Source: Dehalococcoidia bacterium
Lineage (GTDB): Bacteria; Chloroflexota; Dehalococcoidia; UBA2979
Direction: 5' to 3'
Length of the DNA: 64,000 nucleotides
Assembly: GCA_963667465.2 (NCBI GenBank)
Contig: CAXXDN010000002.1
Coordinates: 1,088,001 to 1,152,000 of the forward strand
A program made the translations under genes and the position numbers. Position 1 is the first letter of the stretch. Each line of letters begins with the position of its first letter. Positions 1 to 64,000 of this stretch are shown here, in pieces. Below the pieces are notes generated by a model, which searched no databases, was not told the origin of the DNA, and saw only the letters and a list, made by a program, of their open reading frames with translations.

Positions 1-492
1 GACGCCGCGATCAGCGAGTGGACCGCCACGCGCGACAAGTTCGCGGCGATGGAGGAGCTGCAGGCGGCGGGTGCGCCCGCGGGCGCGGTCCTCAACGCGC
101 GCGAACTGATGCAGAACGAGCATCTGCTCACCCGCGGCCTCTGGGACGCGCAGCCCGTGCGCGGCTTCGCCACCGTGCCGGTGCAGCGCTACTTCCCGGC
201 CCACGTCGACGGCGAGGGCTACGGCGCACGCGGCCCGGCCCCGCACATCGGCGAGCACACCGACGAGGTGCTGCGCGAGCTGCTCGGCTACGACGACGCG
301 AAGATCGCGGAGTTGCGCGACGCCGGCGTGATCGACGGCGAACCGGAGATGCTCACCCCACCCGAGGCGCGCGCCGCCCTGATCCAGCCGATCGACGTCT
401 TCCTCGCAAGCGGCTCCATCCTCGAGGTGGACGAGCAGCACCTGGAACGCATGGCGGCGGTCGTCGCACGGATCGAGGCAGACGCGGGGTAG
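1..492 (+). CDS. CoA-transferase family III (CaiB/BaiF), C-terminal part; 5' end lies outside the window
   Basis: Open frame from the window start; C-terminal motifs 'LQAAGAPAGAVLN..HLLTRG' and 'PAPHIGEHTDEVLRELLGYDDAKIAELRDAGVI'. Confidence 0.85.
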   Translation, partial: DAAISEWTATRDKFAAMEELQAAGAPAGAVLNARELMQNEHLLTRGLWDAQPVRGFATVPVQRYFPAHVDGEGYGARGPAPHIGEHTDEVLRELLGYDDAKIAELRDAGVIDGEPEMLTPPEARAALIQPIDVFLASGSILEVDEQHLERMAAVVARIEADAG

Positions 493-501
493 GGGTTGGC
501 T

Positions 502-590
502 ATGACCCTGCTCAGATCGTCCTCAGCGGCACCGTTGGTCGTCATCGACTGCGAGACCACCGGGCTCGGCAAGCAGCCTGAGCGATCCGC
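502..590 (+). pseudogene. N-terminal fragment of a DEDDh 3'-5' exonuclease (DnaQ-like)
   Basis: MTLLRSSSAAPLVVIDCETTGLGK matches the ExoI motif (hhhDxETTG); the frame then runs into the antisense of the VOC gene with no further exonuclease motifs. Confidence 0.5.
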
Positions 591-624
591 GAGCCCTGTC
601 CGGGTTGGCCCTTGCTTGCCTCCA

Positions 625-1035
625 CTACCTGTTCAGGTCCTCGAGCAGCTCGACCCAGTTACCATCCGGATCCTCGATCATCGCGATCCGGACGCCCGGG
701 CGGATCTCTCGCGGCGTGGTCGGAACGGCGTAGCCTCGATCCGCCGCCGCGGCCACCAGCTCGTCGAGGTTCGAGACGGTCATCGTCCAGTAGCGGTACC
801 CGGAGCCACCGCTCAGGCCGCCGGGCGCGGGCCGCGGCTCCGGTGTCTCCTCGAACTCGATCACCTTGATCAGGCTGGTGCCCGCCATCAAGCGGTGCAT
901 CGTCCCGCCGTCGCCGACCGGCGTGTCGGCGATGTGCTCAAGCCCGAGGAAGTCGCGATAGAACGCGAGCGCGGCCGGACCGTCGCGCACGATGATGCCG
1001 AGGTCTATCGAGTCCTTGTTAAGAGCAACACCCAT
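625..1035 (-). CDS. VOC/glyoxalase family protein
   Basis: 136 aa; 'DLGIIVRD..AALAFYRDFLGL' and 'IAMIEDPDGNWVELLE'; purine-rich SD upstream. Confidence 0.9.
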   Translation of the reverse strand: MGVALNKDSIDLGIIVRDGPAALAFYRDFLGLEHIADTPVGDGGTMHRLMAGTSLIKVIEFEETPEPRPAPGGLSGGSGYRYWTMTVSNLDELVAAAADRGYAVPTTPREIRPGVRIAMIEDPDGNWVELLEDLNR

Positions 1036-1067
1036 CTCGAACCCCCTTCTTCTTGAACGCCTGAAGC

Positions 1068-1616
1068 CTACGGCAACGGTTCCGCGCCCGGCGGCGGCGG
1101 GACCTCGAAGGCGTTCAAGGTGAAACCGACGAAGGCGTAGTAACCGACGAGGCCGGTGAGGTCGACGATGCCCTGGTCGCCGAGGAGCGCGCGCAGCGCC
1201 TCGAACGACTCGTCGCTCACGCGATTGTCGGCGAAGAGCTCGCGCACGTAGCGCACGATCGCCGCCTCGCCGGGTTCGATCGCGTCGAGGGCGGCACGAT
1301 GGCCGATCGCGTGGATGGCTGACTCGCTGACGCCGCCCTCGCGGGCGAGCTTGACGTGGGCGTTCCACATCAGTCCGGCGTCGAGCTCGCGGGCCGCAGT
1401 GATGATCGCGGTCTCGCGCTGGCCCGGCGTGAGATCGGACTCCCAGCGGACGTAGCGGCTGACCTGCGCCGCCCGCAGGGCCAGCTCCGGCGAGTGGAGC
1501 AGGATGCCGAAGGGGCCCGAGACCTGGCCGCCGCGAAGCTCCGCGATCTGGTCGTAGGTCTCCGCCAGCTCGGCCGGCACGTCATCGCGCGAGGTCAGGT
1601 TCGGTAGTCGGGGCAT
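1068..1616 (-). CDS. Carboxymuconolactone decarboxylase (CMD)-family protein without CxxC
   Basis: 'GPFGILLHSPELA', 'RETAIITAARE', 'WNAHVKLAREGGVS', 'GIVDLTGLVGYY'. Confidence 0.85.
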   Translation of the reverse strand: MPRLPNLTSRDDVPAELAETYDQIAELRGGQVSGPFGILLHSPELALRAAQVSRYVRWESDLTPGQRETAIITAARELDAGLMWNAHVKLAREGGVSESAIHAIGHRAALDAIEPGEAAIVRYVRELFADNRVSDESFEALRALLGDQGIVDLTGLVGYYAFVGFTLNAFEVPPPPGAEPLP

Positions 1617-1715
1617 CGGGACTCCCTCGGGTACGGCGGCGGGGCTCCGAGGATACAGAATGCAGCGCCCGGCAGGCGGCGGGCTGGTGACGGCGGCTCG
1701 CGGTACAGTCGATCC

Positions 1716-2468
1716 ATGCGCCGCCTGCAGACCCCCGCCCTGCTCGTGATCATCGTCGCCGCGCTCGTTGTGCTCGTGGGGCTCGGCACCTGGCAGCTCG
1801 CGCGCAACGAGTGGAAGCAGGGGCTCGTCAAGGACCGTGACGCGGCGATCGCCGCGCCCCCGCTCGCTGCTGCCGAGGCGGCCGCCCTCGACAGCCAGGC
1901 GGTCGAGTACCGGCGCGTCGCCCTCGAGGGTGAGTGGGACTACGGGCGCGCGCAGATCGTCGCCAATCGCACGCGCTTCGGCCTGCGCGGCGAGGACGTC
2001 TACGTGCCGCTGCTCACCGGCGAGGGCGCGCCCGCGCTGCTCGTGCTGCGCGGCTGGTACCCCGCCGCGGAGCGCGATCGCGTGCTCGCGGGCCTCGAGG
2101 CGAACGCGCCGCCGGAGGGCCTCGCGCTGCGCGCGAGCAGCACCGACTCGCGACGCAACGCGGACGGCGAGTGGACACGCTTCGGCCTCGACTCGATCGC
2201 CGGGGCGCTGCCCTACCCCGTCGCACGGCTGTACGTGCTCGCCGGAGAGCGGGTCGAGCGGCAGCCGCGGCTGGTGCCGGAGGAGCTGCCGGTGACGGGC
2301 TACGAGGGCTACCGCAACACCACGCCGCACATCGAGTACGCTCTCACCTGGTACGGCCTCGCGGTCGTGCTTGCCGTGACCGTGGCGGTCCGGATCCGCC
2401 AGCAACACCGCAGCCGTGAGGCCGAACCACCCGAGGAAGGGAACGCCAGCGATGCCCCGCCTGCTTGA
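1716..2468 (+). CDS. SURF1 family cytochrome oxidase biogenesis protein
   Basis: 'LGTWQLARNEWK', 'EYRRVALEG', 'LVLRGW', 'HIEYALTWYGLA'; two terminal TM helices. Confidence 0.88.
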   Translation: MRRLQTPALLVIIVAALVVLVGLGTWQLARNEWKQGLVKDRDAAIAAPPLAAAEAAALDSQAVEYRRVALEGEWDYGRAQIVANRTRFGLRGEDVYVPLLTGEGAPALLVLRGWYPAAERDRVLAGLEANAPPEGLALRASSTDSRRNADGEWTRFGLDSIAGALPYPVARLYVLAGERVERQPRLVPEELPVTGYEGYRNTTPHIEYALTWYGLAVVLAVTVAVRIRQQHRSREAEPPEEGNASDAPPA

Positions 2469-2655
2469 CCTCTTGCGCCGCCGCGGCCCCGCTATCGATC
2501 CGGCCTGCGGCATGGAGGTGGACCGCGGCGACCCGCCCGGCGGCAGCACCATCCACGACGGCGAGACCTACTACTTCTGCGCCAGCGGCTGCCGCCTCTC
2601 CTTCGAGGAAGACCCCGCCGCCTACCTCTCCGGCGACAAGCGCGAGGAGATGTAG
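2452..2655 (+). CDS. YHS-domain small protein
   Basis: 'DPACGMEV...HDGETYYFCASGCRLSFEEDPAAY'. Confidence 0.88.
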   Translation: MPRLLDLLRRRGPAIDPACGMEVDRGDPPGGSTIHDGETYYFCASGCRLSFEEDPAAYLSGDKREEM

Positions 2656-2663
2656 CCGCCTTC

Positions 2664-2686
2664 GCCCGGCCCGCGCGGGCCGGGTC
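2664..2686. terminator. GC-rich hairpin after the YHS gene
   Basis: Palindrome cccggcccgc/gcgggccggg; no U-tract. Confidence 0.35.
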
Positions 2687-2766
2687 GTATACTTGGACCT
2701 ACGCACCCTCGACGCCCCGGCACGGCGACGCCGCACCGCCGGGGCGCACCCGGTTGAAAGGCGGAG

Positions 2767-5343
2767 ATGAACCCCGACGACTCCCCGATCGCGCGCGACG
2801 TCCTCAGCCAGGACGAGGCCATCGCCCGCGCGCAACTCGTCTCCGACATCAGCTACGAGATCCAGCTCGATCTCACGGCGGGCACATCCGCATACCGAGG
2901 CGACGTGACGGTTCGTTTCGATTATGTCGCGTCCGATGGCGATAGCGGCACCTTCCTCGACCACCGCGGCGGCGGCATCGAGCGCATCGAGGTCAACGGC
3001 GAGGAGATCGAGCGCCCTGCGGGCGAGTACCGCATCCCTCTGCCCGCCTCGGCGCTGCGGGCGCGCAACGTCGTGCGCGTCACGTACGAGCACGAGTACG
3101 ACCACACCGGCGACGGGTTCCACCAGTTCGTCGACCCCGAGGACGGCAGCGAGTACCTCTACAGCAATTTCGAGCCTTACAACGCGCACCGGCTCTTCCC
3201 CTGCTTCGACCAGCCGGACCTCAAGGCGAGCTACGAGCTGACGGTCGACGCGCCCTCGGAGTGGGAGCTGATCGCGAACGGGCCGGAGCTCGGGCGCGAG
3301 GAGCTCGAGGGCGGGCGGCTGCGGCGGCGCTACGCGCCCGCGGAACGCTTCAGCAGCTACCTCTTCGCGCTGATCGCCGGCCCCTACCACGTCGTCCGGG
3401 ATGAGCATCGAGGCGTCCCGCTCGGCTTCTACTGCCGCCGCTCGCTGGTCCGCCACCTCGACGAGGACGAGCTGTTCGAAGTCACGAAGCAGGGCCTCGA
3501 CTTCTTCGGCGAGTTCTTCGACTACGCCTACCCGTTCGGCAAGTACGACCAGATCTTCGTGCCGGAATTCAACTTCGGGGCGATGGAGAACATCGGCGCG
3601 GTCACCCACTCGGAGCGGATGGTCTTCCGCGACCCGCCGACCGATAACCAGCGGCTCGGACGCGCTGAGGTGCTGCTGCACGAGATGGCGCACATGTGGT
3701 TCGGCAACCTCGTGACCATGCGCTGGTGGAACGACCTCTGGCTCAACGAGAGCTTCGCGACCTACATGGCCTACCTCGCGCTGGTCGAGGCGACGCGCTT
3801 CGGCACGGCCTGGCAGGCGTTCAACTCCGGGATGAAGGCCTGGGCCTACCGCCAGGACCAGCTCGTTACCACCCACCCGATCGCCGGGCAGGTGCGCGAC
3901 ACCGACGAAACCTTCCTCAACTTCGACGGCATCACCTACGGCAAGGGCGCCGCGGTCCTCAAGCAGCTCGTCGCCGCCGTCGGCATGGACAGCTTCCGCG
4001 AGGGCATGCGCAGCTACTTCCGCCGCCACGCCTTTGGCAACACCACGCTCGCCGAGTTCCTCGACGCGATCGGCGAGGGCGCCGGGCGCGACCTGCACGG
4101 CTGGGCGGCGCTCTGGCTGGAGACCGCCTCGCTCAACACCCTCGCCGCCACCTGGGAAGTCGAGGATGGCGCCCTCGCAAGCCTCTCGATCGCCCAGACC
4201 GCGCCCGAGGACTACCCGACCCTGCGTCCGCACCAGCTCGATCTCGCCCTCGTGGGCGCCGGCGACAACGGAGCCGGCGAACCGGCGATCGAGGCCCTCG
4301 CGGTCTCCGTCGAGGGCGTCTCGACGGTCATCGAGGAGGCCGCCGGACGCGCCGCTCCGCGACTCGTGATGCCGAATCACAACGACCACGCCTTCGTGAA
4401 GGTCGCGCTCGATGACCGCTCGCTCGACTACGTGAGCGAGCACCTCGAGCGGATCGGCGACCCGCTGCTGAGGCAACTGATCGGGCAGGCGCTGTGGAAC
4501 ATGGTGCGTGACCAGCAGCTGCGCTCGACCGACTACCTGCCGCTCGTCGCCTCGAAGCTGACGAACGAGGCCGACACCGAGCTGATCGAGAGCGCCCTGC
4601 AGACGGCGGTTGCGGCGATCGCGCGCTACGTGCCGGCGGATCAGCGGGATGAGCAGGCGCAGCGCTTCGCCGAGGTCTGCTGGGAGGCGTTGCAGGCCCT
4701 CCCCGCGGACGCGGCGCGCAACGACCTGCGAATCATCTGGGCGCGCACCTTGATCGGCGTCTCGATCACGCAGAAGGACATCGAGCGGGTGATCCGCCTC
4801 GCCGACGGAGAGCTGTCCGCGCCGGGCCTGACGATCGACCAGGAGATGCGCTGGGACATCGCCGCCCGCGCCGTCGCGCACGACATCGCGGGCGCTGCGG
4901 CGCGCGTCGAGGCGGAGCGCGTGCGCGACCCCTCGGACCGCGGCGAGCGTGCCGCGATCCGCGCGGCCGTGGCGACGCCCACGGCGGAGGCGAAGGCGGA
5001 GGCCTGGGAGCGCATCCACGGCGAGGGCTACGGCTCGCTGCACCTCACCGCCGCGGCGATGAGCGGCTTCCACTGGAACGTGCAGCGCGAGCTGCTGGAC
5101 CCGTGGGCCTGGGAGTTCTTCGAGCGAGCGCCCGCGGTCTTCGCCGAGCGCCAGAACGAGTTCACACGCGCCTGGTTCGCGAACCTCTTCCCCCACTTCC
5201 GCATCGAGCAGGCCGTGCTCGACCGCTCGCGCACGCTGATCGAGGAGATCGGGGACGGACTTCCGCTGCTCGCCCGCTCGCTGCGCGAGGCCAACGACGA
5301 CCTCGAGCGCGCGATCCGCTGCAGGGAGTTCGCTGCGTCGTGA
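2767..5343 (+). CDS. pepN: Aminopeptidase N (M1 family)
   Basis: GAMEN and HEMAH-x18-E (WLNESFA) motifs; 858 aa. Confidence 0.95.
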   Translation: MNPDDSPIARDVLSQDEAIARAQLVSDISYEIQLDLTAGTSAYRGDVTVRFDYVASDGDSGTFLDHRGGGIERIEVNGEEIERPAGEYRIPLPASALRARNVVRVTYEHEYDHTGDGFHQFVDPEDGSEYLYSNFEPYNAHRLFPCFDQPDLKASYELTVDAPSEWELIANGPELGREELEGGRLRRRYAPAERFSSYLFALIAGPYHVVRDEHRGVPLGFYCRRSLVRHLDEDELFEVTKQGLDFFGEFFDYAYPFGKYDQIFVPEFNFGAMENIGAVTHSERMVFRDPPTDNQRLGRAEVLLHEMAHMWFGNLVTMRWWNDLWLNESFATYMAYLALVEATRFGTAWQAFNSGMKAWAYRQDQLVTTHPIAGQVRDTDETFLNFDGITYGKGAAVLKQLVAAVGMDSFREGMRSYFRRHAFGNTTLAEFLDAIGEGAGRDLHGWAALWLETASLNTLAATWEVEDGALASLSIAQTAPEDYPTLRPHQLDLALVGAGDNGAGEPAIEALAVSVEGVSTVIEEAAGRAAPRLVMPNHNDHAFVKVALDDRSLDYVSEHLERIGDPLLRQLIGQALWNMVRDQQLRSTDYLPLVASKLTNEADTELIESALQTAVAAIARYVPADQRDEQAQRFAEVCWEALQALPADAARNDLRIIWARTLIGVSITQKDIERVIRLADGELSAPGLTIDQEMRWDIAARAVAHDIAGAAARVEAERVRDPSDRGERAAIRAAVATPTAEAKAEAWERIHGEGYGSLHLTAAAMSGFHWNVQRELLDPWAWEFFERAPAVFAERQNEFTRAWFANLFPHFRIEQAVLDRSRTLIEEIGDGLPLLARSLREANDDLERAIRCREFAAS

Positions 5344-5353
5344 GGGGCGCAGC

Positions 5354-6646
5354 GTGACGGCCTGGAGCGCCCGTCGGCCGAAGATCTTCTACGGCTGGTA
5401 CATCGCCGCGGCCGGCTTCATGTCGCAGTTGATGTTCGGCGTGCTGATGTTTCACTCGTTCGGCACGTACGTGGCGCTGATGCAGGCCGACTTCGGCTGG
5501 AGCCGCACGACCTTCTCCTTCGCCTTCGCGGCGCAGCGCATCGAGAGCGGGGTGCTCGGTCCGATCCAGGGCTGGGTGATCGACACGTACGGGCCGCGCA
5601 AGGTGATGATCATCGGCCTGGTGATCTTCGCGGCCGGGTTCATGCTGCTCAGCCGGGTCGAGTCGCTGCCGCTCTTCTACATCTCCTTCACGCTGATCGC
5701 GATCGGCTCCTCGCTCGGGAGCTTCCTCTCGGTACTGGTCGCGATCGTCAACTGGTTCCGCAAGCGCCGGGTGCTGGCCACCGGCGTGCTGACGATGGGC
5801 TTCGCGGTCGGCGGCCTCACGGCGACGCCGATGGCGCTACTGATCGAGGGCATTGGCTGGCGTGACGCCGCCTTCGGCTCGGGCATCGTCGCACTCGTCG
5901 TCGGTCTCCCGATCGCGGCCGTCGTGCGGCACCGCCCGGAGCCCTACGGCTGGCTCCCCGACGGCGTCAAATCGAGCTCGACCGTGGCGGGCGAGCCGGA
6001 ACAGCAGATCGAGTGGTCGATGACAGCGCGCGAGGCGCTCACCACCTCCGCGTTCTGGTTCCTCGCGCTTGGCCAGGCCTCGGCGCTGCTCGTGATCGGG
6101 TCGCTGATGGTGCATCTCGTGATCTACATCCACGAGGATCTCGGCTTCGCCCTCGGATTCGCGGCGCTGGCGATCACGATCCAGACGCTGGGCCAGATCG
6201 CCGGCCAGCTCCTCGCAACGCTGTTTGGCGATCGCGTGCCGAAGCGCCCGTTCGTGATCCTCGCCCTGCTCGGCCACGCCACGGCGATGCTGCTGCTCGC
6301 GCTCGCCGAAGGGCTACCGCTGATCTACGTCGCGGTGGTGATCAACGGCGTCGCCTGGGGCTCGCGCGGGCCGCTGATGATGGGACTCCGCGCCGACTAC
6401 TTCGGGCCGAGGCGCTTCGGCACGATCATGGGCTTCTCATCGCTGGTGATTATGCTCGGGATGATCATCGGGCCGATCTTCGCCGGCGTGATGTACGACC
6501 AGACCGGCAGCTACCGCGTCGGGTTCATCGTGCTCGCGATCCTCGCTGCACTCGGCTCGGTGATGTTCCTGATGGTCCGCCCGCCGCCGGAGCGCGAGCG
6601 CTGGCTGGCCGAGGCGGACCGGATAGCTGCCAGCCGCTCCTCCTGA
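5354..6646 (+). CDS. MFS transporter (OFA/MCT-like)
   Basis: About 12 hydrophobic segments; 'FYGWYI', 'GWVIDTYGPR', 'ADYFGPRRFGTIMG'. Confidence 0.9.
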   Translation: MTAWSARRPKIFYGWYIAAAGFMSQLMFGVLMFHSFGTYVALMQADFGWSRTTFSFAFAAQRIESGVLGPIQGWVIDTYGPRKVMIIGLVIFAAGFMLLSRVESLPLFYISFTLIAIGSSLGSFLSVLVAIVNWFRKRRVLATGVLTMGFAVGGLTATPMALLIEGIGWRDAAFGSGIVALVVGLPIAAVVRHRPEPYGWLPDGVKSSSTVAGEPEQQIEWSMTAREALTTSAFWFLALGQASALLVIGSLMVHLVIYIHEDLGFALGFAALAITIQTLGQIAGQLLATLFGDRVPKRPFVILALLGHATAMLLLALAEGLPLIYVAVVINGVAWGSRGPLMMGLRADYFGPRRFGTIMGFSSLVIMLGMIIGPIFAGVMYDQTGSYRVGFIVLAILAALGSVMFLMVRPPPERERWLAEADRIAASRSS

Positions 6647-6782
6647 GGGCACTGGACCGGGCGACGCGCGTCGCCGGCGCGACATCGCTGCGAGCGGGAA
6701 CCGTCCCGTCCCCGCGTACGTCCTGCATCCACTGGACCGTATGGTCGCGGAGCTGGGCGTGGACGATGAGGGCGAGTAGGTC

Positions 6783-9476
<2,694 letters not shown>

Positions 9477-9624
9477 CCTTCCCTCACTGCCCTGCTCCTG
9501 GGCGGCCGCTGCGCAGCGGACCGTCGGCTATCGTAACGACTGCGCCCGTCAGACGCCCGCCTGCTCGCGCGACGGCTGCGGCGCGGCGGTTGCCTCGGCC
9601 TGGCGTCGCCTTCCGGACACAACG

Positions 9625-9648
9625 AGGCCCGGGCGCTGCCCGGGCCTG
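9625..9648. terminator. Inverted repeat between the OB-fold gene and acnA
   Basis: aggcccgggc-gct-gcccgggcct; on the minus strand it is followed by cgttgt. Confidence 0.45.
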
Positions 9649-9686
9649 GTCGTCAGTGGACCGGAGTCCCGTACGTCCTCGAGGGG

Positions 9687-10190
9687 CTAGGCGTCCTCGG
9701 GGAACTGCCAGGTCTCGTGCTCCGGGTCCTCGTCGGACAGACGGAACTGGGGCAGGGCCATGCCGTCGCCCATGTCGATCATCGTTACCTCGACGCGCTT
9801 GCCGATGGCGACGTTGGCCTCCAGCTCGGGGCCATCGTCCGCGTCGATGCAGTTGCTGATGATGCGGACGGAGCGATCGGCCGTCGGCTGCCCGCGCTGC
9901 TCGTCGATCTCGACGAGGACGACGGGGTACGGGGTCCAGTCACGGAAAGCCGGGTTCACGGCGTGCGGAACGAAGTAGTAGGAGTGGATGGTGCCCTTGC
10001 CGGAAACCGGCATCCAGTCGTAGTCCGTACCGCCGCACTCCGAGCACATCGGGCTGGGCGGGTAGCGCATCAGGTCGCACTCAGCGCAGTGCTGCAGGTG
10101 CAGGGAGCCGGACGCCGCCTGCTCGAAGTATTCGATGTGGGGTCGGTCGTTCTCGGGAATGAAGACCTCGAGCCCGTGGTACTGCGGCAT
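9687..10190 (-). CDS. Zn-ribbon/OB-fold protein (DUF35/ChsH2-like)
   Basis: 'LQHCAECDLMRYPPSPMCSECG', 'VSGKGTIHSY', 'PYPVVLVEIDE'. Confidence 0.88.
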   Translation of the reverse strand: MPQYHGLEVFIPENDRPHIEYFEQAASGSLHLQHCAECDLMRYPPSPMCSECGGTDYDWMPVSGKGTIHSYYFVPHAVNPAFRDWTPYPVVLVEIDEQRGQPTADRSVRIISNCIDADDGPELEANVAIGKRVEVTMIDMGDGMALPQFRLSDEDPEHETWQFPEDA

Positions 10191-10353
10191 GTACGCCCCC
10201 TCCGGCATCCGTCGGCAAGACTCCCGCGACTCTGTCGCGAGCCTCGCGGTTTGTAGCACGGCTGCGCGTCGCCGGGCAACCGCGAGGGCGTCCCTGCGGC
10301 CTCGCGCGGCGGTTGCTGCGCGCCAACGGCGTGGGTAGGCTGATCGACACGCC

Positions 10354-10430
10354 GGGCGGTTAGCTCAGTTGGTACGAGCGCTCGCTTCACACGCGAGAGG
10401 TCACTGGTTCAAGTCCAGTACCGCCCACCA
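10354..10430 (+). tRNA. tRNA-Val(CAC)
   Basis: Acceptor GGGCGGT/ACCGCCC, anticodon arm CTCGC-TT-CAC-AC-GCGAG, TTCAA T-loop, encoded CCA. Confidence 0.95.
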
Positions 10431-10483
10431 CTCCGACAGGCTGACGGCAGGCGCAACGACCGTAGGCCTTGTCGGGCGTCACG

Positions 10484-11335
10484 CTACTCGGCGGTCGCGG
10501 CAGCCGGGAGGCGCGTACGCCGCAGCGAGGTGGCGACGAGGACGACGGCGAAGGCGGCCGTGGCAGAGAGCACGACTGCGGGACTGGCGGCGACGCCCGC
10601 GTGGAACGAGGCGTACAACCCGAACACCGAGCTGGCCACCCCGATCAGGAAGCTCGCCGCCATGATCCGCGGAATCCGCCGGAACAGCAGGCTCGCCGTC
10701 GCCGGCGGGATGATCAGCGTCGCCGTGACCAGCACGATGCCGATCGCCTGCAATGCCACCACCACCGCGAGGGCGATCAGCACCAGCAGCGAGAACTCGA
10801 AGAACGCCGTCCGCACCCCGGCCGCCGCCGCCATCGCTGGGTCGTAGGCGACCATTACCAGCTCGCGGTAGAAGGCGAGCACGAAGCCAACCACGACGAC
10901 GGCCAGGATCACTTCGCCCAGCAGGTCGGCCCGGGAGACGCCGAGGATGTCGCCGAATACGAAGGACACCAGGTCCGGCGTGTAGCTCGAGCGGCGCGAG
11001 ATCACGAGGATGCCGAGCGAGAAGGCGGAGACGAAGAAGATCGCGATCGCCGTGTCGTAGCTGACGCGCGAGGTGCGGCGTACGTAGCCGATCCCGAGCG
11101 CCGTCGCGACGGCCGCGGCGAGCGCGCCGAGCGCCACGCTCGCCCCGTTGACGAAGGCGATCGCGACGCCCGCCAGCGTCGCGTGCGCGAGCCCGCTGCC
11201 CGAGGCCGCCAGCCCCTTGTGCACGACGAACGTCCCGACCACCGAGCCGACCAGGCTGACGATCAGCAGCGAGGCCAACGCGCGCTGCATGAACTCGTAC
11301 TCGTACGGCTTGATCAGCCATTCCGCGAGTTCCAT
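10484..11335 (-). CDS. Metal (Zn/Mn) ABC transporter permease, ZnuB/MntB family
   Basis: 'YEFMQRAL', 'GLAHATLAGVAI', 'FVFGDILGV', 'YDPAMAAAAG', 'LIIPPATA'. Confidence 0.92.
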   Translation of the reverse strand: MELAEWLIKPYEYEFMQRALASLLIVSLVGSVVGTFVVHKGLAASGSGLAHATLAGVAIAFVNGASVALGALAAAVATALGIGYVRRTSRVSYDTAIAIFFVSAFSLGILVISRRSSYTPDLVSFVFGDILGVSRADLLGEVILAVVVVGFVLAFYRELVMVAYDPAMAAAAGVRTAFFEFSLLVLIALAVVVALQAIGIVLVTATLIIPPATASLLFRRIPRIMAASFLIGVASSVFGLYASFHAGVAASPAVVLSATAAFAVVLVATSLRRTRLPAAATAE

Positions 11336-11514
11336 CGGCCAGCCCTCAGTTCGTCCCGTAGCGCTCCGCGCCGATCGGGAGCAGGTCGTGCCCGCCTTCC
11401 TCGTGGGCTTGGGGCGGATCCTCGTGCCCGACGGGCCCGGCGGCTCGGTGGCTGTCGCAGTGCGGGTCTCCGTACTGCAACGTCACCGGCCGCTCCGTCC
11501 TCGCCCTGCGAGCG

Positions 11515-11945
11515 CTACTCGCCGCCAAGCCCGTCGACCAGGGCGTTCGCGTTCGCACGCATCAGCTTGACGTAGCTGTCGACCTCGTCCGTGAACGCTG
11601 CGGAGTAGAGCGTCAGTGCGCGCACGTCCGCCTCCCGCGCGATCGCCTCGATGGCCTCGGCGGCGAACTGCGGCTCGCGGTAGACGGCGCCGACGTGGCG
11701 GTCGCCGACGATCTCGATGATCTCGGCCACGGCGGCCGCGCTTGCCTGCTGCGAGGGGTTGCCCGGCAGCAGGGTGGCTGCCAGCTCGAGCCCGTACTCG
11801 GCGGCGAAGTACTGGAATGCGTCGTGGTAGACGATCAGCACGCGGTGATCCTGCGGGATGCCGGCGATTGCGGCCCGGACCTCCTCGTCGAGCGCCTGCA
11901 GCTCGGCGAGGTAGGCCGCTTCGCGCTCGCGGTAGGCGGCGAAGG
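11515..11945 (-). pseudogene. 5'-truncated metal ABC substrate-binding protein (ZnuA/MntA C-terminal half)
   Basis: 'LIVYHDAFQYFAAEYGL', 'VYREPQF', 'SYVKLMRANA' present; signal peptide and N-terminal DPH-containing half absent. Confidence 0.8.
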
Positions 11946-12095
11946 CAACGCACGCGGCGGATTCGGGTCGCGTTCGGACCTCTGGCAGGCTGCATGGTGA
12001 CACTCAGTATCAACGTGCATTACTATGCGCCCCGACGAGCCTCCCCACGAAGCCCGCTCGTTAGGTTTCAGGCGTTGCAGATAGGGGGTACCCGC

Positions 12096-12830
12096 ATGGC
12101 AATGGCGCCAACCAGACTCGCAGGTCTCGCGCTCATCGCGGGCGTCGTAATCGCGATGGTGGGATCGATCATCTTCCCCGGAGGACCGATCGTCGATAGC
12201 GTCGACCAGACGGACTTCGTGGGCGCGATCGAGGCGCTTGCCGCGAACCCTGGCCTCGGCCACCTCACGACGCTGATGGTGATCCTGGGGATGCTACTCC
12301 ACGGCTACGGCCTGCTCGGGCTCTTCGGCCTCGTGCGCGGCGGCGAGGGCTTCCAGGGTCCCGGGCTTCGGTTCGGGATCATCGTCAGCCTCTTCGGATG
12401 GGGTCTCTTCACCCTCTCGCTGGCAAAGCGCCACATGGTGATCCACCTCACGCAGCGCGCCGACAGCGCCGACACGGCCAGCCTGCAGGAGTTCTTCGAT
12501 AGCGCGGCGCTTACCGGTCACGTGGAGATGTCCGGGCTCGTCCTCGGTTTCATCGCCATCTACCCGTTCGGGTCGGCCCTCACCGGGCTCGGTCTCGCGC
12601 CGCGATTCGACAGGATGGACGTGTTCAAGGTGGCCTGCTACGGCCTCGTCCTTGTCGGAGTGGTGGGGTTCCTGAACTTCATCTACGCGCTCTTCGTCCC
12701 GGACACGGACCTCGTGCTGCATCTGCTGATCAACAACCTTGTGTTGATGGTCGGGTCGGTCTGCCTGTTGGTCGTCGGGCTCGGCATGTACCGCGGCCGC
12801 GGCGAGTTGACGCCGGACGACGCCACGTAG
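12096..12830 (+). CDS. Multi-pass membrane protein of unknown function (DUF4386-like)
   Basis: 244 aa, about 6 TM helices, GGGGG SD upstream. Confidence 0.75.
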   Translation: MAMAPTRLAGLALIAGVVIAMVGSIIFPGGPIVDSVDQTDFVGAIEALAANPGLGHLTTLMVILGMLLHGYGLLGLFGLVRGGEGFQGPGLRFGIIVSLFGWGLFTLSLAKRHMVIHLTQRADSADTASLQEFFDSAALTGHVEMSGLVLGFIAIYPFGSALTGLGLAPRFDRMDVFKVACYGLVLVGVVGFLNFIYALFVPDTDLVLHLLINNLVLMVGSVCLLVVGLGMYRGRGELTPDDAT

Positions 12831-12974
12831 CACCCGCGGCGCAGGACGACGCCGTCCCGTCCACGCGGGGACGACCTCACCATGGCCGTCCTCGCGTGCG
12901 ACATCCGCCTTCGAGGTGGTTGCGCCGGGAGCCGAGCCTGCGCGGGGGCGGCCGGCCTCAGGCCCCTCGCCCGG

Positions 12975-15438
12975 CTACTCTTCGTGACGCCTGTGGACGC
13001 CCTCGATCGCCTCGTCGAGCTCTTCCCAGGTACGCTGCACCATCGAGCGCAGCCGCATGTTGCGGTAGGCGCCCCAGACGGTCATCGCGGGTGGCACGAC
13101 CAGCACCGCGACGATCAGCGAGTAGGCGATGGTGATCGCCGCCGTGATGCCGAACTGCTGGAAGGCGGCCAGTGGTGACGCCGCCAGCACGCCGATGCCG
13201 AGGCCCGTCGTGATCGCGGAGCCCAACAGCGCCGAGCCGGTGGCTCCGAGTGTCCGGACCGCCGCCCGCTCCGGATCCCGCACGCGCGTGAACTCCTCGC
13301 GGTAGCGATGGATCATGTGGATCGTGTAATCGACCCCGATCCCGATCGAGAGCGCCGTGATGATCGACGTGACGATGGTGTACGGGATGTCCAGCAGCGC
13401 CATCGTGCCCAGCACCGAGACAAGGACGAGCGCGGTCGGGACGACCGCGATCACCGCCAGCCCCGGCTGGCGCAAGGTGACCCAGAAGAAAATGGCAAGC
13501 ACGCTGAGAGCCACGACGACGGTGGTGCTGACCGAGTCCGTCTGCCGGTCCCGGACCGCATCCGTCACCGCGAACGAGACGATGGTCTCCGATGTCGCCG
13601 TGATCGCAGAGTCATCGCCCCGCCACAGCTCCTCGATGTCCTGCTGGAGCCTCCGCGAGGCAGCGGGATCACCCGTGTAGGCAGGGAACTGGACCAGCAT
13701 CGTGTCGATGCCGTTGGGGTCATTGACCAGACTGCGCGCGAGGGCGGGATCCCGCGCGCCGAGCCTGTCGAGGAGCTCCTGCATCAGCAGCGGATCGAGT
13801 TCCACGTCCGCTGAGGCTTCCCGGAAGAGTGCCGCGAGTTCCGGGTCGTACTTGTCGCCCGGTTCGCCGCTGTCGTGGACCCAATCCTGGATGAGCAACT
13901 CGTACGAGGTCTGAAGCGGACCCGCGCCCGCCCTCGGGCGGCTCGATCCGTCCTCGAAGGCGACCCGGAGATCCTTCAGGTTGAGGAGCGTCCGGGTCTC
14001 CGTGGCCTCCGCCTTGAGGAGCACACTGGCCACCTCTGTCGAGCCGCCGACGGCTGCGTCGAGCGTGTCCAGGTCCGTCAGCACGCTCCCACCTCGGGGC
14101 AGCAGGTCGCGGATGCTGTACTCCGAGTGGAGACCCGTCGCTGCGTACCCGAGGCCAATCGTCACCACGACCACGACTGCGATGTAGGGCGTGGGCCTGT
14201 GGGTGAGCTTCCTCCCCAGCCACTCCGCCAGTCGCTCGACGCCGGGGAACGCCTGCGAGATCAGGCGAGGCGGTTGCAACGTTCCGCGCGCCTCGCGCCG
14301 CCGGTCGATGATCGTCCGGCCGGCGGGAATCAGCATCAGCATCACGATCAGGCTCATGCCGACGCCCAGGCCCGCGATGATCCCGAAGTCGCCCAACGAT
14401 CTCAACCGGCGAGAACAGGCCCACCAGCAGGCTCACGATCGTCGTCACGGCAGCCAGCATGAGCGGGATGCTCACGTTGCCCAGTCCGATTCGCGCGGCG
14501 GCCGCCACAGGCTCACCCGCCGCGCGCTGCTCGCGGTAGTGCGAGACCGTCTGGATCGCATAGTCCACCGTGAGGCCGATCATGATGATCGGCACCATCG
14601 CGGTGAGCGCGTTCGGGGGACCGGTCAGCCCCAGCCCGTTTGGCCCGAGCCAGCCCTCGGCTCCACCAATCCAGACCAGCGCGACCACCAGACCCGCGAG
14701 GGTGAGCAGCAGGTCCGAGAGGGCGCGCATGAAGAGCAGGAGCAGCCCCGCAATCAACAGCAACGCCAGCCCGACCAGGGGCAGCATGGCGGTCTCCGTG
14801 GCCCTCCGGAACTCGTCCTCGATGACCACGAACGAGATGCTGCTCACACGCAGCGGATCCTGGCTCCCCGCGGCAAGTTCGCTGATCGTTCGTTCGGCAT
14901 CCTCGACTCGTTCGTCGGACGTGTCGACCAGGCGGATGCCGGCGGTCGCGATGGGCGTACCGTCGGAGTCAGTCCCGGTCATCACGGCGAGGAGGTCCCC
15001 GATGCCCGGGGCTCCGCGCACCGCATCGATTTGCGCCTGCGTGACCGACTCGAAGTCCTCCACCTGGAGGGCGCCCTGTATGAGCTGAGCCGGTGAAATA
15101 ACCGGATTGGCGGGGACGAGCAATTCCCCGATCCCCGGGGCGGCGACGATCTCGTCGAGCAGGGACGCCATCTGCGCGAGTCCATCGGGAGTCAGCGCGT
15201 CCCCACGGAAGAGGAGCGTTGCGACCCGTACGTCCCCGGCCTCCCCGAAAAGCTCATCGATCTCGGTCAGGGCCTGGGCGACCGCGCTCCCTTGCGGGAG
15301 CGTCGCCTCGGTGTCCGGCGGCGCCGCGCGCAGCCCGGACCCGGCGGCGAGCAGGACGGTGATGAGGACGAGGACGGCGATCGTGATCCACGGGCGAGCG
15401 ATGACCAGCCGGCTCAGCGCGCCGAGTGCGTTGTCCAT
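12975..15438 (-). pseudogene. MMPL/RND-family transporter split by one +1 frameshift near 14393 (pseudogene or sequencing error)
   Basis: Both halves carry MMPL motifs ('IGLTVDYAIQ..HYRE', 'IGIGVDYTIHMIHRYREE'); removing one G from GTT-GGG-CGA restores E-I-V-G-D-F-G-I-I. Confidence 0.85.
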
Positions 15439-15543
15439 GACTTGCCCCACATCTCCCAGACAGTCGCCCAGCAACCTACATTGTGACTATGTAGCACATG
15501 CTCGAGCTGCGCAGTACACGGCGCCACAAGCGCCGGATGCCAG

Positions 15544-15571
15544 GCGGCCGCACCCCGAAGGATGCGGCCGC
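15544..15571 (-). terminator. Hairpin downstream of the lipoprotein gene
   Basis: gcggccgca-ccccgaagga-tgcggccgc inverted repeat. Confidence 0.4.
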
Positions 15572-15598
15572 GTTGGTCTCGTACGGAGCTGCTGGTCG

Positions 15599-16729
15599 CT
15601 ACTGCCCCAGCGCGGTGATCGCCGTCTGTTGAGATCGCTGGAGTTCCTCGTCGTTCATGCACTCCCAGGGTCTGCCGCCGCCGGCGGCGAGCGCCGCCGG
15701 GTCCGTCGCCGACGGATCGTACGCGCGGACGTTGATCAGCGCCGGGTAGTGCGGCTGTTCACCCTCGAAGTCGGCAAGGCAAGCCTTGGTCTCATCGGAC
15801 AGCTCGCCGGTTGCCGTCTCGGTGATCGCGACGAATGCCCGGACGTAGGCCTCGTCCGACATGCAATCGGCCACCGCATCCGAGACGTCGAAGGCCTCGT
15901 GGACCGTGCCGGCGAGGAGTGTGTCGTACTCCGCGTCGCTGAGCGCGTCACGGATGCAGGTGACATCCGCCTCGGGAATCGCGCCGATCAGGTCGTGCTC
16001 GGCGGTCGTGAGGCTATCATTCACCTCCTGGAGACCCACCAGGTAGTCGATCTGCTCCTGCACGGTGAAGCAGTTGTAGGCCTCCGGGAAGAACGGCCGC
16101 GCGCCCGCAGCCCCGCCCACCTCGTCGCCCACGGGCACACCCAGTGAAATCAAGATGACGGTGGGGTTTGTGACACTGATGCCGATCATGCAGGCGACGG
16201 TGTCGTCGCTCCAACCGCCAGCCTGGGCCGAGATGAACTTGACGCCGAGTGTCACGACGTTCTCGACCTCGAGGCAGCCGAAGAGCGGTGCCCCGGCCTC
16301 GGCTTGCTGGGCGGCCAGCAGGATGGGCGTGGCGAGCAGGACGTCGTAGATGAGGTCACCGAAGGCCTCGCGGACACAGGCCTGCTCGGCCTCGGAGACG
16401 CTGTCCATGAGGTCCTTGCCGGTGGTTGCCGGGGTGATCGCCAGCTCGTTGACTCCCTGGGCGGGCTGGGTCGCTGACGGGGTGGCGGCCTCCGTAGGCG
16501 TCGCCGTCGCCGCGGATGTCGCTTCGGGCGTCGGGGTCGGAGTTGGAGTAGGCGGTGCCGGGGTAGGCGTCGGGGTAGGCGTCGGCGCGGGTGTCGCCGC
16601 CACGGTCGGCGCCGCCGTCGGCGTCGGTTCGGGGTCATCGCCACCACCGCAGGCAGCAGCGAACGCGACGACGGCAATGGTCACGGCGAGGGCGACGAGC
16701 CAGCCTGATCGAATGAAGCGCATGGCCAT
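15599..16729 (-). CDS. Secreted lipoprotein with Pro/Thr linker and repeated Cys-containing helical domains
   Basis: Signal peptide with lipobox-like 'AAAC-GGG', (PT)n tract, repeats 'EQACVREAFGD..YDVLL' / 'DVTCIRDALSD..YDTLL'. Confidence 0.8.
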   Translation of the reverse strand: MAMRFIRSGWLVALAVTIAVVAFAAACGGGDDPEPTPTAAPTVAATPAPTPTPTPTPAPPTPTPTPTPEATSAATATPTEAATPSATQPAQGVNELAITPATTGKDLMDSVSEAEQACVREAFGDLIYDVLLATPILLAAQQAEAGAPLFGCLEVENVVTLGVKFISAQAGGWSDDTVACMIGISVTNPTVILISLGVPVGDEVGGAAGARPFFPEAYNCFTVQEQIDYLVGLQEVNDSLTTAEHDLIGAIPEADVTCIRDALSDAEYDTLLAGTVHEAFDVSDAVADCMSDEAYVRAFVAITETATGELSDETKACLADFEGEQPHYPALINVRAYDPSATDPAALAAGGGRPWECMNDEELQRSQQTAITALGQ

Positions 16730-16833
16730 GTTCCAATCCCCTAAGGTGGGAGGTGTCTGGGAGTCCGTGCAGTATAATGAACTCACCTTGGGCCGCGAGC
16801 CTGCCGATGCGGCAAGCAGCCCTCGTGGATCGT

Positions 16834-16920
16834 GCCGAAGTGGCGGAACGGCAGACGCGCTGCGTTCAGGGCGCAGTGGGGTTTAACCCCGTGTGAGTTC
16901 AAATCTCACCTTCGGCACCA
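16834..16920 (+). tRNA. tRNA-Leu(CAG)
   Basis: Acceptor GCCGAAG/CTTCGGC, anticodon arm CTGCG-TT-CAG-GG-CGCAG, long variable arm, CCA. Confidence 0.95.
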
Positions 16921-16951
16921 TAACCCGGGAATACCGCATACTGGTTCGCAC

Positions 16952-17027
16952 GCGCCCGTAGCTCAGGGGATAGAGCGCAGCCCTGCGGAGGCTGAGGCCG
17001 AAGGTTCGAATCCTTCCGGGCGCGCCA
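16952..17027 (+). tRNA. tRNA-Arg(GCG)
   Basis: Acceptor GCGCCCG/CGGGCGC, anticodon arm CAGCC-CT-GCG-GA-GGCTG, D-arm identical to the tRNA-Arg(CCT) in this window, CCA. Confidence 0.93.
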
Positions 17028-17090
17028 TACCGCTGCTCCCGCCTCACCGCCCGAACGACACTCTCGCCCTCCTCGCGTTACCCTTGCGCC

Positions 17091-18383
17091 ATGACCACCG
17101 CCGCACGCTCAGGCCCGACCGAGGCGCCCGCGTCCGACGCCGGCAGCACCGAGTCGCCCCCGCAGAGCCACGAGAGCATGCGGCTCATGGTCGGGCTCTC
17201 CGCCGGCCACGGCGTAAAGCACTTCTACCAGCAGACGCTGCTGCTGCTGCTCCCGCACATCAAGGAAGCGCTGCTGCTCAGCGACGTAGCTGCCGGCGGG
17301 ATCATCGGCGCTCGCGCGGCGGCCATGGGCGCGATGAATGTCCCTGCGGGCGTTTTCACGGACATGTTCCGCAGCCGCATCGCGCTCATGCTCACGGGGA
17401 GCATGGCCTGTCTCGCCCTCGGCTACGCGGCGATCGGGCTTGCCTCCAACTACTGGCTGATCCTGATCGCGGTCGCCGTCTGCGGCGCCGGCACCTCGAT
17501 GTGGCACGCACCCGCCTTCACGGAGCTGGCGGTGCGCTACCCGCAGCGGCGCGCCTTCGCGATCGCCGCGCACCGCTCCGGCGGCTCGATCGGGGATTCC
17601 TCCGCGCCATTCGTGATCGGCATCCTGCTCGGCGGGGTGAGCCTCCTGGGCCTCGAGTGGGGCGGGCTGAGCTGGCGCACCGTGGCGCTGCTGCACGTTG
17701 GTCCCGCCGTGGTCACCGGCGTAGTGATCCTGATCCGCTTCAAGTCCGCCGGCGCGGGCGCCCAGGCGCGTGTGCGGCTGCGCGAGTACCTCGGCTCGGC
17801 GCGTCCGCTGTTCCGCAACCCGACCGTGATCGCGCTCGTCTCCGTGACGGCGCTACGCGGGATGGCGCACAACGCCTTCGCCGCCTTCCTCGTGCTCTAC
17901 ATGGCCGAGGACCTTGACTACTCCGATGTCGTGGTCGGCGCTCACCTCGGACTGCTGACGCTGCTCGGCATCCTCGCCGGGCCGGTCATGGGCGCGGTTT
18001 CGGACCGCATCGGGCGGCGGCCGGTGATCATGTTCGGGCTGATCACGATGTCGATGCTGACCTTCGCCTTCCTCTGGGCGGATAGCGGCTGGTCGCTGAC
18101 GATCACCCTCGCGCTGCTCGGCATCGTGCTGTTCTCCGTGAACTCGATCATGATGGCCGCCGCCATGGAGTCCGTGCAGGGCGGCAGCGAGGGGTCGGCG
18201 GTTGCGATGCTGTTCACCGGCGGCGCGATCGTCGGCGCGATCTCGCCCGTCGTCGCCGGGGCGATCAACACGGCCTGGGACTTCCACGGCGTAGTCGTCT
18301 ACGCCGGCTGCATCGCCGCCCTCGCCGCCGTGATCGCCGCGCTCGCCCCGCTGCGCGAGGTACGGCCCATCTCCGAGGCGTAG
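17091..18383 (+). CDS. MFS transporter (Fsr-like)
   Basis: 12-TM pattern; 'GHGVKHFYQQ', 'WHAPA', 'GAVSDRIGRR'. Confidence 0.88.
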   Translation: MTTAARSGPTEAPASDAGSTESPPQSHESMRLMVGLSAGHGVKHFYQQTLLLLLPHIKEALLLSDVAAGGIIGARAAAMGAMNVPAGVFTDMFRSRIALMLTGSMACLALGYAAIGLASNYWLILIAVAVCGAGTSMWHAPAFTELAVRYPQRRAFAIAAHRSGGSIGDSSAPFVIGILLGGVSLLGLEWGGLSWRTVALLHVGPAVVTGVVILIRFKSAGAGAQARVRLREYLGSARPLFRNPTVIALVSVTALRGMAHNAFAAFLVLYMAEDLDYSDVVVGAHLGLLTLLGILAGPVMGAVSDRIGRRPVIMFGLITMSMLTFAFLWADSGWSLTITLALLGIVLFSVNSIMMAAAMESVQGGSEGSAVAMLFTGGAIVGAISPVVAGAINTAWDFHGVVVYAGCIAALAAVIAALAPLREVRPISEA

Positions 18384-18402
18384 CCGGCGCCGGCAGCGCC
18401 TT

Positions 18403-19266
18403 TCAGTCCGCCGCGCTCAGCCCCGCAAGCTGCTCACTCAGCTTCCAGGCGCGCTCCTGCGCGGCACGGTCGGCGGCGTCCCCGGCGGGCTCCTCGATGC
18501 GGTCCTTGCTCCAGTAGGTTCCGCTGACGCCGGCAACCTCATCGGAGATCGCGAGGCGCAGCACGTGCGAGGCTCCTCGCTCCGGCGACATGAGCGCCCA
18601 GCGGGCGACGAGGTCGAACCCGATGCTCATGAGGCGGTTACCGGACTTCCGGGCGATGCCGGTGCGGACGAAGCCCGGGTGGACACTGTTCGCGGTCACG
18701 CCGGAGCCATCGAGGCGCCTCGCGAGCTCGTTCGTGGTCATGATCATCAGCGCCTTTGCCTGGCCGTAGGCGCGCATCATCCGGTAGTGGCGCTCGCAGG
18801 CGAGGTCGTCCCAGCGCACCCCGGAACGGTGCGCGATCGAGGCCACGTTGACGATTCGCGCGCCGAACCCGCGGTCTTCCCCGGCCCCGGCTCGCAGCAG
18901 CGGCAGCAACTCCGCGGTGAGCACGAACGGCGAGAGGTGGTTGAGCGCGAGGGACAGCTCCAGCCCCTCGGCGCTCTCTCCCCGCCTGGAGAACAAGCCG
19001 CCGGCGCTATTGATGAGCACGTCGATGCGGTCGTGGCGTTCGCGGATCTCGGCCGCGGCGCGACGCGTTTGCTCGAGGCTGGCGAGGTCGGCCACAACCC
19101 AGTCGGTCGCCGCGCCAAGTTCCGAGGCCAGCTCGCCCAGCAGCGCCTCGTTGCGACCGACGAGCGTGAGGCGCGCGCCGGCGGCGGCCAGCGCGCGCGC
19201 GGCCGCCTTGCCAATGCCGGAGGTCGCCCCGCTGAGCACGACCGTGCGGCCGCTCGTATCGGACAT
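18403..19266 (-). CDS. SDR oxidoreductase (retinol dehydrogenase-like)
   Basis: 'SGATSGIG', 'IVNVASIAH', 'YGQAK', 'VHPGFVRT'. Confidence 0.92.
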   Translation of the reverse strand: MSDTSGRTVVLSGATSGIGKAAARALAAAGARLTLVGRNEALLGELASELGAATDWVVADLASLEQTRRAAAEIRERHDRIDVLINSAGGLFSRRGESAEGLELSLALNHLSPFVLTAELLPLLRAGAGEDRGFGARIVNVASIAHRSGVRWDDLACERHYRMMRAYGQAKALMIMTTNELARRLDGSGVTANSVHPGFVRTGIARKSGNRLMSIGFDLVARWALMSPERGASHVLRLAISDEVAGVSGTYWSKDRIEEPAGDAADRAAQERAWKLSEQLAGLSAAD

Positions 19267-19394
19267 CGCGTGCCTCCTCGCGGCCACGATACAGCCGTTC
19301 AGTGCGGCCGCACCTGCCGGGTGCGGGCGAGCGCGCGCTTTGAGGATCGCCGCTCGATCCGCCAGAATCGCTTCGCCCGTCGCCGGAGGCGCCC

Positions 19395-20630
19395 GTGTCG
19401 ACAGAAGCCAGCGCTGCCTCGCCCGCCGAACCCGGACCCCTCGAGGGCCTGCGCATCCTCGATCTCAGCCAGGGAATCACCGGCCCCTACGCCACGAAGC
19501 TGTTCGCGGACTACGGCGCTGAGGTCACGAAGATCGAGCATCCCGGGCGCGGCGACGTCTCGCGTCGCTTCGGCCCCTTCCCCGGCGACCAGCCGCACCG
19601 CGAGCGCAGCGGCATGTTCCTCGAGCTCAACACCGGCAAGCGCAGCGTCACGCTGAACCTCAAGACAGCGAGTGGCCGCGCGATCCTGATGCGTCTCGCG
19701 GAGCAGGCCGACCTCGCCGTCGAGAGCTTCCGGCCGGGCACGCTCGAACGCCTCGGCATCGCCGACCCGGCGCTGCGCGAGGCCAATCCCGCGCTCTCGC
19801 TGGTGCGCATCTCCAACTTCGGTCAAGACGGCCCGTACCGCGACTTCGCGGCAGACGACATGCTCGCCTACGCGATGGGCGGGGTGCTCTCGATCACGCT
19901 CATGGAGGGACGCGAGCCGGTCAAGCTCGGCATCTATGCTCCGCTCTTCCTCGCTGGCGGCGTCGTCGCGGCGTACGCCTTCGGCGCGCTCACGGGCGGA
20001 CGCCGCAGCGGCCACGGCGAGCGCGCCGACGTCTCGCTGATGGAGGTGCTGGCGGGCTCGATGGATCGGGGCGGCACCAACCTGCTCTCGACGCAGTACT
20101 CCGGCGCGCTCGGCCACGGGATTGCCTCACCCGCCAGCGTGTCGCTGCCGAGCGGGCCCTACCCGTGCAAGGACGGCTATGTGCACATCAACGCCTCGAT
20201 CCGCTGGTGGGACCGGCTCTGCCGGCTCCTCGGGCGCCCCGACCTGATCGACGACCCCGAGTACGTGGAGCACCTCGACGACCCCGCACTCGCCCCGAAG
20301 GTCGACGAGCTGTTCCTGCCCTGGGTGCTCTCGAAGACCAAGCGCGAGGCAATGCTGGAGGCGCAGGCCCACGGCCTGGGCGCAACGGCGATCTACACAA
20401 TGGAAGACCTGCGCAGCGACCCCCATGTGCGCGGGCGCGGCTACTTCCAGCGCCTCGATCACCCCGCCGCCGGATCCCTCGAGTACTTTGGCCCGCCGTT
20501 CACGCTGCACGGCACGCCCGTGCAGCTGCGTCGCGCGCCGTTGCTCGGCGAACACACCGTCGAGTTGCTCAGCGGGATCGGCTACAGCCGCCAGCAGATC
20601 GTGCAACTGCGCCAGCGGAACATCGTCTGA
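19395..20630 (+). CDS. CoA-transferase family III (CaiB/BaiF)
   Basis: 'PLEGLRILDLS..ITGPYAT..FADYGAEVTKIE', 'NTGKRSVTLNLK', 'APLLGEHT'. Confidence 0.93.
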   Translation: MSTEASAASPAEPGPLEGLRILDLSQGITGPYATKLFADYGAEVTKIEHPGRGDVSRRFGPFPGDQPHRERSGMFLELNTGKRSVTLNLKTASGRAILMRLAEQADLAVESFRPGTLERLGIADPALREANPALSLVRISNFGQDGPYRDFAADDMLAYAMGGVLSITLMEGREPVKLGIYAPLFLAGGVVAAYAFGALTGGRRSGHGERADVSLMEVLAGSMDRGGTNLLSTQYSGALGHGIASPASVSLPSGPYPCKDGYVHINASIRWWDRLCRLLGRPDLIDDPEYVEHLDDPALAPKVDELFLPWVLSKTKREAMLEAQAHGLGATAIYTMEDLRSDPHVRGRGYFQRLDHPAAGSLEYFGPPFTLHGTPVQLRRAPLLGEHTVELLSGIGYSRQQIVQLRQRNIV

Positions 20631-21961
20631 TGGCGGCCGCAGCGGCCTCGGGGCTGCCGCTGGAGGGCGTGCGTGTGCTCGCACAGGCGATCGTCTGGGC
20701 GGGACCGTTCGGCTCGATGATCCTCGCCGACCTCGGCGCGGAGGTGATCGAGGTCGAGTCGATCCAGCACCTCAACCCGACGCGCACCTTCTACCGCCAC
20801 ATCTCGGAGCTGCAGCGCGACGGCAACACCGGAGCGGGTCTCGCGAACCGCGACACGAGCGAGGGATTCTGGAATCGCTACACCTTCTTCAACTACGGGA
20901 AACGCGCCCACAAGAGCGTCACGCTCGACCTCCACAGCGAGCGCGGGCACGAGCTGTTCCTCGAGCTCGTCCGCCACTCCGACGCCTTCATCGAGAACAA
21001 CGCCGAGGGCGTCGTGGCGAGCCTCGGCATCGACTGGCCGACGCTGTCCGAGGTCAACCCGCAGCTGATCATGATTCGCTTCCCCGGCTTCGGCCTCAGC
21101 GGGCCCTACCGCGACTTCAAGGGCTTCGGGGCGGCGATGGAGGCGTTGGCCGGGCACACCCTGATCCGCGGCTACCGGGACTCCGACCCCTCGCAAACGC
21201 CGCCCACCTACCACGCCGACCCCAACGCCGGCGCGCACATGGCCTTCGCCCTGCAAACGGCGCTCTACCAGCGCGAGCGCACCGGCGAGGGGCGGCTGGT
21301 CGAGCTGGCGCAGTCGGAGGCGGTGATGCACCACGTCTCGCACGCCTGGATGGACCACGAGCTGAACGGACGGCTACAGGAGCACTGGGGCAACCGCCAC
21401 CCCTCGATGGCCCCGTACGGCATCTTTCCCACTGCCGAGGAGCCGGGCGTGGAGCATGACTTACTCCCTTATGTCGCGCTCGCCGTCCCGAATGACCGCG
21501 CCTGGGCGGCGCTCTGCGAGGCGATGGGCGAGCCCGAGCTAGCCTCGGACGAACGCTACGCCGACGTCGTCTCGCGCTACCGCAATCAGGACGAGCTGGA
21601 ACCGCGCATCGAGTCGTGGACGGGGCAGCACACGGCGCGCGCGCTGATGCTGCTGCTGCAAGGGGCCGGCGTGCCCGCGGCGATGGTCAACCGGCAGACC
21701 CTGATGCATGGCGACCCGCAGCTGCAAGCGCGCGGCTTCTTCGAGCCGATCACCCACCCCGAGGCTGGCACGCACCTCTACCCCGGCCCGCTGGCCCGCT
21801 TCAGCGAGCAGCCGCTGAGCCCCGTGCGCGGCCCCGCCCCCACCCTCGGCCAGCACAACCACGAGCTGCTCTGCGGCCTGCTCGGCCTCAGCGAGGGGGA
21901 GTACGAGCGCCTCGAGGCGGACGGCGTCATCGGCACCGTCTACACGGAGGACGCGACGTAG
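20630..21961 (+). CDS. CoA-transferase family III (CaiB/BaiF), translationally coupled to the previous gene
   Basis: 'PLEGVRVL..WAGP..LADLGAEVIEVES', 'APTLGQHN'; TGATG overlap. Confidence 0.93.
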   Translation: MAAAAASGLPLEGVRVLAQAIVWAGPFGSMILADLGAEVIEVESIQHLNPTRTFYRHISELQRDGNTGAGLANRDTSEGFWNRYTFFNYGKRAHKSVTLDLHSERGHELFLELVRHSDAFIENNAEGVVASLGIDWPTLSEVNPQLIMIRFPGFGLSGPYRDFKGFGAAMEALAGHTLIRGYRDSDPSQTPPTYHADPNAGAHMAFALQTALYQRERTGEGRLVELAQSEAVMHHVSHAWMDHELNGRLQEHWGNRHPSMAPYGIFPTAEEPGVEHDLLPYVALAVPNDRAWAALCEAMGEPELASDERYADVVSRYRNQDELEPRIESWTGQHTARALMLLLQGAGVPAAMVNRQTLMHGDPQLQARGFFEPITHPEAGTHLYPGPLARFSEQPLSPVRGPAPTLGQHNHELLCGLLGLSEGEYERLEADGVIGTVYTEDAT

Positions 21962-21971
21962 CGCGGGCGGG
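21858..21971 (+). repeat. Direct repeat copy 1 (3' end of the CoA-transferase gene)
   Basis: Aligns with 22555-22667; shared core cctgctcggcctcagcgagg. Confidence 0.85.
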
Positions 21972-22070
21972 TTCAGTCCTCGCCGAGCGCCGTGAGCACC
22001 TCGACACCAAGCGCCTGCGCGACCTCGCAGGCACCTCGATCGTGCGACATGTACGGGACGCCGGGCGCAA

Positions 22071-22280
22071 TCAGGCCCGGTCGAAGGCGCTCGCGTCCAC
22101 ACGAAGGTCTCGCACGATCGCTCGGATCGTTCCGGTTCGGAGATCCTTGCCGCCCCAATTCGGGACAGTGGTCCGCGCGCCGTTGGCGGGATTGCGCCAG
22201 ATTTCGTGAGAGCCCCGTGACTGGCGGTCGAATTCGCAGCCGAGCGCCGTCAACTTGCGAGTGAGCTCGCGGTACCTCAC
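22071..22280 (-). CDS. hicA: HicA-family mRNA interferase toxin
   Basis: 69 aa; 'RGSHEIWRNP...TTVP...DLRTGTIRAI'. Confidence 0.92.
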   Translation of the reverse strand: MRYRELTRKLTALGCEFDRQSRGSHEIWRNPANGARTTVPNWGGKDLRTGTIRAIVRDLRVDASAFDRA

Positions 22281-22513
22281 ACGGCTACTGTGAACTCCCC
22301 GGCAGCCGCGATGGCGGCGGGAAGCTCATCGCCGTGGCGCTCGCAGGATACGATGAAATCTGCCGCCACACCCTCGAGGTTAAACAGGGCCTCCTCGGCG
22401 GTCGCCCCCCACGCCCGGCAGCCCGGGAGCACGGGAACTTCCGCGAGGTACATGTCTTCTGTCTCCTCGGATGGCGCTCGCAGGGTGTACGGCAACCTGT
22501 ACTGCTTCGGCAT
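22277..22513 (-). CDS. hicB: HicB-family antitoxin (short form, no DNA-binding domain)
   Basis: 'YLAEVPVLPGCRAWGATAEEALFNL'; GTGA overlap with hicA. Confidence 0.9.
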   Translation of the reverse strand: MPKQYRLPYTLRAPSEETEDMYLAEVPVLPGCRAWGATAEEALFNLEGVAADFIVSCERHGDELPAAIAAAGEFTVAV

Positions 22514-22554
22514 CCCCACGCCCCCGGCGATGTCGCGTGACCTCTCTCGAGGAT

Positions 22555-22667
22555 ACCACGCAGGACTCTGTCGCCTGCTCGGCCTCAGCGAGGCGGAGTA
22601 CCAACGTCTTGAGGCAGATTGGACCATCGGCACCCTCTACAAGGGGGACACGACTTGGCGGGGCGGG
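22555..22667 (+). repeat. Direct repeat copy 2: degenerate duplicate of the CoA-transferase 3' end
   Basis: Translates HAGLCRLLGLSEAEYQRLEADWTIGTLYKGDT versus HELLCGLLGLSEGEYERLEADGVIGTVYTEDAT. Confidence 0.85.
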
Positions 22668-22731
22668 ACAGCGCCAGCCTCCAACCCCGGACACCGCCAG
22701 CACCATCGCGCGCGGCGCTACACTGGATTGC

Positions 22732-24626
22732 ATGACCGAGTCCGCTGTCCTCGAGCAGGCGCAGGCGCTTCCGGAGCGTCCGGGCGTCTACCTGATGAAG
22801 GACGCCCGCGGGCAGGTGCTCTACATCGGCAAGGCCCGCCGGCTGCGCTCCCGCGTGCGCTCCTACTTCGGCTCCGGCCGCAGCATGGAGCGCCGCATCC
22901 ACGCGCTCGTCGAGCAGATCGACACACTTGACCACGTCGTCACCAGCAACGAGGCGGAGGCGCTGCTGCTGGAGGCCACCCTCGTCAAGCGCCACCAGCC
23001 CATCTACAACGTCCGCCTCAAGGACGACAAGCACTACCCCTACCTCAAGATCGACGTGCAGGAGGACTGGCCGCGCGTCACCATCACCCGCCGCGTCGAG
23101 CAGGACGGCGCGCGCTACTTCGGGCCATACGCCTCGGCGGGCTCGGTGCGGCGCACGCTCGACGTGGTGAAGAAGCTCTTCCCCTGGCGCTCCTGCACCA
23201 AGACGATCACCGGCACCGACCCCCGCCCCTGCCTCGACTACTACATCAAGCGCTGCATCGCCCCGTGCACCGCTTACTGCACGCCCGAGGAGTACCGCCA
23301 GGTCATCGACCAGACGCTGCTCTTCCTCGAAGGCCGCAGCAGCGACGTGTTGAAGCACGTCGAGCAGCAGATGCACGAGGCCGCCGACGGCCTCGAGTTC
23401 GAGCGCGCCGCCCGCCTGCGCGACCAGGCCGAGGCGATCCGCCGCGTCACCGAGCGCCAGCGCATGGCCACCACCAACTCCTCGACGCCGACGTCTTCGC
23501 GCTGGCGCGCAGCGACGACGAGGCCTGCGTGCAGGTCTTTTTCGTGCGCGGCACCGTCGTCGCCGACACCGACTCGTTCATGCTCGACGGAGCGCGCGAG
23601 GCGCCCGACGCGAGCGACGCCGAGGTGCTGGGCGCCTTCCTCGCACAGTTCTACGAGTCGGCGACGTACGTGCCACGCAGCGTGCTGCTCTCGCAGGCGC
23701 CGGCCGACCGCAAGCAGTTGCGCGAGGCGCTGCGCGCGAAGCGCGGCGGCGCGGTCGAGATCGCCGTTCCGGAGCGCGGCGAGCTGCGCGCCCTCGTCGC
23801 CACCGCCGAGGAGAACGCCCGCGAGGCGCTGGCGATGCACCGCGTGCGCTGGCTCGCCGACCGCGACAAGACGGCCGCCGCGCTCTCCACGCTGCAGGAC
23901 GAACTCGACCTGCCGGAGCGTCCACAACGCATCGAGTGCTACGACATCTCCACGATCCAGGGCAGCGACACCGTGGCCTCGATGGTGGTGTTCGAGGACG
24001 GCCGCCCGCGCAGCGACCAGTACCGCCGATTCCGCATCCGCAGTGTCGAGGGCCAGGACGACTTCGCCTCGATGCGGGAGGTCCTGTCACGCCGCTTCAA
24101 GCGCCTCGCCGAGCGTATCGGGACGGAGCGCGAGACCGACGGGGAGGGAGAGCAGGCCGCCACCGAGGACAAGCCGGACGCGCCCGAGGCGCCGTGGGAC
24201 AGGCTTCCCGGCCTCGTGGTGATCGACGGCGGGCGAGGCCAACTCGGCGCGGCGCTCGACGTGCTCCGCGACCTCGGGCTCGGCGACGTGCCGACCTGCG
24301 GGCTGGCCAAGCGCGAGGAGGAGATCTACGTCGCAGACCTCGCCGAGCCGGTGCGCCTGCCACGCACCTCGCAGGCGCTCTACCTGCTGCAGCGCATCCG
24401 CGACGAGGCGCACCGCTTCGCCGTCACCTACCACCGCACCGTACGAGGCAAGCGCGTGCGCCAGTCCGCCCTCGACGCCGTCCCGGGCATCGGGCCGAAG
24501 CGCAAGCGCGCGCTGCTGCGCAAGTTCGGCTCGGTGAAGGCGCTGCGCGCCGCCTCGATCGAGGAGATCGCGGGCACACAGGGCGTCAGCCGCCGCCTCG
24601 CCGAGACCGTCAAGCGCTCGCTGTAG
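22732..24626 (+). CDS. uvrC: Excinuclease ABC subunit C, with one single-base frameshift near 23477
   Basis: GIY-YIG '[15 protein letters not shown]', '[13 protein letters not shown]', 'RIECYDIS', 'VIDGGRGQL', 'RDEAHRFA', HhH 'VPGIGPKR'; one base missing in ACC-AA-CTC-CTC-GAC. Confidence 0.93.
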
Positions 24627-24648
24627 CGCGCCGCAGGATCGCTGCCCC

Positions 24649-25383
24649 TTGTTCCGCAGCCCAATCTTCCGCCGGCTCAAGCGCAAGCGCTCCGATCGGC
24701 CAAACGGCGCGGCGACTGACGCGGCCCAAGCGCGCGCCGGGGCGCGTGAGGAGCTGGTGCGGCTCGTCGCCCGCGAGGTCGGCGACCGGCGAGTCCTGGA
24801 CGCGATGCGCTCGGTTCCCCGCCACGAGTTCGTGCCCTCCGAGCTGCGCGGCTTCGCCTACGAGGACAGCGCGCTCCCGATCGGCCACGACCAGACCATC
24901 TCGCAGCCGCTGATCGTCGGCCTGATGACGGAGGCAGCCGCCCTCGCCGGACTGGACGGCGGCGAGCGCGTGCTCGAGGTGGGGGCGGGATCGGGTTACC
25001 AGGCGGCGGTCCTCGCGCACCTCGCGAGCGAGGTCGTCGCGGTCGAGCGCATCGAGGATCTGCGCGCCGCCGCGGCTCGACGGCTCGAGCACCTGGGGCT
25101 GCGCAACGTGCGCTGCCTCGCCGCCGGCGAGCGGCTGGGCGCGCCGGATGAGGCGCCGTTCGACGCGATCCTGGTCACTGCCGCCGCGCCCTCGCTGCCC
25201 CCGGGGCTGGTCGCACAACTCGCCGAAGGCGGGCGGCTCATCATTCCCGTCGGTGGTCGCGAGGGGCAGGAACTGCTGGTCGTCACGAAGGACGGGGGCC
25301 GGGGGCGGCAGCGTTCGCTTGGCGGCTGCCGCTTCGTCCCGCTGATCGGCGACGAGGCGTTCCCGGAGCAGGGCGCATGGTGA
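24649..25383 (+). CDS. pcm: Protein-L-isoaspartate O-methyltransferase
   Basis: 'VPRHEFVP..AYED..LPIGHDQTISQP', 'VLEVGAGSGYQAA', 'PFDAILVTAA'; start uncertain. Confidence 0.93.
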   Translation: MFRSPIFRRLKRKRSDRPNGAATDAAQARAGAREELVRLVAREVGDRRVLDAMRSVPRHEFVPSELRGFAYEDSALPIGHDQTISQPLIVGLMTEAAALAGLDGGERVLEVGAGSGYQAAVLAHLASEVVAVERIEDLRAAAARRLEHLGLRNVRCLAAGERLGAPDEAPFDAILVTAAAPSLPPGLVAQLAEGGRLIIPVGGREGQELLVVTKDGGRGRQRSLGGCRFVPLIGDEAFPEQGAW

Positions 25384-25520
25384 GAGATTCGGCGTATCTT
25401 CTGTCGATCAGGGCGCGCACGCCGATCCCCATCCCCTATACTGGCGCGGCCCTGCCGCCGCCCCGCCCGGGATTCTCAGCGAGCGCCTGCGGACGGGCGC
25501 GAACGGACGCGAGGACGCCT

Positions 25521-27792
<2,272 letters not shown>

Positions 27793-27814
27793 CGGCGTCC
27801 CGGATGTGCCGCGT

Positions 27815-28201
27815 TCAGACTCCGGCGAGCCGCCGGGCGTCCTCGATGTAGTCGGCGGTTTCGCGAATCAGGCGTTCGATACCCTCGACAGGTTCGCACA
27901 GGCCGATGTAGAAGCACTCGCCGTGCTGGGCGCCCTGCCGCTCGTAGTAGCGAGCGCGTAAGGAGCCGGCGGCCGGCTGGACCCGCTCAAGCGCGCGCAG
28001 TCCGCTGCCTGTGTCCGGGGAGCGCCGGGGCTCCTCGCCGGTGCGGGCGAGGATCAGCGCGTCCGTTGCGCGTTTGGCAGCGCACCACGCCTTCTCCGCC
28101 GCGTCGCGGATGTCACCGGCCGCCATCCGCTCCAGGGCGGACTCTTGCATCCGGCGGGCGTCGGCGAAGGCGCTGCTGGCATCAGTCGCTGCGGTCGTCA
28201 T
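27815..28201 (-). CDS. HEPN/PaREP1-like small protein
   Basis: 'GDIRDAAEKAWCAAKRA' helix and 'RQGAQHGECFY' (R-x4-H); all-helical, 128 aa. Confidence 0.7.
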   Translation of the reverse strand: MTTAATDASSAFADARRMQESALERMAAGDIRDAAEKAWCAAKRATDALILARTGEEPRRSPDTGSGLRALERVQPAAGSLRARYYERQGAQHGECFYIGLCEPVEGIERLIRETADYIEDARRLAGV

Positions 28202-28309
28202 GGGCGCCCCGTCCAGCACGGGAGCGGTCGCACCGCGGATCGTAGCACGAGCGACGATCGGGACGGCGCGAACCTGCCTCTTCACTCACCGATCCCCCAC
28301 AATGCACGC

Positions 28310-29206
28310 ATGACCACCAACGGCGACCTGCGCGCACTCGACCCGCCGCAGCGGGTGTCCGGGATGCGCGTGCCCGAGGGCTGGACACTGCCCGGCAAGC
28401 CGGACGGGCTCTCGGCGGCGGCGGCCGACGCCTGGCGGCAGAGCGGCTTCCTGCTCGGCGAGGAATTGCAGGCCCTCGAGGCCGGGTTCGACCTGCAGGT
28501 GCGCGTCGCAGCCAGCGGCTACACGCCGCGGGCGCGCACGATGGCGATGGCGGCGCTCGCGAGCCTCTGGAGCCGCGCGCTGCTCAGCGCCTCGGACGCC
28601 GTCGCGCTCGTCCGGCGCGGCGCCTACCAGAGCGCCGCCCCGCTGATCCGCCAGGCGATCGAACACGTCGCCGCGCAGGCCGCGCTGCACGAGGAGCCCG
28701 ACGCCTTCGCGCAGTGGGCCGTCGCCGCCTACGAGCGCGACGAGGAGGCGCGCGCCGAGGAGGTCGGCCTCGGCCACTTCTTCGGCGGCGAGGCGATCGC
28801 CCGCGACGCTGCGCTGCGCCCGATCTACCGCGCCGCGGGCGACCTCGGGCGGCCCAACTTCGGCCCGACGGCGCTGTTCACGGCGGCCGACGCCGGCCGC
28901 CTGCGCTACCCCCTCGTCTTTGCCGACGAGGCGTTCCACCTTGGCTGGGCGCAGCTGCTGCTCGGCTGGCTGGTGCAGATCGACGCAAGCCAGCTGCACC
29001 TCGCGCTGCACACCCGCGACCACTTCCCCGCCACCGCGGAGCTGCGCGACGAGGCCGTCGCCCACGTCCGCGCCTCGGAACGCCTGCTCACGGAGGGCGA
29101 CCGTTGCCGCCTCGAGGAGCACACGGACGCCGAGGGCAGGCGACGCCACCTGATCGACAGCTTCCGCCGCCGGCCCGGCGACGCGCCGAAGCGAATCCTG
29201 CTCTGA
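28310..29206 (+). CDS. Hypothetical helical protein (weak DUF5677/HEPN-like resemblance)
   Basis: Host-like codon usage; 'SAAPLIRQAIE' segment. Confidence 0.7.
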   Translation: MTTNGDLRALDPPQRVSGMRVPEGWTLPGKPDGLSAAAADAWRQSGFLLGEELQALEAGFDLQVRVAASGYTPRARTMAMAALASLWSRALLSASDAVALVRRGAYQSAAPLIRQAIEHVAAQAALHEEPDAFAQWAVAAYERDEEARAEEVGLGHFFGGEAIARDAALRPIYRAAGDLGRPNFGPTALFTAADAGRLRYPLVFADEAFHLGWAQLLLGWLVQIDASQLHLALHTRDHFPATAELRDEAVAHVRASERLLTEGDRCRLEEHTDAEGRRRHLIDSFRRRPGDAPKRILL

Positions 29207-29320
29207 TGCGCCCGATCAGCGGGATCGAGCCGCCTCCGCCCCTCGCGGCAACGGGCCGAGGCGGTAGAATCGGGGCGAGGCCGTCGCTCCCCTCTCCCCG
29301 CACCGCGAGAGGATGACCGC

Positions 29321-30349
29321 ATGACCACCTCGAAGCTCCGAGTCGGCATCAACGGCTTCGGACGCACCGGACGCCAGTTCATGCGCGCCTGGTGGGAGCG
29401 CCACCGCGACACCTTCGATGTCGTCGCGATCAACGGCCGCACCCCGGTCGGGATGCACACGCACCTGCTGCGCTACGACTCGGACTACGGCCGCTTCCCG
29501 GCCGCGGTCAGCGACGGCGCCGACTGCTTCCGCATCGAGGACCACGAGGTGCACGTCTTCGCGGAGGACGACCCCACGCAGATTAGCTGGGGCGCCGTCG
29601 GTGTCGACGTCGTCGTCGAATCGACCGGCGCGTTCCGCAGCCGCGAGGCGGCGGGCCAGCACCTGCGCGACTCGGTGCGCAAGGTGATCATCTCGGCGCC
29701 GGGCAAGGACGAGGACTGGATGGTCATCCTCGGCGTGAACCAGGACGAGTACGACCCGGCGCGCCACCACGTGATCAGCGCCGGATCCTGCACTACCAAC
29801 TGCGTGGTGCCGGTGGTCAAGGTGCTGCACGACTCGTTCGGCATTGAGCGCGGGATGATGACCACGATCCACGCCTACACGCGCGACCAGAACCTCGTCG
29901 ACTCGAAGCACAGCGACCTGCGGCGTGCGCGGGCGGCCGGCCTCAACATCGTCCCGACCTCGACGGGCGCGGCGGGCGCCGTGGCGCAGATCGTCCCCGA
30001 CCTCAAGGGCAAGCTGACCGGCATCGCCTACCGCGTGCCGACGCCGACCGTCTCCGTGGTGGACCTCGCGACGGACCTCGCGAAGTCGGCCTCGGCCGAG
30101 GAGATCAACGAGGCCTTCCAGGCGGCGGCGGACGGCCCGATGAAGGGCATCCTCTACGCCGAGCGCGAGGAGCTGGTCTCGACGGACTTCAAGAGCCACC
30201 CCGGATCCTCGATCTTCGACGTGCCCGCGACGATGGTGGTGGACGGCGGCCGGATGGCGAAGACGATGGCCTGGTACGACAACGAGTACGGCTACTCGTG
30301 CCGCCTCGCCGACCTCTGCGCCCTCCTCGCGGAGCGCGGTCTGGAGTAG
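29321..30349 (+). CDS. gap: Type I glyceraldehyde-3-phosphate dehydrogenase
   Basis: 'GINGFGR', 'SCTTNC', 'DLRRARAA', 'RVPTPTVS', 'WYDNE'. Confidence 0.96.
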   Translation: MTTSKLRVGINGFGRTGRQFMRAWWERHRDTFDVVAINGRTPVGMHTHLLRYDSDYGRFPAAVSDGADCFRIEDHEVHVFAEDDPTQISWGAVGVDVVVESTGAFRSREAAGQHLRDSVRKVIISAPGKDEDWMVILGVNQDEYDPARHHVISAGSCTTNCVVPVVKVLHDSFGIERGMMTTIHAYTRDQNLVDSKHSDLRRARAAGLNIVPTSTGAAGAVAQIVPDLKGKLTGIAYRVPTPTVSVVDLATDLAKSASAEEINEAFQAAADGPMKGILYAEREELVSTDFKSHPGSSIFDVPATMVVDGGRMAKTMAWYDNEYGYSCRLADLCALLAERGLE

Positions 30350-30353
30350 CGGG

Positions 30354-30647
30354 CTACGCCACGCCCTGCCGCGCGAGCGCGAGTGCGAGCCGGTAGTCGG
30401 CATCAAGCCCGACCCAGATGTGCGCGGCCGTCCCGAGCACGGCTTCGAGCTGCAGCGCCGTCTCGGCAGAGATGCCCCGGCGGCCACGGACGATCTCGCT
30501 AATGAGCTGCGGCGGCCGCCCCATCAGCGTAGCCAGTTCGCGCTGCGACATCCCGCGCGCCTCAAGCTCCTCGGCGAGGAGTTCGCCGGGGTGGATCACC
30601 GCGTCCGAGACGGCCACGCGCTTCGCCGTGCTTGTCATGCTAGCCAT
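30354..30647 (-). CDS. higA: HigA/VapI-family antitoxin (HTH)
   Basis: 'IHPGELLAEEL..MSQRELA..ISEIVRGRRGISAETALQL'. Confidence 0.92.
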   Translation of the reverse strand: MASMTSTAKRVAVSDAVIHPGELLAEELEARGMSQRELATLMGRPPQLISEIVRGRRGISAETALQLEAVLGTAAHIWVGLDADYRLALALARQGVA

Positions 30648-30936
30648 GATAGTCCACCACCTCGACGACGATCACCGTGTCCGGATCGTCTCCCCGTTCG
30701 ATGATCAACCGCATCCGGCCCGTGAGCCGCAGTGCGTACTGGCCGCGCCGATCGCCTCTGAGCGGATGGAGCCCAAGAGCCCGGAATCCGTAGAGGTACT
30801 CGAATCCACGCGCCCGCTGGATCGCTCTGACTCGCTCGACGTAGCGGTCACCGACCTCGGGTCCCCACTCGCGTATGGCGAGGTCAAGACGCTCGAAGCA
30901 GCGCTCGAGGCGGCGCGTGCGAAAGTCGACCTCCAC
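30640..30936 (-). CDS. higB: HigB/RelE-family toxin
   Basis: 'LHPLRGDRRGQYALRLTGRMRLI...EVVDYH'; toxin-first order, overlapping higA. Confidence 0.92.
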   Translation of the reverse strand: MEVDFRTRRLERCFERLDLAIREWGPEVGDRYVERVRAIQRARGFEYLYGFRALGLHPLRGDRRGQYALRLTGRMRLIIERGDDPDTVIVVEVVDYHG

Positions 30937-31072
30937 GGACGCTCGCTCTCGGATGCCGCTCTCGCTCCTACTCGAACATAGCTCAGTTGCGTCACGCAGA
31001 GCCAGCGAGATGGCCCGTCTTGGGCTCTACCCCGCGACTCGCCGTACTCTTCGCCTTGCTACACTCCCCCCA

Positions 31073-32407
31073 ATGCTGGAAACACTCAGCGAGCGGCTGC
31101 AGGCCACGGTTGGCCGCCTCGGGAGCCGCGGGCGGATTACCGAGGACGACCTCGATACGGCGCTGCGCGAGGTGCGCATCGCGCTGCTCGAGGCGGACGT
31201 CAACTTCCAGGTCGTGCGCGACTTCGTCGCGCGCGTGCGGGAGCGCACCTCCGGCGCCGAGCTGCTGCAGTCGATCACGCCCGGCCAGCAGGTGATCGGC
31301 GCCGTCAACGACGAGCTGGTCGAGATCCTCGGCGGCGGCCACGAGCCGCTGCTGCGAGCGCAACGAGGACCGACCAAGATCCTCGTCTGCGGCGTGCAGG
31401 GATCGGGCAAGACCACGCTCGCGGGGCGGCTCGCGCTGCACCTCCAGAAGGACGGCCTGCAACCCCTGCTCGTCTCCACCGACTTCCAGCGCGCCGCCGC
31501 CTCCGAGCAGCTACGCGTCCTCGGCGACCAGATCGGCGTCCCCGTCTACGCCGAGGAGACCGCGGCGCCTGCCCCGGAGATCGGCAAGCGCGCGCTCGCC
31601 GAGGCGAAGCGCTCGGGCGCAGGCGCCGTCATCGTCGACACCCGCGGCGCGGTCGCCCTGGACGACGAGTTCGCCGACGAGCTGGCGGACCTCGCCGATG
31701 AGATCGACCCGACCGAGGTGCTGATCGTCGTCGACGCGATGACCGGCCAGGAAGCGGTCACGCTCGCCCGCGACTTCGACGACGCCGTCGAGGGCACCGG
31801 CATCGTCGTCACCAAGGTCGACTCCGACACGCGCGGCGGGGCCGTGCTCTCCGTGCGCCAGGTGACCGGCCTGCCGATCAAGTTCCTCACCACCGGCGAG
31901 CGCCTCGAGGCGCTGGAGGCCTTCCACCCGGACCGCTTCGCCTCGCGGATTCTCGGCATGGGCGACGTGGTGTCGCTGGTCGAGAAGGCGAAGGAGACGA
32001 TCGGCGAGCGCGACGCGAAGGATGTCGCGCGACGCATGCAGCGGGGCGAGTTCGACCTCGAGGACTTCCTGACGCAGATGCAGCAGATGCAGCAGATGGG
32101 CCCGATCTCGGGCCTGCTCGACATGCTGCCCGGGGCCGGCCAGATGAAGCAGCAGCTCGCCATCCCGGACGTGGGCGAGGACTTCTGGAAGCACAACGAG
32201 GCGATCATCCTCTCGATGACCCCGGCCGAGCGCCGCCACCCGGAGCTCATCGATGGATCGCGCCGCCGCCGCATCGCCGCCGGGTCGGGCAAGCAGCCGG
32301 CGGACGTGAACCGCCTGCTCAACCAGTACCGCGAGGCAAAGAAGCTGATGGTGGCGATGACCTCGGGCACGGGCGCGGGCGGCCTCGGGCGGTTGCTCGG
32401 GCTGTAG
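31073..32407 (+). CDS. ffh: Signal recognition particle protein
   Basis: 'ALLEADVN', 'GVQGSGKTT', 'DAMTGQ', 'FHPDRFASRILGMGDV', M-domain 'SMTPAER..SRRRRIAAGSG'. Confidence 0.95.
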   Translation: MLETLSERLQATVGRLGSRGRITEDDLDTALREVRIALLEADVNFQVVRDFVARVRERTSGAELLQSITPGQQVIGAVNDELVEILGGGHEPLLRAQRGPTKILVCGVQGSGKTTLAGRLALHLQKDGLQPLLVSTDFQRAAASEQLRVLGDQIGVPVYAEETAAPAPEIGKRALAEAKRSGAGAVIVDTRGAVALDDEFADELADLADEIDPTEVLIVVDAMTGQEAVTLARDFDDAVEGTGIVVTKVDSDTRGGAVLSVRQVTGLPIKFLTTGERLEALEAFHPDRFASRILGMGDVVSLVEKAKETIGERDAKDVARRMQRGEFDLEDFLTQMQQMQQMGPISGLLDMLPGAGQMKQQLAIPDVGEDFWKHNEAIILSMTPAERRHPELIDGSRRRRIAAGSGKQPADVNRLLNQYREAKKLMVAMTSGTGAGGLGRLLGL

Positions 32408-32415
32408 GGGGCCGG

Positions 32416-32448
32416 CCCTCACCCCAACCCTCTCCCTCGGGGCGAGGG
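32416..32448 (+). repeat. REP-like CCCTCACCCCAACCCTCTCCC..GGGCGAGGG element
   Basis: Resembles the widespread intergenic CCCTCTCCC/GGGAGAGGG hairpin repeat; lies just after the ffh stop. Confidence 0.55.
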
Positions 32449-32541
32449 CGCAGGTGGCCGGTGGCAGGCTGACGCTAGCGCGTGCGCGCGGTAGGCTGGC
32501 CCACAGCGCTCGCGAGGGCGGGCGTAAGCGAGAGGCAACGC

Positions 32542-32862
32542 GTGCTCCGTATCCGGCTCCGCCGCACCGGTCGTTCCAAGGCCCCCTACTACCGCGTGGT
32601 CGTGGCCGACCAGCGCGCGCCGCGCGATGGCGACTTCGTCGAGATCATCGGGCACTACAACCCGCGCTCGGAGCCCAAGGAGCTGGTCTTCAAGGAAGAG
32701 CGCGTGCGCCACTGGCTCTCCCAAGGCGCGCGCCCGAGCGAGACCGTGCACCGCCTGCTCCACCGCGAGGGCCTGATCGACGAGCCTCCGCGCCAGCGCC
32801 TGTCCAAGCCGAGCCGTGCCGAGCGTGAGGCGGCCGCAGCCGCAGCCGCCGAGGACGCGTAG
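32542..32862 (+). CDS. rpsP: 30S ribosomal protein S16
   Basis: 'LRIRLRRTG..APYYRVVVADQRAPRDG..IGHYNP..WLSQGARPSETV'. Confidence 0.96.
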   Translation: MLRIRLRRTGRSKAPYYRVVVADQRAPRDGDFVEIIGHYNPRSEPKELVFKEERVRHWLSQGARPSETVHRLLHREGLIDEPPRQRLSKPSRAEREAAAAAAAEDA

Positions 32863-32875
32863 CGAAACGACACCG

Positions 32876-33103
32876 ATGAAAGAACTGATCGAGTACCTCG
32901 CCCGCGGCCTCGCCTCCCGGCCCGACGAAATCGTCGTCGAGGCGGAAGAGCGCGGCGACCAGATCGTCTTCCACCTCGAATGCGCCGAGCAGGACAAGGG
33001 CCGCATCATCGGCCGCGAGGGCCGCGTCGTGAACGCGATGCGGTCACTGCTGCATGTCGCCAGCATCCGCGCCGGCGTGCGCACCTCGCTCAACATCGAG
33101 TAG
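32876..33103 (+). CDS. khpA: KH-domain RNA-binding protein KhpA
   Basis: 'MKELIEYLARGL..DKGRIIGREGR'; canonical position between rpsP and rimM. Confidence 0.92.
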   Translation: MKELIEYLARGLASRPDEIVVEAEERGDQIVFHLECAEQDKGRIIGREGRVVNAMRSLLHVASIRAGVRTSLNIE

Positions 33104-33110
33104 CCCCGCC

Positions 33111-33731
33111 GTGCCCTCGCCGTCCCGGCCGTCACGGACGCGCCGGCAGCGCGGCGCCGCCGCCTCCCGCTCCGCCACCCGTCCAGCCCGCCGCCGCGAT
33201 CGCACGCCCGACGCCACCGAGGCCACGGGCGCACCCGGCCGCGTCGCCGTCGGGCGCATCAACAGCACCTGGGGGCTGCGCGGGCACGTCAAGGTCACGC
33301 CGCTCACCTCGAACCCGCAGCGTTTCCAGCCGGGCGCCGTCGTGTTCGTGCGCGGCGAGCCGCGGCGCATCCTCGACGTCGCCACTCCGCGCGGCTACCC
33401 CTGCATCGTCTTCGAGGGCTACGAGGACAGGACCGCGGCGGACGCGCTGCGCGATACGCTGATCGAGATCGCCGAGGACGAGTTGCCGGCCCTGCCCGAG
33501 GGCGAGTACTACGTCCACGACCTCGTCGGTCTCACCGTCCTCGACGCGGGCGGGCAGGCGATCGGCGAGTTGGCCGAGGTGCTGCGCACCGGCGCGAACG
33601 ACGTCTACCTCGTGCGCCGCGAGGGCGCACGCGACCTGCTCATCCCCGCCATCCCCGAGGTGATCCGCAATGTCGATCTGCCCGCGGGGCGGATGAGGAT
33701 CGACCCGCTGCCGGGGCTGCTCGAGGGCTGA
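33111..33731 (+). CDS. rimM: Ribosome maturation factor RimM
   Basis: 'VGRI..WGLRGHVKV', 'LPEGEYYVHDLVGL', 'TGANDVY', 'LLIPAI'. Confidence 0.93.
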   Translation: MPSPSRPSRTRRQRGAAASRSATRPARRRDRTPDATEATGAPGRVAVGRINSTWGLRGHVKVTPLTSNPQRFQPGAVVFVRGEPRRILDVATPRGYPCIVFEGYEDRTAADALRDTLIEIAEDELPALPEGEYYVHDLVGLTVLDAGGQAIGELAEVLRTGANDVYLVRREGARDLLIPAIPEVIRNVDLPAGRMRIDPLPGLLEG

Positions 33732-33811
33732 GCGGAGTCGTTCGCGCACGCTCCCGGCGCGGCGCGCGTGGTTTGCCGCTCGCCGGTGGGCGGCCCATAC
33801 TCGAAATCCGT

Positions 33812-33887
33812 GGGGGCGTAGCTCAGTCGGGAGAGCGCGGCGTTCGCAATGCCGAGGTCAGGGGTTCGAATCCCCTCGCCTCCACCA
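33812..33887 (+). tRNA. tRNA-Ala(CGC)
   Basis: Acceptor GGGGGCG/CGCCTCC with G3:U70, anticodon arm CGGCG-TT-CGC-AA-TGCCG, CCA. Confidence 0.95.
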
Positions 33888-33936
33888 CCCAGCCCGACCA
33901 CTCTCCAGGGCCGGACAGCCACCGCCGGAAGGGCCC

Positions 33937-35127
33937 ATGGACGGCTCCCTCGCAACCACCGCCCGCGAGCTCGACGAGATCGTCGAACGCGTCCGCGAGG
34001 CGGGCAGCTTCGCTTTCGACCTCGAGTTCGTCCCCGAGGGCCGCTACATCCCCGAGCTGGCGCTCGTGCAGGTCGCATGGGGCGACCCCGAGGACCCCGA
34101 ACTCGCTGCCATCGACCCCCTCGAGGTCGATGTGACGCCCTTCGCTGAGCTGGTCGGCGATGAGCAGATCGAGACGCTGGTGCACGCCGCGCAGGCGGAC
34201 CTCGCGATCCTCGCGGGCAGCTTCGAGACGGAGGGCCGCGCGGTCCGCGATACGCAGATCGCCGCCGCGTTCGCCGGCTACGGCGACCAGATCGGCTACG
34301 CGGCGCTCGTGCAGAGCACGCTCGGCGTGCGGCTGCACAAGGGCTCGCAGTACACGGAGTGGCTGCGCCGGCCGCTCTCGCGGACGCAACTCACGTACGC
34401 CCTCGACGACGTCCGCTACCTCGCGCGCGTCTGGGGCGAACTGCACGCCCGCCTCGCCGGCGGGGAGCGGCTCGCATGGGCGCTCGAGGAGTGCCAGCAA
34501 CTCGCGGCCACGGCCTGGCGGCGGCCCGCGCCCGACGAGAGCTACCGCCGCGTGAAGGGCTGGGCGCGCCTCAGCGGCCCGGAGCGCGGCGCGCTGCGCG
34601 AGCTGGCCGCATGGCGCGAGCGCGAAGCGCTGCGCGGCAACCGCCCGCCCTCGCGCGTGCTCAACGACCGCTCGCTGCTCGAACTCGCCCGCACCGGGCC
34701 ATCGAGCGAGGACGGATTGCGCGCCGTCCGCGGTGTCGACGAGGGCATCGTGCGACGCCACGGCGGGCGGCTGCTGGCGGCGATCGAGGAGGGCGCGGCC
34801 CGCCCGATCGACCGCGAGCCCTCGCGCGCGCCTCTGTCGGCCGCGGGCGAGGTCTGGGCCACGGCGCTGCACGGGCTCGTGCGCGCACTCGCGCTGGAAG
34901 CCGGGATCGCCCCGCGCTTCCTCGGGCCGCGCAGCGAGATCGAGGCGGTCGTGCGCTGGTGGATCGAGGGCGACCGTGAGTCGCCGCCACCCCTGCCGCT
35001 GCTGGAAGGCTGGCGCGGCGCACTGGCCGGAGACGCGATCCTCGCCTGGCTCGGCGGCGAGGCGGCGCTTGTCGCCGACCCCGACTCCGAGGCGGGCGTG
35101 CGGCTGGAGCCGCGCACGCAGCGCTAG
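33937..35127 (+). CDS. rnd: Ribonuclease D (DEDDy + HRDC)
   Basis: 'FDLEF..YIPELALVQ', 'HAAQADL', 'DTQIAA', 'WLRRPLS..QLTYALDDVRYL', HRDC 'LAAWREREA..NRP'. Confidence 0.92.
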   Translation: MDGSLATTARELDEIVERVREAGSFAFDLEFVPEGRYIPELALVQVAWGDPEDPELAAIDPLEVDVTPFAELVGDEQIETLVHAAQADLAILAGSFETEGRAVRDTQIAAAFAGYGDQIGYAALVQSTLGVRLHKGSQYTEWLRRPLSRTQLTYALDDVRYLARVWGELHARLAGGERLAWALEECQQLAATAWRRPAPDESYRRVKGWARLSGPERGALRELAAWREREALRGNRPPSRVLNDRSLLELARTGPSSEDGLRAVRGVDEGIVRRHGGRLLAAIEEGAARPIDREPSRAPLSAAGEVWATALHGLVRALALEAGIAPRFLGPRSEIEAVVRWWIEGDRESPPPLPLLEGWRGALAGDAILAWLGGEAALVADPDSEAGVRLEPRTQR

Positions 35128-35152
35128 GCTGCCTCCGCGCTACACTCTTCCC

Positions 35153-36766
35153 ATGCACACGCAGATCAAGAAGATCGTGATCGTGGGCGGCGGAACCGCC
35201 GGCTGGCTCTCCGCCATCCACCTCTCGCGCTTCTGGAAGCGCGGGCGCGGCAACGACGACCTCGAGATCGTCGTCGTCGAGGCGCCCGACATCCCGATCG
35301 TCGGCGTCGGCGAGGCGACGACCGGGCTCTTCACCACCTTCATCCGCAACCTCTCGAACGAGCGCGAGTTCCTGCGCGAGACGAAGGCCTCGTTCAAGCT
35401 CGGCATCCTGCACCGCAACTGGACGGGCGACGGCTCGTACTACCTCGGCCCACTCAACGACGACCGCCAGCTCGGCATTCCCGCGCTGCCGCCGGAGACG
35501 TTCCCCTACTTCTTCGCCGCCTCCGTCGCCGAGGGCGAACCGGCCTGGGAAAACGTGCTCAACTCGCGGCTGATGCTCGACCACCTCGCGCCCTACAGCC
35601 GCCCGCCCGGACAGCCCGAGCAGAGCGCCTGGGACTACGCCTACCACTTCGACACCCACATCGTCGGGGCCTACCTGCGCTCGAAGTGCGAGGGCGTCAC
35701 GCACATCGAGGGCACCGTCGAGGCGGTCAACCTCGAGCCGGGCAACGGGCACGTGCGCAGCGTGACGCTCGCCGACGGCCGGGAGATCGAGGGCGACTTC
35801 TTCCTCGACTGCTCCGGTTTCCGCAAGCTGATCATCGGCGGGGCGTACGAAGAGGAGTGGATCTCCTACGCCGAGCACCTGCCGGTGAACCGCGCCCTGC
35901 CCTTCTCCGTGCCGCACGAGGAGGACGCCTCGATTCCCTCGTACACGCACGCCTGGGCGCTCTCCGCCGGCTGGCTGTGGCAGATCCCGACGCAGGAGCG
36001 GCTGGGCTGCGGCTACGCCTACTGCGACGACTTCATCAGCCGGGACGAGGCGCAGGCCGAGGTCGAGGCGGCGCTCGGCCACACGATCGAACCCTGGGGC
36101 GACATCCCCATCGCGAGCGGCCGCTTCCGCCGGCTGTGGGTCAAGAACTGCGTCGCGGTCGGGCTCTCCGGCGCGTTCAGCGAACCGCTCGAGTCCACCT
36201 CGATCCACGGCACGCTGGTCCAGCTGCTCGTGCTGGTCCAAGAGTACCTGACGGATCACTTCGACTTCGACGCTGAGCCGATCCTCGATCGCTACAACCG
36301 GCGGATGGGCCGGATGTACGACGACTTCCGCGACTTCCTGGTGATGCACTACCAGGGCGGCCGCGACGACACCGAGTTCTGGCGATCGATCGGGATCAAC
36401 GACTCGGCACGCGAACGCCTCAACCTGTGGAGGCACAAGACGCCGATCAGCTCGGACCTCGACCCCTACTTCGGGGCGATCGACATGAAGCTCTGGTTCT
36501 TCACGCTGGACGGCCTCGGCTTGCTCGACCCCGAAGTCGCAAGGCGGGAGCTGGACTACTACGGCCTCTGGGACGACGCGAAGCGGGCACACCGCGAGCA
36601 GCGCACCCGGGGCGACGCCTTCGTGCGTCACGCGGTCCCGCACGCGCGCTACCTGGAGCGGGCGGCCACGGCTCCCGAAGCGCCCTCGCAGCCGCTCTCG
36701 GCAGCCCGCCCGCGCCAGCAGCGGCTCAGCCGCGCCGAGCGGCGCCGCCGCTCCCGAGGCGGCTAG
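35153..36766 (+). CDS. Flavin-dependent halogenase (tryptophan halogenase family)
   Basis: GGGTAG, 'IVGVGEAT', 'ASFKLGI' (catalytic Lys), 'YAYHFD', 'DCSGF', WLWQIP (WxWxIP), 'FSEPLESTSI'. Confidence 0.92.
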   Translation: MHTQIKKIVIVGGGTAGWLSAIHLSRFWKRGRGNDDLEIVVVEAPDIPIVGVGEATTGLFTTFIRNLSNEREFLRETKASFKLGILHRNWTGDGSYYLGPLNDDRQLGIPALPPETFPYFFAASVAEGEPAWENVLNSRLMLDHLAPYSRPPGQPEQSAWDYAYHFDTHIVGAYLRSKCEGVTHIEGTVEAVNLEPGNGHVRSVTLADGREIEGDFFLDCSGFRKLIIGGAYEEEWISYAEHLPVNRALPFSVPHEEDASIPSYTHAWALSAGWLWQIPTQERLGCGYAYCDDFISRDEAQAEVEAALGHTIEPWGDIPIASGRFRRLWVKNCVAVGLSGAFSEPLESTSIHGTLVQLLVLVQEYLTDHFDFDAEPILDRYNRRMGRMYDDFRDFLVMHYQGGRDDTEFWRSIGINDSARERLNLWRHKTPISSDLDPYFGAIDMKLWFFTLDGLGLLDPEVARRELDYYGLWDDAKRAHREQRTRGDAFVRHAVPHARYLERAATAPEAPSQPLSAARPRQQRLSRAERRRRSRGG

Positions 36767-36839
36767 CAGGGTGCTGCTGAGGCGCCCACCCCACGGACAC
36801 GGTGCGTTCGGGGGCGCCGCCGCATAGATTGGTTGGTGC

Positions 36840-36914
36840 GCCCTCGTAGCTCAGGGGATAGAGCAAGGGATTCCTAATCCCTGTGCGGAGGTTCGAATCC
36901 TCCCGAGGGCACCA
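36840..36914 (+). tRNA. tRNA-Arg(CCT)
   Basis: Acceptor GCCCTCG/CGAGGGC, anticodon arm AGGGA-TT-CCT-AA-TCCCT, CCA. Confidence 0.95.
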
Positions 36915-37006
36915 GCACCGCTCCCGGGCGCCCGCCTCGTGCTGGACCGAGCGGCGCGCGCTCGGCAGACTATGAGCAGACGGCGCGACGAGTCTCGGAG
37001 GCCGGG

Positions 37007-37210
37007 ATGGCGACCATCGCCCAGGAACTGGAACAGCAGATCCTCGACGCCCTCGCTGAGGGCGAGGACCTGAGCAAGGCCGACCTCGCAAAGCGCATCC
37101 CCGAGATCGAGGCCGCACACCTCGCCACGGCGCTGCGCACGCTCAAGCGCGGGCGCGGCATCGTCGTGAGTAGCGACGGCAGCAAGCGCGTTTACCGGCT
37201 CGCCGATTAG
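37007..37210 (+). CDS. Small winged-helix protein
   Basis: 67 aa, GGAGG SD; 'ILDAL..LSKADLAKRI..LRTLKRGRGIV..YRL'. Confidence 0.7.
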   Translation: MATIAQELEQQILDALAEGEDLSKADLAKRIPEIEAAHLATALRTLKRGRGIVVSSDGSKRVYRLAD

Positions 37211-37237
37211 CGCCTGCCGGCACGGGATACCCAGCTC

Positions 37238-38608
37238 ATGAGCACACCGCTCGATGACGCGACGCTGAACCACGCTCGCGCCGAGCGGCGCGCACGCATC
37301 ATCCGCCTCGTCCGCCCCTTCCAGGAGTTCTTGCACACCGAGGCGGCCAGCGGCATCGCCATCATCAGCGCGGTGGTGTTCGCACTGATCGCCGCCAACA
37401 CGCCCCTCTCCGACCTCTACGGAGAGATTGTCCACTATCACATCGCGGTGGACGTCGGGTTCTTCCAGCTTGATGCCGGGCTGCAGCACTGGGTCAACGA
37501 CGGCCTGATGGTGATCTTCTTCTTTGTCGTTGGGATGGAGATCAAGCGCGAGGTCGTCGCCGGCGAACTGTCCGGCGGCCGCAAGGTCTGGGCGCCGGTT
37601 GCCGCTGCGGCCGGAGGCATGATCGTCCCCGTCGTCATCTTCCTCGCGCTCGTCGAGGGCGACACCGCCCGCGAGGGCTGGGCGATCCCGATGGCGACCG
37701 ACATCGCCATCGCCGTCGGCGTTCTGACGCTCGTCGGGTCGCGGGTTCCCGCCGGACTGAAGGTGCTGCTGCTCGCCCTCGCGATCGTGGACGACATCGG
37801 CGCAATTGCCGTCATCGCCATCTTCTACACCGACAACATCGATCTCGCGGCGCTGGCGATCACGATCGGACTGCTCGGCCTCGTGCTGCTCATGAGCTTC
37901 AACGGCATCAAGGTGGTGTCGCTCTACGTCGCGGTCGGCCTGGTGGCCTGGATGATGGCCCACAACTCGGGAGTCCATCCAACCATCCTCGGCGTCGCGC
38001 TGGGGCTGATGACGCCGCTACAGCCGTGGTACCGCAGCACCGCGCTTCCAGACCTCGCCGAGGCGCTGCTCAGCCGGATCCGCGCCCGCGAGTCCGCGCC
38101 CGACGACGACGACGAGGCGCACCACGAGCGGGTGGGCGCCCTGCTCACGCTCGGTGAACTCAGCGAGCAGGCAATCTCGCCACTCGACCGCATCGAGCAC
38201 CGCGTGCTGCCCTGGTCGGCGTTCCTCATCGTCCCGCTCTTCGCCTTCGTCAACGCCGGCGTCGACTTGCGCGGCGGGGCGCTCGAGGAAGCAGCCTCCT
38301 CGACGCTCGCGCTGGGCGTCGGGCTCGGGCTGCTTGTCGGCAAGCCTGTCGGCGCGACGCTCGCCGCCTGGATAGCCGTGCGCCTCGGAGCCGAACTCCC
38401 GGCAGGCGTCACCTGGCCCGGCGTCGCCGGCGTCGGCCTCATCGCCGGCATCGGGTTCACCGTCGCGCTGTTCGTAACCGAGCTGTCCTTCGATGACGAG
38501 ACGCTGCTGGCGCAGGCCAAGGTCGGTATCTTCATCGCCTCAGTCGTGGCCGGACTGGTCGGACTGGCCATCATGCGTTTCCTCGTCCCCATACGCGAAG
38601 AGTCATGA
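37238..38608 (+). CDS. nhaA: Na+/H+ antiporter NhaA
   Basis: 'WVNDGLM.IFFF.VGMEIKRE', 'GWAIPMATDIA', 'LAIVDDIGA', 'AGIGFTVALF'. Confidence 0.95.
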   Translation: MSTPLDDATLNHARAERRARIIRLVRPFQEFLHTEAASGIAIISAVVFALIAANTPLSDLYGEIVHYHIAVDVGFFQLDAGLQHWVNDGLMVIFFFVVGMEIKREVVAGELSGGRKVWAPVAAAAGGMIVPVVIFLALVEGDTAREGWAIPMATDIAIAVGVLTLVGSRVPAGLKVLLLALAIVDDIGAIAVIAIFYTDNIDLAALAITIGLLGLVLLMSFNGIKVVSLYVAVGLVAWMMAHNSGVHPTILGVALGLMTPLQPWYRSTALPDLAEALLSRIRARESAPDDDDEAHHERVGALLTLGELSEQAISPLDRIEHRVLPWSAFLIVPLFAFVNAGVDLRGGALEEAASSTLALGVGLGLLVGKPVGATLAAWIAVRLGAELPAGVTWPGVAGVGLIAGIGFTVALFVTELSFDDETLLAQAKVGIFIASVVAGLVGLAIMRFLVPIREES

Positions 38609-39927
38609 CCGCGCCCGCCTTCCCGGCGGCCGTCTTCGCGAGGCGTCGCGCGCGCCTGATGCGCCGCCTGCCACGCGACAGCGCCGCGGTCTTCGGCGCC
38701 GGCCGCGAGGCGCAACGCAACGGCGACGTCGACTATCCCTTCCGCCAGCGCTCCAGCTTCTACTACCTCACCGGCCTCGAGGAGCCGGACGCCGTCGCCG
38801 TGCTCCGCCCCGGCCACGAGCAACCGTTTGTGCTGCTCGTGCGCCCCTATGACCCCGAGACCGCCATCTGGGACGGACCGCGCCTCGGCGTCGAGGGCGC
38901 GACCGCCGAGCTCGGCGCCGACACCGCCTACCCGATCGGCGAACTCGCCGATCAGCTGCCGAAGCTGCTCGGCGAGGCGCGAACCGTCGCCTTCTCGCTC
39001 GGCAGCGACGAGCGTCTCGAGCGGCTGATCTCGCGCATCGTCGCCGGGCGGCGCGCCGGAGCGCAGCGTGGGACTCCGGCGATCGAGCGGCTGATCGACC
39101 CGGCCCCGCTCGTCGACGCGCTGCGCCTGATCAAGACGCGCGAGGAGATCACGGCGCTGCAGCGCGCGATCGACATCACCGGCGCAGGCATCGAGGCGGC
39201 GATGCGCGCGACCCGCCCCGGCCTGCACGAGTACGAGGTGCAGGCCGTCCTCGAGGCCGAGTTCCGCCGCCTGGGTTCACCGCGCGACGGCTTCCCCTCG
39301 ATCGTCGCGGCGGGCGTCAACTCCTGCACCCTGCACTACACCGACAACCGCGCGCCGATCGCCAACGGCGACCTGCTGCTGCTCGACGTGGGCGCCGAGG
39401 TCGACTACTACGGCGCGGACGTGAGCCGCACCTTCCCCGCGAACGGCCGCTTCCGCGCCGCTCAGCGCGATGTCTACGAGGTCGTGCTCGCCGCGCAGCG
39501 CGAGGCGACCGGGTTGGTGGCGCCGGGCGTCCGCTTCCACGACGTGCACGAGCGCGCCCGGCGCGTCATCACCGAGGGTTTACGCGACCTCGGGGTCATC
39601 GAGGGCCGGCTGCCGACGCTGCTCAAGCAGGAGGCGAGCCGCCCGTATTTCATGCACGGCACCTCGCACTGGCTCGGCATGGACGTGCACGACGCCGGGC
39701 TCTACCGCGAGGACGGCGAGTCGGTGGTGCTGCGGCCGGGGATGGTGCTGACGGTGGAGCCGGGTCTTTACTTCGCGCCCGGCCTGCGCGGCGTGCCGCG
39801 CCGGCTGCGCGGCATCGGCGTGCGCATCGAGGACGACGTGCTCGTCACGCGCAACGGCCACCGCGTGCTCTCCGAGGCGATCCCGAAGGACCCGGACGCC
39901 ATCGAGGCGATCGTCGGCGAGGGCTGA
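38605..39927 (+). CDS. pepP: Xaa-Pro aminopeptidase (M24B)
   Basis: 'RNGDVDYPFRQ.S.FYYLTG', 'LHY', 'HGTSHWLGMDVHD', 'TVEPGLY', 'GVRIEDDV'. Confidence 0.95.
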   Translation: MTAPAFPAAVFARRRARLMRRLPRDSAAVFGAGREAQRNGDVDYPFRQRSSFYYLTGLEEPDAVAVLRPGHEQPFVLLVRPYDPETAIWDGPRLGVEGATAELGADTAYPIGELADQLPKLLGEARTVAFSLGSDERLERLISRIVAGRRAGAQRGTPAIERLIDPAPLVDALRLIKTREEITALQRAIDITGAGIEAAMRATRPGLHEYEVQAVLEAEFRRLGSPRDGFPSIVAAGVNSCTLHYTDNRAPIANGDLLLLDVGAEVDYYGADVSRTFPANGRFRAAQRDVYEVVLAAQREATGLVAPGVRFHDVHERARRVITEGLRDLGVIEGRLPTLLKQEASRPYFMHGTSHWLGMDVHDAGLYREDGESVVLRPGMVLTVEPGLYFAPGLRGVPRRLRGIGVRIEDDVLVTRNGHRVLSEAIPKDPDAIEAIVGEG

Positions 39928-39967
39928 TCACCGGCTTCCACACGAATTGCTCAGGCGCGTTCTCGCA

Positions 39968-39997
39968 TTGACAACACGCCCCGAAAATGGCTAATCT
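39968..39997 (+). promoter_or_regulatory. Sigma70-type promoter for nrdJ
   Basis: TTGACA-N18-TAATCT. Confidence 0.7.
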
Positions 39998-40144
39998 GCC
40001 GTCCCTTGACGCTCACTCGCTCAAGCAGGTGCGCAGTGCCGAAACGCACCTGCCTGCGGTGATTTCCGGGCTCAGGGGTATCGGGGGGGCGCGGGCGGCG
40101 AGATGCCGCCGAGCGCGATTACGGGCGCTACGCGGGAGCAGATC

Positions 40145-43100
40145 ATGCGCATCGAACGACACTTCACCACCGCCGGGCAGGACCCGCTCGAGGGGATCGC
40201 CTTCGCGCCAAGGGACTCGCGCATCGTCAACCCTGACGGCTCGGTCGTCTTCGAGGCGTCCGGGGTGCGCATGCCCGCCGACTGGTCGCAGGTCGCCGTC
40301 GACATCATGGCGCAAAAGTACTTCCGCAAGACCGGCATCGCCGACGAGCTCAGCGCCGTCGAGGAAGACGGCGTGCCCGAGTGGCTGTGGCGCTCCGTGC
40401 CCGCCGAGGGCTCCGACGACTCCGGCGGCGAGATCGACGCGCGCCAGGTCTTCGGCCGCCTCGCCGGCACCTGGGCGTACTGGGGCTGGAAGAACGGCTA
40501 CTTCGACGGCGAGGAGGACGCACGCGCCTTCCACGACGAGCTGGTCCTGATGATGGCGACCCAGCGCGCCGCGCCCAACTCGCCGCAGTGGTTCAACACC
40601 GGCCTGCACTGGGCCTACGGCATCACCGGCCCCTCGCAGGGTCACTCCTACTTCGATCCGGACTTCGGCGCCGTGCGCCAGTCGACCAGCGCCTACGAGC
40701 GCCCGCAGCCGCACGCCTGCTTCATCCAGTCCGTCGCCGACGACCTCGTCAACGAGGGCGGCATCATGGACCTCTGGACGCGCGAGGCGCGGATCTTCAA
40801 GTACGGCTCCGGCACCGGCTCCAACTTCTCCAGGATTCGTGGTGAGAACGAGTTCCTCTCCGGCGGCGGCAAGTCCTCCGGCCTGATGTCCTTCCTCAAG
40901 ATCGGCGACCGCGCCGCGGGCGCGATCAAGTCCGGCGGCACCACCCGCCGCGCCGCCAAGATGGTGATCGTCGACGTCGACCACCCCGACATCGAGGAGT
41001 TCATCGACTGGAAGGTGGCCGAGGAGCAGAAGGTCGCCGCCCTCGTCGCCGGCTCGCGCGTGATCCGCCGCCGCCTGGCGGCGGTCCTCGCCGCCACCGA
41101 GGGCGGCTTCGACCCTGCCGCGAACCGCTCGCTGCGCCGCGCCATCGCGCGCGCCCGCCGCGACGGCGTGCCGGACAGCTGCGTCCAGCGCGTCCTGCAG
41201 CTCGCCGAGGCCGGCGAGGGGCCGATCGACTTCAGCGAGTTCGACACGGACTGGCAGGGCGAGGCCTACCAGACCGTCTCCGGCCAGAACGCCAACAACT
41301 CCGTGCGTGTCAGCGCCGACTTCCTCGAGGCCGTCGAGGAGGACCGCGAGTGGACGCTCTACCGCCGCGTCGACGGCAAGCCCGCGAAGACGGTGCGCGC
41401 CCGCGACCTGTGGGAGCGCATCGCGCGCGCCGCCTGGCAGTCCGCCGACCCGGGCGTGCAGTACGACACGACGATCAACGAGTGGCACACCTCGCCGGCG
41501 GGCGGGCCGATCCGCGGCTCCAACCCCTGCTCCGAGTACATGTTCCTCGACGACACGGCCTGCAACCTCGCCTCGCTCAACCTGCTGCGCTTCCACGACG
41601 AGGAGAGCGGCGAGGTGGACGTCGAGGCGTTCGAGCACGCCACGCGGCTGTGGACGATTGTGCTCGAGATCTCGGTGCTGATGGCGCAGTACCCGAGCCC
41701 CGTGATCGCGCAGCTCTCCCACGAGTACCGCACGCTCGGCCTCGGCTACGCCAACCTCGGCGCGCTGCTCATGCAGCAGGGCGTGCCCTACGACTCGCCC
41801 GAGGCGCTCGCCCAGACCGGCGGCTTCAGCGCACTGCTGACCGGCGTCTCCTACGCCACTTCCGCCGAGATCGCCGCCGAGCTCGGCCCCTTCCCCGCCT
41901 GGGAGCCGAACCGCGAGGCGATGCTGCGCGTGGTCCGCAACCACCGCCGCGCCGCCTACGACACGGCCGCCGAGGACTACGAGGGCCTGACGACGCTGCC
42001 GAAGGGCCTCGACGCCAGGCACTGCCCACGGCCGCTGCTCAAGGCGGCACAGGCCTCGTGGGACCGCGCGCTTGCCCTCGGCGAGGAGCACGGTTTCCGC
42101 AACGCGCAGACGACGCTCATCGCGCCCACCGGCACGATCGGCCTGCTGATGGACTGCGACACGACCGGTGTCGAGCCGGACTTCGCGCTCGTGAAGTTCA
42201 AGAAGCTGGCCGGCGGCGGCTACTTCCGCATCATCAACCAGTCCGTGCCCGGCGCGCTGCGCACGCTCGGCTACAACGCCCGGCAGGTCGAGGAGATCGT
42301 CGCCTACTGCGCGGGCACCGGCCGCCTCGAGGGCGCGCCGCATATCAACCGCCACACGCTCGCCCAGCACGGCTTCACTCGCCGCGTCCTGGACGAGGTC
42401 GACGGGGCCCTCGGCTCGGCGTTCGACATCACCTTCGCGTTCAACCGCTTCGTGCTCGGCGACGACTTCTGCCGCGATGTGCTCGGCCTCAGCGACGAGC
42501 AGCTCGCCGGCGCGAACCTGCTCGAGGCGATCGGCTTCAGCCGCGAGCAGATCGAGGAGGCCAACGACCACATCGTCGGCCGCATGACGATCGAGGGCGC
42601 CCCGCACCTGCGCGAGGACGACTACGCGGTCTTCGACTGCGCCAACCGCTGCGGCCGCTACGGCACGCGCTACATCGAGGCGATGGCGCACGTGCGCATC
42701 ATGGCGGCCGCCCAGCCGTTCCTCTCCGGCGCGATCAGCAAGACGATCAACCTGCCCGAGGACGCCGGCGTCGCAGACATCGCCGCCGTCTACGAGGCCG
42801 GCGCCGACTCGATGCTCAAGGCGCTCGCGCTCTACCGCGACGGCTCCAAGCTCTCGCAGCCCCTCGCCGCCACCGTGCTCGGCGACGACTTCGAGGACCT
42901 CGACGACTTCGAGGACTTCGACGACCTCAAGGAGGAGTCCGCGGAGGCGGAGCTCGACCCGAAGCAGGCGCTGGACGAGGTCGAGCGCCTGATCAGCACG
43001 CTGCCTCGGGCGGACGCGCGCGCGCTGGCGCGACGGCTCGTCGGCCTGCAGCGCGGCGAGCGCGAGCCGCTACCCTCGCGGCGGCCGGGCTTCGCGCAGA

Positions 43101-43804
43101 AGGCCAAGGTCGGCGGCCACACGATCTATCTGCACACCGGCGAGTTCGAGGACTCCCGGCTGGGCGAGATCTTCATCTCGATGTCCAAGGACGGGGCGGC
43201 GTTCCGCTCGCTGATGAACTGCTTCGCGATCGCCGTCTCGATCGGGCTGCAGCACGGCGTGCCGCTCGACGCCTACGTGGACTCCTTCCTGTTCACGAAG
43301 TTCGAGCCGAACGGCATCGTCACCGGCAACGACCGCGTCCGCATGGCGACCTCGATCATCGACTACGTCTTCCGCGAGCTGGCGGTCAGCTACCTCGGCC
43401 GCAGCGACCTCGCGCACCTCGGCGCGGTCGACCTCTCCAGCACCTCGACCGCCGAGGACGAGGACGAGCCGGGCGCCTGGCCGACGCCGACACCGGAGCC
43501 GCTACCCGCGCCCGACCCGGCCGAGTACGTACTCGCCCCGATCGCGGGCGGCTCGAACGGCCACGGCACGGCCGACGAGGGCAACGGCGCGGCGTCACCC
43601 GTCGCCGACCCGAGCCCCGAGGCGCCCTCGGGCGCGACGGAGGGCGAGGGCGCTCTGGCCACCGCCACGGCCATCTCGCAGACGACGGCGCGCCACTACG
43701 GCTTCGAGGGCGACCCCTGCCCGGAGTGCGGCCAGATGATGATGGTGCGCAACGGCACCTGCCTGAAGTGCATGTCCTGCGGGTCCACGTCGGGTTGCAG
43801 TTGA
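40145..43804 (+). CDS. nrdJ: Vitamin B12-dependent (class II) ribonucleotide reductase
   Basis: '[10 protein letters not shown]', 'HACFIQ', 'SNPCSEY', 'ACNLAS', 'APTGTI', 'GAISKTIN', C-terminal Zn ribbon '[16 protein letters not shown]'. Confidence 0.96.
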
Positions 43805-43838
43805 GGGGAGAGCCAGATCGACTGATCCAGACCGAGGC

Positions 43839-44034
43839 GATGCGGGCTGTGCTGAGGCGCAGTATCTACCGCGCCTGCCACCACGTGAGGGTGAAACGCC
43901 TCGACCGTTCAGGTGAACGCGGCGACGTTCAGTTGAACGAGGGCAACGTCGATCGGCACACACAAGCTCGGCTCGCACCCTTCGGCGAGCGCACGTTTCA
44001 CACACGCATCGCCTACAAGGAATTGACAGCATGA
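43839..44034 (+). mobile_element. Decayed 3' remnant of an IS1595-family transposase
   Basis: 'AVLRRSIY..HHV.VKRLDR..LNEGNV..T..RL...RIAYKELTA*' resembles the IS1595 DDE C-terminus; degenerate DRYVNEATFRLNEGN visible in the DNA. Confidence 0.7.
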
Positions 44035-44981
44035 GCGAACAAGCCCCAGACGCCATCACCAACAACGTGCTGACGCATGGTGACCAATCTGGCCCGCTGA
44101 AGGTCATCGCCGGAACGCCCGACACCCCACTGATAATCGATGATGTCGAGATCCCCTGCTACGTGCTGGAGGATGAAACGCGCGTACTCAGCGAGCGAGG
44201 GTTCCTGTCGGGCATTGGGCGCTCTGAGAGCAGTCCCGGCAGGCCACAGAGCGGCGCCGACAAGCTCCCCGGATTCCTGTCCGCGAATAACCTAAGGCCC
44301 TTTCTTGACAAGGCGATTACCGTCCCGACAACCCCCATCGTTTTTCAGCTTCCACGGGGCGGGCGGACGGCCTACGGCTATCCTGCGATCCTCTTGCCGC
44401 AGGTCTGTCGGGTGTACCTCAACGCACGCCGGGCGGGCGCACTCTTGCCGTCGCAGCTGCATATCGCTGAACGCGCCGAGATACTCACTCTGGGTTTGGC
44501 CAACGTCGGGATCATCGCGCTTGTTGACGAGGCTACGGGCTACCAGCGCATTCGCGAGGAGCGCGCACTCGCCACCATCCTCGAGAAGTTCATCGCCGAT
44601 GAGTACCACAAGTGGACCCGTACATTCCCGTACGAGTTCTACGCCCAAATCTTTAGGCTCAAGAAGTGGGAAGACCCGGGAAGCGGCAGGCGTCCCAGCG
44701 TGATTGGCCACTACACCAACGATATCGTCTACGAGCGCATCGCCCCGGGCCTCCTCGACGAGCTCAGGCGCCTCAACCCCAGGCTGCCACGGGGCTGGCG
44801 CAGGAACCGACATCATCAATGGTTCACCGAAGACTACGGGCATCCGCGCCTCGGGGAACATATCCACGCAGTGATCGCGCTGATGCGGATCTCCCACACA
44901 TGGCACTCATTCATGAATCGACTCGATGCTGCGTTCCCCAGGCAGGACAAGACTATCGCGATGGCCTTAGACGGCGACTAG
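44031..44981 (+). CDS. P63C-domain protein (phage Mx8 p63-like)
   Basis: 'IPCYVLED.TRVLS', 'GLANVGIIALVDEATGYQ', 'W..TFP.EFY.QIFRL', 'YTNDIVYERIAPG', 'RHHQWFT'; lower GC. Confidence 0.9.
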   Translation: MSEQAPDAITNNVLTHGDQSGPLKVIAGTPDTPLIIDDVEIPCYVLEDETRVLSERGFLSGIGRSESSPGRPQSGADKLPGFLSANNLRPFLDKAITVPTTPIVFQLPRGGRTAYGYPAILLPQVCRVYLNARRAGALLPSQLHIAERAEILTLGLANVGIIALVDEATGYQRIREERALATILEKFIADEYHKWTRTFPYEFYAQIFRLKKWEDPGSGRRPSVIGHYTNDIVYERIAPGLLDELRRLNPRLPRGWRRNRHHQWFTEDYGHPRLGEHIHAVIALMRISHTWHSFMNRLDAAFPRQDKTIAMALDGD

Positions 44982-45010
44982 CGTTCCCGGAAAACGGCTA
45001 CGCTGCCCCC

Positions 45011-45316
45011 ATGATCGACCGAGTGGTCCCCGTCCGCGTGCGCGGTGAGCGCCTCCTGGTCCGGGTGCAGCAGCAGACGTGCGACGAGGGCGGCGCCGGC
45101 CGCGCGCTGCTCAAGGGGCCGCCCGAGGCGCTACGACGCCTCGAGGGCTACACCTTCGCCGAGGACGGGCGCGCCGTGAGGCTCGCCGGGGTGCGGCTTG
45201 CGCCGCCGCCAGACCGCGGCGAGGCCTGGCTCGCCTTCGCCGATCTGCGCCTCGCCGCGGCAGATTCAGCACAGGCGGATAGCCCCTCCGACAGAGGGCC
45301 GCTACGATCGTCCTGA
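45011..45316 (+). CDS. Hypothetical protein
   Basis: 101 aa, host-like codons, TACGCT 6 nt upstream of the ATG. Confidence 0.5.
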   Translation: MIDRVVPVRVRGERLLVRVQQQTCDEGGAGRALLKGPPEALRRLEGYTFAEDGRAVRLAGVRLAPPPDRGEAWLAFADLRLAAADSAQADSPSDRGPLRSS

Positions 45317-45350
45317 CCATCCGCTATCGCCGCCGCTCCGGAGGCCTCGC

Positions 45351-47666
45351 ATGACCCTGTCCGCCATCACCGGCTACCCGCGCATCGGTCCGCGGCGCGA
45401 GCTCAAGCGCGCCGTCGAGCGCTACTGGGACGGCAGGGTGGAGCTCGATTCCCTCGCCGAGACCGGACGCGCGCTGCGCCTCGAGGGCTGGCGGCGCATG
45501 CGCGAGGCGGGCATCGACCTCATCCCCTCGAATACCTTCTCCCACTACGACCACGTGCTCGACGCGATCGCGATGGTCGGCGCGGTGCCGCCCCGCTACG
45601 AGGACAGCGGCGAGGGCGAGGTGGACACCGGCACCTACTTCGCGATGGCGCGCGGCGCCCAGCGCGAGGGCCTCGACGTGACGGCGATGGAGATGATCAA
45701 GTGGTTCGACACGAACTACCACTACATCGTCCCCGAGCTCGGCGCGCACACGCGCTTCCGGCTCGCCTCGCGCAAGCCGCTCGACGAGTACCGCGAGGCG
45801 CGCGAGGCGGGCATCGAGACGGTGCCGGTGCTGCTCGGCCCGCTCTCGCTCCTCCTGCTCGGCAAGGGCGTCGGCGAGGACGGCCACCAGGACCCCACCT
45901 TCGACCGGCTCTCGCTGCTGCCGGCGCTGCTCGACGTCTACGAGCAGGTCGTCGCGCTGCTGCGTGACGCCGGCGCGCAGTGGATCCAGCTCGACGAGCC
46001 GGTGCTCGTACAAGACCGCACGCCCGGGGAGCTCGCCTCCCTCGCAACGGCGTACGACCGCCTGGCCGCCGCCTCCGGCAGTACGAAGCTGCTGGTGCAG
46101 ACCTACTTCGGCGATGTCGACGAGTCGTTCGGCGCGCTCGCCGGCCTGCCGGTTGAGGCGATCGGCCTCGACCTCGTGCGCGGGCAGCGCAACCTCGGGC
46201 TACTGCAGCGCCACGGGCTGCCCGGCGGCAAGCACGTCGTCGCAGGCGTCGTGGACGGGCGCAACGTCTGGATCAACGACCTCGACGCCTCGCTCGCTAC
46301 ACTGCGCGAGGTCGGCGCGGCCGTCGGCAACGACCGCGTGATCGCAGGCGCCTCCTGCTCCCTGCTGCACGTCCCCATCGAACTCGACCTCGAAACCCAA
46401 CTCGACCCCGAGCTGCGCTCCTGGCTCGCCTTCGCCAACCAGAAGATCGACGAGGTCGCCGCGCTCGCCCGCGCCTTCGAGGACCCGAACGCCGCGGCCG
46501 ACGAGCTGGCCGCCAACCGCGCCGCCCTCGAGTCGCGGCGCAACTCCCCGCGCACTCACGACCCGGCCGTGCGCGAGCGCGTCGCGGCCACCTCGGAAGC
46601 CGACTACAGCCGCGACGGCAGCGTCGAGGAGCGCCGCCGCGCCCAGCGCGAGCGGCTGCGCCTGCCCGAGTTCCCGACGACGACGATCGGGTCTTTCCCG
46701 CAGACGCCGGAGATCCGCCGCGCCCGCCGCCGCCGCAACAGCGGCGAAATCGACGAGGCCGAGTACGAGACCTTCATCGAGGCCGAGATCACGCGTGTGA
46801 TCCGGCTCCAGGAGGAGACCGGGCTGGACCTGCTGGTGCACGGCGAGTCGGAGCGCAACGACATGGTCGAGTACTTCGGCGAGCAGCTCGCCGGGTTCGC
46901 CTTCACGCGCTTCGGCTGGGTGCAGTCCTACGGCTCACGCAACGTGAAGCCGCCGATCATCTACGGCGACGTGGCCCGGCCGGGCCCGATGACCGTGCGC
47001 TGGTCTGCCTACGCGCAGTCGGTCACCGACCGCCCGGTGAAGGGCATGCTGACCGGGCCGGTCACGATCCTCAACTGGTCGTTCGTGCGCGACGACCAGC
47101 CGCGCGGCGAGACCTGCCGCCAGATCGCGCTCGCGATCCGCGAGGAGGTCGCCGACCTCGAGGCGGCGGGCATCGCCGTGATCCAGGTCGATGAGCCGGC
47201 GCTGCGCGAGGGCGTCCCGCTGCGGCGCGCGGACTGGCCCGCCTACCTCGGCTGGTCGGTCCCCTGCTTCCGGCTCGCCACGGCCGGGGCGACGGACTCG
47301 ACGCAGATCCAGTCCCACATGTGCTACGTGCCGCTGCGCGACGTGCTGGACGCAGTCTCCGACATGGAGGCCGACGTGATGCTGCTCTTCAACGCCCGCT
47401 CCGACGCCGAGGGCCTCGACGCGTTCCGCGACCACGGTTATGACAAGGAAGTCGGCCTCGGCGTCTACGACATCCACTCGCCGCGCGTGCCCTCGACCGA
47501 GGAAATGGCGAGCAGCCTGCGCAACGCCGCCACGGTGCTCGACCCCGACCTGCTCTGGGTGAACCCCGACTGCGGCCTCAAGACCCGCCGCTACGAGGAG
47601 GTCGTTCCGGCCCTCGAGCACATGGTCGAGGCCGCGCGCGCCGTGCGGGCGGACGCCTCGACGTAG
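45351..47666 (+). CDS. metE: Cobalamin-independent methionine synthase
   Basis: 'GYPRIG..RELK', 'KWFDTNYHY', 'PTTTIGSFPQT', 'HGESERNDMVEYF', 'HMCY', 'NPDCGLKTR'. Confidence 0.96.
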   Translation: MTLSAITGYPRIGPRRELKRAVERYWDGRVELDSLAETGRALRLEGWRRMREAGIDLIPSNTFSHYDHVLDAIAMVGAVPPRYEDSGEGEVDTGTYFAMARGAQREGLDVTAMEMIKWFDTNYHYIVPELGAHTRFRLASRKPLDEYREAREAGIETVPVLLGPLSLLLLGKGVGEDGHQDPTFDRLSLLPALLDVYEQVVALLRDAGAQWIQLDEPVLVQDRTPGELASLATAYDRLAAASGSTKLLVQTYFGDVDESFGALAGLPVEAIGLDLVRGQRNLGLLQRHGLPGGKHVVAGVVDGRNVWINDLDASLATLREVGAAVGNDRVIAGASCSLLHVPIELDLETQLDPELRSWLAFANQKIDEVAALARAFEDPNAAADELAANRAALESRRNSPRTHDPAVRERVAATSEADYSRDGSVEERRRAQRERLRLPEFPTTTIGSFPQTPEIRRARRRRNSGEIDEAEYETFIEAEITRVIRLQEETGLDLLVHGESERNDMVEYFGEQLAGFAFTRFGWVQSYGSRNVKPPIIYGDVARPGPMTVRWSAYAQSVTDRPVKGMLTGPVTILNWSFVRDDQPRGETCRQIALAIREEVADLEAAGIAVIQVDEPALREGVPLRRADWPAYLGWSVPCFRLATAGATDSTQIQSHMCYVPLRDVLDAVSDMEADVMLLFNARSDAEGLDAFRDHGYDKEVGLGVYDIHSPRVPSTEEMASSLRNAATVLDPDLLWVNPDCGLKTRRYEEVVPALEHMVEAARAVRADAST

Positions 47667-47734
47667 CCTGTCGAACCGGTTTCGCCCCTCGCGGGCCGTA
47701 TAGTCTCTCCGCGAACACCAGACGGAGGTGCACG

Positions 47735-48571
47735 ATGCGCGATCTGGACGGCCGAGTGGCCCTCGTGAGCGGCGGCGGCAGCGGCATCGGCCGCGGGATC
47801 GCGATCGCGCTGGCCGGCGAGGGCATGCGCGTCGTGGTCGCGGATGTCGAGCGCGGCGCCGCCGGGGCGGTGGCGGCGGAACTCGTCGCCTCGGGCGCCG
47901 AGGCGAGCGCCGAGGTGGTCGACGTGAGCGACGTCGCGGCCGTCGAGGCGCTGGCCGACCGCTGCGATGAGCGTTACGGCGGCGTCGACGTGCTCTGCAA
48001 CAACGCCGGCGTGGTCGGCCAGACACCGATCGGGCCGGACAGCCTCGAGAGCTGGCGCTGGATCCTCGACGTCAATCTCTTCGGCGTCGTGCATGCGATC
48101 AACACCTTCGTGCCGCGCATGCGTGCCCGGGTGGCCGCGAGCGGCGGCGAGGCGCACATCGTCAACACCTCGTCGCTCGGCGGCGGCCTGATCGCGGGCG
48201 ACGGTTGGGAGATCACCGCCTACCGCGCCTCGAAATTCGCGATCGTGGGCATGAGCCGCGACCTGCGCAACGAACTGGCCGGGAGTAGCATCGGCGTCTC
48301 GGTGCTCTGCCCCGGCGCGGTCGAGACGCGGATCTGGCAGGCGGGCCGCAACAGGCCGGCCGAGCGTGGCGGGCCGGAGACCTGGGAGCGGCCGAGCCGC
48401 CTCGAGGGCGAGCGCGTGATCGGCCCGCTCGAAGCCGGACGGCGCGCGCTGCACGCGATCCGCGAGAACGAGCTCTATGCGATCACACACCCGGAGCGAA
48501 AGTTCCAAGTGGCAGCCGGTACGCAGGAGCTGTTGGACGCCTTCGACCAGGCAGCGAACACCCCCGTCTAG
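47735..48571 (+). CDS. SDR oxidoreductase, paralogue 1
   Basis: SGGGSGIG, NNAG, 'VNTSS', YRASK. Confidence 0.93.
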   Translation: MRDLDGRVALVSGGGSGIGRGIAIALAGEGMRVVVADVERGAAGAVAAELVASGAEASAEVVDVSDVAAVEALADRCDERYGGVDVLCNNAGVVGQTPIGPDSLESWRWILDVNLFGVVHAINTFVPRMRARVAASGGEAHIVNTSSLGGGLIAGDGWEITAYRASKFAIVGMSRDLRNELAGSSIGVSVLCPGAVETRIWQAGRNRPAERGGPETWERPSRLEGERVIGPLEAGRRALHAIRENELYAITHPERKFQVAAGTQELLDAFDQAANTPV

Positions 48572-49401
48572 TGCAGAACCTCGAAGGCCGCGTCGCGCTC
48601 GTCATCGGCGGTGGCGGCGGCATCGGCCGTGGGATCACCCTTGCGCTCGCGGGCGAGGGCATGCGTGTCGTGGTCGCCGACATCGAGGCGGACTCCGCCG
48701 GGGCGGTGGCGGCCGAGCTCGCCGCCTCGGGCGCCGAGGCGAGCGCCGAGGCCGTTGACGTGAGCGACGCGGCCGCCGTCGAGGCGCTGGCGGAGCACTG
48801 CTTCGCGCGCTACGGCGGCGTGGACGTGCTCTGCAACAACGCCGGCGTGGTCGGCCCCACCCGGCTCGGACCGGCGAGCCTCGACAACTGGCGCTGGATC
48901 GTCGACGTCAACGTCCTCGGCGTGGTGCACGTGATTAACGCCTTCGTGCCACGGATGCTCGCCCGGATCGGCGACCGCAGCGGCGAGGCGCACATCGTCA
49001 CCGCCTCGTCCATCGCGGGCCTGATCTCTGGGCTGGGCTGGGAGATCTCGGCGTACCGCGCGTCGCAGCTCGCGATCGTCGGGATGACCCGGGATTTGCG
49101 CAACGAGCTGGCCGGCAGCGGAATCGGGGTCACCGTGCTCTGCCCCGGCGCGGTCGCCACTCGCATGTGGCAGGCGGGCCGCAACCGCCCGGCCAAGCAC
49201 GGCGGGCCCGAGGCGTACGAGCGGCCCGGCGCCCTCGACGGCCGCGTGATCGACGCCCTCGAGGTCGGACGCCGCGCCCTGCACGCGATTCGCGAGAACG
49301 AGCTCTACGCGATGACCCACCCGGAACGGCGCGATGTCGTCGAAGCGGCCGTGCGTGAGCAGCTCGACGCCTTCGATCGGGCGGCGGAGACGCCGGTCTA
49401 A
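48571..49401 (+). CDS. SDR oxidoreductase, paralogue 2 (YxxxK changed to YxxxQ)
   Basis: GGGGGIG, NNAG, 'VTASS', YRASQ; TAGTG overlap with paralogue 1. Confidence 0.92.
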   Translation: MQNLEGRVALVIGGGGGIGRGITLALAGEGMRVVVADIEADSAGAVAAELAASGAEASAEAVDVSDAAAVEALAEHCFARYGGVDVLCNNAGVVGPTRLGPASLDNWRWIVDVNVLGVVHVINAFVPRMLARIGDRSGEAHIVTASSIAGLISGLGWEISAYRASQLAIVGMTRDLRNELAGSGIGVTVLCPGAVATRMWQAGRNRPAKHGGPEAYERPGALDGRVIDALEVGRRALHAIRENELYAMTHPERRDVVEAAVREQLDAFDRAAETPV

Positions 49402-49504
49402 CCTTGCCCGGTGTCGCGCCGCCCTCGTGTTTGCTGGACGAGCGTGGGCGGTGTACAAGGGCTTCGGTAGAGCAAGACCGGTTCAAACTGTGGATGCGGT
49501 GACG

Positions 49505-49945
49505 ATGCAGTACGTGAGATTCGCGGCGGCGTTCGTGGTGTACACAGTCATCGACGTGGGTTGGAACGTGTCGCCCCTCGCGCGCGGGATGTACGACAGT
49601 CTGTACGAGGCCAGCGGCAACGATGCGCTCCTGGACAGCTTCGGAAAGGACACGTGGGGCGGGGGCGAGATCCTCGCCTTGCTCGCGTTCCTTGCGCTGA
49701 TTGCACTCGGCAACAGCTACCTGGCGATTGAGCCGGCAGTGAAGGAGCGGAGCCTCCGCAGGGCGATGAAGAACAGTGTTGTCCTGGGCTGCGCCGCCTA
49801 CGCCACGTACATCGTGCCGATCTTCCTCATGATGTCCACCTGGCCCGCCGTCCTGGTGCCGATAGACATTCTCATCGGAGGCCTGCTCAGCCTGATCACG
49901 TCGACGGTTGTCACCTACGTGACCCTCCGCCGGAGCAGTTCCTGA
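49505..49945 (+). CDS. DUF2177-like membrane protein
   Basis: 'IDVGW', 'LGCAAYATY', 'WPAVLVPIDILIGG'; 4 TM helices. Confidence 0.7.
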   Translation: MQYVRFAAAFVVYTVIDVGWNVSPLARGMYDSLYEASGNDALLDSFGKDTWGGGEILALLAFLALIALGNSYLAIEPAVKERSLRRAMKNSVVLGCAAYATYIVPIFLMMSTWPAVLVPIDILIGGLLSLITSTVVTYVTLRRSSS

Positions 49946-50089
49946 CGTTCCCCAACAACCCGGCGCCACGCCGGGAGAGCCCCGCGCTCCCGCGGGATCG
50001 AGGCGGCCGCCGCGACAGGCTGGATGCCCTCGACCAGGAGGCAGCGACGCCCGCCTGACGGGCGCCTGCCTGGGCCGTTGCGGGAGCCC

Positions 50090-51229
50090 TCAATAGACGC
50101 CGGGGAAGATCCGGTACTTCACGCGGGCCTGGTACTCCGCCCACTTCCCGGCGCCGTACTTCTCCGCGCAGTACCCATCGTCGAAGCGCTGCCGGAAGGT
50201 GAACAGCGTGACGATGAAGGCGAAGTAGGTCCAGGCCCAGGGATTGGCGAAGTGGCCGAATACCAGTGCAATGGACAGGGACAGGAACCCCTCGCCCATG
50301 TAGTTGAAGTGGCGGGCGACCCCCCAGAAGCCACTGGTGAGGATCTTGCGGTCGCCGGCCGCGATGTACTCGGGTTCGATCAGACCGAGGAACTTGCGCT
50401 CCGGCCAGCGCTTGAACGTGTACTTCTGCAGGTTGGCGCCGCGCGAGATGCCCCACCCGAGCAGGAACAGCGTCGCCGTCCCGATCAGCCAGACATACGT
50501 CCATGCCGTCGAGAATCCGGGGTCCGGATGGGCGGCCATGCCCCACAGCGGGAGGATGAACAGCCACCCGTAGACGATGAGGCCGCCCCAGAACAGCTTG
50601 AAGCCGAGATTCTCGTGGATCAGGTCGTAGGTGTAGAGCTGGACGCGCTCGAAGATGAAGTAGTCGAGGATGTAGAACGTGAAGAACGCCGCGTAGAGGT
50701 ACACGCCCGGGTTGGCGTTGTCGCCGAAGAGTTCGTGGTGGTACGCGGCCCCGGAGAGGGCATTGAGCGCCAACATCGTCCCGCCGACGACGTAGAACCA
50801 CATCTTGATATCGATCCGCTCGTTGAAGAACGACAGCTCCTGGGCCCGCCCGTCCCACAGATCGACGATGAAGTTTCGTTCCTCGCGCTTCGGCTGGGTA
50901 TAGACCGCGATGACCGTGAAGATCGTCGCGAAGACCGTTCCCCCCGCCACGGCATAGACCGAGGCCCGGTAGAACCAGTCACGCGGTATCCCGGTGATCT
51001 CGGTCCACCAGACGATCAGCGCGATCGCAAACACGAGCAGCCCGTTGAGCCGATAGTTGCGAGGCTCACCCGTCGCCGTGTTGATGACGTAGCCGGGCAC
51101 GCGCCTGGCCGGTAGCAGGAACTGCGCCACGAAGAACACGGCGAAGATCGCCAGCGGGCTGAAGAACGCGACGATTGCTTCCGTCCGGGAAAGCTCGAAC
51201 AGGTGAGCAATCCCAAGCCAGTCGATCAT
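50090..51229 (-). CDS. ERG4/ERG24-family sterol reductase (delta14/delta7-reductase-like)
   Basis: 'YRLNG', 'DLIHENLGFKLFWG', 'RGANLQKYTFK', 'LTSGFWGVARHFNYMGE', 'RFDDGYCAEKYG..WAEY..VKYRIFPGVY'. Confidence 0.92.
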   Translation of the reverse strand: MIDWLGIAHLFELSRTEAIVAFFSPLAIFAVFFVAQFLLPARRVPGYVINTATGEPRNYRLNGLLVFAIALIVWWTEITGIPRDWFYRASVYAVAGGTVFATIFTVIAVYTQPKREERNFIVDLWDGRAQELSFFNERIDIKMWFYVVGGTMLALNALSGAAYHHELFGDNANPGVYLYAAFFTFYILDYFIFERVQLYTYDLIHENLGFKLFWGGLIVYGWLFILPLWGMAAHPDPGFSTAWTYVWLIGTATLFLLGWGISRGANLQKYTFKRWPERKFLGLIEPEYIAAGDRKILTSGFWGVARHFNYMGEGFLSLSIALVFGHFANPWAWTYFAFIVTLFTFRQRFDDGYCAEKYGAGKWAEYQARVKYRIFPGVY

Positions 51230-51337
51230 GATCGGAGAACCCTTCGCGGTGTGCTGCAGCTGGGTGTGAGTCTACCCGTGGCGCGATCGCGGTGCCCGTA
51301 TAGTGCCTCCCACGAGACCTGAGCGCGGAGGTGCGTG

Positions 51338-52174
51338 ATGCGTGAGCTGGACGGGCGCGTCGCCCTCGTGACGGGCGGAGGCAGCGGCATCGGCCGCGGG
51401 ATCGCGATCGCGCTGGCCGGCGCGGGTATGCGCCTGGTGCTCGCCGACATCGAGCCGGACGCCGCCACAGCGGTCGCGGCGGAGATTGCCGCCTCTGGCG
51501 GCGAGGCGAGCGCTGAGACCCTCGATGTCACCGACCCGGAAGCCGTCGAGGCGCTGGCCGAGCGTTGCTACGGGCAGCACGGCGGCGTGGACGTGCTGTG
51601 CAACAACGCGGGCGTCCTGGGCCCCACGCCGGCCGGACCGGACAGCCTCGACAACTGGCGCTGGGTCCTCGACGTCAACGTCCTCGGCGTCGTGCATGTA
51701 ACCAACGCCTTCGTGCCGCGCATGCGCGCGAGCGTCGGCGAGCGGGGCGGGGAGGCACACGTGGTCAACACCGCCTCGATCGGCGGCCTGATCGCGGGTG
51801 ACAGGTGGCTGATCAGCGCCTACATCGCCTCGAAGTTCGCGGTGGTGGGCCTGAGCCGGAACCTGCGCGGCGAGCTGGCAGGCAGCGGCATCGGCGTCTC
51901 GGTGGTCTGCCCCGGCGGCGTCGAGACGCGCATCTGGGAGGCCGGACGCAACCGGCCCGCTGAATACGGTGGGCCCGAGGCGTACGAGTGGCCGGACCGC
52001 ATCGCCCGATCGCGGCCGATTGACCCGCTGCTGGTCGGACGTCACGTGCTGCGGGCGATCCGCGAGGACGAGTTCTTCGTGATCACTCACACGGAAGGGC
52101 GGGGGACCATCGAGGCAGACGCGCGCGAAGTGATCGAGGCGTTTGATCGCGCGGACCGGGATCCGCTCGACTAA
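51338..52174 (+). CDS. SDR oxidoreductase, paralogue 3
   Basis: TGGGSGIG, NNAG, 'VNTAS', YIASK. Confidence 0.93.
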   Translation: MRELDGRVALVTGGGSGIGRGIAIALAGAGMRLVLADIEPDAATAVAAEIAASGGEASAETLDVTDPEAVEALAERCYGQHGGVDVLCNNAGVLGPTPAGPDSLDNWRWVLDVNVLGVVHVTNAFVPRMRASVGERGGEAHVVNTASIGGLIAGDRWLISAYIASKFAVVGLSRNLRGELAGSGIGVSVVCPGGVETRIWEAGRNRPAEYGGPEAYEWPDRIARSRPIDPLLVGRHVLRAIREDEFFVITHTEGRGTIEADAREVIEAFDRADRDPLD

Positions 52175-52208
52175 GCATCGAGGGCTGCGGACATGGGAGG
52201 GTTGCAAG

Positions 52209-53036
52209 ATGAAGGAAGCTATTCGCGCGCACGTCATCGCCGGGGGCTTCCCGCCGGGTAGGCCCGCCGGGCACGACCACGACTACGCACGGCTGCGCAT
52301 CCTCGAGCAGCTCAAAGAGCGTGACTACGTCCACACCACCGTCTCCGGGGACTACACGGACATCGAGAAGTGGCTGCCCGATTGCAAGTTGCTCGTCACC
52401 TACGTCGCCGGGCCCTTCGCCGACGAGCACGGCAACACGGTGCTGCGCCAGTGGATCGAGGCCGGGGGCCGCTGGCTGGCGCTGCACGGCAGCAGTGGCG
52501 GCAAGGCAGTGCGCCGAACCGATACGACCAAGCGCGAGATGGTGAAGCTGCCCTACCACGACACGCTCGGAGGCTTCTTCCTCAGCCACCCGCCAATCCG
52601 CAAGTTCCGCGTCGACCTCGTGGACGCGCAGCACCCGCTGACCCGCGGCCTGCCCGAGTCCTTCGAGACGATCGATGAGCCATACATGGTCGAGCTGCAG
52701 GCGCCGGAGCGCAGCCAGCTGCTGCTCACCGCCGACTGGGGCGAGGTCGACCCGAACGCGCCGACCGGCTTCTACTTCGAACGCGACACGACGCTGCTCC
52801 CGAACGGCGGCAGCACGAAGCGAGCAATCGCCTTCGTGCGAGAGCTTGGCGCGGGCGGCGTCGCCTACACCACGCTCGGCCACTGCCACACGCCGACGAC
52901 GAACACCCAGCGCCTCGTACACGAGAATGTCGCGGCAGATCGCAAGCCGCCGCTGCACCTGCTCGGCTCGTGGGAGACCGAGGGCTTCCGCACGCTGCTG
53001 CGCAACGGCATCGCCTGGGGCCTCGGCGAGGACTAG
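52209..53036 (+). CDS. ThuA-like (class I GATase-like) domain protein
   Basis: 'GHDHDYARL', 'WIEAGGRWLALHG', 'LGGFFLSHP', 'DEPY', 'VAYTTLGH'. Confidence 0.8.
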   Translation: MKEAIRAHVIAGGFPPGRPAGHDHDYARLRILEQLKERDYVHTTVSGDYTDIEKWLPDCKLLVTYVAGPFADEHGNTVLRQWIEAGGRWLALHGSSGGKAVRRTDTTKREMVKLPYHDTLGGFFLSHPPIRKFRVDLVDAQHPLTRGLPESFETIDEPYMVELQAPERSQLLLTADWGEVDPNAPTGFYFERDTTLLPNGGSTKRAIAFVRELGAGGVAYTTLGHCHTPTTNTQRLVHENVAADRKPPLHLLGSWETEGFRTLLRNGIAWGLGED

Positions 53037-53072
53037 CATGTCCGGGCCCCGGCTGCCCGCGAGGAGGCGCAC

Positions 53073-54403
53073 ATGACTGGCGGATCGCGCTGACGACGGC
53101 GACGCGACGCCCCCGCGTCTTCTGGGGCTGGTGGATCTTCGCGGCCGCGATCGTCGGGCAGTTCGTGACGATCGGCTTCGCCGCACAGGTCATCGGCGTG
53201 TTCCTCGTGCCGATGACCGAGGACCTCGGTTGGTCTCGCTCCGAGTTCGTGCTGGCCTCGTCGCTCGGCTTCGGGATCGGCGCGATCACCGGGATGCTGA
53301 TCGGCCCGCTGATCGACCGCTACGGCGCGCGGCCAATCATGCTCGTCGGGACGACGATCAGCGGCCTCGCGCTGGTCGGCGTCTCGCAGGTCGAGGAGCT
53401 GTGGGAGTTCATCCTTGTGCGCGGCGCGCTCACGCAAATCGGCCTCTTCATGATCGGCCCGTTCGTGGTCAACACCACGCTCTCCAAGTGGTTCGTCATC
53501 AACCGCGGGCGCGTGATCGCGCTTGCCTCGCTCGGCACGGGGATCGGCGGGATCATCCCGCCGCTCGTGCTCACGCCGATCGTCGATGGCGCCGGCTGGG
53601 AGCTCGGCTGGGTGGTGATGGGCATCACCACGCTGGTGCTGATGTACCCGTCCTCGCTCGTCATGCGCAGACAGCCGGAGGACTACGGGTTACTCCCCGA
53701 CGGCAAGACCGGCGACGAGGAACCAACGGCGCACGAGCTCGAGCAACTGGAGCTGATGCGGCAGGACTTCGACAACTCCTACACGCGCGGCGAGGCGCTG
53801 CGCACGCGCTCCATGTGGCTGCTCGTCTTCGGCTTTGCCTTCGCCGTGGCGGCGGTGGCGATCATGTACTCGCACGTGATCCCGTTCATGACCGACGTCG
53901 GCTACACGCGCTCCCAGGCGGCCGTTGCCTTCGCAGTCCAGGGTTCGTTCGCGCTGGTCTCGAAGTTCTACTGGGCCTGGGTCGTACAGAAGCACTCGCC
54001 GCGCGTCCTGACCGTGCTGACGATGGTGCTGATGGGTATCTCGACGGCGTTCCTGGTCCCCGCCGCGGACAGCGGGTACAGCGCTCTGCTTGTGGTATTC
54101 GCCGTGTTCGGCTTCGGGATCGGCGGTATGTTCCCGCTCTTCGACTTCATCTGGGCCTGGTACTTCGGGCGACAGCACATCGGGGCGGTGCGCAGCATGG
54201 GATTTCCGGTCAGCGTCGTAATCGCCGTGACAGGGCCGATCCTGACCGGGATCTACTACGACTCGGTCGGCAACTACCGGGGCGCGTTCTTTACCCTCGC
54301 GGTCCTCCTCGGCCTCGGCTCGGTGCTGATCCTCGCCTCACGCAAGCCCCCGGCGAAGGCCGCCCTCGAACCCGCCGAGGCGCGTGCCGCAGCCGCGGGC
54401 TAG
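53073..54403 (+). CDS. MFS transporter; the SD-linked ATG is out of frame (CTG start at 53090 or a single-base frameshift)
   Basis: 'VFWGWWI', 'GPLIDRYGAR', 'WYFGRQHIGAVRS'; GAGGAGG then ATG at 53073 reads MTGGSR*. Confidence 0.85.
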
Positions 54404-54444
54404 CCCCGCGCCCGCCGACCGTCGATCGCGCTATCGTGACCGCG

Positions 54445-55146
54445 ATGATCGACACAGTACTGTTCGACCTCGACGGGACGTTGCGCGACTGGGAAGCGGG
54501 CATCTCGCGGGCGCTCGCCGATCTGCGAGCCGAGGCGCCGGGGACGCTCCCTGAGGAGCTGCGCGAGGACCTCGACGCCCGCATCTGGCGTGCGATCGAC
54601 GAGCAGCTCGTTGTGCGCCGCGACGGGCGCGTCATGGAGCGGCGGCACTACTGGATCGACATCGACCCGATCCCTGTCTGGCGCACGCTGCTCCCCGACC
54701 TTCACCAACGCTCCCTCGACAAGCTGCTGGCCCGCTTCCGCGAGCTGATCGACGCCGTGCCCTTCGCCGATGTCTACCCCGCCCTCGAACAGTTGCGCGA
54801 GGGCTACGCGCTGGGCGTGCTGACCAACGGGCCGCGGCCGGAGTCCGTGCTGCGGCGCATGGGCTTCGCCCACTATTTCGACGCGATCGTGACGGTCTTC
54901 GGAGGGATCAAGAAGCCGGCGGGCGCGGCATTCGAGGGCGCACTCGACGCGCTCGGCGCGGAACCGGCGACGACGGCTCACGTCGGCGACAGCCTGATCG
55001 CGGACGTGCAGGGCGCGCTCAGCGCCGGCCTCACCCCGATCTGGATCGACCGCTTCGGCGATGACAACCCGCTGCCCGAGGGCGCGCATCGCATCGAGTC
55101 GTTGACAGAGCTGCCGGAGCTGCTCGCCTCACTCGCCGAGGGGTAG
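54445..55146 (+). CDS. HAD-superfamily hydrolase
   Basis: 'VLFDLDGTL', 'VLTNG', 'KKP', 'HVGDSLIADVQGA'. Confidence 0.92.
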   Translation: MIDTVLFDLDGTLRDWEAGISRALADLRAEAPGTLPEELREDLDARIWRAIDEQLVVRRDGRVMERRHYWIDIDPIPVWRTLLPDLHQRSLDKLLARFRELIDAVPFADVYPALEQLREGYALGVLTNGPRPESVLRRMGFAHYFDAIVTVFGGIKKPAGAAFEGALDALGAEPATTAHVGDSLIADVQGALSAGLTPIWIDRFGDDNPLPEGAHRIESLTELPELLASLAEG

Positions 55147-55181
55147 CCGCAGTGCGCGAAGCCTCGACCGGGGTGCGCCTG

Positions 55182-56525
55182 CTAATGGTGGCCCGCCGCG
55201 GTGGCGCCACTCGCCTCGGCGCTCGCCAACGGCCCGCGGCGCTGCGACGGCGGCGGGGCCGGTCGCGTTGAGGCGAGGAAGAGCAGCGAGCCGAGGCCTG
55301 CGACGAGCGCCAGGCCGATGAAGCCGCTGCGGTAGGAGCCGGTGAGGTCGTAGCTCAGCCCGGCGACGATCGGGCCCAGCACCATCCCGATGATGATGAT
55401 CAGCGACGAGAACCCCATCACTGTGCCGAACGAGGCGCGGCCGAAGTAGTCGGCGCGGATCGCCTGCGTCAGCGGGCCGCGCACGCCGAACGCGAGGCCG
55501 TGGATCACCGTGAAGGCGAGGGCGCCCCACAGCGAAATCCACAGCGTCAGCACGAGCAGCGACACCATGTGCCCGAGCATCGCCACCGTGAGGATGTAGC
55601 GCATCGGGAGCCGGTCGCCGAGGTAGCCGCCGCCGAGCATGCCGATCACGCTCGTCCCGGTCATCACCAGCAGCAGGTTCGCCGCCTGACCGAGCGAGTA
55701 GTCGAGGCTGTCCGTGACGTGCGAGACGAAGTGCACCATCACGGCGCCGACCACCAGCAGCGAGGCAGCGTGACCGAACGAGATCAGCCAGAAGGCGCGT
55801 GTCCTCAGCGCCTGCTGCAACGTGAAGTTGACCTCACCGGGGTCGAAATCACTCAGCCGGCCGTCGGCCGTCTGGTGCTGGAGCGGCGGGTCGCCGTCGA
55901 CACCGTAGCCGTACTGGGAGGGCCGGTGGCGCATGAAACTCGCGAGCGGCAAGCCGACGGCGATCACGATCAGCCCCGAGGCGATCGCGGTCTCGCGCCA
56001 GCCGATGTGCTCAAGCGACCACGCGACACCCGGCTGCAAGACACCACCGAAGGCGAAGCCAGCGGTGGCGATCCCGATCGCCAGCGCGCGCCTGCGATTA
56101 AACCAGTTCACGACCGCGACCATCATGCCCATCCCCGCACCGGCGCTCAGACCCAGCGCAATGACGATGAAGGCGAGATAGAACTCGGTGATGGTGTTGA
56201 TCTGGCTGAGCAGCAGGAACCCGAGCCCGAAGATCGTGATCCCGATCAGCATGATCCGCCGCGGACCGAATCGGTCGAGCGCCCAGCCCTGGATGGGGCC
56301 AAGCAGACCGGACTCGACCATCTGGATCGAGAAGGCGGCGGAGAGCGAGGTGCGGCTCCAGCCGAACTCGGCCTCCAGCACCACGACGTACTGCCCGAAG
56401 GCGTGGAACATCAGCCCGCCAAGGGTCGCGGAGAGCAGGAACCCTGCGGCCACGATGTACCAGCCGAAGAAGATGCGCCCGCCCCGCCTCGGCGTGGTGG
56501 GCAGGTCGGCCCGATCGAGCGTCAC
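55182..56525 (-). CDS. MFS transporter, paralogue of 5354..6646
   Basis: 'IFFGWYIVA', 'ESGLLGPIQGWALDRFGPR', 'RADYFGRASFGTVMGFSSL'. Confidence 0.9.
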   Translation of the reverse strand: MTLDRADLPTTPRRGGRIFFGWYIVAAGFLLSATLGGLMFHAFGQYVVVLEAEFGWSRTSLSAAFSIQMVESGLLGPIQGWALDRFGPRRIMLIGITIFGLGFLLLSQINTITEFYLAFIVIALGLSAGAGMGMMVAVVNWFNRRRALAIGIATAGFAFGGVLQPGVAWSLEHIGWRETAIASGLIVIAVGLPLASFMRHRPSQYGYGVDGDPPLQHQTADGRLSDFDPGEVNFTLQQALRTRAFWLISFGHAASLLVVGAVMVHFVSHVTDSLDYSLGQAANLLLVMTGTSVIGMLGGGYLGDRLPMRYILTVAMLGHMVSLLVLTLWISLWGALAFTVIHGLAFGVRGPLTQAIRADYFGRASFGTVMGFSSLIIIIGMVLGPIVAGLSYDLTGSYRSGFIGLALVAGLGSLLFLASTRPAPPPSQRRGPLASAEASGATAAGHH

Positions 56526-56630
56526 GGCCGCAACAGCGGCCCCGGCTCGCTGAGCGCCGTCGGGGGAGTGCTCGGGGTCAGCATGTTGCCCTCGATGATA
56601 GCGCGGCGAGTGCTACGGTCTGAGTACGGA

Positions 56631-56865
56631 TCATTCGACCACACCCAGCGCACCCCAGCTGCCTCCGTCTGGCCGCACGCTCGCCCGGATGTCGCCGTGG
56701 CGGACGCCCTCCCGGATCCGCATCTGGACGACGACACTGCGTTCATCGTCGAGCGTGTTGTCCGGAACCGATGGCCGCCGTGGCGGTGGCGCCGAGGGCA
56801 ATGAGCGCGACCAGCGTCGCGATCGCCAGCGTGGCCGTGACCGTGGTCCGCGGCAGGGCCTTCAC
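56631..56865 (-). pseudogene. Possible frameshifted, truncated remnant of a secreted protein
   Basis: GTG-start signal peptide MKALPRTTVTATLAIATLVALIALGATATAA; a shifted frame continues DERSVVVQMRIREGVRHGDIRASVRPDGGSWGALGVVE*. Confidence 0.4.
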
Positions 56866-56961
56866 CTGACTCGCGGCCTGCAGCGCGCCTCGTCCATCCG
56901 CCCGGCGCCTCGCGGCGCTGATCGCCGCCGTGCCGAAGGACAGCCTGCGTCAGGCGAGCGG

Positions 56962-57534
56962 CTACCCCTCGCGGGCCAGGCGCTCGCGGTGCGCCTCGCG
57001 CAGGGTCTCGAGGGCGCCCTCGAGCAGCTTCGGGATCTTCGCGTCGCCGAACGAGTAGAAGTCATCCAGCGCGCGCTCGAGGCCGAAGGCGACGTTGAAG
57101 CGGTGCGCCGTGTCGTAGCGGCCGACGATCAGCGCCAGCTCCACGATCTGCTCGTCCGTGTAGTGCTCACGCAGCTGCTCCAGCAGTTCGCCGTCGATGC
57201 CCTGCGCGTGTGCGGCCACCCAGCGCTCCGTGAAGCGCAGCGCCAGCTTCGTCTTTTCCGGGAGATCCGAGGCCTCGAAGTCCTGGACCTTCGCGACCAT
57301 CTCCTCGTCCATGCCTTCCTGCTGCGCCGCAGCAGATCGACCGGGGATTCACCACTTGCAATCGTTGAGATTCGCCGACTTCAGCCGGCAGAGGTCGACC
57401 GTGACCGGGTCAATCGAGGTGAACTCCTGCCACGCCGCGTGGAACAGCGCGAACGCCATCTGCGTCTCGGGCGCCAGACTGCGCGGGTTCGGGATGGTCC
57501 TCGGGCTGGCTTCCGGGTCGTGCACCTGCGTCAT
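56962..57534 (-). CDS. CMD/AhpD-like protein with in-frame TGA in a CxxU motif (candidate selenoprotein, 190 aa)
   Basis: ORFs 57349..57534 and 56962..57312 are in the same frame; read-through gives ..LCRLKSANLNDCKW-U-IPGRSAAAQQEGMDEE.., matching AhpD-like CxxC; hairpin follows the UGA. Confidence 0.85.
57318..57336 (-). promoter_or_regulatory. Candidate bacterial SECIS hairpin
   Basis: CUGCUGC-GGC-GCAGCAG; stem starts 13 nt and loop 20 nt after the UGA; G-first apical loop. Confidence 0.55.
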
Positions 57535-57563
57535 CGCGTCGCTCCCATTCTCGCGCCCCTTGC

Positions 57564-58223
57564 TTACGGCACCCAGATCCGCCGCGCCGCCTCGAGGCCG
57601 AGGACGAGCGGGCGACCGTTCAACTGAATTGTTACGGTTCCCCGATAGGGCGCAACCTCGATCACCTCGAAGCCCGCGCCGGGACGGATGCCTTCCTCGT
57701 CAAAGAAGCGCAGCAGCTCCTCGTCTTCCTCGTAGACCCGATCCACCGTCGCGCCAGCGCCCGCCTCGAGGTCCGTGAGGCGGCGCATGGAGAGCGGGTG
57801 GCCGTGGGTGGAGCCGGGGATGGGGTAGCCGAAGGGAGAGACCTTCGGGTTGCCGAGGCGCTCGACGATCAGCGGCTCGGTCACGTCCGAGATCGCGTGC
57901 TCCATCAGGTGCGCTTCCTCGTAGGCGCGCCACCACTCGAGGCCGAGCGTGTCCACCAGCAGGCACTCGGCGAGGCGGTGCCGCCGCACCATCTGCTCCG
58001 CCCTCGCGAAGCCGCTACCACTCAGCGAGATGCGCTTGCGCCCGTCGATCCGCACCAGCTTGTCGCGGCGCAGGCGCGTGAGCATACCCGCCGCCGAGGC
58101 CGGCTTGATGTCCAGCCGCTCGGCGACGCGGGCAGCGATCACTTCCTCCTGCTCGTCGTGCGAGAGGCGGTAGATCGTGGTCAGTGCGTCGTCGGCCGCG
58201 ACGTTGGTGACTTGCTTGGGCAT
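57564..58223 (-). CDS. DtxR/MntR-family metal-dependent regulator with C-terminal FeoA-like domain
   Basis: HTH 'AARVAERLDIKPASAAGML', 'RRHRLAECLL', 'EEAHLMEHAIS', 'PFGYPIP', FeoA-like tail. Confidence 0.93.
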   Translation of the reverse strand: MPKQVTNVAADDALTTIYRLSHDEQEEVIAARVAERLDIKPASAAGMLTRLRRDKLVRIDGRKRISLSGSGFARAEQMVRRHRLAECLLVDTLGLEWWRAYEEAHLMEHAISDVTEPLIVERLGNPKVSPFGYPIPGSTHGHPLSMRRLTDLEAGAGATVDRVYEEDEELLRFFDEEGIRPGAGFEVIEVAPYRGTVTIQLNGRPLVLGLEAARRIWVP

Positions 58224-58250
58224 TGTCCCTCCGCGCCATGATACTCCATG

Positions 58251-58290
58251 CGCGATTGCGCCCTTGCACGGCTGCGGGGGCGCAATCGCG
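58251..58290. promoter_or_regulatory. Long inverted repeat in the divergent promoter region
   Basis: CGCGATTGCGCCC-N14-GGGCGCAATCGCG, 13-bp perfect arms. Confidence 0.6.
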
Positions 58291-58364
58291 GTGACGGCAG
58301 ACGTTGCGTCGATGACTGGTTATGATGACGTTCCATATTCCCGCCGTCCCAACCCGGAGGCGCG

Positions 58365-58949
58365 GTGACCATCGAAGAACGCCCCCGCCTCGACGCCGAG
58401 CAGGACGCCGTGCTCGGCCCACTCGTGCGCATCATCGAGGAGGCTGCGGACTCACAGCCGTGGGCGCTCATCGGCGCGGCGGCGGCCCAGCTTCAGGGCG
58501 TCGCGGTCAGCGCCGCCAATATCGAGTTCATCACCAGCGACCCCGCAATCCGGGAGCTCGCCGGGATGCTCGGCGTGGACGCGAACTGGGAGCGCGGCGC
58601 CTACCTGGCCGCATCGAGGCTGCAGTTCCAGCGCGGGCAGGTGCCCGTCTTCGTCCACGCGAACCCCACCTTCCACGGCGCGTACGACACGCTCACGCCG
58701 CTCGAGATTCCCTCGCTCTGGGACGCCCGCGCCCCGATCGCATTCGAGGGCGCCACCGTCCTCGCCACGCCGCTCGAGTGGGAGTTGCTGCTCGCCGTCG
58801 TGCTCGGCAACACGGGACGCAGCGAAGCAATCCGCAACCACATCGAGACCAGCGGCGAGTGCGACACTCGCCTGCTCACGCGCCTGATGCGCGAGGGCCA
58901 CGTGGAGCACGAGACCGAGGAAGCCGTCTGGGCGCTGATCGGGCGCTGA
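58365..58949 (+). CDS. Nucleotidyltransferase-fold-like hypothetical protein
   Basis: 'PWALIGAAAAQLQGV...NIEFIT' resembles the hG[GS]..DhD motif but is degenerate; GGAGG SD. Confidence 0.65.
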   Translation: MTIEERPRLDAEQDAVLGPLVRIIEEAADSQPWALIGAAAAQLQGVAVSAANIEFITSDPAIRELAGMLGVDANWERGAYLAASRLQFQRGQVPVFVHANPTFHGAYDTLTPLEIPSLWDARAPIAFEGATVLATPLEWELLLAVVLGNTGRSEAIRNHIETSGECDTRLLTRLMREGHVEHETEEAVWALIGR

Positions 58950-58964
58950 TCCGGACTGGACGCG

Positions 58965-60077
58965 TCAACTCTCGCGGAGCAGCGGCGCCGCCTCGCGGCC
59001 GAGCCGGTCGTAGCGGCGCAGCAGCGCCGGCAGTGCGCGACCGCTGCGCGGCGCCTCGCGGTGCATCCGCTCGAACAGCCTCACGAGGCCCTCGAGGTCG
59101 GCGAGGTGCACGGTCTCCGCGCGCACGCGGCCGCGCGGGCCGGCGTTGTGGTAGTTGCCGAGCGCGATGCAGGCCGCGCCCGTCTCGTAGCCGTAGAGGT
59201 CGTAGGCCGTCGCCTCGGTCACGCCGCCGTCCATCAGCCGGCGCTGCCAGCCGAAGCTGTCCTGTTCCTCGGCCAGCTCCTGCGCGAGCGCCGTCATCCA
59301 CTGCGTCAGCGCGGGCGAGAAGATATGCAGCGCATCGCCGACGCGGATGATCGGACCACCGCCCTGCGCCGCCCGGCCGCCCGCGAACGAGGACGTCTCG
59401 ACCGCGATCACCAGCGCGTCGCCGGGCAGCAACTGCTCGCGCCCGACGACCGAGGCGCCGCGCAGCCCGACCTCCTCGGCGCGGGTGAAGAGGCCGACCA
59501 GGTGACCGGTCCGCCGCTCCGCGGCAACGCGCTCAAGCGTCGCGAGCACAGCGGCGCAGCCTGCGAGATCGTCGCAGGCGCGGGCCTGCACCAGATCGCC
59601 GCGAAAGCGGCAGGCCGGGACGTCCCAGAGCGCCAGGTCGCCCTCGGCGGCGCGCTCGCCCGAATCGAGCGTGGCTGCGGCGCCGGCCAGCCGCCGACGC
59701 TCGTCGCGCCGCACGGAGGTGATACTCGCGCGCGCGTGCGGCTTGCGTTCGCCCTCGCGGTAGAGGGCGAGGCGTTCGCCCCCGCCGTACTCGGCGGACA
59801 GTCCGCCGCGGAACTCGAGGCGCAGCCGCCGGCCCCGTACCCCCTCGACGACGAAGCCCGGATGGTCCATGTGCGCGCCAAGGACCAGCGGCCGGCGGCG
59901 GCGGCCGCGGCGATAGGTGATGTAGACGTTGCCGTACGCGTCCTCCTCGTGCGTCAGCCCGCGCTCGGCGGCGAAGGCGCGCAGGTACTCGCGCACACCG
60001 CCCTCGAGGTACGGCGCGGACGGGATTGAGACGACCTCGCGCACCAGCTCACGGAGCCGCTCCGGCACGTCCACCAC
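58965..60077 (-). CDS. M20/M28/M42-type metallopeptidase
   Basis: 'GAHMDHPG', 'RACDDLAG', 'TRAEEVG', 'LGNYHN'. Confidence 0.88.
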   Translation of the reverse strand: MVDVPERLRELVREVVSIPSAPYLEGGVREYLRAFAAERGLTHEEDAYGNVYITYRRGRRRRPLVLGAHMDHPGFVVEGVRGRRLRLEFRGGLSAEYGGGERLALYREGERKPHARASITSVRRDERRRLAGAAATLDSGERAAEGDLALWDVPACRFRGDLVQARACDDLAGCAAVLATLERVAAERRTGHLVGLFTRAEEVGLRGASVVGREQLLPGDALVIAVETSSFAGGRAAQGGGPIIRVGDALHIFSPALTQWMTALAQELAEEQDSFGWQRRLMDGGVTEATAYDLYGYETGAACIALGNYHNAGPRGRVRAETVHLADLEGLVRLFERMHREAPRSGRALPALLRRYDRLGREAAPLLRES

Positions 60078-60156
60078 GCGGCGCCCCCTTCCGGCTCGGC
60101 GGGGCCGATGCTACCCGCGCTCGCGCGCTGCCGCCTCCGGCGCGTACGATCGGGCG

Positions 60157-61443
60157 GTGACTAGCATGGACCCCGCAGCGCCAGACCCCACACCCCCACG
60201 CCGGCGGAAGCGCGCCCGGCGGCGGCGGCGCGTGCTCGATCGCCCGCGCAAGCCAATCGAGATCGAACTGACCGGCTTCGCCGCGGGTGGCAAGGCCGTG
60301 GGCCGTGCGCCCGACGGCCGCGTCGCCTTCGTCGAGTATGCGATCCCCGGTGAGCGCGTCCTCGCCGAGGTCGTCGAGGAGACGCCGTCCTACCTCGAGG
60401 CGACAACGGTCGAGGTGCGCGAGTCCTCGGAGTCACGCGTCGAGCCGCGCTGCCAGTACTTCGGGCGCTGCGGCGGCTGCCAGCTCCAGCACGTCGCCTA
60501 CGGGGAGCAGTTGCGCCTCAAGACCGGCATCGTGGGCGAACAGCTGCGCCGCATCGGCCGCTTCGAGGACGAGGCGATCGACGGGGTGCTGCGCGAGATG
60601 ATCGGCATGGCGGACCCGTGGGCGTACCGCAACCACATGCGCTTCACCGTGCGCCGCGACGGCGATGTCGGCTTCATGGAGCACGGCAGCCATCGCTTCC
60701 TGCGCATCGACCACTGCGAGATCGCGCTGCCCGCGGCCAACCGCGTGCTGCAGGACGCGCAGGGCCGCACGATGCAGACGCGCGCGCTGACCGTGCGCGC
60801 GGGAGAGCACAGCGGCGAGCTGCTGGTCCAGCCGAAGCTGCGCTGGCGCCCGCACCGCCGGGGTAACACGCGCAGCGGCCAGCCCAACTACCACGAGCTG
60901 CTGCGCGGGGCGCGCTACCGCGTCTCCTCGCCCGCCTTCTTCCAGGTCAACTCGCGGCAGGCCGAGCGGCTGATCGAGCTGGTCGTCGCGCGGGCCCGCG
61001 CGGTCCAGCCCCGCCTCGTCGCCGACGCCTACTCCGGAGTCGGCACGTTCGCCGTCGCGCTCGCGCAGGTGGTGCCGGACGTCGTGACGATCGAATACTC
61101 CGCCGCCGCCGGCGACGACGCCGAGGTCAATCTCGCGCCTTATGACAACGTGCGCCGCATCGTCGGCACCGTCGAGGATCAGCTCCCCGCGCTCGACCCC
61201 GCGCCCGACGTGGTCGTCGTCGACCCGCCGCGTGCGGGCCTCGACGCCTCCGTGATCGACGCGATCCTCGATTCGCGGGTGCGGCGGCTCGTCTACGTCT
61301 CCTGCGATCCGGCGACGCTCGCGCGCGATCTGCGCCGCCTCGCCGACGGCGGGATGGCGCTCGGCGAGGTGCAGCCGATCGACATGTTCCCGCACACCCA
61401 GCACATCGAGTGCATCTCCACGCTTGACCGGGCCGCGAGCTGA
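60157..61443 (+). CDS. rlmD: 23S rRNA (uracil-5)-methyltransferase RlmD/TrmA family with TRAM domain
   Basis: 'CQYFGRCGGCQLQH', 'FFQVN', 'VDPPRAG', 'YVSCDPATLARD', 'DMFPHTQHIEC'. Confidence 0.92.
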   Translation: MTSMDPAAPDPTPPRRRKRARRRRRVLDRPRKPIEIELTGFAAGGKAVGRAPDGRVAFVEYAIPGERVLAEVVEETPSYLEATTVEVRESSESRVEPRCQYFGRCGGCQLQHVAYGEQLRLKTGIVGEQLRRIGRFEDEAIDGVLREMIGMADPWAYRNHMRFTVRRDGDVGFMEHGSHRFLRIDHCEIALPAANRVLQDAQGRTMQTRALTVRAGEHSGELLVQPKLRWRPHRRGNTRSGQPNYHELLRGARYRVSSPAFFQVNSRQAERLIELVVARARAVQPRLVADAYSGVGTFAVALAQVVPDVVTIEYSAAAGDDAEVNLAPYDNVRRIVGTVEDQLPALDPAPDVVVVDPPRAGLDASVIDAILDSRVRRLVYVSCDPATLARDLRRLADGGMALGEVQPIDMFPHTQHIECISTLDRAAS

Positions 61444-61446
61444 GGC

Positions 61447-62064
61447 GTGGAGCAGCCCACGCTGGTCCTGGCCTCCGCGTCGCCGCGCCGGCGCGAGCTG
61501 CTCGCGGCGCTGGGCGTCGACTTCCACGTCCGTCCGACCGACGTGGACGAGACCAGCGAGGAGCCCGACCCACGTCGCCGGGCGTCGCAGCTCGCGCTGC
61601 GCAAGGCACGCGCCGCCACGCAGGCGCACCCGCAGGCGGCGGTCATCACCGCCGACACGATCGTCGTCCTCGACGAGCGCATGCTGGGCAAGCCGGACGG
61701 CTCCGGCGAGGCCGCCGCGATGCTCGATTCGCTGCGCGGACGCCGCCACGAGGTGGTGAGCTCCGTCGCAGTGACCTCGGAGGGCCGCGAAGCCGTCGAG
61801 GCGGCGGTGACAGCCGTGACGATGCGTGACTACGGCGAGGAGGAGATCGAGCGCTTCATCGCGCGCGGCGAGCCGTTCGACAAGGCGGGCGGCTACGCGG
61901 TGCAGGACCCGGAGTTCGCCCCGGCCACGAGCGTGGACGGCTGCCTCTGCGCCGTCATCGGGCTGCCGCTCTGGACCGTGCGCGGCCTGCTCGCGAGCGT
62001 CGCCGGCATCGAGGCTGCACCGCCCGCGCTGGAGCGCTGCGCCGCCTGCCCGCTGCGGGCGTAA
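61447..62064 (+). CDS. maf: Maf-family nucleoside triphosphate pyrophosphatase
   Basis: 'LVLASASPRRRELL', 'ADTIV', 'LGKP', 'DKAGGYAVQ', 'VIGLP'. Confidence 0.94.
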   Translation: MEQPTLVLASASPRRRELLAALGVDFHVRPTDVDETSEEPDPRRRASQLALRKARAATQAHPQAAVITADTIVVLDERMLGKPDGSGEAAAMLDSLRGRRHEVVSSVAVTSEGREAVEAAVTAVTMRDYGEEEIERFIARGEPFDKAGGYAVQDPEFAPATSVDGCLCAVIGLPLWTVRGLLASVAGIEAAPPALERCAACPLRA

Positions 62065-62083
62065 CCCCGGGGCGAGCCCGCGA

Positions 62084-62650
62084 CTACACCTGCACGACGA
62101 GCAGCTCGCCGACGAAGGTCGAGAGGCGCATCTGGACACGGCGTTCAGTTTGCTCGTAGCCCTCGCTGCGCACGTGGATGTCGCGCACGACGCCCTCCTC
62201 GCGACGGCCGAGGACGTCGACGCTGCCGACGATCGACTGCGCGGTGACGTCCACGCCGACGGCGCGCGGCACGCGCACCTGGATCGTACCGAGCCAGCAG
62301 AGCAGCGCCAGCTCCGTCTCGCCGGGCGGCAGCTCTGCCTCCCGCAGGTCGAGCTCGATGTCACCGACGACTGTCGAGATCACCGCATCGTCCTCGACAG
62401 TCCAGCCGTCCACGGAGGACCGCACGTGCCCGACCGCGAGGCGCAGCTTTCGCGAGAAGCGCCGCACGCGCCAGGCCGCGAGGATGGCGAGCGCGCCGAG
62501 CGCCACGAAGGCGAGGCCGAAGGCGCTGCCGATCGCGCCGGCGAGGCCGAGCGAACGCGCGCCGGTGCTGTCGATCAGCAGCACGGCGCCGAGCGTCACC
62601 AGATAGAGCGCGACGGTGATCGGGGCCACGTCGCGCGCGCGGGCGCTCAT
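62084..62650 (-). CDS. LiaF-like cell-envelope stress protein (DUF2154-type C-terminal domain)
   Basis: 2 TM helices, then '[34 protein letters not shown]'. Confidence 0.8.
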
Positions 62651-62871
62651 TGGCCTCGCCTCCGCCAGGCCCGGCGCAGGCGCTCGTAGAGAATCACGGC
62701 GCCGACGCCGATCAGGATCAGCGGCCACAGCTCGCGGATGCCGAATTCGGTGATGCCGAGCGACTCCGCGAGGAAGATCAGTCCGATGATGACGAGTACG
62801 ACCCCGAAGGCCACCTTCGGTCCCTCCGCCTCGCTGCCGCGCACGCGCGCTGGCGATTCGCGTGGCCCCAT
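62647..62871 (-). CDS. Small membrane protein (LiaI/LiaF-like TM region, DUF5668-type)
   Basis: '[17 protein letters not shown]...[10 protein letters not shown]'; ATGA overlap with the next gene; start uncertain. Confidence 0.75.
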
Positions 62872-62979
62872 TGTACGGCGACGCTGCCGTACCCCGGCAG
62901 CGCCGGGTGCTGGCGCTCACCCGGACGCAGTCCGAGAATGGATCGGAGCGCAGCAGGCACATTCGGGTCAGGGGGTGAG

Positions 62980-63675
62980 ATGAGCGAAGCGATCATCGAG
63001 ATCACGGACCTCGTCAAGACCTACGACGCCGGCGAGATCCAGGTCCACGCCCTGCGCGGCGTCTCACTCTCCGTCCAGCCCGCCGAGATGGTCGCCATCA
63101 TGGGCCCCTCCGGCTGCGGCAAGACTACCCTGCTCAACACCGCCTCCGGCCTCGACGACCCCACCAGCGGCACGATCTTGATCGAGGGCACCGACCTCGC
63201 CAGCCTCGACGACAACACGAAGACCTCGTACCGCGCGAGGCGCATGGGGTTCATCTTCCAGTTCTACAACCTGCTGCCCGTGCTCAGCTCCGTCGAGAAC
63301 GTCGAGCTGCCGCTCCTTGTCTCCGGCACGCCGCCGGGAGAGGCGCGGGAGCGCTCGCTGGCGGGGCTCGAGCAGGTCGGCCTGGCCGACTGGGCGGACC
63401 ACCGGCCGGGCCAGCTCTCCGGCGGCCAGCGTCAGCGCGTCACGATCGCCCGCGCCCTCGTCAACAACCCGGCGATCGTCTGGGCCGATGAGCCGACGGG
63501 CGACCTCGACTCCGTGACCGCAAACCAGATCATGGACCAGCTCATCGACCTCAATGAGTCGCAGGGGCAGACGTTCGTGCTGGTGACGCACGGACGCGAG
63601 ATCGCCGAGCGCTGCCACCGCATCGTTCACATGCGCGACGGCGAGATCGAGAGCGAGGAGCAGCTGGTTGGATAG
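62980..63675 (+). CDS. ABC transporter ATP-binding protein (LolD/MacB type)
   Basis: GPSGCGKT, 'GFIFQFYNL', LSGGQRQR, 'ADEPTGDLD', 'VTH'. Confidence 0.95.
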
Positions 63676-64000
63676 CCTCTTCGGGATTCCGCTGACCAGC
63701 ATCCTCGTCGCGCTGCTGCTCGCGCTCGGCGCGATCTTCGCGATCCTCGGCGTGATCGCCTGGCGCCAGCCGCTGCTCGTGCGCATGGGGCTGCGCAACA
63801 TCGGCCGGCGCAAGCCGCAGACCGCGCTGATCGTCATCGGGCTGATGCTCTCGACGCTGATCATCAGCGCCGCCTTCGCCACCGGCGACACCGTCGGCTA
63901 CTCGATCACCAACGAGGTCTACGACTCCTTCGAGGAAGCGGACATCCTGATCGCGTTCGACGACGACATCTCCGAGTTCGGCGACGACTTCCTCGATGCG
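63668..64000 (+). CDS. FtsX-like ABC permease, N-terminal part; runs off the window
   Basis: TTG start; MDSLFGIP..'[36 protein letters not shown]'. Confidence 0.85.

Follow-up and report, generated by a model that had tools for sequence, protein, structure and literature searches.

The closest described relatives of the gene reported here are the AhpD-like and CMD-domain selenoproteins that carry a CxxU motif. The Sargasso Sea study of 2005 lists 27 CxxU AhpD-like sequences (COG2128) and four CMD-domain sequences (PMC1088965), and the GOS survey counts 299 sequences of "AhpD-like 1" (COG2128), its fourth most abundant family, together with 70 sequences of "AhpD-like 2" (pfam02627) (PMC2398784). 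A 2026 review names at least four AhpD-type CxxU families and lists the TIGR01926 peroxidase-related enzyme as the "AhpD-like protein" selenoprotein family (PMC13188914), and the 2026 BSepDB paper describes Dehalococcoidia MAGs with 46 to 49 selenoproteins and includes an AhpD-like family page. As these papers outline them, the known families share with our gene the CxxU motif, Cys homologues with CxxC, and a SECIS element that closely follows the UGA and has a G in its apical loop. A further likeness is their origin, the published families being found mostly in uncultured marine bacteria. The CxxU AhpD-like selenoproteins belong to the most abundant marine families described, and our locus adds little that is new in kind. 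The encoded protein nevertheless differs from these families in falling under the NCBIfam cut-offs, in having an Arg where the relay His would be, and in a C-terminal helix of about 40 residues.

Among proteins of known structure, the best matches in both sequence and fold are PA0269 (PDB IDs 2ijc, 2o4d, and 7xw1) and Atu0492 (PDB ID 2gmy). In the account given of PA0269 (PMC3141380), the proton relay is formed by Glu36, Cys48, Tyr50, Cys51, and His55, the two Cys and the His of this relay are termed invariant, the His is essential, and the protein is a weak peroxidase in vitro. Our protein shares with PA0269 a helix-turn-helix with the pattern acid-x11-C-x-aromatic-C, but has selenocysteine (Sec) for Cys51 and Arg66 for His55 and is 190 rather than 145 residues long. 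The NCBIfam model NF053654, named "YciW-related (seleno)protein", is likewise an AhpD-superfamily model that allows Sec, but our protein lies outside this equivalog, with a score of 45.5 bits against a cut-off of 310 bits.

The consensus for bacterial SECIS elements (E. coli fdhF type; bSECISearch model) places a G about 20 nt from the UGA, at the start of the apical loop. The hairpin of our gene resembles the fdhF type in being in frame directly 3' of the UGA and in having a loop that opens with G, but the loop in this lineage is a 3-nt triloop (GGC, GUC, or GUG) on a perfect stem of 7 to 8 bp, is fixed at nt 23 to 26 in several genes, and comes with no evident bulged U. The features of its own that set the locus apart are the Arg-for-His site, the C-terminal helix or extension, the DtxR-linked context, and the rigid triloop SECIS.

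The gene is located in the window, by which we mean the whole 64,000-nucleotide stretch of DNA analyzed, corresponding to C2:1088001-1152000 of a 2.97-Mb genome (G000) assembled in two contigs with 93.6% completeness. An earlier note on this DNA had joined two short open reading frames (ORFs) into one frame interrupted by a single TGA at 57349-57351, and both the frame and the read-through peptide are as it quoted them. A single minus-strand frame (57534..56962) runs from the ATG at 57534-57532 to the TAG at 56964-56962, with the TGA at 57351-57349 (codon 62) as its sole internal stop. The ORF list splits this frame into a 61-aa ORF (57349..57534) and a 116-aa ORF (56962..57312), and the read-through product has 190 residues with the motif C59-K-W-U62 in the context ..NDCKW-U-IPGRSAAAQQEGMDEEMV.. 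We predict with high confidence that this is one gene of 190 codons for an AhpD-fold protein, in which the UGA is decoded as Sec. The features of the locus are as follows.

57564..58223, minus strand: gene for a DtxR/IdeR-type metal-dependent repressor (Pfam Fe_dep_repress, Fe_dep_repr_C, and FeoA)

57542..57546, minus strand: GGGAG, a putative Shine-Dalgarno-like motif 7 nt before the ATG, read from the sequence

56962..57534, minus strand: the whole predicted selenoprotein gene, 190 codons plus TAG, with an AhpD/CMD fold, delimited by the frame, the dN/dS on both sides, and a fold spanning the TGA

57358..57360, minus strand: TGC codon of Cys59, the first residue of CxxU and presumed resolving Cys, which is the sole invariant column in alignment A3 (33 sequences)

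57349..57351, minus strand: in-frame TGA, codon 62, predicted to be read as Sec, conserved and aligned with the second Cys of the CxxC in PA0269

57318..57336, minus strand: putative SECIS hairpin, marked by frozen synonymous sites, a compensatory change in the relative L131, covariation, and a like design in fdhA-like and UGSC genes

56962..57312, minus strand: 116-aa fragment that gene callers report instead of the full gene, as seen in the ORF list and in public protein collections

Across 10 orthologues, the dN/dS is 0.10 for codons 1 to 61 and 0.22 for codons 75 to 189 in one frame, and these low values on either side of the TGA indicate that both halves of the gene are coding in the same frame. 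The expectation that standard annotation would split such a gene proved right for the public protein collections, where 16 of 17 matches are fragments of 108 to 120 aa beginning at the internal Met, carrying the name "hypothetical protein" wherever any name is given. Relatives of 50 to 83% identity are present there as proteins. The consequence for annotation is that every close relative in the collections searched is stored as a C-terminal piece of about 116 aa, so that for this whole clade of Dehalococcoidia the databases lack the catalytic half and the Sec residue.

The family profiles place the protein near, and not within, the existing models. The Pfam CMD family (PF02627) scores 21.2 bits (E value 2.9e-4), which is below its gathering score of 23, and every NCBIfam cut-off is missed as well. 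NF053654 is the best NCBIfam match of the window protein and also the top match for all 33 members of alignment A3; TIGR01926 reaches 24.6 bits against its cut-off of 81.8, and the NCBIfam search reported no match of the window protein to NF041047 or NF041238, two further models that the 2026 review lists for these families. The relation is clearer in searches against the PDB, where a profile of 33 homologues matches PA0269 with an E value of 2.4e-32 and Atu0492 with 1.1e-30, followed by the debrominase Bmp8 (2.4e-25) and the Deinococcus AhpD (1.7e-12); the single sequence matches PA0269 with an E value of 4.3e-10.

The AlphaFold2 model is all-helical (pLDDT 86.8, pTM 0.82), and residue 62 opens the helix formed by residues 62 to 72. 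Foldseek matches the model to PA0269, Atu0492, and P. aeruginosa AhpD with target-normalized TM-scores of 0.84 to 0.92 and rmsd values of 1.7 to 2.4 Å, the structures in this range including 2ijc, 2o4d, 2gmy, and 7xw1, and the query-normalized TM-score to Bmp8 is 0.63. About 40 residues, including the helix 169-189, extend beyond the PA0269 core. The assignment of the product to the AhpD fold (CMD superfamily), in line with the CMD/AhpD-like gene named in the earlier note, is supported by the predicted structure and the profile match to PA0269.

The residues D47, C59, W61, U62, and R66 occupy the positions of PA0269 Glu36, Cys48, Tyr50, Cys51, and His55, so that U62 aligns with the second Cys of the CxxC. 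The proton-relay set is incomplete: the acid, C59, and U62 are present, and the His position is taken by Arg66. An Arg is found at +4 in every TGA-bearing row listed and likewise in a relative with Cys at the Sec position (L061). In AhpD from M. tuberculosis, it is the second Cys that acts as nucleophile. For our protein, we propose that the ribosome pauses at the UGA, where the hairpin would recruit SelB with Sec-tRNA(Sec) and Sec would be inserted at codon 62. This would place C59-x-x-U62 at the N-terminus of a helix, where AhpD-like proteins have their catalytic CxxC. The U62 selenolate could then attack an oxidized substrate, be it a peroxide, a peroxiredoxin-type disulfide or sulfenate, or another electrophile, with C59 resolving the intermediate as a selenenylsulfide and a cellular reductant recycling the enzyme.

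Because Arg66 replaces a His that is invariant and essential in the described relay, it is uncertain whether the classical AhpD peroxidase mechanism applies, and the missing relay His makes a non-classical substrate a live rival. The protein could be a selenoprotein with chemistry other than the reduction of peroxides or peroxiredoxins, for example, Bmp8-type reductive dehalogenation or a disulfide- or metal-linked redox reaction, which we consider unlikely, though far from negligible. Besides the Arg, which stands at the relay His position in every Sec form seen, this reading draws on the match to Bmp8 by both profile and model, on the occurrence of the stretch in sequencing runs labeled sponge metagenome, on a conserved neighbor that is a metal regulator, and on the presence of up to three Sec paralogues per genome. 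However, the nearest matches in sequence and structure are PA0269, Atu0492, and AhpD rather than Bmp8, and halogenase or dehalogenase context was absent among the near neighbors scanned.

For codon 62 in relatives, a search that read through stops and covered G000 and 60 relatives, 61 genomes in all, gave matches in 26. Among the 19 same-genus genomes, G000 counted, 11 hold an orthologue of 88 to 99% identity with one TGA each, at codon 62; the other 8 gave no match, indicating that the gene is dispensable. A copy of 49% identity in a genome of another family of the same class also has a single TGA, at the aligned codon 62.

When one genome per species was scanned, 95 relatives were confirmed, and we examined the best 80, all of them from MAGs labeled Dehalococcoidia or Chloroflexota. 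The earlier note had proposed looking for Cys or a conserved TGA at this position, and in 78 of these best 80 of 95 loci, the aligned codon is TGA. One of the two remaining loci (L129) has its TGA four codons off through alignment slippage, and the other (L061) has TGC, giving C-K-M-C. Of the two patterns used for the scan, one (AAAQQ[EDM]GM) is the peptide encoded by the hairpin, with the codon choice left free; the locus set is biased toward loci that keep this peptide because the pattern selects for it. Distant homologues have CxxC at the codon-62 site (GCPWC, GCAYC, and GCRYC), other divergent paralogues have TGA again (GCPF-U and GCHN-U), and one paralogue (L047:1507-1899) has Asp in the Sec column. 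A genome can hold up to three of the Sec paralogues.

A different codon in sequencing reads had been named as a further check, and contigs that span the site, drawn from three runs belonging to three studies, agree with our sequence at every letter of 57349-57351 and 57318-57336; elsewhere, one of them has 25 differences. The stretch is present in runs labeled sponge metagenome.

The hairpin that the earlier note had described, 7 bp with a G-first loop 20 nt after the UGA, is present at 57335-57319 as CUGCUGC-GGC-GCAGCAG. It starts 13 nt after the UGA and consists of the 5' arm CUGCUGC (57335-57329), the loop GGC (57328-57326), and the 3' arm GCAGCAG (57325-57319), with an optional eighth pair, U.G, at 57336/57318; the first G of the loop lies 20 nt past the A of the UGA. 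Folding energy was rejected as evidence for the hairpin, being no better than that of shuffled sequences in this genome of 71% G+C (z = -0.11; 82 of 200 shuffles equal or better). Since stability does not distinguish it, the significance of the hairpin comes from its conservation and covariation.

As for how often such a structure occurs by chance, a Watson-Crick stem of at least 7 bp with a loop centered 23 to 27 nt from the U is found at 0.67% of 200,000 random genome positions. For the exact design, with at least 7 bp and a G-first triloop at nt 24 to 26, the frequency in this sample of positions is 0.011%, and 9 of 56,496 UGA trinucleotides have it.

The constraint on the hairpin was examined in 65 loci with an AAAQQ-type hairpin, which reduce to 56 distinct 75-nt strings and whose proteins are 37 to 97% identical to the window protein. 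Among these 56 strings, codons +5 to +10 (ACU or UCU, followed by GCU GCG GCG CAG CAG) show zero synonymous variation, and the Pro, Ala, and Arg codons at +2 to +4 use three to four synonymous codons each. In the orthologues, dS is 0.077 in codons 63 to 74, compared with 0.516 upstream and 0.215 downstream. The Cys-form L061 is without the AAAQQ peptide, and its best stem has 4 bp.

Stem covariation in relatives, the next point that had been put forward for checking, is seen in several lineages. L131, a single locus of about 69% identity from a metagenome contig scan with C-terminal fragments and with patterns outside the hairpin region, reads CUGUUGC-GGC-GCAACAG, where a C-G pair has become U-A; this compensatory change is nonsynonymous on one arm and synonymous on the other. 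A second paralogue group (13 to 14 loci, ACDF-U-QAARLPLSGEG) has the hairpin CUUCCCCU-GUC-AGGGGAAG in an unchanged register, and in one member (L130), a C has become U, so that a G.U pair remains. The register is also unchanged in L047, with UUGCCGU-GGC-ACGGCAA.

For a covariation test of the 8-pair helix, we aligned 39 distinct 60-nt sequences without gaps. Of all cells, 92.3% pair, the failures being nearly all in the outermost pair, and in six of the eight pairs both partners vary. Covariation scores 0.493 for this helix, compared with 0.198 for shuffles, none of 500 of which reach it, and at most 0.239 for slid partners, although the tested stem was derived from the same sequences, the independent events amount to about three paralogue lineages plus L131, and the shuffle test is inflated because the alignment rows are related. 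Together, constraint and covariation support the hairpin as a putative bacterial SECIS element. It would be an RNA element that dictates protein sequence, fixing the peptide AAAQQ across paralogues that are about 40% identical.

The likeness of this hairpin to others in the genome was followed with a loose scan of G000 for TGA codons with coding-like flanks and a hairpin, which gave 10 sites, including this gene. In an fdhA-like gene among them (645.9 bits to Fdh-alpha, one TGA), the stem is 8 bp long and carries a GUC triloop at nt 23 to 25. Four of the sites show D/C-U-GSCT, with a GUG triloop in three of the four, and one of these genes that was scanned belongs to the Pfam family UGSC (E value 6.8e-43) and has an 8-bp stem with a GUG triloop. 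Because the fdhA-like and UGSC genes share this layout, the G-first triloop on a 7- to 8-bp stem, 19 to 20 nt past the UGA, appears to be a recurring design of the genome. A lineage-specific SECIS template (G-first triloop at nt 23 to 26) picks out the fdhA-like, UGSC-family, and other TGA genes in the loose scan. The design is not universal in the genome, since the hairpin of selD differs: it reads GGGUC-UUUC-GACCC and has no G in its loop, and a SECIS shared with selD was rejected. A second, rhodanese-looking gene with a TGA was seen on the other contig (G000 C1, TGA at 712385).

In a more far-reaching reading, the gene would represent a distinct AhpD-fold selenoprotein subfamily of Dehalococcoidia outside existing models, defined by [DE]-x11-C-x-[WYF]-U-x3-R, with a non-peroxidase selenol chemistry and an unusually minimal and rigid SECIS; we regard this combination as a long shot. 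Were it true, the Arg at the His position and the resemblance to Bmp8 would be signs of a chemistry such as the reductive dehalogenation of brominated metabolites, and the SECIS would consist of the UGA, a spacing of 19 to 20 nt, a G-first triloop, and a perfect stem of 7 to 8 bp, with its constraint fixing AAAQQ.

The decoding of the UGA as Sec can be considered separately from the chemistry of the product. The earlier note had counted no sel genes in the window and had pointed to the rest of the genome for selA, selB, selD, and tRNA-Sec; all four are present, each above its curated cut-off and each outside the window. The tRNA-Sec scores 77 bits, with the anticodon TCA called by ARAGORN, and selA, selB, and selD score 517, 299, and 358 bits, respectively, selD having one in-frame TGA of its own. 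Among the five genomes compared, selA was found in four, including the genome with the Cys form, and the single miss is a 1.4-Mb genome (G038) of 54% completeness, so that this comparison does not separate Cys-form from Sec-form genomes. TGA ends 497 of the 1,207 long ORFs with high GC3, which shows that it is not reassigned and serves as a normal stop here. With the Sec machinery, the conserved TGA, its pairing with Cys in homologues, and the constrained and covarying hairpin, the reading that the earlier note had proposed gains the strength of a near certainty on comparative grounds: the in-frame TGA almost certainly encodes Sec.

Sec insertion is never fully efficient, and other systems are known to exchange Sec and Cys at UGA when selenium is limiting, so one could imagine that the UGA is read without Sec, for example, as Cys or Trp by near-cognate decoding, or that Sec is the minor outcome beside termination. 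We find this very improbable for a genome that has the full Sec machinery, uses TGA as a common stop, and places a conserved, covarying hairpin at SECIS spacing, in a design shared with its fdhA-like gene. That the TGA is a true stop, leaving a pseudogene or two separate small genes (61 aa and 116 aa), matches how gene callers and public databases treat the locus and could appeal to the AGGAAGG just before the ATG at 57312, which resembles a ribosome-binding site, but it is barely conceivable given that the TGA is kept at one codon among genomes with proteins 37 to 97% identical, that purifying selection acts on either side in one frame, that the protein sequence is also conserved over the 12 codons separating the TGA from the internal ATG, that the predicted fold and the PDB alignments continue through the TGA, and that the AGGAAGG overlaps the 3' foot of the conserved hairpin.

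The one RNA-library run examined contained short contigs only, which have 3 to 12 differences and belong to relatives or paralogues, and none of them bridges the TGA of this gene. The DtxR-type gene ends 29 nt before the selenoprotein start. A scan for promoters and terminators between 56400 and 58500 found none, with shuffled sequences scoring about alike, and since no promoter-like or terminator-like site was found, co-transcription is plausible; judging from this arrangement, the selenoprotein gene is probably co-transcribed with the upstream DtxR-type gene. In all nine orthologous loci examined, the DtxR-type gene is retained together with genes for an M42 peptidase and an MFS transporter.

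On contig C1 of the genome that holds the window, a gene has an internal TGA followed by a hairpin of the same design as that of the AhpD-like selenoprotein gene in the window. This gene, selD and five further TGA-containing genes of the genome are as follows.

Contig C1, TGA at 712385, minus strand: TGA-containing gene with its TGA context and hairpin (locus L132)
Contig C1, 106747-107682: selD, with a TGA inside the gene (locus L018)
Contig C2, TGA at 1517823, minus strand: fdhA-like gene with a match to Fdh-alpha (locus L133)
Contig C2, 315221, plus strand: D/C-U-GSCT gene, by TGA and context, with a Pfam UGSC match (locus L135)
Contig C2, 496571, minus strand: D/C-U-GSCT gene, by TGA and context
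Contig C2, 912254, minus strand: D/C-U-GSCT gene, by TGA and context
Contig C1, 1026864, plus strand: D/C-U-GSCT gene, by TGA and context

The L132 hairpin carries a GGC triloop at nt 24 to 26 past the TGA on an 8-bp stem, and its product (..PVIVYCYDRE-U-DASPRAAARLEQLGF..) looks, as judged by eye, like a candidate rhodanese-like protein. The fdhA-like gene, which scores 645.9 bits to Fdh-alpha and has one in-frame TGA (..CNRT-U-HAPSVAGL..), shows a GUC triloop at nt 23 to 25 past the UGA, likewise on a stem of 8 bp. Four genes have the D/C-U-GSCT context in common, with a GUG triloop hairpin past the UGA in three; L135, the one member of this set covered by the Pfam scan, matches UGSC (PF24696) with an E value of 6.8e-43. 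The selD gene itself contains a TGA (..SCGG-U-AGK..), but the hairpin downstream of it, GGGUC-UUUC-GACCC, is unlike the triloop design of the other TGA genes.

AhpD-like paralogues occur together in other genomes, including a tandem pair (locus L047) in the relative genome G038.

Contig C191, 974-1342, minus strand: AhpD-like paralogue
Contig C191, 1507-1899, minus strand: AhpD-like paralogue

One of the pair has a C-H-N-U motif and the hairpin UUGCCGU-GGC-ACGGCAA, and the adjoining one reads C-A-Y-D, with Asp in the Sec column and the stem reduced to a weak, G.U-rich remnant. Record OZ220489.1 bears three Sec-containing paralogues of this family from a single genome (L088, L105 and L119), and comparable sets occur on further Tepidiformaceae records. 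The motifs within such a genome are GCRY-U-IPAR, ACDF-U-APAR, and ACDF-U-QAARLPLSGEG; the hairpin core is identical in two of the three paralogues, and the stem of the remaining one differs.

In the sequencing runs, several contigs of other organisms or paralogues match window positions 57292-57351 over just the 44 to 60 nt directly past the UGA, at a high summed depth (up to 93.5). These short matches agree with the SECIS region being conserved among paralogues at the nucleotide level.

Two ORFs lie near the selenoprotein gene.

Window 58365-58949, plus strand: 194-aa ORF
Window 56743-56865, minus strand: hydrophobic ORF of 40 codons (MKALPRTTVTATLAIATLVALIALGATATAAIG..)

The former, placed between the M42 peptidase and DtxR-like genes, has no Pfam match at E values up to 0.001, and the latter sits in the 436-nt gap from the MFS transporter gene to the selenoprotein gene.
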